Shown here piece after piece: positions 1 to 64,000 of a stretch of DNA of 64,000 nucleotides. A program made the translations under genes and the position numbers. Source of the DNA: Lama guanicoe (lineage: Eukaryota); NCBI GenBank assembly GCA_013239625.1, contig MU053810.1, forward strand, positions 6,234,122-6,298,121, read 5' to 3'. The notes under the pieces were generated by a model. That model was not told the origin of the DNA and searched no databases. It worked only from the letters and a program-made list of their open reading frames with translations. Position 1 is the first letter of the stretch. Each line of letters starts with the position of its first letter.

Positions 1-124
1 CTACATACTAAGTTTTAAAATCTTACTTATCAACAATAAAGGAAAAAAATTGAAATCTGTAATATCAATGTTTTGAACAAGTATCAATAAATAGGGAAGA
101 ATCTCTGCTTTAGATTTTTCATAG

Positions 125-324
125 CTGCACATTTTGTTGTTGGAAACCTTGATCTGAATATAAGAGAGAAAATTCAAAATTGTACAGGAAGAAATATGAT
201 ATCAAATACTACAAATCTTCCAGAAGCTCTGTTGAATGACACAGGCTACAGCAAGCTATTTGACATTGTAGGGACTGACACCTTGAATGTTTCTACAGCA
301 AAATGGGTTTTGTATCATGACTGA
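125..324 (+). CDS. Possible terminal coding exon of an unidentified upstream + strand gene
   Basis: Acceptor-like ctctgctttagatttttcatAG (123-124), then 65 open codons (AHFVVGNLDLNIREKIQNCTGRNMISNTTNLPEALLNDTGYSKLFDIVGTDTLNVSTAKWVLYHD) to TGA 322-324 in AT-rich, non-repeat DNA. ATTAAA near 410 and AATAAA near 874 downstream. Confidence 0.35.
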
Positions 325-1049
325 AAAAGCTTTAGGATTTAAGAAACGCTAGAGTTACATATTTTTAAAGTGTAGAACACAAACTTTATTGAAGGTCTTT
401 TTTATCCAAATTAAAAATTTTTATCTGCTTTTTTGTTAGATCCACGTGAGTCGTGGTAATAGAGGCCTGCACACTCCTCAGAAACTCCATTAAGAGGAAG
501 GGAAAAATTTCAAGTGCTTCCAATTTAAATAGTTAACTTTTTCTGTGTGTATGTCTACACGGCAAGATTATAATAGATTAAGACAAGAAAAAAGTGCATG
601 AGAATTTATTGCAGTTGACCCTGTTTGGTATTTTAGAACATCAAATTAAGATCTGGCAGCTTTTAATGGGCACAGAGTGACATTGGAATGCTGGCCATAA
701 ACACTGAGCTAGACATAAGATCAGTACAAATTATTTCCTTAAGGCATTTGAATTACCAACGAGGTCTTGTTCAATAGAACCATTTAAATTACCATTTGCA
801 TTACATTAAGTAATTTTATATATCCTTCTTAGAGATAAAAGAAAATTATTTTGACAGAATTTCTGCACTTAAAAATAAATCTCAATTTCAATGAGAGGCT
901 TGTAAAAGACGTTATTAGCAGACATGTATTATAAATTTATGATGTGATAGTTTGCATATAATAGTAACTATTGTTTATTATTTATTTTCCTTCTGTGAAC
1001 ATTTGCTCTGATGCACTATGAATTTTTTTCACTTTTACAACAAACCTTT

Positions 1050-1420
1050 TTCTTAATTGAGGTATAATTTACATACAAAGACATGCACAGATTTTAAGTG
1101 TACAACTTAATGAGGATTTTCCCCTGTTGTTAATTCTGATGTTGTTAATTTTGGTGAAGTCTAATAAATCACTTTTTTCTTTTATGATAAGTGTTTTTGG
1201 TGTCCTATCTATGAAATCTTTGCCTATCTCATGATCACAAATATTTTCTCCTCTGTTTTCTTCTAGAAGTTTTATAGTTTAACTGCAGTTTGAGTTATGC
1301 TTATGATTGATCTGGAACTAATTTTTATGAGTGGTGTGAGGTAGGGGTTGAGATTTATTCTATTTCCAGGCACTTATCCAGTTGTCCAAACATCATTTGT
1401 TGAAAAAATTTTCCTGCTTC
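1050..1420 (-). mobile_element. Old LINE-1 (L1M) 3'/ORF2 fragments
   Basis: ttaattgaggtataatttacatac..., aaatctttgcctatctc...ttttcttctagaagttttatagtt: typical antisense L1M text. Confidence 0.75.
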
Positions 1421-2099
1421 AGCTGCACCATAACTTGGGTGACTGGCTTAATTCTCAGGTTCAGTGACAGAAAGTCCATTTGGCTCTCATAGTAAACTTT
1501 ATCTTCCCAGTCTAGCCTTCATTACTATGAAGGTGATGTTTTAGTCTCCAATAACTGTTCATCTGGTCTCCTTGCAAGCTCCCAATAAGGGGATCTAGGT
1601 TTAAAGCCAGCAACTGGCTTGTTGCAGGTCCATGCTGCATGAACATTTCTATTTCCTTTTTTCTCCCAAGATATTAAGTTACATGTAGATGATGTTTGGT
1701 TGAGGCTTTTTTTTTTTAATCTTTTTTTTACTGGAAAGTATCTTGGCTCCTGTTACAGAGTATTTTTTTTTTAAGATAAAAATCATGATTCTCATACTAA
1801 TATAAAACCAAAGCTGGTCAAGGATTTTATTTAATTCATTAAACAATGGAGGACCCTGCAAGAGTTTCAGAGGAGAACTTAAAGGGGCACAGGTTTACAG
1901 GTTTACATGCGATAGGGAAATGTTGGAAATGAATTTACAAATAAAGAGACTAATCCATCCTCAAGGCGACTGTAAATTACATCTCACCTGACACAAGAAA
2001 TTTGCATTTCTGTGGTCAAGAATCATTTGTATTATTACCGTATTCTACAATGTACAGGGTTGCAGAACAGCTCACAGACAATGAAAGATGTAGATGATC

Positions 2100-3210
2100 A
2101 GGATGGGTGAGCTACAGGACACCCACTGATTTTTTTTGCCCATGTCGAAGTCCTTCACAGACTTTCCTGACACTTTCTACCTTTGCCCTGTTTCACAGGG
2201 TGAGCCTGGTCCTGTTCTTTGCCACAAGATTCTAATCAGATTCAGCTGCATTTACCTGGTTTTACCTAACTGCTTTTTTTTGACCTTTCCATTTGAATAT
2301 ATAACAGGTACAAGCTTGATATGGATAAAAAAATTTATTTTCCCTTAAACCAATCCTCCTTCCAGTCTTTCTCATGTCAGTAAAAGGACCGCTCCTCTCC
2401 AGACCTCAGTCCCGAGCCCTGGAGCCACCATTGATTCTCTTTCATTTCTTACCTTCATCTAATGCATTAGCTGTCCTTTGGGCTCTCCTCCCCCAAAATA
2501 CATCCATCTCTTTATCTCTGTCCTCACCTAATTAGTCTAAGCCCCATGAACTATCCCTTGGGCCATTTCAATAACTTCCCAACTGGTCTTGCTCCTTATC
2601 CCCTGCTCCCAATCCATTCTCCACACAGCAGCAAGAATAATTGAAAATAAAATAAAGTAAAGTAAAATAAAATAAAAGCAAATAATATTTACCAGTGCTT
2701 TCCATACACCAGGCACCATTTCTGATTTACAATTAATTATTTCAATACAGTCCTGTGCTATGCTATTGTTATCTTTATTTAATAAATGAAGAAACTAACC
2801 TATGCAGTTGTTAAATAACCTGCCTTCATTCATACATTTAGTAGATGGTAGAAATGGTATTTGAATCTACACTGTCTGATTCTAGAGCTTGGACTATTAA
2901 CCACTATATGTCCTGCTTCCCTGAACATGGCAAATTTGTCATTCCTTGTTACAGAAAATGTAACCTTGCCTTTGTACTTAGGATAAAATTTAAACTCCTT
3001 GACATGACCTCCAAGGCTTTACAAGATCTGATGCCAACTCTACCTCTCCAACCTCATCTCGTAATTGTCTCTCCCCATTGCAAGCTGAGTTCAAGCTATC
3101 CTGGTGTATTCCTCTTTTCCTGAGTATTGAGAAACTCTGAACTGCTTGGAATTCTCACCTCCTGACTCTGCTTGAATGACATCTTCACATCCTTTTGGTC
3201 TCAGCTCAAA
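2100..3210. mobile_element. Degenerate L2 fragments with an embedded MIR (~2690-2905)
   Basis: L2-like ccaatccattctccacacagcagc, aaactccttgacatgacctccaaggc; MIR-like core atgaagaaact...ttaaataacctgcc...atttgaatc. Confidence 0.6.
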
Positions 3211-4849
3211 GATAACCTCTTGCCCTTGTTAGGTAAAGTCCAGGGAGACATGGAAGTGTAGCTGCAGTGGGAGGTAAGGGGTGGTTTGAAGGTAGGGGCT
3301 GAGGAAACTCAGGGAGCCTTCATTTCTCCAAGAACTTTGTCCTAAATTGGTGCATTTTCCAAGAGAAGTAGTGTGATATATTCAATTTATAAAGATGTGA
3401 TCGGCTGTGAAACATTAGTAGGTCAGAAGTTTTTATGTTATCACCACACCCTTAGCTGTAAGATGAGCCTAATAATAATGTCTTCCTGCCTGAATCGCAG
3501 GGTGGGTGTGCCGGTAACACAGGCAAAAAGTTGCTTCGAAAATTGTAAACAGGAACAGTTGTTAGTAAGTCCAGGCTGATGTGGTCTTCACAGCATAGTG
3601 ATGCCTTCCCTTGTGAGTTCTACCAAGGATGAAGCAGTGAGATCAATGGGCTGAAAGGAGAAGCCCTTGGGAGGTGCTTCATTGTCTGCCCTGGGGACCT
3701 CAAGGGTCCCCACTGCTGATCATGCAGCAATCTTCAGGCACTAAGTTAGTAACAATATGTTCATTTTATTCTTTCAGTGAACACAGCAAAGAAATACATT
3801 TCAAATGGGAAATTTTTCTCTAGTTTACTTAGTCCAGAATCCCCTCCATCCTTCATTCTCTTTCTCCCTTATTTCCTTCCTTCCCGTCTTTGTCCAGATT
3901 GAAGAAGGAATCTGATCAAAGTGGAAAACTTCCTATGAACCAATGAATGTCAAGCACAGTAAAATTTGTGGCAGTAGTTATTTTCAGAACTAATCATTAA
4001 TGATTTGAGAGGATGCTGCTGTAATCAAATGACCCAGTGGAGTTCCTAAGGCCACATAAAGCTAGCTCAACTACTTCTGTTTGCTTTGCTTCCTTCACTT
4101 TTATATTCTATGATCTCAGGTGAAAGTATAAAACAATTCATTACTGGAAATGTAAATTTCTAATTGGAACTGTGTTGAAAAATATCTCCACTTTTTAATC
4201 GTAGTTTATTCAAAATAGGGGACAAAGTCAGATTGTCTGTCTCAGTTTTCTTTTATTTCAGTTTCCACCCTCACCTTGAGTGATTCTAAGTTATCTTTAT
4301 TATTATTTTTAAGGAATCTTACTCAATTTCCCCCCATAATATCTTTCATAATGACATGATTCTTTTTCATTTGAATCTTGCGAAGCTAATCCCAGTAAAC
4401 TCCTATGGGCAGGGTCACACAGTCTGTGTCCCCCGTTTCTCCCCTCCTTGAGTAAATGGGGTTTTCTTGATTGAAAGCGCTCAGTGCCTTGTCTTCACCC
4501 TTCCAGGCACATCGGAGAAACATCTGGTTACTCTCCTTCAGCTTCTTACCATGTAGCTGTCTTTCCTCTCCCAGCTGCGGACGTGTGGGGGACACTGGCT
4601 CCTCCAAAGGCAAGCATATTGGAGTCAGGGCCTGGGGCCACCTGATTCAGAACTCTCAAACCAACTCCCCTCTCTGCTCCTCTTCTCTTGCACTCTCTCC
4701 TCCCACTCCAAGCATTGTCTCTTTGGAGGCTGGCAGTGGAAGTGGGAAAAATGAACCCTGCTCAATTACAGGTTATTTCAAATCTTTTCTTTCTTATATT
4801 TTGTATTAGAGGTTATCACTAGCCTCCAATATTCATTCTATTCTGTGAT

Positions 4850-5640
4850 GCAGAATCTTGGATAATGTGTCTAGCCAAAGAATATGTATTTTCAGCCTCC
4901 TTTGCAGCTAGCTCTGGCCAGGTGAATAAATATTTTGCCCATGACAGATAAGTGAAAGTATCATTTGGGACTTTTAGGAAGCCCTTAAAATATGCTTTCT
5001 TCATATCCTCCTTCCAGCTGCTTGGAATGCAAACCTTGGAATCGCTGTCTTTGGACCCCAGAGTGACCTTGAGTATAGAAGCCACATACTAAGGACGGCA
5101 GAGCAGCAGAATGGGAGGTGCTGAGGTGCACGAGGGTCCTGTAGTCCCACTTCTCAGTTGTTTTGATATGAGGGAATAAAGCCTAATGTGACGAAGCCCC
5201 TGACTTTCAGATCTTGGTTACAAACTGTTTAAGTCTGCCAGGGCTGCCCTAACACAATGACCACAGGCTGGATGGCCTACACACCAACAATTCATTTTCT
5301 CAGTTCTGGAGGCTGGAAGGCCAAGATTGAGGTACCAGAAAATTTAGTTTCTAACGAGGCCTCTCTTCCTGGCTTGTAGGCTGCCGTCTTCTCTCTGTGT
5401 CCTCTTATGGCTTCTTCTCTGTACCCATGTGGAACAGGGAGAGAGAGAGAGAGGGAGACAGGGAGACAGATGTGTGTCTTCCTTTTCTTACGGACACCAG
5501 TTCTATTGGATCAGGGCCCATGCTTACGACCTCATTTAACTTTTAGTACCTCCTCTTACGCTCTATTTCCAAATGTAGTCACAGAAGAGGGATTAGGGCT
5601 TCAAAGTGTGCATTTTGGGGGACACAAACACAGTTCCTGT
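4850..5640. mobile_element. Two MaLR (MLT1-type) LTR remnants (~4850-5200 and ~5226-5640)
   Basis: gtgaccttgag..gaagccacatactaaggacggcagagcag; agggctgccctaaca...ctcagttctggaggctggaag...ttttgggggacaca. Confidence 0.7.
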
Positions 5641-5770
5641 CTCATAAGCCCAGGGGCCTTTGTTTTTGAAGCTCAAGAGCCATAAATTTGACTTCTCTTG
5701 TTTTCAGGTCTTTCCTGATTATCTATACTCACAGATAATTTCTATTTGACAGCTGGAGCTCGACTTCCAC

Positions 5771-6712
5771 ATTAGTTTGCTAATGTTTTCTTGAGGATTT
5801 TTGCATCTATGTTCATCAGGAATACAAACCTGTACATTTCTTTTCTTGTAGTGTCTTTATCTGGCTTTGATATGACGGTAATACTGGACTCATAAAATGA
5901 GTTTGGAAGTGTTGCCTCATTTTCAGTGTTTTTTTTTATCAGTTTGAGAAGAATTAGCATTGATCCTTCTTTAAATGTTGGTAGAATTCATCTATGACTC
6001 CATTTGTTCTTGGGCTTTCCTTTTTTGGGAGATTTTTGATTACTGATTCATTCTCCTCACTTGTTACTCGTCTGTATAAAATTTATATTTTTTTTTATTA
6101 TTTAGTCTTGATAGATTGTATATTTCCAGGAATTTACCCATTTCTTTTAGGTTGTCCAATTATTTGGCATATAGTTGTTCATTGTAATCTCTTATGATAT
6201 CCTGTATTTCTGTAGTATTAGTTGCATGTCTCAATTTTCTTTTATAATTTTAATTATTTGAGTCTTCTCTCTTGGTAAGTGTAGCTGAAAACTTGTCAAT
6301 TTTATTTATCTTTTCAAAAAACCAACCTTTAGTTTCTTTTTATTATTTTTTAATTCTCTAACTAATTTCTGCTATGATCTTTGTTATCCCTTTCTTCTGA
6401 TGCTAACTTTGAACTTAGTTTGTCTTTTTTTCGTAGTTACTTCAGGTATAAAGATAGGGGTTTTTTTTTTTGAGGTCTTTCTTTTTTTCTTAATTTAGAC
6501 ATTTATTGCTGTAAAATTCCCTCTTAGAACTGCTTTTGCTGCATCCCATAAGTTTTGGTAAGTTATGTTCCCTTTTGATTTGTTTTACCCATCGGTTGTC
6601 CAGGAACATGTTGTTTAACTTCCACATATTTGTGAATTTTCTAGTTTTCCTCTTGTTATTGATTTCTGGTTTCATACCACTGTGGTCAGAAAAGCTGCTT
6701 GGTATAATTACA
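5771..6712 (-). mobile_element. LINE-1 ORF2 fragment (internally deleted)
   Basis: ORF track peptides LPNSFYESSITVISKPDKDTTRKE..MNIDAKIL and MKPEINNKRKTRKFTNMWKLNN are L1 ORF2p-like. Confidence 0.9.
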
Positions 6713-8135
6713 ACCTCTTTGGTAAGGGAAGACTTTCACCTGTGGCTGAGGGAACACTGGTGCATGCTGTGACTCCAGGTCTAGTGGTGCAAGTCACCAA
6801 ATGCAGGCACGTGTGGTGGCACCAAGTCTGGGGGGTGTGATGGCTTGTTGGCTCAGGCTGTTGGGTTCCACAGCATTGACAACCGTGTGGTCCTTGGTGA
6901 GCACTGAGGAGGAGGGGGAGAAGGTGCACAGGGGCTGCAAGGGCTACTGGGGTCCTCAGCAGTGCTTCCAGATCCAGTGGATAGGCAGTGGCTGTTGCAG
7001 GAAAGAGTGCAACAGTTCAGTGTTATATAGCTCAGTGTTACTGCTCAGTGTTACACCTCAGTTGTGACAGCAACTTGGATCTGGGCGAGAGACCAAGCAG
7101 CACTCGGAGAGTTGGAGAACTCAGGTTTATTAGCCAGCAGGCCCAGAGGAGTTAACACTCCAAGCTCTGGACCCCTTTTGTAAGTTTACACAGGATTTTA
7201 TAGGCTGCCAGTTTACACTTTGCAACATCATATGTAAATAAGGTATAACAAAAGTTGACTAGTTAGGAACAAGCTTTGTAGAAATGGATCAATCAGGAAG
7301 GAGAGAAATGGACCAATCAGGAGTGAGCTCCATGCAAATGAAATACTACAAATGGACCGATCAGGAGTTAGCTCAAGGAACCAACAGAATTTTAGGTGTA
7401 AGTTCCACTTTCCTAGAAGTAAGCCATTTCAGAGGCAAAAAGTGAGATAGAGCCTCTGGGCCAGGGAACCAGATAGTGCTGTCCCTGCCTGGGGGTCCTG
7501 CCCATCTTTTTTTATGGGGCTTCCCACCTCATGGCACTGGCTGGCACTGGTGGTGTGCATGTGCTCAGCCGTGGGGGCCAGCTGCAGGTGCCTGTGATAT
7601 GGAAGCCAGTGAAATCTGCAAGGGGTCTCTGGTTTCTTCAGTAATGAAGGCTGCTTGGTTTGTCACTAAAGTAGGTCCCTGAGAAAACATAAGCATTCCT
7701 GCTATATGGCTGCTGTAGGCAGCCTCTAATCTTCTTTGTTGTTCCTAGCCATCTGTATTTATCTCAGCTTTGCCTGTCTCTGATTGGGGTGAAACTGAAG
7801 TGGGGCCTTTTTGTGGTGCCCAGAAAGACTGGGGAAGCTGGTTGCTCACCCTGCTCTTCCTCTTCCTGTGAGAGGAACTGTTTCTAACCAGGGAGTTCTC
7901 TCTTAATGCTCAGCAATGCTGGCTTGGGGGATGGGATGATGCAGGCAAAATGAAGCTGCCTTCCTTCCCTTTTGTTGTGGTTATTCTCAAGTTTTTTGTT
8001 CCACTGTGTTACTAAAGTTTCTTAAGTGAACTCCAGAGCTCTCCCAGGTCTATTTTTGTTTGTGATCTAACTGTTGATCTCTGTTGGGCAATAAAGACTA
8101 GGGTTCCCATACTCTGCCATGTTGGTTACATCATT
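6713..8135 (-). mobile_element. Old L1 5'-region/5'UTR-like sequence, interrupted by the ERV1 LTR
   Basis: G-rich degenerate text contiguous with the L1 ORF2 fragment, ending in ctctgccatgttgg (reverse complement of an L1 5'-end-like ccaacatggcagag). Confidence 0.55.
6993..7531 (-). mobile_element. ERV1-class solo LTR (539 bp)
   Basis: TG...CA ends, perfect 4-bp TSD tggc (6989-6992, 7532-7535). Minus-strand TATAAAA (7196-7202) and AATAAA (7126-7131), three aaatgga.c.atcagga CCAAT-type repeats, octamer ATGCAAAT (7332-7339). Confidence 0.85.
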
Positions 8136-8179
8136 CTCTCTGATAAGCATTAAATTATATGTAACATACACACATGTAC

Positions 8180-8910
8180 ATACATGAAAACAAAGCTAGC
8201 CCTCTTTCTCATACTATGTACAGAAATAAAGATTTAATATTAGAAAGCCATAAACAAGTAGAATAAATTTTTGGAGAGCAAATTTGGAATAGAAAAACCC
8301 TTCAAACAGACCAACGAGCATAGTAATCAGAAAGACAAATATGTCTTTCAACATACATCCTTTTAAAAGTTCATGGCAAAAAAAAAATAGACTAAATTAA
8401 AGGCAGACTGGAAAATATATTTTCAATAGGTATGACAGACAGAACTACTAACATCCATAATAATAATTTCTCTAAATGATAAGAAATAGAAAGCACGTAA
8501 GGGAAAAAAGGGCAAAGGTGATTCATTGAAGATAAAATTTAAATGACCAATAAATGTATAAAAAGATACTCAAACTGGCTAGAAGTCAAGTTGATGAAAG
8601 TTAAACAAGGAGTTTATATTTTAAAATCATGTAATTGGCAGACTGAAAAAAAAAAAAGAAGGGAAGGGATCACGTTGAGTGGTATCAGGGTTGCAGGAAA
8701 GCAGGTGTTCTCTTACTTTGCTTCTGGAAGGAGTGAACTGCAGTGCTTTGTCTGAATGTAATCTGACCACATCCACTAAAATAAAAACAATCCATTCTCT
8801 TTGGCACAGGAATTCCAGTTTGCAAATCTGTCTTGTGGAGACAGTCGTATGTGAAGCCATATGTTCCTGGTTATTTGTTACAACTTTGCTTGTATGGCAA
8901 GAAAAGTGAA
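8180..8910 (+). mobile_element. Ancient L1 (L1ME-like) ORF2 3' fragment
   Basis: A-rich degenerate text: aaatgaccaataaatgtataaaaagatactcaa, gactggaaaatatattt. Confidence 0.6.
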
Positions 8911-9699
8911 AATGATTATGTTGTCAGTTACTAAATGACTAAGTTAGAAAGATGTTAAAAAGCCAAAGATTCATTCATGAGAAGATACTAACATGGAACC
9001 ATGTCATGTAACCTTGTTCCAGCAGCAAGAACTGTGTTGGGGAAGAAGTACCTTAATCTTGATATCAGTATTTTATAAGAACTACTTTTACCTTTGAGAC
9101 CTCTCTCTCTGAAAATGGGTAGGGCTTTGAGCTCATCGTTATCTGTTCGGCTTTGCTTAGTTACGGAGTCTGGAAATTCTTTCTGATTGAGGGAGTGTTG
9201 CCTGGATGTACAGTTAAATAATCTTGGGGCCTTGTACATGCCAAACAGAGTGTGGATTATCTTTAGAGCATATTTACAAGTACTGATATATAATTTTTTA
9301 TCTTCGCATATCAATATATATGATATTGGATATATATGTGATATAGATGTGGTATGTACTGACAAAGGTGGGGAATGTCTATGATTACTGTTATTCAATG
9401 AGAAAGGCAACGTGCTGAGAAATAGACATAATATGATCTCATTGTTATAGGACCACATACACTCCCTAGATAGTAGCATTTATTCATATTAATTTGGAGA
9501 GCTTGTTGAGGAAATGCCATCTATGATGCATATTTCATTTTACATATTTCAGTTCCTCCAATTACAACAAACACATATTACTTTAATTAATTTTTATAAA
9601 TAAAAATACATAAAATAGAAAAATCCATATATACAGTAAAAAAACCTCAAAGGCCAGTTTGCTCAGGATAGAAGGAAGGGGCTTGAGGTTTTGAGAAGA

Positions 9700-11500
9700 G
9701 TGTTGAGGCTATGAAAGCTGGGAGCAATCTGACAAGCAACCATGAGGGACTGCAAGGCAGCACTGATGGCCCATTTGAGGCTGGGGATCACGAACTTATG
9801 GGGGTACCAATATGTGGCATGACACTTTCTCTAGTAGTGCTTGCCTGAGTCATGCAGAAAGCAGCATTTTGTAAACTCTAAGTGGGGTTGTGAAAAGATT
9901 CAGGAACCAGATGGTTGAAGCTTTTTTTGTTTTGTTTTGTTTTGTTTTTTGCAGTATCTTGCTGAAATGAAGGTTCATTAATTCTAAGTTGATTGAATAT
10001 GGAAATGAAGTAAGGAGAGGCCAATGATTTGGAGAAACCAGAGGGGTCAGCAGACTGGTTCCAGTGAGGCTAAAGAACAGTGGGAAAAGTTGAACATGGT
10101 GCAGGATGTGCTCATGGTTAGAGACAGTATTAAAAAGACTTAACAACTATAAAATACGGGTACTGACCAATCAGACTGATGCCTGGTCAATCGGCACAGG
10201 GCACCCAGTTCACTATACACATGGGTGCAGCCTGAATAGCACCCTGATATAGGAGTTGGTAGTAGAGGAATTGAGATAAAAGTCATCAGGGTTAAGGAGA
10301 TCAATGAACTGAGGGATAAGCATTTTGTCTGGATTGTTCTTATGGACACTAACGTCACATAAAATGACGGGAAAGGGACTGCAAGCCAGTTGCTCAAATC
10401 TTCGATGAGTGACTGGGATTAATGGGAGGGTTGGTTGGTGATGACGATGACAAAGAAGGGGAGAGGGTGTATAGCCCAATGGCTCAGACTCCACTTCCAA
10501 GCAACACAACATACCGCAGGTGGTGCCAGGAAAGGTCTAAGAAAGTAGAGACTAAAATGAGAATGTAGAGATGAATCACATGCAACTAGATTGAAATGGA
10601 GACCCCATCACTGGTGATAGAGAACAGGTAACTCCTGACACAAGGTAGCATCGCGATTGTCAAACATCCACTCTTGGGGAACTGGGGTAGCATACAGTTC
10701 GAAGAATATGTACTTGTTGGAGGAATGTTTCAGGCACCTGAGAAACAGGGAGAGGCTAGTTGTAAGGGCATTGGAATTGAATGGCTGCTGCTAAGTTCAG
10801 TTAATGCTTTGGAAGGTTTTCATTACTGCCTGGGGTGATAGATGAACAAAGGACGCCATCCTTGATAGTGCTTTTCATTGAGATAGAGTGAGGACTCGAT
10901 CTGGAGGGAGATGAAGATGCTGCTGTTTGCTTTGGGATATTTGAGGTGAGAAGGGGGCTGTATATATGGGTTTGGAGGTCAACAGGGATATTAGTTTTGA
11001 GAGTTGTCAACATATACATGATAACTGAAACCACTGCCAGGGATGAAATCTATGGGGGAGCAGTAAGATTGTCATGGACAGTTGTGCAACTTGTGCACTG
11101 CAGTGCTGGGGGCCAAGGACGGGACTCTGAGGAATACAGAATAGATAAGTGGAGGATGATGAACTCAGGAAAGAGACTTTTTCTTCTACTAGAGAAGTTG
11201 GGGGGGTGGAAATCAGGAGAATGTGATGTCATTCAAGGTTAGAGAAGAAAATCAATAGAGTAGTGAATGGTATTGAATGCTGCAGAAGGACCAAGAAAGA
11301 AGAGGACTTAAAAGTATCCATTTCAGATACAAAAAAAGTCACAGATGACTTGGGTAAGAGAAGTTTCAGCAGAGTGATGGGGCAGATTGAGGGGCTTTAG
11401 CTGGAAGTTAAGGGAGACCCCTTTTATTGGTTGTCATTTAGGATAAGAGAGACTGGAGAATCTTTCTGTATTGAGAGGACAAAGGGCTGAGGGGTATAAG
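9700..11500 (-). mobile_element. Degenerate L2 fragments
   Basis: gtttggaggtc...gagagttgtcaacatatacatgataactgaa, gaatgctgcagaaggaccaagaaagaagaggact, agtttcagcagagtgatggggcag. Confidence 0.55.
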
Positions 11501-12491
11501 AATGCTGGTAGGAGAGATGCTGAAGGGGTTTCCAGAGGGAAATGAAGAGAGGAAGGGGGCTGGCGGATTGAAAGTTACGATAGAAACACCGTAGATACCA
11601 TGGGAATATTGGTACATCTAATCAGTAATGATTTTTCCATCAGCCTACTAAGTTGGAAACTCCTGGAAGGTCAAGGACTTATTTTGTGAGTTTATTAAAT
11701 GAATAATACTTATCTTCAATGGTTACCATGATGTTAGAAGAAGAATCCATGAAGAATATTTGGCCTAGGGTCCTCATGTAAGATGTGTTATATAAATGTT
11801 ATTTGTATCAGAATCTGAAAGAACAGTTTTCACTATAGTTCAGCTTGGTAATTTTTTAATGTAGACAAAAATCACCCCAAATGAAAGGAAATCATAGGAA
11901 TTGACGTCAATCAGCAGGGAATTCAAATAAGACCCAGCTTTTTAAGTCTGAAGTCCCGTTTGGGGACAGCTCTGCCAATTGTTAGCTCAGCCAAGTCCCT
12001 TGATCTCGCTGAGGTTCTCAGCATCCTCAAGGGGGTAATTCGCACTTTCACTACAAGGTTGTGTCAAAAATCAAACAGCAGTGGTCTACAAACTGGGAAG
12101 TGCCGTAACAGACTACATGGAAGCACTGACGATAATTAACACTGAATTCTATATTGAACAGCAAGCACTTTGTGTTCGCTGTGCTCCCAGTGTGTAGAAC
12201 GACACGTTTGGCCTCTATTACATTTCTTCCTTCTGTCCTCAGGGGACAGAACACTCTGTTTATCACATCAAGGTTCTCAGAAATATGTCCTGAGGGGATA
12301 GAACAAATGTAGCGTAAAATTTATAACTCTCCTCAACAACTGAAGATTAGACAACATTAAGAGGTAGAAGGATGCTCTAGAAAAAGACCAGACTTTGGAT
12401 CTTAACAGTCTTCACAAAAGGATCTCTAAACTCTAACTGACTGGACTGTCACTGCCAGTGGGTGCCCACTGGCTGGGTATTGCCTGGCCTT

Positions 12492-12505
12492 CCAGCAGGT
12501 GGAGC
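12492..12505 (+). promoter_or_regulatory. Candidate CTCF motif in a small GC-rich patch
   Basis: CCAGCAGGTGGAGC differs at one position from the core CCASYAGRKGGCRS; motif match only. Confidence 0.3.
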
Positions 12506-12766
12506 CCTGTTACTCTTGCTGTCCACCCCTGCTGACAATGTGCGGTCTCCAGTCCAGAGCCCAGCCACCCTGGGCCCCAGTGCTACCGTGAGGCCCCAGG
12601 GGCTGGGATCCAGGGAAGGCCCCTCCAGCAGGGAGCCATGGGCCTCAGTGTGAAGCTCCCCTGAGACATTATGCTAGAAGGTTGGCATGGGGAATTCCAC
12701 TGGGTTGTTCCCAAACCCACTATGCAGCACACTCAACTATGAAACATGTTTAAAATATAATTGTCT

Positions 12767-14971
12767 GTTTGATATCCATTCATCATAAAAACTCTCATCA
12801 AAGTGGGTATAGAGGGAACACATCTCAACATTATAAAGGCCATTTATAACAAACTTACAGCCAAAATCACAATCAGTGGTGAAAATTTGAAAGCCCTTCC
12901 TTTAAATTCAGGAAGAAGACAAGATGCCACTTGTATTTAACATAGTATTGGAAGTCCTAACCACCACAATCAGACAAGGGGGAAAAAAAAAAAAGAAAGG
13001 CATCCAAATTGGAAGGGAAGAGGTAAAATTATCACTATTTGCAGATGACATGATACTTTATATGGAAAACCCTAAAGTCTCCACCCAAAATTATTAGAAC
13101 TAATAAATGAATTCAGCAAGTTGCAGGATACAAGATTAATATAGAGAAGTCTGTTGTGTTTTTACACACTAATAATGAACTATCTAAAAGAGAAAGTAGA
13201 AAAGCAATCTTGTTTAAAATCACATCAGGAAGAATAAAATACTTAGGAGTAAACTTAACCAAGGAGGTAAAAGACCTATACTCCAGTAGCTAAAAACATT
13301 TCTGAAGGAAACTGAATATGTTACAAAGAAATGGAGAGATATCCTGTGCTCTAGGATTGGAGAAAGTAATATTGTTCAATGGCCATCCTACCCAAAGCAA
13401 TCTATAGATTTTAAACTATCCATGACATTTTTCACAGAACCAGAACAAATGATCCTAAAATTCACATAGAACCACAAAAGAATGTGAATTGCCAAGGCAA
13501 TATTAAGAAAATAGAACAAGCTGGATGTATCACCCTCTCTGAGTTCAGACTATACTACAAAGATACAGTAATCAAAACAGCATGGTACTAGCACAAAAAC
13601 AGACACAAAGATCAATGGAATGGAATAGAGAGCCCAGAAATAAACCTATGTAGCTGTGATCAATTAATCTATGACAAAGGAGTCAAGAATAAACAACGGA
13701 GAAAAGACAGTCTCTTCAACCAGTGGAGCTAGGAAAACAGGATAGCTACGTGTAAAAATGGGACTAGAACATAACCTCAGATCATCTACAAACAGAAACT
13801 CAAAATGGGTTAAAAACCTAAATATAAGACCTGAAACTAGAGAACTCCTAGAAGAGAAAACACATGGAACACTCTGACTTAAATCACAGCAATATTTTTG
13901 GGGATCTGCCTTCTAAGGTAAAAGAAATAACAAAAGCAAAAATAAACAAATGGGACCTAATTAAACTTAAAAGCTTTTGCACAGTAAAGGAAACCATTAA
14001 CAAAAAGACAACCTATAGAATGGGAGAAAAAATTTGCAAATGATGTGACCAACAAAGGGTTAATATCCAAACTATAGAAACAGCTCATACAACTCAATAT
14101 GAAAAAAAAAACATTAAAAAATGGGCAGAACACCTGAATAGACATTTTCCCAAAGAACACATACAAATGACTAAAAGGCACATGAAAAGATACTCAACAT
14201 TGCTAATTGTTAGAAAAATCCAAATCAAGACCACAATATCATCTCACATCTATCAGAACAACTATCATCAAAAAAGTCTACAAATAACAAATATTGGAGA
14301 GGATGTGGAGAAGAGGAAACCCTCATGCACTACTGGTGGGAATGTAAATTGGTGCAGTCACTATGGAAAACTGTATGGAGGTTCCTTAAAAAACGAAAAA
14401 TAGAACTACCATATGATCCAGCAATTCCATTCCTGAGTATAAAACAAAAATGCTAATTTGAAATGATACAAGTACTCCAATGTTCATAGTAGCATTATTT
14501 ACAATAGGACAACAGCCAAGATATGGAAGCAATTCATGCATGTATGTGAATATTACTCAGCCATAAGGAAGAATGAAATTGTTATTTGCAGTAACATGGT
14601 TGGACCTAGAGAATATTATGCTTAGTGAAATAAGTCAGACAAAGGAACACAAATATCGTGTGATACCATTTATATGTGGAATCTAAAAAACAGTGGAAAT
14701 GAATGTATATGCAAAACAGAGACAGACTCACAGATGTAGAAAACAAACGTGGTTATTGATGGGGGAGGTGAAATTAGGGGTATGGGATTAAAAGATACTA
14801 ACTACTACGTATAAAATAAATAAGCAACAGGATATATTGTACAGCGCTGGGTATGATAGCCATTATCTTGTAACAACTTTAAGTGGAGTATAATCTGTAA
14901 AAATACTGAAAATCACTGTGCTGTACATCTGAAACTAATGTAATACTGTGCACCAACTATAGTTCAATTTA
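12767..14971 (+). mobile_element. 5'-truncated LINE-1 (ORF2 RT/C-terminal part + 3'UTR), degenerate
   Basis: ctatttgcagatgacatgat (LFADDM) and further ORF2-like text with stops. Degenerate TSD aaaatataattgtct (12752-12766) / aaagtacaattgtct (14972-14986) at a ttt|aaaa site. Confidence 0.9.
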
Positions 14972-17900
14972 AAAGTACAATTGTCTTCCAGTTATGATGT
15001 CTTCAGGTGGCCTTGGTACAGCTTGTAAATCTGCATCTTACCATGAGCTCTAGGTCATTTGAGACTTCTAGGGAGGCAGCTGCTTTTTGGTGGGAATATT
15101 AGGTATCTCCTCTGTGCAAAGGGAAATTTTCTGTCATGCCTAAGAACAAAGAAAAAGCTACAAGGATGACATGGTGCTACTTGACTGAGACAAGGTGGCT
15201 TACATCAACCACATGCCCAGGACAGACAAAAGTGGTCTAAGTTATTAATTTATGGAGACAGTTGACTAATGGACAGTTTTTCATGTAGGTGTTTTCAGTC
15301 TAAAGAGTTACACAATTCAGTTCTTAGATATTCATTATATGTTTTGCTGCTTAAAAAATATTATTCAATTATTTATTCTTTATTCCTTTAAAATACAATT
15401 TTCAATTGTTACTGCTTTTTTATCACCTCCGTGCCCTTAGTAAATGCCTTCTACATTCATTTGTGTATGGTCCTCCTGCTCAGCATTTACGTGTTTATAT
15501 ATTAACTTCTATAGATCAAAATCTCAAGTCTTAGACTATCCATATTCACTAAGAAGGTCCCTAGTAGGTCAATATAAGCAAAGTATAACCTCCAAAACCA
15601 AAATTATGGTTTCATTCCGCTGGGTCAAAATAAATTGTGATGATCTGGGAACCAGATAACAGAACTCAGACCCTAGTTAATATTCTTTTTATTATGTGAT
15701 GTGAGCTTGTCAGGAAAAGATACACCTCTTTGTCAGGGGTTAAGTCCATTATACATTCTAAGCCTTGTTCCCCTATTCAGGCTGAACACAACTTAGATGT
15801 TTCAATTCCTTCTGGAGTCATCTCAGTGACAAAAGTTATTGGGTGTATTTAGGAATATTGATCAGGAGTTAAACCAAAATGATCACATAGAGAGCACAGT
15901 TCAAGGTGTCAAAAGATATTTAACTTCGCTCATAATCCACCGGACTAGTAGTCACTTCCCTCCCGGGGCCTCATTTTCTCACCTGTGAAATGAGAATTGA
16001 ATTGGGGGTCCATGAAGATTCTGGTTACTCCTCAGTTCCATGAGCATATGGTAGAGAGAGCGTGGGGAAATTCCAACCCATTTAACACTGAACCCAAGAA
16101 AGGAATGGATCAGATTCTTTAGTACATCAGACACCAGTCACCAAAAATAATTCAAGCAGCCTATGGGAATTTTGTTGTTGTTTTTGTAACTGAAACATGA
16201 GAACAGGGCTGGCTCCCTTCTAAGTAGTCATTGCAAACATCTAAACCTATTTCTTCACCTTCAGGACCCAGGAAGCCTTATTAAGGAAGGCAGGTTAGGC
16301 ATTGTAGGCAATCATTTTGATTGACTATTTGGCATTATGTAAAGTTAAAATAACTGTGAAATGTTCCTGGCAAGAAAATAATACACATACACATGTAGAG
16401 AGAGAACTATACTGAGATACTGAGAGCCTATAATTAGGATTATGTTTGAAAGATATTTTCTGCTCTAAACTTATATTTCTACTTAGTTTGGATGAGAGTT
16501 TTGGTAAATAATAGTTCTCTTGAGTGGAAGTGACTAGGAGTCTAGGTTGGTGGGTTCACTGGGTCAGAAGATAATTACTTAGTAGAGCCTGGAATGAAAA
16601 GTGGAGGTTTGGGCATAAGGCGAGTGTGACGGTGTGAGGAACCCTCCTTAAAGGAGGCTATATTTTTGTCATATTCCTAATCTGTTGGCTCTGATACTAT
16701 AAAAAGTAGTACCAAGATAAGGATCTAACTTCCTAGGATGGCTGTTTTTGTCTGGTTTCTATTAGATTTTCATTTAAAAAAATATTGTGAGCACTCACTG
16801 AGTTTCAGCATAAAATAACCATTTCCTTAGTGTAAAAAGAAACTCTTTAAAGGAGTTGCCCCATAAAACCTCAAAGAAGGGGCTTTGTTACTTCTGACTG
16901 TCTCATGCTGTTGAAGTGCATGTCGTTGTTTTTTGTGTGCTATCAACACAGAAGCTTTGAGGATGAAGATTTGTTAACCTAAATGTTATCATATTATTTG
17001 AACATCCCAGGGCTGGCTAAGTGATTTTGTAAAGGGATTTGTAGAAAACTTGTGTACAGAACTCCTCAAGTACCCTTTATATTAAAAAAAAAATGTGTGC
17101 AGGACAGTGAGACTTTTACCAGGGAAATACTTAGAAAGAGCCCATATTACTTTTTCTTATTTCCCTTCCCCTAAAAGGCTTATTTAAAACATTAGTCCAG
17201 AAGTTAGACTCACTTAGTTTTTGATTTTTCTGTAGAATTGGTTAGTAAGTGTAGTTAGTAGTCATTTGCCATCTCTAGGCATTAGATAAAATCTCTTTTG
17301 AAATCGTGATTTTTTTTTTGTCCAGAACTGACCGAAATATTAGCAGTCCAATGTCCAGCCATCTAATTTCACAAACAAATTTTGTGCCCGTGAGTAGAAA
17401 AAGGGAGGAAATGTTAGGGTATCATGGTGATCAGATTAAATTATTCTTCCTAACTTAGCTTCCTCATTTCTAAGTTTGTTTTTGGCGTCCACTAGCTGTG
17501 TGAGTTCTCCTTTCTTTTTTTTTAGTTCATAAAAAGCTATTCACGTATGACTAAAAATAGAGCCCATATCTCACCAGATTGGTCACTGGAGAAGAGCCTA
17601 TGTGAAACACACACACACACACACTTGCCCACGCACAGGCACACACATATATATCTTTCTCCTCAAAGGCCTTGATTAGCTGTCAAGTTAGCATTTCCTG
17701 CACATGGGATTCTCTCCTATGGTTAATTCAATTCTGTGGATAGCTTTGGGTAACCACTGGCTAAATGGCATTGTGTTTTGAGCTCTGATTGTATGTGGAG
17801 TTAAAAAAAAACACACAGGTTTATTTTTTTATCAAGGTCTAGTACCTTTGATTTTCAGAGGCACCTATTAAAATTTGATGCTCTTAAACTTAAAAGAATC

Positions 17901-18012
17901 TAAGGTTTTTTGGAACATGCAAATAAGCAAAGAACCTAATAATTCATATTGGCGCATAGGTAGAGTGTTTGGGATACTTAGGATTTTTTTAAGTTTAAAG
18001 CTTTCAATCTCT

Positions 18013-18050
18013 GCCCAGCTAGCTCAGTCGGCAGAGCATGAGACTCTTAA
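18013..18050 (+). pseudogene. 5' half tRNA-Lys(CTT) tailless retropseudogene
   Basis: gcccagctagctcagtcggcagagcatgagactCTTaa matches nt 1-38 of tRNA-Lys-CTT with 2 mismatches and stops just after the anticodon. No poly-A; flanked by (tt)aagtttaaagctttcaa / (tt)aagtttaaagtttccaa. Confidence 0.88.
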
Positions 18051-18944
18051 GTTTAAAGTTTCCAAAATAATTCGTATTATTTAAATTGCCATTTTAAACT
18101 CAATGCACAGCATTTTCAGTGCTTGAGCTTGAATGGAGAATGAACAGTTGTGTGGGAGACATTGTTTTTGTTCCTATGACGTTACAGGAGGAAATTAAAT
18201 CCCATCTCAGGATGCACTAGTCCTACAACTGGACAAGCTGACCCATTGCAAAGGGTCAACAGAAATTTATTGAGATGCTGAAGAGCCAACACACAGTTGT
18301 TGCTGACTGGCAGCAGAAATCACAGAATAACAGCAAACATTGACTAGCCAGCAACAAACTACTCTAGACCAGCCAAAGGGAAAGTGAGAGCAAATGAGTC
18401 TAATGAAAGTCCAGTGTGGGCTCTGATCTGGTGCAGCAGGTGTCTTTCCCCAGCTCCCGGGAAGACGTCCACGGTTACATCTTTGGGACTACAGATCCAG
18501 TCAGAATCCACCTCCCAGCGTCTCACTGTCTTGGAAAATTGAATCTGATGTGAAAGAGATTAATGCCAGTGGCCCTAGACTGTGGTCTTTTTGTGAAAGT
18601 GATAAATTTTACAATTTTTACAGGATCATCACAGTGTGAAAACTGCACTTTATGCCCCACTGGGCTTTTCTCAAATGTCTGAATGTTCTACAAACACAGA
18701 TCATCTTTGTCAGAAAATACAATTTTGTCTATTATAACTAGTGAATTAAAAGTATCCCTGTAAGGCAGTGGGGATGCATTCCCTAAAGCTGATGAAGTAA
18801 TTATGACTTTTAAGTTCAGTTTTACTTGGGTCAATATAAATATGTTAATGTAAAAATTTTCAAATTAACTTAAAATGATATATAATGAACAATCTGAAAG
18901 ATTTTATTTGCCATAAATATACTGGTAAAAATGGTGTAACCTAA

Positions 18945-19390
18945 ATAATTTTTTAAATTGACATTTAGTTGACTTATAATGTTGTGTTAGTTTCTGGTGT
19001 AAAGCATAGATATTCAGTTGTACATACATATATATATGATATATATATCACATATATATATTCTTTTTCACTATAGGGTAATTACAATATATTAAATGTA
19101 GTTCCCTGTGCTATACAATAGAACCTTGTTGTTAATCTATTTTTATATTAATTTTGAAAAGCAAAATGGTTTCATCTTCTAGTGTGTTGTATTTGCTCCC
19201 CCCCACCATAGTTTATCCGTTTTATATAAAGTAGTTTGTATCTGCTAATCCCAAATTCCTAATTTATCCCTCCCCATCCTTTTCCCCTTTGGTCACCACA
19301 AGTTCGTTTCCTATGTCTATGAGTCTCTTTCTGTTTTATAAATTCATTTGCATCATTTTTTAAGATTCCACATGTAAGTGATACCACCTG
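18945..19390 (-). mobile_element. LINE-1 3'UTR fragment with (TA)n
   Basis: ttgacttataatgttgtgttagtttctggtgta..., agttccctgtgctatac, ttaagattccacatgtaagtgata: antisense of the same 3'UTR type as 14600-14970. Confidence 0.85.
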
Positions 19391-20929
19391 AATAACCTCT
19401 TATGCACAGATACACAAACAAAATATACCTATAAAACATATCTAAACTTGGTTGGTATTTCTACTACCAAGTTTATCTTTCAGTAATTTAGAGAGAAAAG
19501 TATATAATTTCCTGAAAATAAGATGACCAAATAAACAATCCAGTGCCCTTATATCATCTCTGTTTTTGTGACTCACAATGTGATTATTATACTTTTTAGG
19601 ATGGAGACAAAGGCATCTAATTGTCAAATACATGTAGCGAAGAGACAAAATGTCTAAATACTCCCAGTAATCTATTTATGAAGTGTCTATTTTTTGTAAG
19701 AATGCAAGAATGGATAATAATAGGCCCAGATTCCATCGCTTGAGGATTTTTCAAACATATACACACTCTCACATACCCAAATACACAGGCTATTAATCTT
19801 TCCTCAAATGCAAAGTAGTAAATTTCTGGACTTTTGGGGGTAAATTCTAGTTCTAAATTGCCTTCCTCTTACCGATGTAGCCTCTTGGGAATTTCTCAAC
19901 ATTTGCCTGTGAGTTCTTAGCAAACTCAAATATATTTTAAGAGTTACAAGGCAGAATGTAATTTAGAAGGTAAATTGGATGCAAAGGATTTAAACAATGC
20001 AGTTAAAAGCCAAAATGACTTGAGTTGAGTTTCCTAGATGCTTCCTTTAAGTAATACAGCTAACTGATCCAGCTCAAAAAAAGGTTAAAACTAGTTCTCT
20101 GATTAAGCAGAAACTCCCTCATGGTTGATGGCAGGAATTCATCCTCAGGGTTAAATTTCATTTTATTTTCTCTTGGAGGCAGAGTTCATTTCTCAATGAT
20201 AGAAAAGAGTAGTGAAAGAATGTGATCCACAGCATCTCCCTTTGTGAGTACGAGCTCAGTGAGCTGATGGAAGAGAATTAGGGAGCTTCTGCTTCCCCCT
20301 TTTACTTCAGAGCGTAGAGCAAGGACCTCTGCTTCTTCATCATTCCTCCCTATTGGTCATTAGGAAGAAAGGAGATGATTGGGGTGGAAAACTGCAAGTG
20401 TGAGGGAGGAGTGTATTTTGATTAGAGATAAGAAGGCTGACAAGAGAACTTTATTGTCTTCTAGTTTATGAGACTTTTTAGTGAGATATTGTTTGGAAAA
20501 GTTGCTTGAAGATAGAAGCCTGAAACAGTGAGTCTAGACTGATTGATACCTTGAGTTTCCCGTGGTACTTTTCCCATTTATCAACAAATGACTTTGGAGT
20601 TACCTGACCATGCAAGTCCTTTTGGGGAGAGGACAGCTATTATCACTTAAGTCTGTTGCCCGATTAGGTTATACTGTCCACTGGGCCATGTTTGCAGTTT
20701 CTGGAGTCCTTCCTGAACTTAGAATTGTATTTAGTTTGAATTATGATACATTTAGGAGAGTTCACTGGAATTTACAGTATGGTTAGCTTACAAACAAATT
20801 ATTGTATAAAAAAGATTGGTGTTTGTGGTTGAGAAGTTTTGTTGTTTTTGCTTTTGCTTTTGTTTTTTTTCTCCTCTCCTTGGACTAGTAAGTTTTTTAG
20901 ACTAGTTAACAGCTTTAGAATCTTTTGGT

Positions 20930-21975
20930 TAAAAAATAACAACAAAATAGAATGAAAAAGAGTGAAGACAGCTTAAAGGCGACCAATCCCAGAAGGATGA
21001 AAGAGACAGAAAGTTTTTTTGAAGAAATAATGACTAAAAACTTCCCTAACCTGGGTACAGAAACAGATATTAGATCCAGGAAACCCAAAGAGGACCACAT
21101 AAGATGAATCTAAAGAGACCGAGACTGAGACACACCATAATTAAATTATCAAAAGTTAAAGACAAGAAGAGAATCTTAACAGCAGCAAGAGAAGACAACT
21201 TGTTATCTACAATATACCCCACAAGACTATCACCAAACTTTTCAGCAGAAACCTTGAAAGCAACAGAGTGGGGTGATATAGTCAAAGTACTGAAAGAATT
21301 AAACTGCCACTCAAGACCATCTGGCAAAGTTGTCTTTCAGAATTGAAGGAGAGCTACTGAGTTTCAAGATAAAGAAAAGGTGAAGGAGTTCATTGCCACT
21401 AAACCAGCCTAACAAGAAATCTTAAAAGAAATTCTTCAAGCTGAAATGAAAATATGTTAATTAGTAACAGGAAAACACATGAAAGTATAAAACTCATTGG
21501 TAAAGATAAATGTATAGTTAAATTCAGAATACTCTAAGATGGCAATGGTGGTGGGTAAATCACTTATAGCTCTAGTCTAAAAGACTACTGGAAGTCCTTG
21601 CCAGAGCAATTACACAAGAAAAAGAAATAAAAGGCCTCTTAACCAGACTAGGAGTAAAGCTATCCCTATTTGCAGATGACATGATATTACATATAACAAA
21701 CCTTAAAGATACCACCAAAAACTGTTAAAACTAATAAACAAATTCTGTAAAGTTGTAGGATACAAAATTAACACACAAAAATCAGGTGGGTAGAAGATGG
21801 AGGGTTGGGAAGTGACGGCTAAAATGTATGGTATTTCTTTTTGTAAAATGAAATGTTCTGAAATTGATTGTAGTGATGCACAACTGTGTGAATATTCTAA
21901 AAACCATGGAATTGTACACTTTAAGTGGGTGACTTGTGTGGTATATGAATAAAATAAATGTTACAAAAATTTTTT
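20930..21975 (+). mobile_element. Composite L1 remnant: ORF1 C-terminal part, short ORF2 RT piece and an old L1M 3' end
   Basis: RPRLRHTIIKLSKVKDKKRILTAARE (ORF1p-like); ctatttgcagatgacatgat at ~21666; gaattgtacactttaa 3'-end motif. Confidence 0.8.
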
Positions 21976-24900
21976 AAGTTGAGAAAGGGTGGATTTAGAA
22001 CTGAGAGACAAGAAATTGATGACTGGCACAAATTGCAAAATATTTGGACAAAAATGTAGCCATTTTTACTGTGTTAAATTGCAAAACTTTTTTTTCAATA
22101 AAAACAGGAAGCTGATAAAAATATCTGAAGTCTGGAAAGGTTAGGTGAGTTGCTCAGGACATGGTTTTTCTGACTCCTATTGTTTGCCATACAAGCCAAT
22201 ATTACTTCAAAGAAGTCTTTAGGAAAGGATTCTAACAACTCCTGGCCTTCCCAAGGAGAGGTGCTCTCTGAGAAATGTATAGTGGAACTAATTTATCTTT
22301 GACTTAGAGGTGTTAAAGGAGCAAAAAATCAAATAATTAAGGTGAGAAATGCAGGTCTGGGTGTGAACGTGGCTTCAAGTGTAGCTATGAAAAGCAGCTG
22401 GTTGGAAAATACGTTACCAGGCTGAAGATGGAAGGACTGTTGATGGAATGTAGGTAGCATTTTGAATTAAATTACTAAGAAGCTTTTGAGTTTTGATGAA
22501 AATAGACTCCTTTCTTAATACAAGAGAAACACTATTTCTTAGATGCAATACTCTTGTAATCCCTTATAAAACGTTTTAAACTTCCAAGACATAAATCAAT
22601 ACACAGTCCTGAATCATGCTTTAAATAGCTTTTCTCTGTGTGATACTTCACACTCAAGATTGTTTAGTTATAAAGTTTATGTTCACCTGCAGATGATCTG
22701 TAATGGTTTTCTCATTTTCATTGTATCTTTAGCACTGTGTCTTCCTTCTGTCTTTTCTATTTTGACAAATTGGGAAATGGGAGCCATGTGGCACATATTG
22801 TAATAACATTACTCGATATACATTGATTCCAGTTGCATTTAAAGACAGCATCTCTTTCCTTGAACAACAAGAGTTTTTGTTATATTTTGGAGATAATTTT
22901 TTTCTGAAAAGGTCAGGAATGTGGAAAGCGTATTTTTACTTTTAAAGGAAGAAAACATACATTTCATATTAACTGATGGAGATATACATTTTAAACAACC
23001 TGTTTTTCTAAATGTTTTCAATACACTGAAGTTTCCAGGGTTTCATCTAATTGATGTTTTAAAACTGATTATAATTTTTAGAGTTTGAATAGTTTCCTGC
23101 AGTGCAACAACTTTCATGCAATATTAGTAAGGGATTCAGAAATATTAAAGTACAAGTTTTGGAAAACATCATAGCTAATAAATCAGCTATCAGAAGTTTT
23201 AAAATTCAATAAAAATATGAGGCTGACTTGTAGTCTTGTCATGTGGCTTGTGTGTTGATTAGGAGAATTATGCTATAAAAGGCAGGAAGCTCCTAGATTT
23301 GGCAGACGAGTGATGAAGAGGATGGTCAGAGTCTTCATTTAGTTAACTTAAGGCCAACCCCATTATCTTTTAACCAGAGCATAAGCTCCCTGAGGACAGG
23401 ACTGGGTCACATGCTATAATGATAGATAGATGTAGTGAGAGATCCAGGAATGACTTTTCTGAATCGAATTGAATGGCAAAGTCCACTTAATAAATTCTTC
23501 TAGGTCTTTGGAAAATCTAGCAGCAAGCCCTCTACATGAGTGTTTAAAATGCAAACAGCCTGTTTTCTAGACAAAAGAAGACAATTAAATGGCTTTAATG
23601 GAAAAAAATATGCTTGGCAGTTTAAATTACTTATGAATGTATGAGCTTTCAAGTGTTAGTGAAACATGCTTCACACTCACATTTTGATGAGAAAATTTTG
23701 CAGCTAGTTCTACAAAGATCACTAGAAAGGTGAAGATCACAAAAAGAAAGGAAATCGAAAGCTTGAAACAGGTTGTCTCTCACACCCACTGTGCTGTTGT
23801 TGGCATTTCTTTGCTTCCCTGTCTGAAGCAGAGTGGACTTATCCTGTGCTACTGGCACCTCCTGGGAAATGAAATGGTTCTGAGGACTGTTTATTGTAGA
23901 TTGCAGATGGGAGGGGAAGAATAACTATCTGCACTCTTACACCATAAACGAGAGACCAGTAGATGTCAGCATGAAGACACAATCCTCTTGATTTCTGTTT
24001 CACCTAGTTGAAACGACTGGGTCCTGTTGCTCATAGAAACACAAGCAGCTGGAGCTTCCTCCCTCTTCCAGACGCCTGATTCTCCCCCTAGGGATAGCAG
24101 CACTCACTGCTATCTGTGGAAGAATTGTTTCATGCCCTTGGAAATCACCTGTGCCCCATTCCCATACACATGGTAACTCTCCACCCTTCACCCTTAGGAT
24201 TCTTACCCTAAATTTCTGGAGCAGCATCTTGGATTTCACATTTTTAATAATCTCTACAGTCCATTCTGATGTACAGTCAGGGTTGAGGACTTATGTCTGA
24301 AGGAGGAAATAAAAACATGACTTTGTTTCCAAGCATACTTGGTTTATCTAAATGTGTTATTGGACTTAACTCAGTTTTATGAAATCTATTTGATGGATTA
24401 TTGTTGTTGATTCATTTATTAATTCATGTATAATTTATTGAGTCCACTTTGCCCCAGGAGTTGTGCTAAGGAGGGTACCCCTAAGTGTGGCAGGGGAGAT
24501 AGTAAGAATCAAGTAATTTCAATATAAGGTGACAACTATGGTAGAGATAAACGCAGCAACGAGGACGAGCTCTTAACCTAAGGAACATGGCACAACTCAA
24601 GCACTGATGGGGAGGAGCGGGCAGGGAAGGAAGCCTGGACAGGCACGGGTGCCCCTGTCCTTGGTGCTGAACTCTCTCCTCACGGGCAAGGGTAAAGTTT
24701 TTCCTACCACCTGGCTTCTGATGATGTCTCTACTACCTCTCTCAATAATTCTGAACCAGATGAGGAAAGGGGTAGACAAAAAAATGAAGGCATCAACATA
24801 TAAGCAGATTAAAGAGATTACTGAAGAGACATCCACTGAGTTACTGACTCAGTGATGTGGGAGTGTGAGGAAGAAGGGAGCAGAGATTTTAAAGCATTAA

Positions 24901-25199
24901 TTCCCAAGAAGAAGTTTCTCCTCTGGAAAAGATAAGCACTCTAGTACTTTCTACAATGCTATACATATGAAAGCAGAGAATTCCTAGAAGCATTAATGAT
25001 CTGAAACGAGCCCTGAAATTCACCTCTAGGTAAAGGGGGCTTGAGACACACTCAGGGAGAGAAAGTATTATTAACAAAAAAAGAGAAAAAATGTGTTCAA
25101 TGACCCACACATAAGTTAAAATAGCAAGAACATATAGATATCACAATATAATGGTGACAATGTAGCTAGGAGTTAAGTCGTGGATGATCTTGCATGCAT

Positions 25200-26856
25200 A
25201 CATTGGTTCATTTGGTAGTGTCTCAGAAGTCTCTTAAACTGTTTTCACTCTTTTCCGTTTTTGCTCCTCTAATTAAATGAATTCCACTGCCCTGTTTCCA
25301 AGTTCACAGATCCTTTCTCCTGCTTCATTTAGTCTGTTGTCCAATCCCTCTATTAAATTTTCCTTTTCAGGTATTGCAGTCTTCAGTTCTGTGATTTGTT
25401 TGGTACTTTTAAATATTTTGTATCCTTGTTAAGCGCTGTTGGGTATTAGAACCAGGTGATTTGGAGGAAGACTTTGTTCCTAGGACGACTTTGTTGATGC
25501 AGTGCTCTCCTGACCTCAGTGAGCATCTTTATGTCTGTTATTTTAAACTCTCTATAGTGTAAATAACTTATTTCCATTTCATTAAGATTGGTTTCTGGAG
25601 ATTTATCTTGTTCTTTTGTTCGGAGCATATTCCCTTGTTTTCTCATTTTCCTTGACTCTTTGTGTTGGTTTCCACACATTAAATAAAACATCCACCTATG
25701 CCAGTCCTGACAGAGTAGTCTGTGTAGGAGATGAGTCTCATTAATCAACCTGGCCCAAGCTCCTCTTTGCCTCTCAAATTTTTGTGATTTTCTAAGCCTC
25801 CTTCTTAGTGGCTCCTGCTAACTGAGGGTGTGTCAAGACCCTCAGTGATCACAAAGGGGAGTACTGTATCCCAAGGGGGAGGACTCTAGTCATCACCTAA
25901 GATGTAGGCTGATTAGAAGCCAGACCCTTAGGTAGCAGCCAGGAAAGTATGTAGTTAAGCTCCTGTTGGTGAGAAACCTGGGAGATGGGCATTTTTGTTT
26001 TCTCCCTCTGTGTCTGGGAGTTATAGCTGCAGGGAGATGCTCCTGCACTCATTAAGAAGTATTTCTTTGTTTGCTAGTCCCATGGGACTCATGAATGCAA
26101 GCTCTGGTATCAGAACCAATCTCTGGTATTAGGACCAGGTGGTTTGGAGGCTTATCCTTAAGACGACTTCTGCAAAAACTGGGGCTCCACATGTGTGTAT
26201 AAGGTCCTTCCAGAGAGATACTGGTGATTTGGAGTGGGTTGGAGGAAGAAGGCAAGAGAGTATCCTCTGGCTTCCCTGGTCTCTGGGATGGATTGCAGCC
26301 AGCACCTACTGCTTGCTGAATTAGAAGCTTGACCCTCAGGTAGCAGCTTTGAAAGTATGCAGTTAAACCTCTTTCAGGAGAAGACAGGGACAGAGGTGAT
26401 TTTGCCTGTTTGTGCAGCACTGAGACCGGGCGCAGAGGTGGAGTGGGTGGAGATAGCTGCAGTGAGCAATCATGCATTGTCGTGAATTGCTCCTTTGTTT
26501 GCTGTAGACACAAGCTCTGCTGCCTTTCAGAACAAGGTTTTTTGGGAACCCGTATCTCTGGTGGGAGTTTTAAAAGTTGGAGTGCTAGATCCCAATGGGG
26601 TCCAAATCTTTCACTCCTCAAAATACAGCTGGGACTTAGGGGTTTCCTCCCAATCATTTTGGCTGTGCTAACAGGGAATTTATGGTGAGAGAGCATCTCA
26701 GCTTTTCCTGTTTCAATGTGGGTATTTTCTCATTTGTCTGAGGTGTAGGAGTCACTCAGCTGATTTCTGAATCTCTTTCAGAGGCAATTGCTCTGTGAGC
26801 AGATGTACATTTGGTGCACACAGAAGCCTCCTATGTTGCCATCCTGGTTGACTCTT
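25200..26856 (-). mobile_element. L1 5' portion (5'UTR with internal repeats + ORF1 start)
   Basis: ORF 25446-25748 MRKQGNMLRTKEQDKSPETNLNEMEISYLHYREFKI is ORF1p N-terminus-like. Repeated gaccct.aggtagcagc..gaaagtatg.agttaa; 5'-end-like ccaggatggcaacatag. Confidence 0.75.
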
Positions 26857-29800
26857 CAGTCCTCAATTCTCTCTTAAATGTTCTGTAATGTTTGTAATTA
26901 TTTTAAAATAACGTCTCTTGTTTTGCCACTTTATTATTTATCATCTGATGTTAATTGAAGACTGTAGGCTCCTGGGACTAGCTAAATCCAAGGACTGGAG
27001 TACAGGTGTGAATGGTGGAGGAGGAGCCTCAAGTTCCACATGCTTCTGGGGCCTTCTGAGGCTCTTGGAGGTCCTGTTTGCATGGCTTTTTAAAGGGCTA
27101 CTTTTATCCTGGACAATATGAGAAGACACTGAAAGGTTGAGCACTGCTCTAAATCATCTAGGACACTGTAGTTCTGTTTTGTGCTACCAGAGTATTGGCT
27201 GCGTTCACATCCTAGCATTGTGCATTTTGACAAGATCTATCTTAGGCTACTTAATTTTCTTATCTTGCCTTTTCACTTCCCTTTTATTTCGGCATTCCTA
27301 AGTTTACTTCCTTTTATTTGTTTTCTATCTACTGGTACCTTCTACTTTATGGATGCATCAACTTCCTTTTCCTTACTATCATTTTCTGTGTGGACTCAAC
27401 TGACTTCTTTACATTGTCAGATATGGTTGTGAAGCCTCTAAATTACCTAAACAGGTCCTCAGAGTGGTTACAAATTTTCCATAAAATTTGACAAATATTT
27501 GGTGACAATATAGTACTTTTTTTTCAGTAACAGATTTTTTTTAATATTTAAAAACAAAATCAACTCCTCCCAGATAGCCCCCCAAACAAACAAAAAATCA
27601 GATTAAATAAAATTTACAGTGAATATACCCAGCAAACATCTGTATGTGCAATTAAATACTGTGTCTGTTTCTGTGGCACAAACCTCAAACAAACAATATA
27701 CAAGTGTTCTGGGGGTGGAGGGAGGCCCAAGTTTTAACTCTGTGGGGCTCGGGGAGACAAAATGGAGTGAGAGAAAGGGGAAATCAATTTCATTTTTCTT
27801 AATTCTGTCCATATAAATATATTCATAAAGACCAAAAAAGAAAGGGGAATTTGGGATGGCAAGGGAATAGGAGAACAGGGGAGTTTGGCTCCCAATTCTA
27901 CCCGACCAAAAATTATGAAAGAAATTAATTTCATGGTGAGAGAAGAAATAAAAAAACAATAGAAGAGAATAGGAAGGAAAAGGAAGCAACGTGGGGCCAA
28001 CCAGGGAAAAAGGGGACCCTTGACAGGGGAGTGAGAGTCCAGTGAGAGAGTCAGTGTCTGTCTGTTTCCATATTCATCCCTACTGTCTTAGGCTTCAGTT
28101 TAGTGTCTGCCACCTTTCTGCCTCTGTGGCCTGGCAGGACCTGCTCCCCCCAGGCCATGCCGGTCCCTTCCCCTCCTCGGTTCATTGGGAGCTGGCTCAC
28201 TCCAAGATCCTCAGGTCATAGTTCTTTTTGGCCACTTGAAGTTTGAAGTGACTCATGGAGTTGTTGAGGAGAAAGGAGGCATTCTGGGCAGCCAGGGGGC
28301 TGGGGAACAGAGCCACGACGTACAAGGCAGCGAGGTCTGCATGACAGCCGTTCTCAGGAGTCCCATCGTTGTCTCCCCCACCCCCACCAGGCAGCCCCTG
28401 AGCGTCCTTGAGCCACCGGATCTTGGCGCTGGACAAGGCAAGCTGAGAAGAGTTTGTTCACCTCGGCATGGGTGATGCCCTCAGGGAGCTGTTACCTCCA
28501 ACACCCACCCCAAGACAACATCTGTCGTCCCCAAGTCAGTGGAGGCAGATTTGAGTGCTGGTCTCTTGCTCCGGTTTCCATGCTTCAATCCACTCTGTCC
28601 CTGGTGCACTGTGTAAGTTGACTGGCCATGGAGCAAGAGAGGGCAGATGGACAGACTGTACTGTAATGGCTGGCCCAAAAGGGAGTAGCGCCCATCACCC
28701 TCTGCTGGACCCCCAGGCCGGGGGAACTGTGTGAGGACAGGAAGGGGACTGAGTCCTGTGCAGACACTGTTGAGGCTGGTGATAGGAGAAGGTGCTGCAG
28801 AGTGGGTGGGAGATGTGACAGGACTACTGCTCATCTGTGTGTTGGCCTGGGGGCTGCTGTCAGGACTGTACAGGTCTCCAGGCTTCTGCCCACACTGGTC
28901 CATGCTGTAATATTTACAGTGACTCCACTGGGCCATGGATGGGTTCTGGGGGGGGGGCTGGGGTCCATTAGGGACATTCAGCTGCATGACCACCAAGCCT
29001 GGTCTAGAAGGTGACACTCCTGAGTACTGCTGTGGCATCTGTGGCGAACTGCAGGGAGAGGGAGACTGAGGCATCTGGTACTGCTCAGAACCAGAAGGCT
29101 GCAGAAACCCCACAGAAGGGCCTGTACCACTCTGCTGAGCTGGTGGGATCATGCTGCAGTGGACGGGTACGCCCCCTGCTGGGAGGCCCCCTTGTGCAGA
29201 TTGGCTTGCTGGGACCAGCGTGGGTTGCTGGAAAGGCAGCTGGACCACGTTTTGTGAATCATTACCCACTGGGACTTGGTAAGAAGGTAGTGGAGTGTAC
29301 TGAACCACCAGGCCTTGCATCTGGCGCCCGATGCTGCTCCTCCAGTTGCTGAGCAGGCCCTGGTTCTGTGGCTGCCGGCCCCCAGTCGTGCCTTGGTAAG
29401 CCACCTGCTGCTGGTTAGGCATCACGGGCTGTAAGCCAGGCTGCTGGATGGCTGAGGTGGCTGTTGACTACGCTGGGGGCTGCAGGCCACCAGGTGAGAG
29501 GCAGATATTGCTGGTTGGAGTTAGGATGCTGTCCAGGGCGATAGTGAGGGACCTGGATCCGCTGAGGGGGCTGCACATAGCCTTGGGGTGGCAGGACTGG
29601 CTGAGTAGCAGATGCATGGCTAGAAGTGGAATAGCCAAAAGTGGGGAGGGGCTGCCCTGTGGAAGCCATGATGAAGCTAGTCTGCTGAGGGTGCTGGGAG
29701 ATAAGTGGGGGCTGAAACAGAGCTGAGGATGGGTCAGCTGCTTCAGCAGACCCTTGGTGGCTAAGGCTCATTTGTCCAAAGGGGTTGCTGAGATCATCTG

Positions 29801-30334
29801 CCTGTGAGATCATGTGATTATTCAAGGGTGGCTGCTGCCGAGGCGTGGGTGGGAGTGCAGGGAGCTGCCGCTGTGCTTGCTGGGCAGTACAAGGGAGAAG
29901 GCCCCAGACAGACTGGGATGAGGTGACCTGGCTGCACACTTCTGGGGCACCAAGTGCCACACCTAGCCTGGAGATCCTTTCTGCACTGCCACCTTTACTG
30001 CTCCCAATGCTACCACCCCAGGTGAGGACAGAGGTTCCACTGAAGCTGCTGGCTTTGGGGACAGGGGGCCGCATGGTTTGGACAGAGCCATCAGAGTCCG
30101 TGCCACTCCAACGCCGAGGCTCCAGGGATTTGAGCTCGCTGTCTGTGCTGCGCTGGCAGCTGCTCGAGGTGTGGCTCAGCCCCTCATGGTTCCCCACGAT
30201 GTCATCTAGGTACCTGTTCTGGCCAGTCTCTAGGGCAAATTCTCTCGGACCCTCTGATATTTCTCCTCTGTCTCTTTTACTGACTTGCTCCTCCGTCCAC
30301 CCTGCAATGGAACTCACATCTGGTTATCATCTCA

Positions 30335-30601
<267 letters not shown>

Positions 30602-30808
30602 CTATTGATTCTTAGAAAAGGATTTACATCGAATGTGCATGGTTCCTCACATATCATCTAAGTTTTAACAATGTTAATAATTTCAAGCTATTTAGGTTTC
30701 CAGGCTCCAGGGTCCCAGGCTCCTGCAGTAAGCACAGAATGTTACATGATCAAGGACAGATTGTTTTTAAGTTCAGTCACAAAACTTAACATTAAGTAGC
30801 CCATTTGT

Positions 30809-30992
30809 ATCCAGCCGGCTGTGCCTGTCTTAGGTTGTCCTCCTCTGAGGATCTTACCCGTCGTTGGCTAGCCAGCCGTCCACACTGGATGCATCGCATC
30901 GCCTAGGCCACCTCGCATCCAGCCGGCTGTGCCTGTCTTAGGTTGTCCTCCTCTGAGGATCTTACCCGTCGTTGGCTAGCCAGCCGTCCACA
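30809..30992 (-). promoter_or_regulatory. 108-bp tandem repeat, each unit carrying a CTE-like (NXF1/TAP-binding) RNA export hairpin; the remainder of the array is at 31940-32023
   Basis: Minus strand reads GGCTGGCT-A-GCC-AACGAC-GGGT-AAGA-TCCTC-AGAG-GAGGA-CA-ACCT-AAGACA-GGC-AC-AGCCGGCT at 30813-30877 and 30921-30985. CCAAxGACGGGTAA and AACCTAAGACAGG are the two conserved arms of the MPMV/SRV CTE internal loop (recalled). Confidence 0.8.
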
Positions 30993-31938
30993 TGTAATGG
31001 CTGCCCAAAAGGGAGTAGCGCCCATCACCCTATGCTGGACCCCCAGGCCGGGGGAACTGTGTGAGGACAGGAAGGGGACTGAGTCCTGTGCAGACACTGT
31101 TGAGGCTGGTGATAGGAGAAGGTGCTGCAGAGTGGGTGGGAGATGTGACAGGACTACTGTTCATCTGTGTGTTGGCCTGGGGGCTGCTGTCAGGACTGTA
31201 CAGGTCTCCAGGCTTCTGCCCACACTGGTCCATGCTGTAATATTTACAGTGACTCCACTGGGCCATGGATGGGTTCTGGGGGGGGGGCTGGGGTCCATTA
31301 GGGACATTCAGCTGCATGACCACCAAGCCTGGTCTAGAAGGTGACACTCCTGAGTACTGCTGTGGCATCTGTGGCGAACTGCAGGGAGAGGGAGACTGAG
31401 GCATCTGGTACTGCTCAGAACCAGAAGGCTGCAGAAACCCCACAGAAGGGCCTGTACCACTCTGCTGAGCTGGTGGGATCATGCTGCAGTGCACGGGTAC
31501 GCCCCCTGCTGGGAGGCCCCCTTGTGCAGATTGGCTTGCTGGGACCAGCGTGGGTTGCTGGAAAGGCAGCTGGACCACGTTTTGTGAATCATTACCCACT
31601 GGGACTTGGTAAGAAGGCAGTGGAGTGTACTGAACCACCAGGCCTTGCATCTGGCGCCCGATGCTGCTCCTCCAGTTGCTGAGCAGGCCCTGGTTCTGTG
31701 GCTGCCAGCCCCCAGTCGTGCCTTGGTAAGCCACCTGCTACTGGTTAGGCATCACGGGCTGTAAGCCAGGCTGCTGGATGGCTGACGTGGCTGTTGACTA
31801 CGCTGGGGGCTGCAGGCCACCAGGTGAGAGGCAGATATTGCTGGTTGGAGTTAGGATGCTGTCCAGGGCAATAGTGAGGGACCTGGATCCGCTGAGGGGG
31901 CTGCACATAGCCTTGGGGTGGCAGGACTGGCTGAGTAG
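30993..31938 (-). repeat. 946-bp duplicate of R3HDM2 pseudogene segment 28662-29608, nested in the LTR
   Basis: Identity at offset 2330; by eye 8 substitutions and one 1-bp deletion. Flanked by a 44-bp direct repeat of LTR sequence (30949-30992 and 31940-31983). Confidence 0.95.
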
Positions 31939-32110
31939 ATCCTCTGAGGATCTTACCCGTCGTTGGCTAGCCAGCCGTCCACACTGGATGCATCGCATCG
32001 CCTAGGCCACCTCGCATCCAGCCAGCTACATGACATTTCTCACAGCTTGTTTATCAATTCATCCAATGGCTTGTTCTCTAGATACTTCAGGCGGGGGCCT
32101 ACAGAGTTCA

Positions 32111-32389
<279 letters not shown>

Positions 32390-32743
32390 TTACATCCTGG
32401 GTTTCTAGTGGTCCATCAGGAAACGGTGCAGAGGACTCCTCACATACTGCACGCTGCCCACCACCTTCAGCTCAGAATCAGACGTGGCTCTTTTCCTGGC
32501 ATGACGACAGTTGTATGTCCGCCTCTGTGCCACCTGACGCAAACTGGTGACTTCACTCTTTCTCGGTTTCTTCCTTGCTTGAAGTCTTAGATATAAACTT
32601 GTCTTTGTTTATAGATTCTTCCACCAGCTTTTTTTTTTTTTTTGATTGTTTCATTATTTCCAGGGTCTCCTGAGTAGTGTTACTGTTAGACGTCGTCTTC
32701 ATAGGACACAGTAGCCTCTACGGACTCTTGAATAAATGTTCAG

Positions 32744-33263
32744 NNNNNNNNNNNNNNNNNNNNNNNNNNNNNNNNNNNNNNNNNNNNNNNNNNNNNNNNN
32801 NNNNNNNNNNNNNNNNNNNNNNNNNNNNNNNNNNNNNNNNNNNNNNNNNNNNNNNNNNNNNNNNNNNNNNNNNNNNNNNNNNNNNNNNNNNNNNNNNNNN
32901 NNNNNNNNNNNNNNNNNNNNNNNNNNNNNNNNNNNNNNNNNNNNNNNNNNNNNNNNNNNNNNNNNNNNNNNNNNNNNNNNNNNNNNNNNNNNNNNNNNNN
33001 NNNNNNNNNNNNNNNNNNNNNNNNNNNNNNNNNNNNNNNNNNNNNNNNNNNNNNNNNNNNNNNNNNNNNNNNNNNNNNNNNNNNNNNNNNNNNNNNNNNN
33101 NNNNNNNNNNNNNNNNNNNNNNNNNNNNNNNNNNNNNNNNNNNNNNNNNNNNNNNNNNNNNNNNNNNNNNNNNNNNNNNNNNNNNNNNNNNNNNNNNNNN
33201 NNNNNNNNNNNNNNNNNNNNNNNNNNNNNNNNNNNNNNNNNNNNNNNNNNNNNNNNNNNNNNN
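32744..33263. other. Assembly gap (520 N) inside the 5'UTR portion of the retrocopy
   Basis: Run of N next to a G-run-rich tract at 33264-33374. Confidence 0.99.
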
Positions 33264-35129
33264 NAGCAGGGGGACTGGGGCGGGGGGATGGGAGGGGCTT
33301 GGGAAGGAGGAGCGAGAGGGGAAGAAAAGGCGGGAAACCAAGCCCGGAAAGGGAGAAAAGCGGGGAGAGGAAGGATATAGTACTAATACCACTATTTTAA
33401 CTACCCACTATGCCCATGCTATTCAGTTAGTGCACTAGGCACCCTCTACTAAGTAGGAAATTTTTGCTTGGTAATTCAACTTACAATTTTAAATTGTATA
33501 ATTATACAACTTTAATATTCAAGTTTACATTAAGAAGTGAGGCTCTTACCCAAACCATTTTTTAAATATGACCAAAAGGCATATGAAAAGTACACACAAT
33601 CCAACGTATTGACATAGCTAATCTCTTGGATTCATTTTTCTATGGGTTTCTTTCTTTTTTTTAAACTGATTTTATCTCAAATTCTTTTTTTTTTTTTTCT
33701 GATTCAGTGAGTTTCTAAGATCAGAGCTCATGCTAGCACATACACACCAATATAGTATCTGTTCTGATAGGCTGGGCTTCCATTCTGAGTGATCAGCACC
33801 CATGCCCTATCTGAGACATTAAATATTTTGATTAATACTTCTGCCTAAGATGTTGTAAACTTGTTCCACACTGGATCCGATGTAGAAATGAAACAGACTA
33901 TGGCACAGTTTCAGCAAGATTTCAGTGGCAGGTGAGTTTCAGGATGAAACACTCCTCCTTCTAAAGAGCTGGTGCCACCTCAGCAGAAGTGCGGGTCATG
34001 GCCACTCACTGCTTCCTGAATTTCTTCATCAGGTCATTTCTCATGCCCGGCCAAGTTTAAAACCCTCCGAATGTGATGCATCAAGTACAGAATCATTTCT
34101 CTATATATTTAAGGCTACTCATGTATATATTAAATATTGGAGAATAGCCCTGCTACAATGCAAATGTAACTTTCACACAGAAAAACTACCGTGAATTTTT
34201 TCTCTCAAGGATTTTCCAAACAATTATATACTTTAAAATGTTCCCATTTTAGAATGCTGTCTTTTTTTTTGTATGATTGAGTTTGACTTTCCATTAAAAA
34301 TTTTCTGCAGTATTTGGAAAAACAGACTTTCCAAGGGTAGTATTATTTCAAATAGTGAATGTGTAAAAGGGAAATATTCTGTGTAACTAAGGAAGTGCAA
34401 TTCCTCTGGCTGGTAGATGTCACTAATATGTCTATGAGGCCGAGGTCTCTGTGTCCGCACTGAAGTTTAGTGAGGTTCTCTTGGAAAACTGGAGCAGAGG
34501 TGTGTAGAGGCCCTGAGTGACCTCGGACACTAGTGCAAGGCCAGTTCATAATATGCTGTAGCAAATCTTACTTCATTTGAAACCATTGTGAGTAGCTCGC
34601 ACTTTCTCATCTATTGTGTTCAAAACCATATACTTGACAATGCTTGCTGCTTGGAAAGCACTGGAGTAAAAACTTTGGTTGTGACAGAAAAGGAAGAGAG
34701 GAGAAAAGAGGAAAACGAAACTGGAATATTTGCTTAGGAACCACTCTGCTTCTTTCTAAATATTGGCTCCTGTTAACGTTGAGAGGAACTGTAGAATCAC
34801 TCCCTGTAAGAGTGTTCCAAATAGATTTTTCTCTGACAACATATCAGATCTTAAGACAGCTAAACATCCTTTCATCAAATGAGAACAGTAAGGAAGCTAT
34901 ATCCATACAAGACGCGCATTTACAGGCCAGATTTACATTTTCTTCTTCTGCATTCAATCCACTGTGATACGTTGTTTTGATTGAAATATGTGAAGAGAGC
35001 CTGACCTCATACATATATGCAATTGGCAAAGGAGTCTTTTAGTAGCTTTTTCACATAAAAGTCAGTTGCAAATGGTGAATCAAAAACCCTATCAATGAAA
35101 TTTTAGTTCTCTGCTACGTTAACATCCAT

Positions 35130-36000
35130 TGATCTCTCTTATACTTTGCAAAGGTCCTGTAGCTGTGTATTATTTTGTAAATCTGTGTAAAAAGCTGTGT
35201 AACATGTACTGGTCATGTGGAAAATACCAATTTATCGAATTAGGCAGGTATTCCCAAATACTGATACATTTAATTACATAATCTAAAAAAAAAATCGTAT
35301 TCATTAACAATCACCATCGGTCTCAACCAAAAAGTCTTTAAAAGTTGTCAAGTTCATGGCGGTGGATTCAAATTTTCTAAAATTCGAGGTTTTTGCTTAA
35401 AAGCTTCAATTTTATCTTTGGTAAAAAATACTGTCAATTGCTTTTCTGGAAGTGACAGTCTCCTTTCATTCTTTTGGGGAAAAAAATCTGCTACATACTA
35501 AAATCTGAAGCGTAGTTTTTCTGTCAGTCGTTCTTTGAAGCCAAATGATGTCCCATGAAAAAAGTGGCTAGTTTAGCTTGCAACTAAAGTGCACAAGTAT
35601 TTTTTCTTGAGGCAACTATCTTAACAGTGTATGAAGCAGGAGTACTTTATGTGTGCCTCTCATTTCATCACCTTGTACTCAGAGGTGGAGATTTAATCAC
35701 ATTTACTGCAGCATCAAGGACAGACTTCAGTGCAACTGGATTTTTTCAACTATAACTTCATGGTGGTGCAGGCTATAATAACTCCCAGTATAGGGTACAG
35801 TTTGGTACTGCCACCTGGATTCATGCTAAAGCTCACAGAGTTTTATTCATTGTTATTTTTGCACTAAAATGTCAACACAGTTTTAAAAAATGATAAATAG
35901 CATTTTACAATTATTAAGAAAATAATTTTGACCCCATGGACCCCATGAAAGTGGACTGGGATCCCTAAGATTCAAAGGACCACATTTTGAGAACTGCTGC
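35130..36000. mobile_element. hAT-Charlie (Charlie1-like) DNA transposon remnant
   Basis: Ends in ggaccacattttgagaactgctg (Charlie-type TIR); internal aaaagtggctagtttagcttgcaact, catggtggtg..g..tacagtttggtactgcca. Confidence 0.65.
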
Positions 36001-39000
36001 CTTAGTTACTACATAATATTGCTTTTTGTGTCTTAAAACATGCATTTTTCCATCCATGATTCTACTTGCTATCTTCTTAGCCATAAATCAAGGCTTGCTC
36101 CCTGACTTCATTCAAGTTTTTACTCAGAATTCACTAGAGCTTAATGAAATTTTATTTTGAGAATATGGCAAGAGCCTAAGGCACTGCAAATATTTAAATT
36201 CATATAGGACTGTAGTAAATATGACCTTGTATAGAGGAATCCATAAATACATAGAGAATTACACTATATTCTTTAAAGGCAAATGAATAACCAATTCCTC
36301 TAACATAATTCTACTCTTATCATTAGATACAGAGCTGTGCAGTTATTTAAAAAAAATACGGTAATGCTACATGTAGTTCTTCCTGTCTTTAATTACTATG
36401 GAATAAAAAAGTTCAAAATACTGTGCCAGTTTTATATATATATACCTCTTACATAAAAAGTCATATAATACATCCACCTACATAAAGTCAATTGAAAAAA
36501 TTTCCTTTTATGTAAGTTTTATACTTTTTGAGAATTTCATCTTTTAATTTTAAAACCAGAAACCTATTAGCCCAGGCTCTATCTGCCGCTGATCAAAGTC
36601 ATCTCAGAATTCCAATGCCTAATTTCTGCATTCAATGTTATTATCAGAATTTTGGCAGAGGGACCATGCTGATGTTTAAAAATGATATTTTGGCTTATAT
36701 CTAATCTGATCCACTGTGTGTTGATTTTATGTTTCATGTCTTCAGAGGCCAATCCTATTTGTCTTGTTTTCATGTCCTTGGTATATCAATGATAGACTTA
36801 AACCCTGAAAGGAATGGCCAACTGCTTAGTTTTCCAGGTGGCACGCATGTAATTCTTCCAAAATAGACATAGACCCTTAAATAGCACAAGCCACCCCCTT
36901 TTGGAAGCCTTATCAGAAATTCTCCCTGACATCTTAAGTGTAGCCTATGGTGTATCTGCCAAACCATCCTAAGAACTGCATTAGTTTCAACTCTGTTTGC
37001 AAGCAACCATATTCAATGCAGGCTGACTGAAAGCAAAAATAGAAAGGTAGTTGTGGGAAATTTGTTATTTGGATGGAGGGGTGTCTCACGGACCCCAGCT
37101 GGACTCAGTATGGGACTGGAGCTGGGAATTGCAAAGCTGCCAGGACCACCACTGCATACCCACTGTATCGTGCTCTTTAACAGTCTAACTTTTTCTCACT
37201 TCTTGAGTTCAAAGGGCAGAATGCAGCCACCCCACACTCTCTAGTGATGTGTCCCAGTCCCAGTCGTAAGGGGTCTCTCTTCCCTCATTACAAATTCTTG
37301 GGAGAAAGAAATATAATGGTATATGGATATATTATATGACATTTTATGTAAAAGATATCTAAATAAAATTCTGTCTGATAGCCAGTCCTAATCCCAAAAG
37401 CACAGTGCTGTGCTAAGTATCTATATACATTTTCCTGTCAGCTCTAGGTTGATTTGGAAACTGAGAACAAGATAGTGACTGACTTGCAAATTAACTCATA
37501 CTGGCTATTTGGGTTCTCCATGTGTAGTGAAGGTGGTGGCCATCACTTCATTTAATGTGGCAGAAGAGCCTTTTGGTACAAATATAATCCAAGGCACATG
37601 GGCTGTCTGATCAGGATACTTCATTGCTTTCAATAAGTCTAACAAAAGAAAAACCAAACTTGAGGCAATTTTGTTAGTTATAGAAGTATTTCACTGAGAA
37701 AAGCACCAACTCAATCACTGAACCCGAGCTGAACTGACAAACAGCATCCTCTGTGTCCCCACATGCCCTTTTCTGCTCCTTCCTCCCCTCCTGTCATCCC
37801 ACTTTCTCCACAGCTATTTGATAAACCTTCTCAGGGGAAGACGTCACTGATATTCTGTATTACCTCTCAGGAGGAACATTTTTTAAAGAGGACACTTGGA
37901 AGGGGCAATGCTTCATCCAAAGGGATAGACCTCTGACAGTATATTTACCTGCTCTCTGAAAGGACAAGGCAAAGAATGAAATACTTAGAGTGAGGTGGGC
38001 CGAAAAGTCCATCTTAGAACCCCTTGAAGTCCATCCTGGCAACCCTATGTATTAAAATCCCATATATACACGAAAGGAGCCCGTGATCCAGAGGGCAGTT
38101 TCTGAGTCCTCTGGAATTGTGAGAAATGCAAAACTTTTCATCATGGTGACTTGCAAATGAAAATCTGATATTCAAGTCTCTGAATATTACCGGAAGCAGA
38201 ATGCTGATGGTATGAAAAGGAACAGAAATAGCACCCCATTCACATGCAAATGTTCAACTTAATTTCAAATGAGTTTTTCTAAGTTGTGATATTTTTTGAT
38301 AATTTCTGAAAATGTTTCTCCTTAAAGAAGGGCCACATCCTTTCAAAAAAAAAGATACATTATATTAAGAGAATCACACATATTAAGAGAGTCACATAAT
38401 TTGCAAAGCTCAGGTGGTGACTGTAGAAATGGGATATTAATAATCCATGCAAATCTACTTTTATATTTCACCCTTGAGAAAATTAAAACAATATGCAACT
38501 CCTGAATAACAATTAGTATTACCATCTGTTACTACAGACAGATGCAGTTGATAACCTTTTGCTTTGGGCTTCCTGGTTTTTAGAACATTTTTCTTCTAAA
38601 CCCACTTTTTTTTTTTTTGGAAGAAACCTGAGCCTTCTGTGATGCTACACTAGGAAGCCAAATTTCTATCTAAAATTTTTTCACAAGTGATCAGGATAAG
38701 GGAAGACAAGAAGATGCACATCAGATTCACGCATAATACTGAATCAGTCGAGACTGAAAAACTGTTAGTTATATTGGTATTTTGTAGTAATAGAACATAA
38801 CTTAATTAGAAATTGAGAAATTAGAAGAACAGTCACACATAAAAAGGACAGAATTGGGGACAAAGAAGTTAATCAATTCCCTAATGCCCACACCTCCTTC
38901 TCTAAGAGCCTGACTGCCCCTGTAGCCCGGAGGAAACTTTCCTTCCTTCTATGTGACATTGACTCTTGTCCACAGAATGAGTGAAAGTGGAGTGACAGTG

Positions 39001-39568
39001 GCCCCCTGACCCTCATAATGAGTCACCCCAGTTCTCTCTCATGGGAATCTGGAATTGCAACATGGACACTAAGGGACTTTTGCTTCATGCTATTAAAAAT
39101 ATTTCTAGATACATGATACCGAGAGTCCTGGTGAGTTCTGTGACGAGACAGCCACATGCCAGCCCCGTCCTCCACAGTCTGGCCCTAACTTATCACCCAG
39201 CCTTCCACCCCACCATTCTCGAAATCAAACTTTGCAAAGGATCAACTTCTCATTAAGGTTGCTTTCTGCTTTCCTGTCTCCTTTCCTTTATTCATTTTAT
39301 CTCCTGTATTATGAAGTACATTTCCTACCACACTTTGCTATCCAATTTCTATGCTCCCTTCAAGTTCAGGAAGAAAGCTTTACTAACATCAGAGCACCAA
39401 GCAGGGGTGGGTATAGATGTAATCTGAAATATTTTTATTATGGATAAGTACATCATTGTTGAGGATTTGATGTGAGATTTGAAAAGGCAGACAAAAGCCT
39501 AAAAAATTAAGAAAATTATTTTTGGATTATCAGGAACTTTATAGAGCTGTTAGAATTGTAGGAGACTT

Positions 39569-39762
39569 CAGGGGAGGGTATAACTCAGTGGTAAAGTGCA
39601 TGCTTAGCTAGCATGAGGTCCTGGGTTCAATCCCCAGTACTAACATTAAACAAACAAACAAACCTAATTACATACCCCAGCCCCCAAATAAGGGTAAGGC
39701 TTTAAAAAAGAAAGAAAGAAAGAAAAAAAAAAGTTATTTAAAAAATTGGAAAAAAAAAAAAA
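39569..39762 (+). mobile_element. tRNA-derived SINE (camelid Vic-1-like)
   Basis: ggggagggtataactcagtggtaaagtgcatgcttagc...gggttcaatcccc (A and B boxes), A-rich tail, 17-bp TSD agaattgtaggagactt / agaattgtacgagactt. Confidence 0.88.
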
Positions 39763-40504
39763 AGAATTGTACGAGACTTGGAGCCAACCTTAAGAAGATT
39801 GTGATCTGGCAAGCAAATAACTTTTCAGTATAGTAGACTTTCTTGGAACTACTATGTTGATCTTTAAGAGGTAGGTAGGTGCACACCCACTACCTCTCTA
39901 AGCCCTCTCCAGGCTGTTCTAAAGTCTGGTGGCATGGTACATGAAATCTTCTGGAAAACTGGCCTTTGTTCTGGTTCTCAGCAGTAAGTTCAGAAGTGAA
40001 CTTGAACATGAACTCAGCTGGGAGAGTCTGGGGAAGTGGGCAGGTTTATTTATATATTTATTTTTGGTCTATTCAGGTTTTCTAAAAGCTATACCTTTAA
40101 GAAGTACTGACATCCAATTTTTCTTCAGTGAATTCTTTCAAATGTTCAAGAAACAGAAAATTCTGATGACTTTATAACTGTACTAGAGCATAGAGAAAGA
40201 AAAGTTTTGTTTTGTTTTTAAATAAAATCAGCATATAAATTTTGATGGAAATAGCACAAAAAAAAAATTATAGGCTAGGCTCACATGTGAAAATCTATGC
40301 AAAAATCCTGACTAAGGAGGAAAATAAAATCCAATAATAAACTGAAAAAAGTCCACAAAACCAAATGGAGTTTATCCTAGGACTTTATAACAGGCTTAGT
40401 ATTAGGATGTTTATTAACATAATTTACCATATAAATAGGTCAAAAGAAAAGATATTATCATGTTGGTAGGTGTAGAAGTGGCATTTGGTAAAAAGTCAGT
40501 GTTG

Positions 40505-40645
40505 CAGAGGAGGGTGTAGCTCAAGTGGTAAAGCACATGCTTAGCACGCAGCAGGTCAGTCCTGGTTTCAATCCCCGCTACCTCCTCCAAAACTAACTAA
40601 ATAAACAAATCTAATTATCTCCCCACCCGAGCCCACCCAAAAAAG
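40505..40645 (+). mobile_element. tRNA-derived SINE (same family) inserted in an old L1 fragment (~40290-40830)
   Basis: gaggagggtgtagctcaagtggtaaagcacatgcttagcacgca...ggtttcaatcccc; same 3' text as the 39569 copy. Confidence 0.85.
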
Positions 40646-43479
40646 TGCCTATTCTTGACTTCAAACAAATTACAGTAAAATACAATCAAATGCAAATGAA
40701 TATTTCTTTAATATGATAAGATAAATCTGTCAAACTAAAATGTAGGCTCATACTTATGGCAAAACACAAGCATTTGTATTAAAGTCACAAATAAAATGAG
40801 GATGCTACTATCCCTCATGCTAATTGACAGAAAAACAAATAAACAAAACCACACACACATAAACAACTTGTGTCTGAAAGTCTCTGTTCTTGTTTAGGAG
40901 AAAACCCAGCACCATCACATTCACTCAAGTTTTCAGATGCTAGTAAACCAGAAACTATTTGTAAAATGGTTTTTATTTCAATCACAGATCAACATCTCTT
41001 CTTTGGCTTTTCCATTTCCTTCATTTCCTCTCTCGGAGAAATCCCTTGATGGAGCAGAGGGAAGGGGAGACAATGATGGTTTCAGTGTCAGACAGAACTA
41101 GAAAGGACATGGTCCCTCCTGGGGTCTCTCTTACCTGATGGGGACCACTGTGTGTGCTCTGGTTAACGGTCTTGGGAGAGGCCAGGAGGCCTGCTTCCCA
41201 TAGCCTGGGCCTGACGCAAATGCTTCCTAAGCGCCAGTCTTGCGGTTGGATGTGGGATGTGGGCTGGTGCAGCCTAGTTGGTTCTGTTCCTTGCGCTGTG
41301 GCCTTCAAGGCTTACACGAATCATCTCTTTGCAGCAAAGGCAGCTGTGGTAGCATCTGTCAACCTGGGGTCCTCTGTCTCAGGTGGCTGCCACTCACCAG
41401 CTAATAGGTGATTATCAGCTCTGCCCCTTGTGGGCCCCTCTCTAAATTGAATCCAATAAAGTCCTTATAAATGAGTTTAGCGGAATAAAGTCCAACCAAC
41501 CCCTGGCTCTTTTTTGCAGAAGTGCGTGGTCTCAGTTGATGTTTTGTTTAAACAAAGAAAACAAAAACCGAAACCCCCTTAGTTTCTATGAAGAGCTACC
41601 TGGGGTAGCAAATAATCACATTTATAATGAATATGTTGATCCGGTTGACTGCCTGCAGCTGGCTCTTCAGGAGGTGATTCTAATCCCACAGGGAGGAAGG
41701 GCAGTCCCAGGACAGAGTTGGGGCAAGAAAAGTACAGTTACTGGCAGCCTAATGTTGCCGAGGGTCTTAACAGATATTTTCTCATCGAATCCTTTCCATC
41801 TCCTGCAATAAGTATCCCCAACCCGGTTTTGCAGGTGAGGAAGAGACATTCAGAATTTATAAAGAGAAGGGACAATATATTATTGAGGAGTAGGGAATTT
41901 GGTCATTAGTCAGGAAGAATCGAAAGGGCTTCTGGAATTTGGGAATATCTGCCTCAGGCTCAGGGGAGTCTCAGACAAAGAATTAAGCCAGGCCTTGGCC
42001 CGTTCCTCCATCCCTGGATTTCCTCGTGGAATATTGCTATAATTATTAGATTAATGGTGTCAGTGGGTTGGAGTCCTTCATGCATTGAATTTTCTCCTAG
42101 ACTAGATCATCTCTCATAATAAATTATTACCGCTTGTTATGACAGGAGCAGAGAGAATCACTCAGTGCCAGAATTTAATTTCCCACCCATGCCTAACTAT
42201 AGACGGTTCATCCAGGGAACATCGTTTACCTGAAACTCCATCCATCCTTTTAAAAAAGTGAAGTGAACGGATGCTTTGTTTTTGCAACTTGAACAAGCAC
42301 ATTACACAGCAAGGAGGAAACTCTTTCTTTCCTTCTTGGCCGCGAAGGATTAACTGGAACCACCTGCTCTTTTGCGAAGGTAAACCAGCCCGAGCCCAGC
42401 CGGTCATGGAGACTCACACCGAGGAATGCTTCCTCCCTCTAGCCCAGGTCTCAACAGCACAGAGGGAACGGAAACCTTGTACAACAACTTAAATAAAAAG
42501 AAATACTAAAGAAAATCCCTCCTCTTTACTCTCTTGAGCGCCCCAATCCTAACACAGACATATAAGGAAGTAAGGAGAAAGCAACAGCCTTAGCAGCAGG
42601 ATTTCCTCTTGACTAAAATCTGAATCGAAAGACACTCTGAATCTCTCCTTTGCTCAAGTTTGTGTAATTGAATTTTCTTGGAATTCACAAAGTTACTGCG
42701 TTTAAATAAATTAAAATTTCTCTTGAAAGTCATTTCCTTGGCAACTGTAACAAGCTTTTAATTGCTTTCCCACAGCCAGAAACCTCAGTTCTGACACTGT
42801 AATCAAGACCACAAACCTTTTTTCCAAAAGAGGGAAAGGGGTTGCTAAGTAGAGAATCCCACTAGAGCGTGTAGCCTGTGTTTTTTGGTGCACATGCTCC
42901 AAGGCCAGGACTGGTGGCAGCAGGTCCTGGGCAGGGGGGACCTTCAGTGTGGATCTTTCGGTGCTTCTTCACTACTTGCTTTTTGAGGCGTTGGGAAGTC
43001 TTTAGCGGCTTGGGGAGACCAAGTCGCTCCTCCTCCTCATGGTGTGCTGCCAGTGATCCATTCCCCTTGTGTAAATGGAAGCTGGGAGGGCTTGGGGACG
43101 GGACCATATTAGTCATTCCAGTGAAGCCAAAGCTAATGGCCCATGTCATTCGCTCTGACTCTGATGGGTGCCTGTCTGAGGCAAGGATGCTCCCTGAGGA
43201 AGAGGGTGCAAACTGGTCTGGATGTTTCATCCCAGCTGAGGTAACTTACTTCCTCTTGTTCCTCCTTTCTCCTCAGTGACCCTGCCCAGCCCTTCTGGGT
43301 CTTTTTTCTCTGCAAAAGCAAAGGCTGAGTCTGCGGCTATGTCATTTTCTAAGGGGAGATGCTGCTGCCATGTCCTCTGTGTGTTTAAGATGATCTTGTC
43401 TATGTGACTAAAGTAGGATAAAGGGCTTTGGCCGGGAAGCCTGGTCCTTACAGGCAGCAGCACAGAATCAAAAGATAAT

Positions 43480-43690
43480 TAGCATATCCTGAACATTCCC
43501 TGTGTTCCAGGCACTGGGTTCTCCTCTCATCTGAATCTTCACTCTCACCCTAGGAGGAAGCCCTATTTTTGTCATCGCTTTACAGATGAGAGAACGGAGG
43601 TTCAGAAAGGTCAAGTGATCAGCTCAGGGTCTCAGAGCTAATCAAGAGCAGAGCTGGCGTTCAAGGCCAGGCAGTCTCTCCAGCATCTGC
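43480..43690. mobile_element. MIR SINE
   Basis: tttacagatgagagaacggaggttcagaaaggtcaagtga...ctcagagctaat..agcagagctggcgttcaa MIR core. Confidence 0.8.
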
Positions 43691-46269
43691 CTTGTTGAAG
43701 GAATGAAAACGTGAGCAAACAGCGCCGATCTCTCCTGGCAGGAGCCCAGGTGTCCAGGCCACCTCCAGCCCCGCCCTTTAGGATGTCTCCTCCCTGAAAT
43801 TACAGCACTCATAACACCTACTAAATTAGATTATATTTATGTGGCCATGGTAGTCCCTGGGAAGGAACTTAATAGGACTCAGTGCCTCAGTGGATGTCAA
43901 GGGCAAGAAGCAGAACCCTTGGGTCCCCTTTGGCCTCATAATTAACTGCTCTGGTTTGTTGTTTTATCATAAACACTGGGCTGGTAATTTCAATGCTGGT
44001 TGGGTTAGCATGAGAATTGGAATCTCTTTACTACTAACAGATGAAAAAATATCAAGTGAGGTATGGGAATAGGGACACTATTAAAAATCTCGTATACATT
44101 GGGGTAATGTTTTTACAGTCAAAACAAATCTCTTTAGTCGTTTCGTCTTTAAGTACTTACATATACCCATTGCACAGATATTCGGGAATTGCAGCTCACT
44201 GACAGCCAGAAGAAAAACAGCCCTCTCTGATGTCCTTTTGGGATGAAGAAGTTAAAATTATAATAGAATAGAGTCAGCTCTCTCTCCTTAAATTCATCTC
44301 CCTCCCTACCCGCTACTGGAAACTTCCACTAAGAATTTAACTGGGATGGCAAGAATAAAGAAAAGAATTGAGTTTATTGAGTCATTTCTAATCAGAGCTT
44401 CCTTCACATAAGCAAAGACAGATTTAGACCAGATGCTTTTTCCTAAGCAGACATTTTGATACATGTTGCTGAGAATTGTCAGTTTCCATGCCAGGCAAAC
44501 AATGTCAAATGTGTCCATTTGTTTCAATCACAGCCCAGGAAACATTAGGAGATGTGAAGTAGAAAAAGAATTGCCATTCTACTGGCTAAAGACTGGGAAA
44601 CTGCTAGCTCCTCAGACTAGAACTCACTCTCATCTGAAGTCAACAGACTGAAACGAAGAGATGGTTTTGCTATTTCAGAGTCACAACTTCTCCACCCATC
44701 AAAGACTAATTCTGAAGGTGGTTGTTTACGTGAAATATCACAAAAGACTTCAGGTTCTAATATCTTTCAGTGGTTACCAGGGGGAAAAAATGTTGTTATT
44801 TTGTATGGCCAGAGTGGAGTCAAAGACGGCCCCTGCCTGGATAAACTGCAATAAAATGCAAGCAATCAGGTATGAGGAATCCAATGCCAGTTGGGATGTG
44901 TGTCAATCTGAAAATGAAAATATTACTGGAAGATGAGTAGCTTCTTACAACATGTAGACTATGCCCCAGTCCACAGTCTTTTGAAGCAAAAGCTAAGGGC
45001 CTTGAAATGGAGTTTGGGGGTGGGAAGAGTCGGAAAGAATTGATGGAATTAGTGGTTCTCAGATTTGCAACTTACAGAAAAAATCACCATCTCCCACCTA
45101 CATCCTTCCTTGGAGATGAGGTAGTCCCACCCTCATTTCTCAGCTGAAGGAATGGACGTAGCTAAGGTCACACCCCAGACCAGGGGCAGAGCCAGTGATC
45201 TGGGTGGAGCGCCTTCTACTTGTAGGAGACCATGGGAGAAATCGGAGAATCTTGTCAGGGTATGTGTGTTGTTGGAGGGGGGCCAGGAAGGAGAGGTGAT
45301 AACACAGAAGGATAAGAAACAGACTCTGCACATGCTTTACACTGGGTGAGCAGAAGAATATGCAAAAGATGTTTCCAGCCTGAACCTGTTATGCACAGAT
45401 ACTAATGACCAAGAGAGTGTTTAAGGATTAAGCAAGAGCTGATTTATAAAATTCATGTACAGTTACTGTCATTACAACAAGACTTGTTGAACGCTCTTGG
45501 GTACAAAGCACCACGCTAACTGCTAATGATGTATTTAACCCCCACAAAAACCTTGTGAAGAATATCACTGTCATAACAACATCCATGAAGATATGAGGAG
45601 GAATAAGAGATTCTCCCCAGGCTGAGGGAACAGAGGGAACAAAGACAGAATGTCAAGGTGTTCCCGCCACATCTGGCTTCTCCACTGGTTCCCTTACAAG
45701 CAATATTGCAATTATCCAGAAACTTCCTTTCTTATGTCCTTCCCCACCCCCATGTCTGCTTGAAGTGCTCTCTCTTTACTCCAGACTAATACCTTTTAGA
45801 GCATCTCCAGCCCACAGGGGCAGCCCGGACCTGATAAGACAAATCGGGATATACTCCGCCAATTAAATTCAATTCTAGCTTTTAACCTGCCCACATTCTT
45901 AACCCCTGAGAGCCTGGGAGAAAATCCCCTTAACACGTGATGCCTCCCAAATCCACAGAGGCCCAGAAATAAGCCTGACACAAAGGAAACACACGACAGC
46001 CCACACGTAGCCTGCACGTGTATAGTTTGCACTGTTGTATACCATTGCGCCTAAACTGTATACAGTATGTCCCAGCTGTCCTGAAAGGTGTGTGGGGCCT
46101 CACTGAGCTTCCTGGACCCAGGCCATGGGCCATGGGTTTTGCTTTAGAACTGAGAGTCCAGGAACTGAGAACACTGACTGGATATCTGATCTCATTATGG
46201 CAATATTACTATGAGTTTCAGTTGTAATCGTTGTTTTGAGAACTTTTTTTTTTTTAAAGGAGTCTTTAT

Positions 46270-46575
46270 CTTTTACAAATTCGTATGGAAATAATTGGGT
46301 GTTGGGGAGGATATGGGGTAGGGGGATAGATGAAACATGATTCAGGCTCTGAATTAGTAACTTTTGAAGCTGGGTGAAGCCTTTGTGGAAGGTTACTGTA
46401 CTGTTTTCTCCACTTTTGTATGTATGTGGAATTTTCTGTAATAAAGTACATTAAAAAAAAAAAGAAAGGATCTGACTGAAGGAGAAATAAGAGCAGTGAA
46501 ACAATACCCTTCAGAAGCAATACACCAGAAATTGACACACTGTAATTGACTGCACTTCAATTAAAAAAAAAAAAA
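46270..46575 (+). mobile_element. Two short L1 3'-end fragments with A tails (~46270-46463; ~46522-46575)
   Basis: ...cacttttgtatgtatgtggaattttctgtaataaa; caccagaaattgacacactgtaattgactgcacttcaatt(A)n with flanking agaagcaat/agaagtaat. Confidence 0.7.
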
Positions 46576-46709
46576 GAAGTAATTGGAAAAGTAAGGGCTT
46601 TTTTTTCCAAACAAAGATTCAAAGACACTCTGAGCTCTGTGACAAGGGAAGGGCATTTTATGCGGGTAATTCATTAAAAATGATCCCCACAACATGACAA
46701 AGCCAGAGA

Positions 46710-49700
46710 TATATCCACGGTTACACATTTATTTGGGTTTAGAGAGACAACACAGATAAAATACTTTGATCATACACAAGTTTATATTTGGTAGGAAGAA
46801 CAGGTTGCCACATGTTTATACTTTTTATTGTTTTCTGTCTTTAGTGACGGAGAGATGCTGGGGGGATGTCGATGTCTTTCAGAAACACCAGTTGGGAACA
46901 GTATTTTGGCGCAGGTAACTAATCAATACACAGTGTTTGCACTTAGCATTTGACAGCAGGAGGGCACGTGCAAGATGATACCAACTGTCAGGCTCCCGGA
47001 TTCTTTGTCCTGCTGCTATATTTACACCCGTGCTTTCTTGGTCCATATTCTGAGTTGCAGGGACTCCAGATCTTAGCAGGGATGGTGCCTGCCATGTTGG
47101 CTGTTTGTGGTGCTCCATATTGGTTTCCTCTGTTCTCGTAGACGAAGTAGCATTCCCCTTATGTTTTGTGAAATCACAGAATTCTCAAAGGAGATTTGTC
47201 GGTAGCGAGCGTGGCCGAGGGCATTCTCTCTGTTACAGCTGAGGAGGAGGGCACACAGTATAGCAGAGAGAGGGCAGGAGAGAGCTCGGGAACAGACGGG
47301 AGTGTGGTTCTGGGAACATCAGCACAGCTACCACACAGAAAAAGACACGTCAATAATACACTGCAGAAGCTTTTACAGCAACACATGTAGATTGGCAACA
47401 CTGTACAGTTCAGATCTAAAGTGCACAACCCCAATCTGAGGTGACAAGACAGTACCGTCAGTATGATAAAGGCAACACAGTCACACACACGGTTGATTTC
47501 CTTTCCTTTCCTCACATCCCTGTGACAGTCCAGGAAGTCAGTGCCATTTACATGTCTCCAATGAAGACACATCACACTTTTTTTTTCAAGTATTTGAAAA
47601 TAATTAATACAATATTGCTGTATAAATGAAAATGACCATGTCAACTGTGATTAAAGCTAAAACCAAAACTTTCTAATATTTTGTAAAGGATGGTCCCCTA
47701 TAAAGGCCTTTGGCACTGGGAATTTGGGCTAAGTTCAAAACAATCTCCCTTCCTTCCTTCCTTCCCTCCCTCCTGAGTGGATTACAAACCTATTTTGAAG
47801 AGTATTTATTAAGCTACTGGGACCTGGCAGGCTTTTATTTTCCCCCTTCCCTGGGTTATGGTTGTAGGATTTCACTGCATAGGCTTAAGCAAGGCTCCCA
47901 GCACACTTGGGGCAGGGGGTCAGGGAAACAAGCTATTGGTAAAAAATGATTTTGCTGGAATGTCAATACACAGGCACAAATGTTCCTCCTTTAAATTGTC
48001 ATACAATTAACTGAAACAGCTGCCGCTTCTGAGAGAGAACTTGTACCTCTAGGTAGAAGCATCTCAGAGTAGAACGGGGTCTGTCCAGATCAGGGCACTG
48101 GGCTCCACAGTCTCCTCTGAGCAGGACGGTGGGTTTGGTCATCAGTGTCTCTGCCTCTGAGATGGGGCCTTTTGGCCTGAGGCTCACGAATAGGTGGGCA
48201 CTTGTGTGCTTACTCTCAACAGCCAATTCCAAGGAAGGAAAAGAATGCTTGGCCATTAGACACAGTCTAGAATGAAAGGCTTATTCCTTCATGAAATTTT
48301 GGGGCACAGATAAAGAGTTTTCTTCTACAAGTCATAGGGAATCCATTTGCTTCCTAGACAGAGAGAGCCCAAAGCTGGGTTCATCTCAAGTATGAACGTT
48401 TTTGTGTATAACCTGGGAGAGAGATCATAGGGCGAGCTCACGGTGATTTCAGGGGTCGGACCCTGCTGTTGTAATAGAGGGTTTTTCTATCTTATGAGAG
48501 ATGGAGTCCTCTTTCTTCCCTCAGATACCTGCAGTCTTCCTGACGAGAGATCTGACTGGTCCATACAGAAAAGACCAATGTTCTTAAACACGTATCTGCA
48601 GTCTGCGCACATGGCTCCCCTGCCCTCCCATGGGGATATGGAGTCCGACAGTCTGTGCCCCTGACATGTCTGTGGGGGCTCTGGTTAGCTCATGTCTCTC
48701 CATCAGGTTTGCAGAGGCAGAAGGATGCTTCTAAAATATTATTTTGGATTCTAAGGAGCACATTATTGTCTCCGCATCCTCTGGTCACCTTGCATCTTGA
48801 TGGGAGACAGAGGAAAGAAGATCTTAAGATGCTGTCTCAAAATCCTGGTGAGGAGCTCATTTCCTGAGAGGACAAATAACCACCCAGGGAGTAGAAATTA
48901 ACTATCTGGGATCCCAGTGATGGGGAGATCAGCGGGGGGACTTTTGTAGGCTGGAATGAGGAGGGAAATGACTTCTGCCCAGGCAGGGGCAGCATGGCAC
49001 CCAGGATGAAGTCGCCATTCTCACACAGAGATCCAAGGCCAAGTTTAATTTTCTGGGTTCTGGAGTGTGCTTCATTCTTCTTTGCTTGGGCCAATTATAT
49101 TTTATTTTTATTTTCTCTAATTAATCCAAATGACCTAAGGAAAGAATGCTGTTTGAGAAGATATCTTAAGAAGCAGCATCAACCTGCTGTTTGAAACAGC
49201 CAAACTGGAAAGCAGAGCAGAGACGAGTCTCCGAATTTGGTCTAGGACGGAGGTGGGCTGTCCTGCCCCCTGAGCGGGTCTGCTAAGGTCAAATGGGTGA
49301 AAACCTTAAATGGGAAGAGCATCTTACTGTTGATCTGACCAGTCATTTAAAAGAAATTGCAGTATACTTTTGTGTTTGCTTTGTAATACTAACTTTAGGG
49401 ATGTGATACACCATAAAATGAACAGAAAGAAAACATCATATCTTTTAAGAATTTTGTGGGCCTATGTTTGTTTCAAAATAACTTTGCTAAATATTTTATA
49501 GTGCCTCCATTAAAAGAAAGGAAAAAAAAAAAAGTCTGGCTTAGTTTCTGTACCTGTCCCGGCAGTTTGTATAACCCATATAAAATAAAAATCTATATGT
49601 TACAAAATAGGATTTGTTTTTAATATATATATTTTTTCCTTTTGTAAAATTATATGTATTTAAATACATTTGAAATGTTGCTATAGGTAAATTAGAAATT

Positions 49701-50163
49701 TTCTTTTCTAATACTATGAAAAAGGCAAGATTTTTTTTTTTTATCGTCAACGTATATTTTATATTTACTATATCCTTTTCACTGCACCCCGAAGAACCTT
49801 TTATGATTCAGGGGCAATTTGGCACTATTCAACCCTACTACTCTGAAGTGAAAATAAAGTTTGATTTGCACACTATATTAAAAGTAAGGGAAGTATTTGT
49901 AACAATTTTTAAGCTTTTCCTTACTGATTAGAACACAGCCTTTTGTCACTAATTATTAGAGAGGTATTCTAAACTTAAGAAAGGATTTTTAAAAGGAGCA
50001 ATGTTTGGTTTTTTTTTTTTTTTCAATTTTTAAACTGTACTCTACTTTGACACCACAATATAGAAATAGATTTACTCTGGAACAAACTACAAATACATGT
50101 ACACAGTTGGTGACAACTTAATTGTCTACCTAGAGAATTGAAACAGCTTAGTAAGCTAGAATA
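46710..50163 (-). other. GAD2: Probable long GAD2 3'UTR (~3.4 kb)
   Basis: Largely repeat-free sequence after the stop, AU-rich near 49400-50050. Minus-strand AATAAA at 46728-46733 is followed by a GU-rich tract (ctttgtcatgttgtgggg). The length fits the ~5.6 kb brain GAD65 mRNA as I recall it; the 3' end is inferred. Confidence 0.55.
46728..46733 (-). terminator. Candidate distal polyadenylation signal of GAD2
   Basis: tttatt on + (AATAAA on -) with a downstream GU-rich element. Other AATAAA/ATTAAA hexamers occur (e.g. ~46824, 49101, 49619). Confidence 0.5.
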
Positions 50164-50337
50164 TTATAAATCTTGCCCAAGGCGTTCTATTTCTTCAATC
50201 AGGAAGTCAATGTCTTGGTGAGTGGCTGCAGGGTTTGAGATGACCATGCGGAAGAAATTGACCTTATCTCCCAAGGGCTGGTAGCTCACCATTGTGGTCC
50301 CGTACTCCATCATTCTGGCTTTAATCACTGGAGCCAC
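50164..50337 (-). CDS. GAD2: GAD65 terminal coding exon (exon 16), distal copy attached to the full 3'UTR
   Basis: Same 57 aa + TAA and same acceptor as the copy 2272 bp away; runs on into unique AU-rich sequence. Confidence 0.9.
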
Positions 50338-52435
50338 CTGTGGGAGAGACAAGACCAACAAATGGTGACTGTTTCTCTTCCCTCCACCTGAGAACCCAAC
50401 ACCAAGTGGCATTTTTAGTTATTAACTGAACAATCAGAAACATACTTGTTTTCCCTTGAAGGAGTTGCCTCCCGCTTTCTTTGGGATCAGAGGGCTGGAG
50501 TGGTTTAATACGTCCAAGATCTCAAAGGAATAATAAATGGTAAGCTATCACGAGCTTGACACCATATCTTTGACTTTCTACTTTGTGTTTTGGGAGAATG
50601 GGAAGAATCTGATGTTCGTTCCACGGCTAAAGAGTTCAGCAATACAACATTTGGGGGATGCTTTTCCCCCCCTCAGGAAAGGTAAAAACATTGGTCGTAA
50701 GACATAGCTCAGAGAATGGTGACCAAGAGACATAGCCTCACTATGAAGTTATGTATGAAAATAAGCAGATTTTTGAGACCCTAAAGCAGCTTGCTTTCTT
50801 GATACATTTATTTTTTCTAATTTCTTATTCTCCTTTTGCATTCCTTCAGTTTATAAGATGTTTTGAAATATTCTCCCTAATAATGATGAAGAATCAGCTG
50901 AGGCAAAAAGCTGCACCCGCAAGGATTTAACATTATGGAAATCAGATCACAGACAAGATTTTGCCAGACGGATAATTACAGCCCTCGGTCCTCTCTCGTG
51001 TAGGAAATTAAGCCCAAACTCTTTAGTTCAGCACAAATGCCTTTTGTCACCAGCTCTGAGGACTCATCCCCCAGTGCTCACCCAGATGGATCTGCAGCTC
51101 TGACAAGACCTAATTATTCAGTATCCCTTGGGTGTACCGTGCTTGTTTTTATCCCTTCATTCTGGTCCTCAGTCTCAGCATGTCACACTTGTTCTCTTTG
51201 CTTAGGATCCCTTTTCTCTTCCGGTTTGCATCCCACACAGACTCCAAGGCTCCACCACAGTCCTACGCCCACTAGGGAGCCTTTCCTGACTTCTACAGTC
51301 CGTTAGCATATTTTCTCTAGGGTGTAAGTACACAATCCTTATCCACAGATTCTGACTGTATTCTAATTTCCTATAGTCCCTCTCACTTATAAGAAAATAC
51401 ACTTCATCTTTGTACTTCAACTGTAAGCTCCTGGAGGGTAGGGACAGTGTCTTTTACTTCTTTTGTTTGTCAGCACAGCACTGTGTGCACATGGAGGGCT
51501 CCCTGAGTCTTTACTGACTGTAAAGAGTGGCAGAAGAGGACCAGCTCCTAGGATGAGGCATGCATTTAAATTATGTCCACGTGTATGCAGGATCTGTCCA
51601 GTATTTTACCACTGAAGTTTGTAAACATACAATCTGATCTTTTAGGTTCGTTGCTGCAAATACATAACGAGGAATGTAGATGTCAGGGAAGCTTTGGACT
51701 TATGTTAGACATACATAGTCGGCAAGGCAGTTCAGTACGGAAGCGATGCCTTCTATCACAGTTGGATTCATCTTAAATGAAGGATAGATTCAAATGGAAT
51801 GGCATTATGATCATGTGACTTTTGAATATCAACGTTTACATAATCATTGGTTTAATCCTCAAAGTACTCAACGGCAAAACCGACACGGTTCTCACCAGGT
51901 CCTAGTTATTTGTTAGCTACCAAAACCAAAGCCCAAGCCGGACTTTACCTTCATGTTCATTTCACTTTCACTTCACATCCTGAACCTCATTCCCTCATCT
52001 ATACGTGAATGTGGATGGTGATGCCCACATTGGGATGTTCTGATTGCAGGTGAACAAGTTCCTACATCCCTCCCTGCTCCTTCCTTTTCCCACAAGAAGG
52101 TAATGCAAAGAGGAATGCTTCTGTTGGGGTGATCCTTTTCACCCAAAGAGTGAACGATGTACACAGAGCATCAGACTCATCCCAGGGAATGAATATTAAA
52201 AAAAAAATTTTAAGTCTGGAATTAGTTCCTGAAAATGAATCTACTAGAATATATTAGCCTAAGGACATGAGAGGTATCACTTTGTGCTGTGAGTCACATG
52301 GCAAGTCGATCTGTCCCTGGGAAGAGAAATCATAGAAATAGATTTACTCTGGAACAAACTACAAATACATGTACACAGTTGGTGACAACTTAATTGTCTA
52401 CCTAGAGAATTGAAACAGCTTAGTAAGCTAGAATA

Positions 52436-52609
52436 TTATAAATCTTGCCCAAGGCGTTCTATTTCTTCAATCAGGAAGTCAATGTCTTGGTGAGTGGCTG
52501 CAGGGTTTGAGATGACCATGCGGAAGAAATTGACCTTATCTCCCAAGGGCTGGTAGCTCACCATTGTGGTCCCGTACTCCATCATTCTGGCTTTAATCAC
52601 TGGAGCCAC
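52436..52609 (-). CDS. GAD2: GAD65 terminal coding exon (exon 16), proximal copy
   Basis: 174 bp; [61 protein letters not shown], acceptor ctctcccacAG. Only ~104 nt of native 3'UTR follow before the duplication junction at 52331/52332. Confidence 0.9.
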
Positions 52610-55600
52610 CTGTGGGAGAGACAAGACCAACAAATGGTGACTGTTTCTCTTCCCTCCACCTGAGAACCCAACACCAAGTGGCATTTTTAGTTATTAACTG
52701 AACAATCAGAAACATACTTGTTTTCCCTTGAAGGAGTTGCCTCCCGCTTTCTTTGGGATCAGAGGGCTGGAGTGGTTTAATACGTCCAAGATCTCAAAGG
52801 AATAATAAATGGTAAGCTATCACGAGCTTGACACCATATCTTTGACTTTCTACTTTGTGTTTTGGGAGAATGGGAAGAATCTGATGTTCGTTCCACGGCT
52901 AAAGAGTTCAGCAATACAACATTTGGGGGATGCTTTTCCCCCCCTCAGGAAAGGTAAAAACATTGGTCGTAAGACATAGCTCAGAGAATGGTGACCAAGA
53001 GACATAGCCTCACTATGAAGTTATGTATGAAAATAAGCAGATTTTTGAGACCCTAAAGCAGCTTGCTTTCTTGATACATTTATTTTTTCTAATTTCTTAT
53101 TCTCCTTTTGCATTCCTTCAGTTTATAAGATGTTTTGAAATATTCTCCCTAATAATGATGAAGAATCAGCTGAGGCAAAAAGCTGCACCCACAAGGATTT
53201 AACATTATGGAAATCAGATCACAGACAAGATTTTGCCAGACGGATAATTACAGCCCTCGGTCCTCTCTCGTGTAGGAAATTAAGCCCAAACTCTTTAGTT
53301 CAGCACAAATGCCTTTTGTCACCAGCTCTGAGGACTCATCCCCCAGTGCTCACCCAGATGGATCTGCAGCTCTGACAAGACCTAATTATTCAGTATCCCT
53401 TGGGTGTACCGTGCTTGTTTTTATCCCTTCATTCTGGTCCTCAGTCTCAGCATGTCACACTTGTTCTCTTTGCTTAGGATCCCTTTTCTCTTCCGGTTTG
53501 CATCCCACACAGACTCCAAGGCTCCACCACAGTCCTACGCCCACTAGGGAGCCTTTCCTGACTTCTACAGTCCGTTAGCATATTTTCTCTAGGGTGTAAG
53601 TACACAATCCTTATCCACAGATTCTGACTGTATTCTAATTTCCTATAGTCCCTCTCACTTATAAGAAAATACACTTCATCTTTGTACTTCAACTGTAAGC
53701 TCCTGGAGGGTAGGGACAGTGTCTTTTACTTCTTTTGTTTGTCAGCACAGCACTGTGTGCACATGGAGGGCTCCCTGAGTCTTTACTGACTGTAAAGAGT
53801 GGCAGAAGAGGACCAGCTCCTAGGATAAGGCATGCATTTAAATTATGTCCACGTGTATGCAGGATCTGTCCAGTATTTTACCACTGAAGTTTGTAAACAT
53901 ACAATCTGATCTTTTAGGTTCGTTGCTGCAAATACATAACGAGGAATGTAGATGTCAGGGAAGCTTTGGACTTATGTTAGACATACATAGTCGGCAAGGC
54001 AGTTCAGTACGGAAGCGATGCCTTCTATCACAGTTGGATTCATCTTAAATGAAGGATAGATTCAAATGGAATGGCATTATGATCATGTGACTTTTGAATA
54101 TCAACGTTTACATAATCATTGGTTTAATCCTCAAAGTACTCAACGGCAAAATCGACACGGTTCTCACCAGGCCCTAGTTATTTGTTAGCTACCAAAACCA
54201 AAGCCCAAGCCGGACTTTACCTTCATGTTCATTTCACTTTCACTTCACATCCTGAACCTCATTCCCTCATCTATACGTGAATGTGGATGGTGATGCCCAC
54301 ATTGGGATGTTCTGATTGCAGATGAACAAGTTTCTACATACCTCCCTGCTCCTTCCTTTTCCCACAAGGAGGTAATGCAAAGAGGAATGCTTCTGTTGGG
54401 GTGATCCTTTTTCACCCAAAGAGTGAACGATGTACACAGAGCATCAGGCTCATCCCAGGGAATGAATATTAAAAAAAAAATTTTTAAGTCTGGAATTAGT
54501 TCCTGAAAATGAATCTACTAGAATATATTAGCCTAAGGACATGAGAGGTATCACTTTGTGCTGTGAGTCACATGGCAAGTCGATCTGTCCCTGGGAAGAG
54601 AAATCCCAGGTTAGAAAAGGAGTTCCAAGTCCATGTGTCTGCAGGAACTGAAGGAAAAAATCATTTGTGCAAAAATCATGCTTGTTCTTTAGCACTGATA
54701 AAACGATGATAATGCTTTACTCAGTGAATTAAACTCTGATTTCATTTTCATGGGCAATGCAAATAAGAATACATAGGAATGGGTTAATTATTAAGGACGA
54801 TCAAGTCAAATTTTTCAAATACATGCAAATCAGAGGTCAAAAGACTAATGGTAACAGTCAGTATCCCAAACAGATTTTGGCATAAAGTTAAGACTGAAAC
54901 CCCCCAGTTCCTGAAGCTGGGTTGGCAGAAATCACAGCTGTCTAAATACATATGACTTTTGGTTGCTTCCAGAAAATGCTGATGAACTAAAATTAGCAGG
55001 AATATGGAACATCTACTTCATTGCATAATCACTAATTGCAAGTGAAGAAGGAAAATAAGATTCTGACTATTCTGATGAATATACAGCATTTTTTATTTTG
55101 ACTTTGTTCTAGACTTTTTTTTTTTGGTCACATTCTTGGTTTTGCTGAATAAACAAAGTTAGGAAAAGAGGGGCCGCATGTTGAAGAATTCATAAAAGGC
55201 TTAATTAACAAGAGCTGTTTGGAGATGCCTCAAGAGTTTTAGGGTATCATTTTCTGCCTTCTGCCATTAGCTTTTTCAATCTTTTAGAAAACAGTAACCA
55301 GGGAATGCTTCCATAATTTAAATCCACATTTGTGTCCTCCAACGAGGCCTCAGATTAAAGTATTATAAAATAAACTTATGAGATGTTACAGAGACATATT
55401 TTTCACTATGTATTAACAAACATTTTTGTTTTTAAATCTTGGAAGCTTGAGAGGAATTTTGAAAAATTAAAAAGCAGAATAACCATAGGTAAGATATTTG
55501 AAAACATTAAAATATCACCAATTAAGTTCCCCATTACATTGAATAACCGAGACTTGAAAAGAGTCAGATATGAGGCCAGTCTACTTCCTTACTAATGTAC

Positions 55601-55619
55601 TTTTTAAATACTTCTTATA

Positions 55620-56130
55620 AACTCTTACTATTTTATTTTTATTAGTATTTTTTAATTGTGGTAAAGTTGATTTATAATATTGTATATGTTTCACAGTGAT
55701 TCACAATTTTTAAAAGTTATACTCCATTTATAGTTATTATGAAATAACTATGTACACAGGTTTCCCCTTCCTCCAACACAGTGGGAGGCGGGCCGTTGCA
55801 TTTCTCTCCCTTCAAGGCTCTCTTTGGTGCACATTACAAACTACACTGCACCTTCGCAGAAATGTTGGGAGCAGGAGAGGATGAAAGATAAAGGGTGTCT
55901 TGCTGGCCCCAAGAGAATGTGAAGCTCAAGTCCTCAGGCTCTGGAATCACTCTCAGTGTGATTCTGGGAAAGTGACTTTTTCCTCCTGTGTTTTGGTTTC
56001 CCCATCAGCCAGACGGGGAGACCACAGTGCTTCCTGCGCTAGGCGGCTATGAGCGTGAAGTGACGTAACGCTACATCAGAGCTGAACCGGGGACACAGGA
56101 CCCACTCGGACGGCGGCTTTTATTATCACT
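55620..56130. mobile_element. Short antisense L1 3' end (~55620-55750) and a MIR (~55920-56130) in GAD2 intron 15
   Basis: ttaattgtggtaaagttgatttataatattg...aaagttatactccattta; ggctctggaatca...gtgattctgggaaagtgactt...gtttccccatc. Confidence 0.6.
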
Positions 56131-56589
56131 GCCTCCTGCTCTGTTATCTTCTGGGGGTCATCACAGCTCTAAAGACCCCACCAGGAGCCCTGACCTTGGC
56201 ATCTCAAGAGGATCAGCAGGAGCGCTGTTTTCTAACCATTTCTGGTGCCTGGAGTCTCGTCGTACTTATCATTGAGCACCAGTTTCTCCTGGCAGATCAG
56301 GCAACGTCAGCAGGTTCCTGCTGAGTCGTGAATGACAGTAGAGATACGACCTCGTTGCTTATTTTGAGATGTTATAAACATGCTCTCAGAAAACAGAAGC
56401 AAGTTGTCAGGAGTCTGGATCTGGCAGCTCTGTATGTCCTGGCTCTGCAGGACCCCACAGAGGGCAGGGGGCCCGTGATCAAGGCTGAGGATGGATTTCT
56501 TCTAAAGACACGTGGTCTGTCTTGAGGATGATGTGCACGTGAAAGGCCCAACACACACACCACGTCATGGGTCAGGGCAGCATCCTTAC

Positions 56590-56679
56590 CTTGGAGAGGC
56601 GGCTCATTCTCTCTTCGTTGTCGTCCAGGACCCGCAGACTTGGAGGCACATACCAGAAGCAGACGTTTGTGTGCTGAGG
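56590..56679 (-). CDS. GAD2: GAD65 coding exon (exon 15)
   Basis: 90 bp; [30 protein letters not shown]; acceptor ctctctgcAG, donor GTaagg. Confidence 0.97.
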
Positions 56680-57423
56680 CTGCAGAGAGGAGAGGAAGAT
56701 TCACACTCAGCCTTGACTGGCAACTCTGTAAACTCCAAGGACATTTCAAATCCAGCTTCTGGATACAATTCCTAGTTTGAAATCCATAATTGCCTTGAGA
56801 GGGCCTGACTTTCACAACCTCATATGGAGTTATTTTTTCTGAGTTTGATCTTGACTCCAGCTCAGAGTGGCTACCCCCTCATCCCTGCTTCTCCTTTGTA
56901 ACGGTCCCACTTACCTGGACAGCACACCACTAACATCAGAAAATACCTGGGATAAGAACTGGAATTGACTACACTTTTTTTAACCTCTCTCAGTTTTTGT
57001 TTATTCACTCGAAAAATAATAATACCCCTCTCAGAGGATCACTGTGGTTTTCAGATGAAACAACAAACTTAATGTCTCTGGTACTTAATAAATGGTGGTA
57101 GTTTTTCTTGTTGTTCTTACCAATGTTCCTTAAAAGCCTCCATGACAGTATCTGGTTTATATTAATATTTTAGAAGTGTTGGTTTTCTTTTTTTGCATTT
57201 CATTCTTCTTCTTTTTGAAGTTTTACAGTAAATCCTAAATCTTAGGTTACATCTGCATGAAGTGTGTGTGTGCGCGCGCACAGCCTTATAACCACAACAC
57301 AGCTCAATACACAGAACATCTCCAGTACTGAAAGTCTCCCTTATATCCCATCCCAATCGATATCCACCACCTCTCCCCAGAGATAACCACTTTCTGACTG
57401 CTATCACTCTCTGTTTAAAAAAA

Positions 57424-57513
57424 AATTTTTTTAATGGAGGTCCTGGGGATTGAACCCAGGGTCTCTTGTGCATGTTAAGCATGTGTTCTATCACTGAGCT
57501 ATACCCTCCCCCC
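57424..57513 (-). mobile_element. tRNA-derived SINE (same family, short form) in GAD2 intron 14
   Basis: Reverse complement gggggagggtatagctcagtgatagaacacatgcttaacatgcac...gggttcaatccccaggacctccattaaaaaa; begins 48 nt after the exon 14 donor. Confidence 0.88.
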
Positions 57514-57560
57514 AGGAACTAACTAAACTTTTGGGGATGGAGAAATCAGAATATACATAC

Positions 57561-57668
57561 CTTTCCATCAAACACCATTTCGTATCCTTCTCGGTTTTTG
57601 ATGATGTTGTATAAATACTCTGCCAGCTCCAAACACTTATCAATGTGTGCTTCAAACCCAGTTGTCCC
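57561..57668 (-). CDS. GAD2: GAD65 coding exon (exon 14)
   Basis: 108 bp; [36 protein letters not shown]; acceptor ...gacttAG, donor GTatgt. Confidence 0.97.
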
Positions 57669-60600
57669 CTAAGTCAGAGAAGAAGAAAGCTTAGCGGGCA
57701 GGCTGAGAGAGGTGGGTGAGTCTCGGGTGGTGACATGGGGACGGATCTCTCTGGACACGGGTGGCCCCTCTGCACTTTCCTTACACAAGACTGTGTTTCT
57801 GGAGGCTTTTCTGGCAGTCGTGTCTCCGTTAATGCTCTCCTACTCAGGTGCTTTTGTTCCCTCTCATGTCATCGCAGCAGAATCCTTTTCTATCTGAGCC
57901 TCCAGTCCCTAGGCAATTATTTTGATTACTCGAGGGGAAAATTTGCCTCTGCTGTTCAAAGGAGTAATTATGGAAGTCATTAACGACAGGAGGGATGGGT
58001 TATTCTTTTCCTGGAGCAAAAGCATTATCTGAGCCCCCCCCCCACCAGGATGCCTGCTTAGTTCCTGCCCATCAGGTAAATTTGCCATCTCCGAAGCCCA
58101 CTTTTGTTTACCAAGGTACCCCCCATAATAGACCAAATAGGGTCGCTGTTCAGTGAATATTTGTTGGACAAATGAATGAATGAATTTTAAGGGGCTGGCA
58201 GATGCTTTGTTAGCCCGTCATTTTGCAAAGCTCGTTAGATTTCTCCTTTGGGGATGCATGACTCCCGTGTCTGTAATGTGTGGACATGGTCGCTTTTAGT
58301 TGCCAGCTCCTGGGAGCCCAGGATGTGGGCTTGTGACAAGCAACACAGCAGCCCTGGACAGGAAATATTTAACAGACAACAGGACACACACTTTTCAAAA
58401 TGGCTTTCCTCCTAATAACCCCTTTGGTCTTTGTGACATACCAAGGGAAAGCTTGGAAAGACAGTTAATGCTCGTCCCAGGAACTCTGGGAACAGGCCTA
58501 GCAGTGGCTCCTCCAACCTGCAAACTAGAGGAAGCCACTGGAACAGAGATGAGATGAGCCCACTTTCCTGTTAACACACAGCCTCACTGTCTCAGCTAAA
58601 AGGGGGGACCAGTGGGGCCAGCGACTTTTAACATCTGAAACGTGTTTAAGAACAAGCCGCATTAAAGAAGGGTGGGTTGCCTTGATGGGTTCAGAAATTC
58701 ATTTCTTTGGAGATGGCCACCCTAGTTGATTGGTTCAGGCAGACTGACTGGTTTCTGATGCCCCTGGGAAGGAAGGGCCTGGGCTGACACCTGTATGGTC
58801 AGGCCAGCACCCACACACTCCCTGAGCCTGTGGGTGCCAAGGATTGGACCGACCTGGTAGTTTGGGTCCCCTTTGGATGGACCTTAGGGAAGAGGGAGGG
58901 AAGTTAACCTTTCTTCTCCAAACTGGATCCTTGGGACCATTCTAGAGTCAGATTTAAACTGGCATGGACCTGATCCAGGCTCTGTCCAGGGCCAGTATGA
59001 CTCTGACCCTGTCCAGCCACACGGCTTGGCTACCTTCTCTGGTCACGTGGGAATGACGGTGCCTGTCTGATTCCCCGCACAGAGACACAGGGAGGTAAAA
59101 ATGAATGCTCCGAAAGTGAGTGTGATTGTATTGCAAAGGGGGTGATTCTCACAGACAGGAACGGGAGTCCTCCAGCCTTCGCTAGTCTCGGACTTCACTC
59201 TGGGGATGACCAGGAGTGATGTGACTGCCCCTTCAGTCGAAGGCTGAAGAGGCCCGGGGAGGGACAAGGGGAGGCTCATGTGCCCTCAGAAGCCCGGGGC
59301 TCCTCCTTTCATGCTGGGTACTGATGGGAATAAGAGCCATATTTTATTTTCAAGGTTTTCCAGGTCTTTAGGAGATTCTCCAAAATTCATTCATTCATCA
59401 AATGCTTGTTGAATGGTTATATATCACACAGCTCTTCTTGTGAGAACGCACAAGACACATGTAAAACCTTCCCAGGCATCCCATCTCTGTGACCCAAGTC
59501 GCTGTGAAAGAAGCTGAGGGCTGGGATGGGCACTTCCAGGTGGGTGGCAGGATCCTGGCCTCAGGGCTGAAGGAGCTTCAGGAGAAAGATGTTTTATGTC
59601 TTCTCCTCCGCCCCCCTGCCAACAACCCCCACCACTTAGGATTGGTTTAGATGGCCCCGGCTGAACCGTATACTCCAGCAGGGCGCAGATTCGTGTTTCT
59701 TCTGCTCACTGTTGTATCCCTCACACCAGCAGGGCTGGGCGCGTCTTAGATGCTCAATACGTATTTGTTGACTGAATGAAGGAAGGAAGGATAACTTTTA
59801 CTCCCCGGGGCTGTGTTTTTATAAAATATGTTCTGAAGAACCATCTACATCAGAACCAGGTGAACTGTGTTGAAAGGGCAGAATCCCAGGCCCCACCCCA
59901 TACTCCTAAGTCAGAATTTTAGGAAGAGGAACACTGTTTGTGTGGCCGTCTTCTGCCACCTGTCACCCTGGGATCGCCTGTGCCTCTGTGTCGTCTCGGG
60001 ACCTGGCATTCCAAGTGCTGCTCACGATTCATCTCTTCTTCTTAAAGCCCTCACCTCATGCTCTCAGGCCCCAGAGATGTGGTGTCTGGAAGAATGACTG
60101 AATCTCTGGCTGTCAGCTCCATTGTCACTGCCACCACCATCCTCAGGCCCTCTTACTTTTCATCTGGATGGCAGAGCCCTAATTTTCCTCCAGTCAGCTT
60201 AGACTCTCCACTAGCTCAGAATACACCCTCTGTTCTCTGGCAGACCCTCTTGCTGGCACGTTCTTTTTCCAGCTCTGCTGGTTGAAATCCTACTTACTCT
60301 ACCTACCCTGTTCAAGACCCATCTCAAAGGTCACCTCTTGGTAAACCATTCTTGGCTCTCAAACTAGGAATGAGCACTCCATTTCTTAAGTCTCCAGGTG
60401 TGTCTGAGTTTCATTTATAGCCAGCTATGTGCTGTCTTTTGAGATGATTATTGGAGCATTTATCTTTCCTGCCTGGAAAGCTGTAGCCCCCTTGTCCCAT
60501 TCAACACCAGGCACAATAAAAGATGCTCATATGCACTTATTGAAACCAACGGATATTTGAGAGAGGAAGGGAACATTCAGTCATTCTGCAAAGACTGCCA

Positions 60601-63600
60601 GATATCCATTTCCCTTTAACAGTTTCCTCCTCTTATTTTTTCCCCTCAGCCATTTGCCTGTCTCTCTGTCCTCTACATTTTAATTACGAGGCTGATCACA
60701 GAAAACCATAAGGAAATCTGCCAATTTGCACAATCTTACACGAAACACAGAGATTAATGGTGAAAGCTCAGTAGTTATAATAAGCCGTCATTGCAGGCCT
60801 CAACAGGGGACTAATTTTACGTCTTTTGTTTTTTGCTTTTCTGTCTACCACTAAGCTTTAACCACTGAGGAAATCTGTCAAGGTGGAAAATAATCAAGTC
60901 CTAAGATTCCCTAATAAATGCAGACAAAATAAAAGGTCTACCCCATAAGAATGGAGCTGAGAGCAAACACAATGACTTTGCCCATGAAAGGCTGACAAAT
61001 CGTATCACGAACCACATCTCCTCCCAGCATCCCATCGGAGGCTCTGATTTTTTTCAGCATAAATTTGCTCTAGTTAAGTTATCTTGGACTCAGTAAGATG
61101 GCTGCCTTTAGTGCACTTAATTCTGTTTGTTATTAACAAGCGAAAGAGTAGTAATTTATCCTTAGATGACTATTTTTCATGGGGTTTATCTTACTAAGGA
61201 GACAGTGTGGATTCACGTGAACATTATATTCTCCAGGTGTACCTGATAATCCAGGGTTTGCTGATTAAAGACCTGTTCCTCCTCTTTCTCCTCATTATTG
61301 TTTTCGCAGACACAAAATAGAATGACATGGCCAACTCGTTTGCTGTTCTTCTCAGGAAAGGATGACTTCTGCCCTGGCTGGTGTCACTAGAGAGTTAGGG
61401 ATATTGAAGGCTAATTTTCCTCACCTCCGATCTGCATTGCAGGACTGAGCATATTACTTTAACAATTATTATTTCATTTTACAAAAAATGCAGCCTTAAG
61501 CTGAAAGCCAAATGGATGTGCCTGCCAGTTAGATGTTTAGATACTAAGGGCTTGCATAAGGAATTTTAAAAATACATATGCAGCCACTGTGATCTTTATT
61601 TTTTCTCTCTCTCTCTCTTTATCCCCTCTTCTGGTGCCTGCACTTCAGTGCTTGAGAAATGGGATTCTTTGCCTTTATTTCAGGCTCGTTTGGTCCGACT
61701 GTTTAATTGACACCTGATGTCCTCCAAGTTATTTCTCCGAGAACCAGCCAGCTGCACCACGCTGGCAAGGAGGCTTCAGATGGGAAGGGAGCAGCAGGAA
61801 CTGATGAACCATGGCAGAAACATTTTTGTGTAAATATAGCTAAAGAGTATCATCTTAATAAAAACACCACGGGAACAAGAGACACAAAGAGTGATACTGA
61901 ACAATATTTAGGACCAAGCTTTCCTCAACTTACTAGCTGATATTTATTTATTTATTTTGTCATTTTATAATGCCCACCCATCAATGAAAGAAAAAATTTG
62001 CCTGTTTTAAAACAGCCTGAGAGGACACCAATGATCCCCATTCTTGGTTGGTTTATTTTTGCCAAATTTGCCAAACAAAAGTGTCCTTGCCAACAGAATG
62101 AGTCTCATTTTGGGTGCTGGGGACCAGATATGTGTCCTTGTCAGGCTCTCACCTTTCAAAGGAGGAAGGCGCCCCCTGCCCAGCTCAAGGGACTTGCGCT
62201 CACTTGTCACCCACCTTTACGGGGAAATAACTCACCTTGGGCCTCACTCCAGGTGGTGACACTTAGCAATACTTAGAGAAAATTCGACCAGGGCAAATAC
62301 CATTATGGAGGCTTGCTTGAAGACTGTCTAGTCCAGCCACCCCCCCGAAACCATCTAAGAGTTATTTTTGCATTAAGCAAGATCATCTTTCTAGTTAAAC
62401 TGCCTTTTTCCAGGATGGGTTTGGAGAAGATTCCATAAAATAGTTGTCAATTGCATTGTTTCACTTCCAAGCGCCCTGTTTCTCTCGTTAGCCATCTGCC
62501 TCTCTAAAGTGTGTAAGGCAATTCAGTTTACTTTGGACAATTCTACAAACAACAGCTTATGGCCTGGGTGCTGTGAACATGGTTCATACCTCATACACAG
62601 ATCCGAGGAAGGACCCATTCTGTGGTCTTATCCAGTTGACCAAATATTTGCTTGTTCCTATGGGGTCAAACCCATCACCTCTTTGTGTAGTCTACTTAGA
62701 AAGCTTACAGCCAAACTGGTGGACCGTTTCCAAAACTCACAGGACCTTGGGGTATTTCTGCTTCCCTCTAATTTCTCACTTTCTCATTTCCCTCTGTCAA
62801 GGTTTCCCTCACATACTCTTTTAACAGTTGGAATTTTTTCTACCAGTTGGGTTTTTCCAGCGTGGCCCGCTGGCTCTGGCCACTGCCTCCTGCGGGAGAT
62901 AGATGAAGCCAGGTGGGAAGTCACTGATTTGTGACACTTAAGTTGGGAATCTGTTCAAAATGAAAAATGAAGTCTTTGACCTTTCCAGCCTGCTTATGTT
63001 TAATCATACACAGTGCTCTTTTAAAGCTATAACTAGGTCCAACCAATGCTGCACCATTAGTTACAGAGTTTGGTTTCTGAGTTAGGGGGGTGATAATTCA
63101 CAATTAAATTCTGAGGCAAATTGTACAAAAGGAGGTCACTAACGAGTTCTGGAGTTTTTTAAAAGCTGTATATCTAGAGGTTACCCCATGAAATGTCAAA
63201 AATAAGCAATAATACTTTTTAATTTTCATGTTTCCTTTTTGTTCTCCAAACAAAAAGATTGCATTTAACCTCCCCAAGGGATCAATTACTGGGTAAAAAC
63301 CGAGAATTGGGACAAGAACCACAACGAAGCACCTCTTGGGAATCAGGAGGTTCTGCCGGGTAAAGCAACATTAATTGGTTTTCTAGATGAGTGAGCATTA
63401 GAAGCAATGTGACTTCAGAGAAAAAAAGCACATAATGGGTTTTATTATATTCTTACCCATGGAGAATGCAGAAAACTAGGTATAGGCTTAAAGAAATATA
63501 ATCTTAGGTAAATAATTTTCAATTTGGAAATCAATTTTAACAGGACATCATAAGGGTCAGCAGATCTAGTCCCTGTTTTCAGTCAACATTGAGCCGACCC

Positions 63601-63612
63601 GCACGTGCTCAC

Positions 63613-63762
63613 CTTTGCCCTCCACATGAGCCAGAGCTTAAAAACATCGACGTGGCGCCCACACTGTAAGGCCTTGTCTCCGGTGTCGTAGGACAGGTCG
63701 TAGTGTTTATCTTGCTGAAAGAGGTAGGAAGCATGCATCTGGTTGCAACTTTGCATCAGTCC
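63613..63762 (-). CDS. GAD2: Glutamate decarboxylase 2 (GAD65), coding exon (exon 13 in human numbering)
   Basis: 150 bp; translates to [50 protein letters not shown]. Acceptor ttctctcctAG and donor GTgag on the minus strand; phase 0/0. Confidence 0.97.
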
Positions 63763-64000
63763 CTAGGAGAGAAGAGAAAATTTAGGAAACTCTACTGACT
63801 TTATCAGGCATTCTATTAGACTTACGCTGTGGTGGAAATTAGTAAGGAGAAAACAAAAAAGAATGAAAGAGGCATTGAATCTCCTAAAGAAAGAAAACAG
63901 TAAGAATCAAAGATGAAAAAAAATTAAGGCCAATATCTGGGCAGGATGGGCTGTTGTAATAGATCAATTCTATGGGCGAAATGGCTCAGGGTCAAATGTT

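Follow-up and report, generated by a model that had tools for sequence, protein, structure and literature searches.

Does a retroviral LTR in the guanaco genome carry hairpins like the constitutive transport element (CTE), the classic example of direct recruitment of the cellular mRNA export receptor by an RNA, and if so, where did they come from and when were they multiplied? The question was raised by a preliminary description of a 64,000-nucleotide stretch of Lama guanicoe DNA (contig MU053810.1, positions 6,234,122 to 6,298,121 of the forward strand; here called the window), which placed a tandem array of such hairpins within an LTR. Positions without a prefix refer to the window, and all features given below with such positions lie on its minus strand.

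A solo LTR of a class II ERV family lies in an R3HDM2 pseudogene

The repeat belongs to a solo LTR of a class II ERV family (family 1) at 30542..32103, whose ends were set by BLAST of both halves against 20 genomic copies. The LTR reads TGTAGGCC...CCGACA and has TG...CA termini, as its relatives do. It is 1562 bp long with a 947-bp foreign insert; single-unit relatives measure 445 to 461 bp. That an LTR is present had been recognized, but its length, given as ~571 bp, becomes 615 bp by our boundaries when the insert is left out. On its two sides, the target-site duplicates AACTC (upstream, 32104..32108) and AGCTC (downstream, 30537..30541) were read from the sequence; they match at 4 of 5 positions. 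The part of U3 that precedes the repeat units, its 5' end (32028..32103), aligns to positions 1 to 76 of the relatives' LTRs. The remainder of U3, followed by R and U5 (30542..30808), is 85% identical to the 3' LTR of the provirus L031, with which it was compared; the U3/R border was placed by the TATA box and AATAAA. Both signals have decayed in the solo LTR, the TATA box to GATGTAAA (30630-30623; intact TATATAAA in the L031 3' LTR) and the poly(A) signal to AATAGA (30606-30601; AATAAA in the L031 3' LTR).

The solo LTR is inserted inside a processed pseudogene of R3HDM2. The downstream part of the pseudogene (28481..30541), recognized by its ORFs, is intronless and has a broken reading frame; a 302-aa ORF shows 68 to 78% identity to R3HDM2 of many mammals (best E = 6.5e-121). 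The upstream part (32104..32389), also recognized by an ORF, continues directly into the downstream part once the LTR insertion is disregarded. We read it as the probable start of the R3H domain; a Pfam search gave no match for this split domain at 32104..32389.

L031, the only provirus examined, is deleted and lacks gag. It has the same LTRs, with a PBS directly after the 5' LTR and a PPT directly before the 3' LTR, and its outer flanks match (TCTAG, 5 bp). Pfam analysis revealed dUTPase and RVP (protease), RVT_1, RVT_thumb, and GP41, and the closest named protein is an ERV-K-group Pol (44% identity). Furthermore, exact 5-bp duplications were present in 8 of the 11 listed family rows with host DNA on both sides, corresponding to 7 independent insertions, with L033 and L034 counted once as one duplicated segment. 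We conclude from these sequence features that family 1 is a class II, betaretrovirus-like ERV that encodes dUTPase-protease and RT as well as a GP41-type TM, in line with the betaretrovirus-like LTR suggested in the preliminary description. The location of the hairpin in U3, suggested there too, was borne out: each of the two L031 LTRs contains one hairpin unit, ~120 to 190 nt from the start of the LTR, and the TATA box and AATAAA follow it.

Two complete units and one truncated unit in U3

U3 of the solo LTR contains two complete 108-nt units and one truncated unit, i.e., two and a half tandem copies. The repeat is real and lies where it had been placed, since 30809-30884 and 30917-30992 are identical (76/76; period, 108 bp) and 30841-30928 matches 31940-32027 at 87/88 positions. 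Unit 1 (31940..32027; 99% identical to 30841-30928) is truncated and consists of spacer and the 5' half of the hairpin. It keeps the 5' arm CCAACGACGGGTAA and scores 36.6 bits with the covariance model, compared to 102 to 107 bits for full units. The supposed completion of the array at 31940-32023 is correct for the repeat, but what remains of the third hairpin is its 5' arm and one half of the apical stem, where the unit ends. Unit 2 (30917..30992; core, 30985-30921; 102.5 bits; E = 7.8e-31) has both arms exact, and unit 3 (30809..30884; core, 30877-30813; 107.1 bits) is 100% identical to it; both are complete CTE-type hairpins. The spacer between hairpins 2 and 3 (30885..30916) also occurs upstream of unit 1. 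Tandem Repeats Finder did not report the 108-bp array, because fewer than two contiguous full copies are left. An Rfam scan of 28000-35000 with E values up to 10 found no CTE-like family, and its only match was a chance lncRNA.

Both motifs that had been described on the minus strand are present in each complete unit, and the 65-nt hairpins assigned to 30877-30813 and 30985-30921 were recovered as the minimum-free-energy (MFE) fold of this copy. A single unit (100 nt) folds at -38.8 kcal/mol (z = -4.0), a value equaled by 0 of 200 shuffles. In the MFE folds, the two arms lie on opposite strands of an asymmetric internal loop, which is closed by a helix on each side. For two units, an inter-unit hairpin is predicted at -86.3 kcal/mol versus -79.6 kcal/mol for two local hairpins (inter-unit pair probability, 0.95). 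According to this folding model, two adjacent units, if transcribed, are predicted to pair into a long two-loop hairpin, which is the architecture of the simian type-D CTE.

Compensatory changes in the hairpin across two LTR families

In the 2.05-Gb genome, a search for the exact two-arm pattern gave 169 matches (106 forward, 63 reverse), and the reversed-pattern control gave 0. In 39 copies, 98.0% of the 659 cells are paired, as opposed to at most 54.5% with slid partners, and GCC/GGC and GGGU/ACCU are paired in 97 to 100% of the cells. Three base pairs have changes on both sides. One apical pair is changed from U-A to C-G (20 rows versus 18), and a second apical pair is U-A, U-G, or C-G. The families also differ by two swapped pairs of the outer stem (AUCCAG/CUGGAU in family 1, ACUCAG/CUGAGU in family 2). 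What is conserved as a register is GGCUG/CAGCC, together with an outer stem. The 8-bp basal stem described earlier exists in this copy but is not the register of the family, two of its pairs being broken in 19 of the 39 copies.

Family 2 is a second LTR family that shares with family 1 only the hairpin, in which the stem changes are compensatory, and the U5 end. In MAFFT alignments, the LTRs of the two families are 87% identical at the hairpin (LTR positions 121-180) and 14 to 53% identical elsewhere; shuffled sequences gave a mean of 27%. Among 70 ORFs in family-2 flanks, a single one matched Pfam (RVT_1 of a LINE or ERV), and no family-2 provirus was identified there; the L055 LTR pair enclosed no ERV ORFs. 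The covariation that the preliminary description had called for was found: other copies keep loop and stems with compensatory changes. Judging from the aligned sequences, the hairpin structure was maintained by compensatory change in few independent events, essentially one split between two families plus the host and simian comparison described below.

The 19 family-2 rows and the viral loci from IMG/VR were selected by the exact-arm pattern, and therefore the arm invariance there and the covariance-model matches on the viral records L053 and L054 are partly circular. When 40 LTRs were chosen irrespective of the hairpin, 17 had exact arms, 18 had inexact arms, and 5 were unscorable. The 17 exact and 18 inexact cases correspond to the expectation for neutral decay and thus give no sign of selection in the host.

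Relationship to a host NXF1-like element and to the simian CTE

A host NXF1-like intronic element was found at C7465:4109718-4109755 (minus strand); it is flanked by Tap-RNA_bind exons on one side and the beginning of the NXF_NTF2 domain on the other, all in the same orientation. On this contig NXF_NTF2 was matched, and a search with the TAP_C profile gave no match. The predicted fold of the element has the same helix register as the ERV hairpin. For comparison with viruses, the IMG/VR retroviral records L054 (8557 nt) and L053 (8126 nt) were used, in which the CTE follows a gamma-type env; we take them to be Mason-Pfizer monkey virus/simian retrovirus. As had been proposed, the arms of the window hairpins are those of the CTE loop and are identical to both CTE halves of the two simian records. 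Indeed, GACGGGTAA and ACCTAAGACAGG are invariant in the window units, both L054 halves, both L053 halves, and the host NXF1-like element, and the loop has the 5' strand ...GACGGGUAA and the 3' strand ACCUAAGACAGG of a CTE. In the 63-nt core, the ERV is 78 to 79% identical to the host NXF1-like element versus 56 to 59% to the L054 halves; families 1 and 2 are 93% identical. These identities suggest that the closest relative found for the ERV hairpin is the cellular NXF1-like intronic element and not the simian CTE.

Two other IMG/VR records matching the arm pattern, L051 and L052, are phage (portal protein); the match lies within an ORF, the covariance model was silent, and we rejected both as chance. 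C5323 was noted as a look-alike of the NXF1 element.

Li et al. reportedly described in 2006 a cellular CTE in an NXF1 intron. Like the ERV hairpin, the NXF1-intron CTE has a single loop, and its 3' arm and GGGUAAGA are identical to those of the ERV, whereas the apical and outer stems differ. The host NXF1-like element shares the basal block GGCUGGUUAGCC and the 3' block CAACCUAAGACAGGCACAG with the family 2 hairpin. Its 5' loop strand, however, is AGAGAC, while that of the ERV is AAYGAC, as in the simian virus. Moreover, the NXF1 CTE occupies one conserved intron and the ERV hairpin hundreds of dispersed LTR copies.

With the simian CTE, many ERV copies have identical arms including CCAAUGAC, and both elements belong to the 3' untranslated portion carried by every viral RNA. 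According to the L053 and L054 sequences, the simian CTE itself consists of a one-loop unit that is directly repeated in degenerate form. In contrast to the ERV hairpin, which has one loop per unit (the family norm being a single unit) and lies in U3 after the PPT (L031), the simian CTE has two loops in one long stem and is placed outside the LTR, after env and before the PPT (L054). The env also differs: it is gamma-type (TLV_coat) in the simian viruses, and the L031 provirus has a GP41-type TM. A tblastn search with the L031 ORFs against L053 and L054 gave no matches, because these two loci hold only IN and another env type.

Origin of the array and of its insert

Most family members, and most solo LTRs, have one hairpin unit. 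Multi-unit LTRs were found at no fewer than 10 loci in the genome, with 2 to 20 units and periods of 99, 103/104, or 108. In single-unit LTRs, ~32-nt direct repeats flank the hairpin. In the window, the identity of units 2 and 3 in an LTR that is no more than 85% identical to the L031 3' LTR and whose TATA box and AATAAA are gone argues for duplication after integration. The timing is read from sequence, and in general the arrays look like independent expansions after integration. Alternatively, the array could be a viral adaptation, in which a virus with multimerised U3 CTEs loaded more NXF1 and the LTR integrated already arrayed. Such an advantage would fit with reporter assays in which two loops were far better than one (PMC4338338), with the description of NXF1:NXT1 as a symmetric dimer platform (PMC4330390), with the recurrence of multi-unit LTRs at at least 10 loci, and with the simian-CTE-like two-loop hairpin predicted for two units. 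We nevertheless consider it unlikely. One unit is present in both LTRs of the sole provirus examined and in most solo LTRs, the periods differ, no two loci were seen with a common array structure, and unit sequences differ between them. Further, units within arrays are up to 100% identical in carrier LTRs that are old, and at C8976 it was a 206-bp dimer with mutated arms that was amplified. An array in both LTRs of a provirus (one was examined), or alike in independent insertions, as expected if it were virus borne, was not found. The multimerisation described earlier is therefore not typical of the family, as most copies and both L031 LTRs are single unit.

The array in the window is interrupted by the 947-bp insert (30993..31939), which replaces ~63 nt of it and has junctions with 2- to 4-nt imperfect microhomology. 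The insert is 99.05% identical to 28662-29608 in the Q/P-rich region of the pseudogene, its source copy by sequence identity (28662..29608). The DNA that separates the repeat units here is a duplicate of nearby pseudogene DNA and does not belong to the LTR. A chimeric join or a collapsed repeat in the assembly could also have put pseudogene sequence into the LTR, and there is a 521-N gap ~700 bp off and another near-identical duplication (2.28 kb) in the window. Such an artefact is very unlikely, however: the two 947-bp copies differ at ~1% of positions, including one indel, and thus are not one sequence used twice, the short microhomology at both junctions resembles that of real templated insertions, and 56 to 66% of the sampled words of the stretch, though not specifically those of the junctions, occur in 14 DNA-type runs from four organisms. 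In RNA runs, the fraction of the stretch's sampled words was 0.05 to 0.07.

Discussion

We think it probable that the locus is a decayed class II, betaretrovirus-like solo LTR whose U3 carries a single-loop candidate CTE of the cellular NXF1-intron type. While the virus was replicating, every transcript would have included U3 of the 3' LTR, and the hairpin would lie in the 3' untranslated region. Its internal loop (5' AAYGAC, 3' AAGACA; flanks, GCC/GGC and GGGU/ACCU) would recruit NXF1:NXT1 directly, which in turn would export unspliced genomic/gag-pol RNA with no need for a viral Rev-like protein, although this ERV, represented by one deleted provirus, may also have encoded such a factor. Since the hairpin lies after the PPT and not before it, each LTR keeps a copy, even when it is solo. 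Here the unit would have been duplicated in tandem after integration, possibly mediated by the ~32-nt flanking direct repeats, and the array would later have been split by the 947-bp templated copy of DNA from 1.4 to 2.3 kb downstream. The element at the locus is presumably inactive today.

In retroviral LTRs, enhancer repeats occur in U3, ahead of the TATA box. The unit is located there as well and its duplications recur, as they would if it were a DNA-level enhancer repeat whose likeness to a CTE was irrelevant to its retention or duplication. But an enhancer does not account for compensatory changes that keep apical and outer stem pairs across two LTR families, for a U3 that is unconserved between these families outside the hairpin, or for identical arms in RNA elements outside promoters, namely, after the simian env and in the host NXF1-like intron, and we hold this explanation to be most improbable. 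A different role in viral RNA, as a U1 snRNP-binding or cryptic 5' splice-site element (GGGUAAGA) or as a stability element, could explain the 5' splice-site-like GGTAAG in the 5' arm. Yet the 3' arm AAGACA and the loop helices are as strictly conserved as GGUAAG, conservation that a splice-site element alone would not need, which leaves such a role with a very low probability. We thus favor the export hairpin for the reasons given above.

Other export elements of endogenous class II retroelements are known. The IAP RTE and the MusD MTE are cis-acting elements that feed the NXF1 pathway and have no sequence or structure relation to the CTE; the RTE reportedly works via RBM15 and not by direct NXF1 binding. 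Both are cited in PMC11379458 and PMC1363727. The SERV-K/MER11 CTE (eLife 2024, PMC11379458) resembles the guanaco element in that MER11 is derived from an LTR (HML-8) and provides Rec-independent export in a betaretrovirus-like ERV, but according to that source it is ~1 kb long and lacks NXF1-binding loop motifs, and the pathway by which it exports RNA is given as unknown. Closer are the group VII bat endogenous betaretroviruses with reported Tap-binding elements (Hayward et al. 2013, PMC3621094), which, like the guanaco-genome ERV, are non-primate endogenous betaretroviruses with CTE-type motifs. The bat motifs came from a motif search "within and downstream of env", and the passages describing them mention no U3, tandem arrays, or comparison with host NXF1 (PMC3621094). 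For function, it is relevant that each CTE lobe is reported to bind NXF1:NXT1 independently (PMC4330390) and that high reporter activity with the single-loop NXF1 CTE is reported to require two copies in tandem (Wang, Rekosh and Hammarskjold 2015, PMC4338338).

A tentative reading, possible although we would not bet on it, is that the host NXF1-intron CTE was captured into the U3 of a betaretrovirus-like virus, perhaps via an intron-retaining NXF1 mRNA, and that the ERV family represents a single-loop intermediate toward the two-loop type-D CTEs by duplication. Independently of this, the tandem duplications that recur in these LTRs display a route from one loop to two.

Few natural CTEs are known: those of simian type-D retroviruses, those in NXF gene introns, and motif-level reports in bat ERVs. 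The family described here adds a cellular-type, single-loop, CTE-type hairpin within U3, retained by every solo LTR. Wang et al. stated that BLAST revealed no CTE outside NXF genes (PMC4338338), and the LTR-borne hairpins qualify this statement. Whether the type-D CTE arrived together with the gamma-type env is an open question (PMC3621094, PMC11379458). The homologous element in a provirus with a GP41-type TM argues that CTE use is independent of the gamma-type env. If the capture took place, well over a hundred dispersed NXF1-binding hairpins would have been left in the genome as a by-product. If the hairpins bind NXF1, sense copies in introns and UTRs could license host transcripts with retained introns for export.

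The hairpin units lie in a solo LTR

The 108-nt unit is repeated on the minus strand, where 30992-30917 is identical to 30884-30809 (76/76) and 32027-31940 (-) matches 30928-30841 at 87/88 positions. Every complete window unit contains CCAACGACGGGTAA and AACCTAAGACAGG on this strand. When a single unit of 100 nt was folded, the hairpin of the preliminary description was reproduced (-38.8 kcal/mol, z = -4.0; 0/200 shuffles were equally good). Between the two parts of the array, positions 30993-31939 are a 947-bp copy of 28662-29608 (99.05% identity), with 2- to 4-nt imperfect microhomology at both junctions. This insert takes the place of ~63 nt of array sequence (the spacer and the second half of hairpin 1), so that the locus retains two full hairpins and the 5' half of another. 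With a covariance model built from genomic hairpin copies, the units scored 107.1, 102.5, and 36.6 bits. Over 76 nt, the complete units (units 2 and 3) do not differ at any position, despite the lost promoter and poly(A) signals of this LTR; their identity would fit duplication or gene conversion at a recent date, at about the age of the 1%-diverged insert. An assembly gap (521 N; approximately 32745-33265) lies about 700 bp from the LTR, and the window also contains a ~2.28-kb segment repeated in tandem at 50057-54605 (50057-52331 versus 52328-54605, 99.5% identical).

The LTR ends, 32103 (TGTAGGCC...) and 30542 (...CCGACA), were set by aligning the flanks to 20 other copies in the genome with BLAST. 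The adjoining bases, AACTC and AGCTC, match at 4/5 positions. Of 15 full-length LTR rows listed, 11 were bordered by host sequence at either end, and an exact 5-bp duplication was present in 8 of the 11; these 8 rows represent 7 independent insertions, since loci L033 and L034 belong to a single duplicated segment. We conclude that the carrier of the units is a solo LTR, in agreement with the LTR proposed initially. It interrupts, on the same strand, an intronless and frame-broken R3HDM2 copy, whose 302-aa ORF shares 68 to 78% identity with R3HDM2 from many mammalian species (best E = 6.5e-121). Its TATA box has decayed to GATGTAAA and its AATAAA to AATAGA.

A provirus bounded by window-type LTRs (L031) was found; its 3' LTR is 85% identical to the window LTR. 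In L031, the polypurine tract AAAAAGGGGGGA lies immediately 5' of the 3' LTR, and the primer binding site (PBS) TGGTGACCCCGACGTGAT immediately 3' of the 5' LTR (L031:4022-4040). This PBS may be complementary to tRNA-Trp, which would be an uncommon choice, as most betaretroviruses are primed by tRNA-Lys. At another locus (L047), the LTR is followed by GATGGTGA. TCTAG is present at both outer flanks of L031, and the two LTRs are 95.0% identical (23 mismatches in 461 aligned positions). The ORFs match dUTPase plus RVP, RVT_1, RVT_thumb, and GP41 (PF00517), and the closest named protein is an ERV-K-group Pol (44% identity). Since the hairpin occupies LTR positions ~120 to 190, it lies in U3, as had been proposed, and downstream of the polypurine tract; the TATA box TATATAAA and AATAAA follow ~370 to 390 nt into the L031 LTR. 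Two further candidate LTR pairs, L033/L034 (C2563:11.98 Mb and 11.70 Mb; identical LTRs and flanks) and L032 (C7146; two LTR copies 2.2 kb apart, identical including flanks and with the same LINE-like ORFs), were rejected as proviral, because identical flanks indicate segmental duplications.

The hairpin is conserved between two LTR families

A pattern of the two internal-loop strands (arms) of the constitutive transport element (CTE), with 21 specified bases, occurred 169 times in the genome, while the reversed pattern gave 0 matches. The matches fall into two LTR families with apical stems UCCUC/GAGGA (family 1, that of the window copy) and UCCCC/GGGGG (family 2). In a MAFFT alignment of one LTR from each family, the two were 87% identical at positions 121-180 and 14 to 53% identical elsewhere (shuffled control: mean 27%, maximum 32%). 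BLAST aligned nothing beyond the hairpin and the final ~60 nt of U5.

We aligned 39 copies: the window copy, 19 family-1 rows found by BLAST to the unit, and 19 family-2 rows, whose arms are invariant by construction because an exact match to the pattern was the basis of their selection. Five rows that were duplicates or contained N were left out. In the register GGCUG/CAGCC, GCC/GGC, GGGU/ACCU, and apical stem, 98.0% of 659 cells were paired, compared to at most 54.5% with slid partners. The hairpin of the preliminary description was retained with compensatory changes, but its 8-bp basal stem was not fully upheld, pairing at 93.5% overall with two pairs broken in 19/39 rows. The covariation sought across genomic copies was detected: three pairs were altered on both sides, and the outer stem (AUCCAG/CUGGAU in family 1, ACUCAG/CUGAGU in family 2) adds two compensated pairs. 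These are few independent events, none of which breaks a helix. Arms were exact in 13/20 family-1 rows, the other 7 having 1 to 3 substitutions, mostly of CpG type. Among 40 LTRs retrieved with a hairpin-free probe, 17 had exact and 18 inexact arms (5 unscorable). Hairpin copies decay after integration, and neither set of arm counts gave a sign of host selection.

The element resembles the cellular CTE more than the simian one

The same pattern matched four loci in IMG/VR. L053 and L054, from simian type-D-like records of 8126 and 8557 nt with coding sequences for integrase and a TLV_coat env, contain the motif pair twice each, between the env stop codon (immediately after it) and the polypurine tract and LTR, presumably the MPMV/SRV layout. 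The window units share GACGGGTAA and ACCTAAGACAGG unchanged with each of the four viral halves, which bears out the suggested alignment to the CTE; the apical stems are unrelated. The covariance-model matches at these loci (E = 5e-5 to 1e-3) are not independent evidence, since both were selected by the arm pattern. L051 and L052 (3001-3056) carry the exact 21-base pattern plus four flanking bases within an ORF. They were rejected as a chance match: the covariance model found nothing there, and the contigs are phage (portal protein, methyltransferase).

The best Tap-RNA_bind and NXF_NTF2 matches in the genome are at C7465:4111681-4111991 (-) and C7465:4107776-4108087 (-), and pattern search located a two-arm hairpin between them (C7465:4109718-4109755, -). 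Because the assignment was made without an exon count, we call it an NXF1-like intronic element. The surrounding 161 nt (L075) adopt a single-loop fold with helices GGCUG/CAGUC, GCC/GGC, and GGGU/ACCU and an apical stem, fitting the NXF1 intron-10 CTE as described in the available text of PMC4338338. Over the 63-nt core, ERV copies are 78 to 79% identical to the host element and 56 to 59% to the L054 halves; host versus L054 gives 57%, and family 1 versus family 2 gives 93%. GGCTGGTTAGCCA and CAACCTAAGACAGGCACAG are the same letter for letter in the host element and family 2. The 5' loop strand is AAYGAC or AGTGAC in the ERVs, AATGAC in L054, and AGAGAC in the host element. The ERVs therefore carry a single-loop CTE of the cellular type whose 5' strand is of the viral type.

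A 40-nt core letter-identical to the host element was observed at G000:C5323:390071-390110 (+), on a contig where Tap-RNA_bind gave no match. This core may have arisen by partial duplication or by retrocopying of an NXF1 transcript with a retained intron. Further loci with Tap-RNA_bind and NXF_NTF2 matches, some with in-frame stops (G000:C7048, C9228, C7944, C54755, C903, and C11659), are probably NXF paralogues or pseudogenes.

Tandem arrays and probable role of the hairpin

Multimerised CTEs in U3 had been proposed for the window LTR. Most LTRs have one hairpin between imperfect direct repeats of ~32 nt, and both L031 LTRs are single-unit. Multi-unit LTRs occur at at least 10 genomic loci, including C2563:13.5 Mb (19 to 20 units, 99-nt period, adjacent units 100% identical, LTR sequence on both sides), C2563:15.5 Mb (16 units, 104-nt period, 84 to 100% identical), C7565 (5 units), and C8976 (~18 units as a 206-bp dimer). 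In the C8976 array, the arms are mutated in most units (AAGCCA; GGGAACGA) and exact in only 2. The differing periods, the near-identical units in old LTRs, the amplified defective units, and the single-unit LTRs of L031 point to independent DNA-level expansions after integration, and the data argue against the array as a design of the replicating virus.

For an RNA of 208 nt that covers units 2 and 3, the minimum-free-energy structure was one long hairpin, in which the 5' arm of each unit lies opposite the 3' arm of the other. This predicted structure would have two internal loops, like the fold of L054. It was favored over two local hairpins (-86.3 versus -79.6 kcal/mol; predicted inter-unit pair probability, 0.95), and two loops are displayed in either predicted fold. 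According to the available text of PMC4338338, strong reporter activity of the single-loop NXF1 CTE requires a 2× tandem copy, and NXF1:NXT1 is described as a symmetric dimer platform bound by each CTE lobe (PMC4330390, available part).

In the literature searched, to the extent that its text was available, we found no description of an MPMV- or NXF1-type CTE within a U3, of tandem CTE arrays in LTRs, or of an ERV element that resembles the NXF1 CTE of its host more closely than it does the simian CTE. In the accessible portions, Hayward et al. 2013 (PMC3621094) place the Tap-binding motifs of endogenous betaretroviruses in bats "within and downstream of env," the MER11 CTE (eLife 2024, PMC11379458) differs in having no NXF1 loop motifs, and Wang et al. 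2015 (PMC4338338) report no CTE outside NXF genes by BLAST. For the LTR family as such, an entry may already exist in Dfam/Repbase.

The window copy is a fossil with no sign of present use. In the ERV, the hairpin was probably the cis-acting NXF1:NXT1 recruitment site, which every viral RNA would have carried in its 3' U3.
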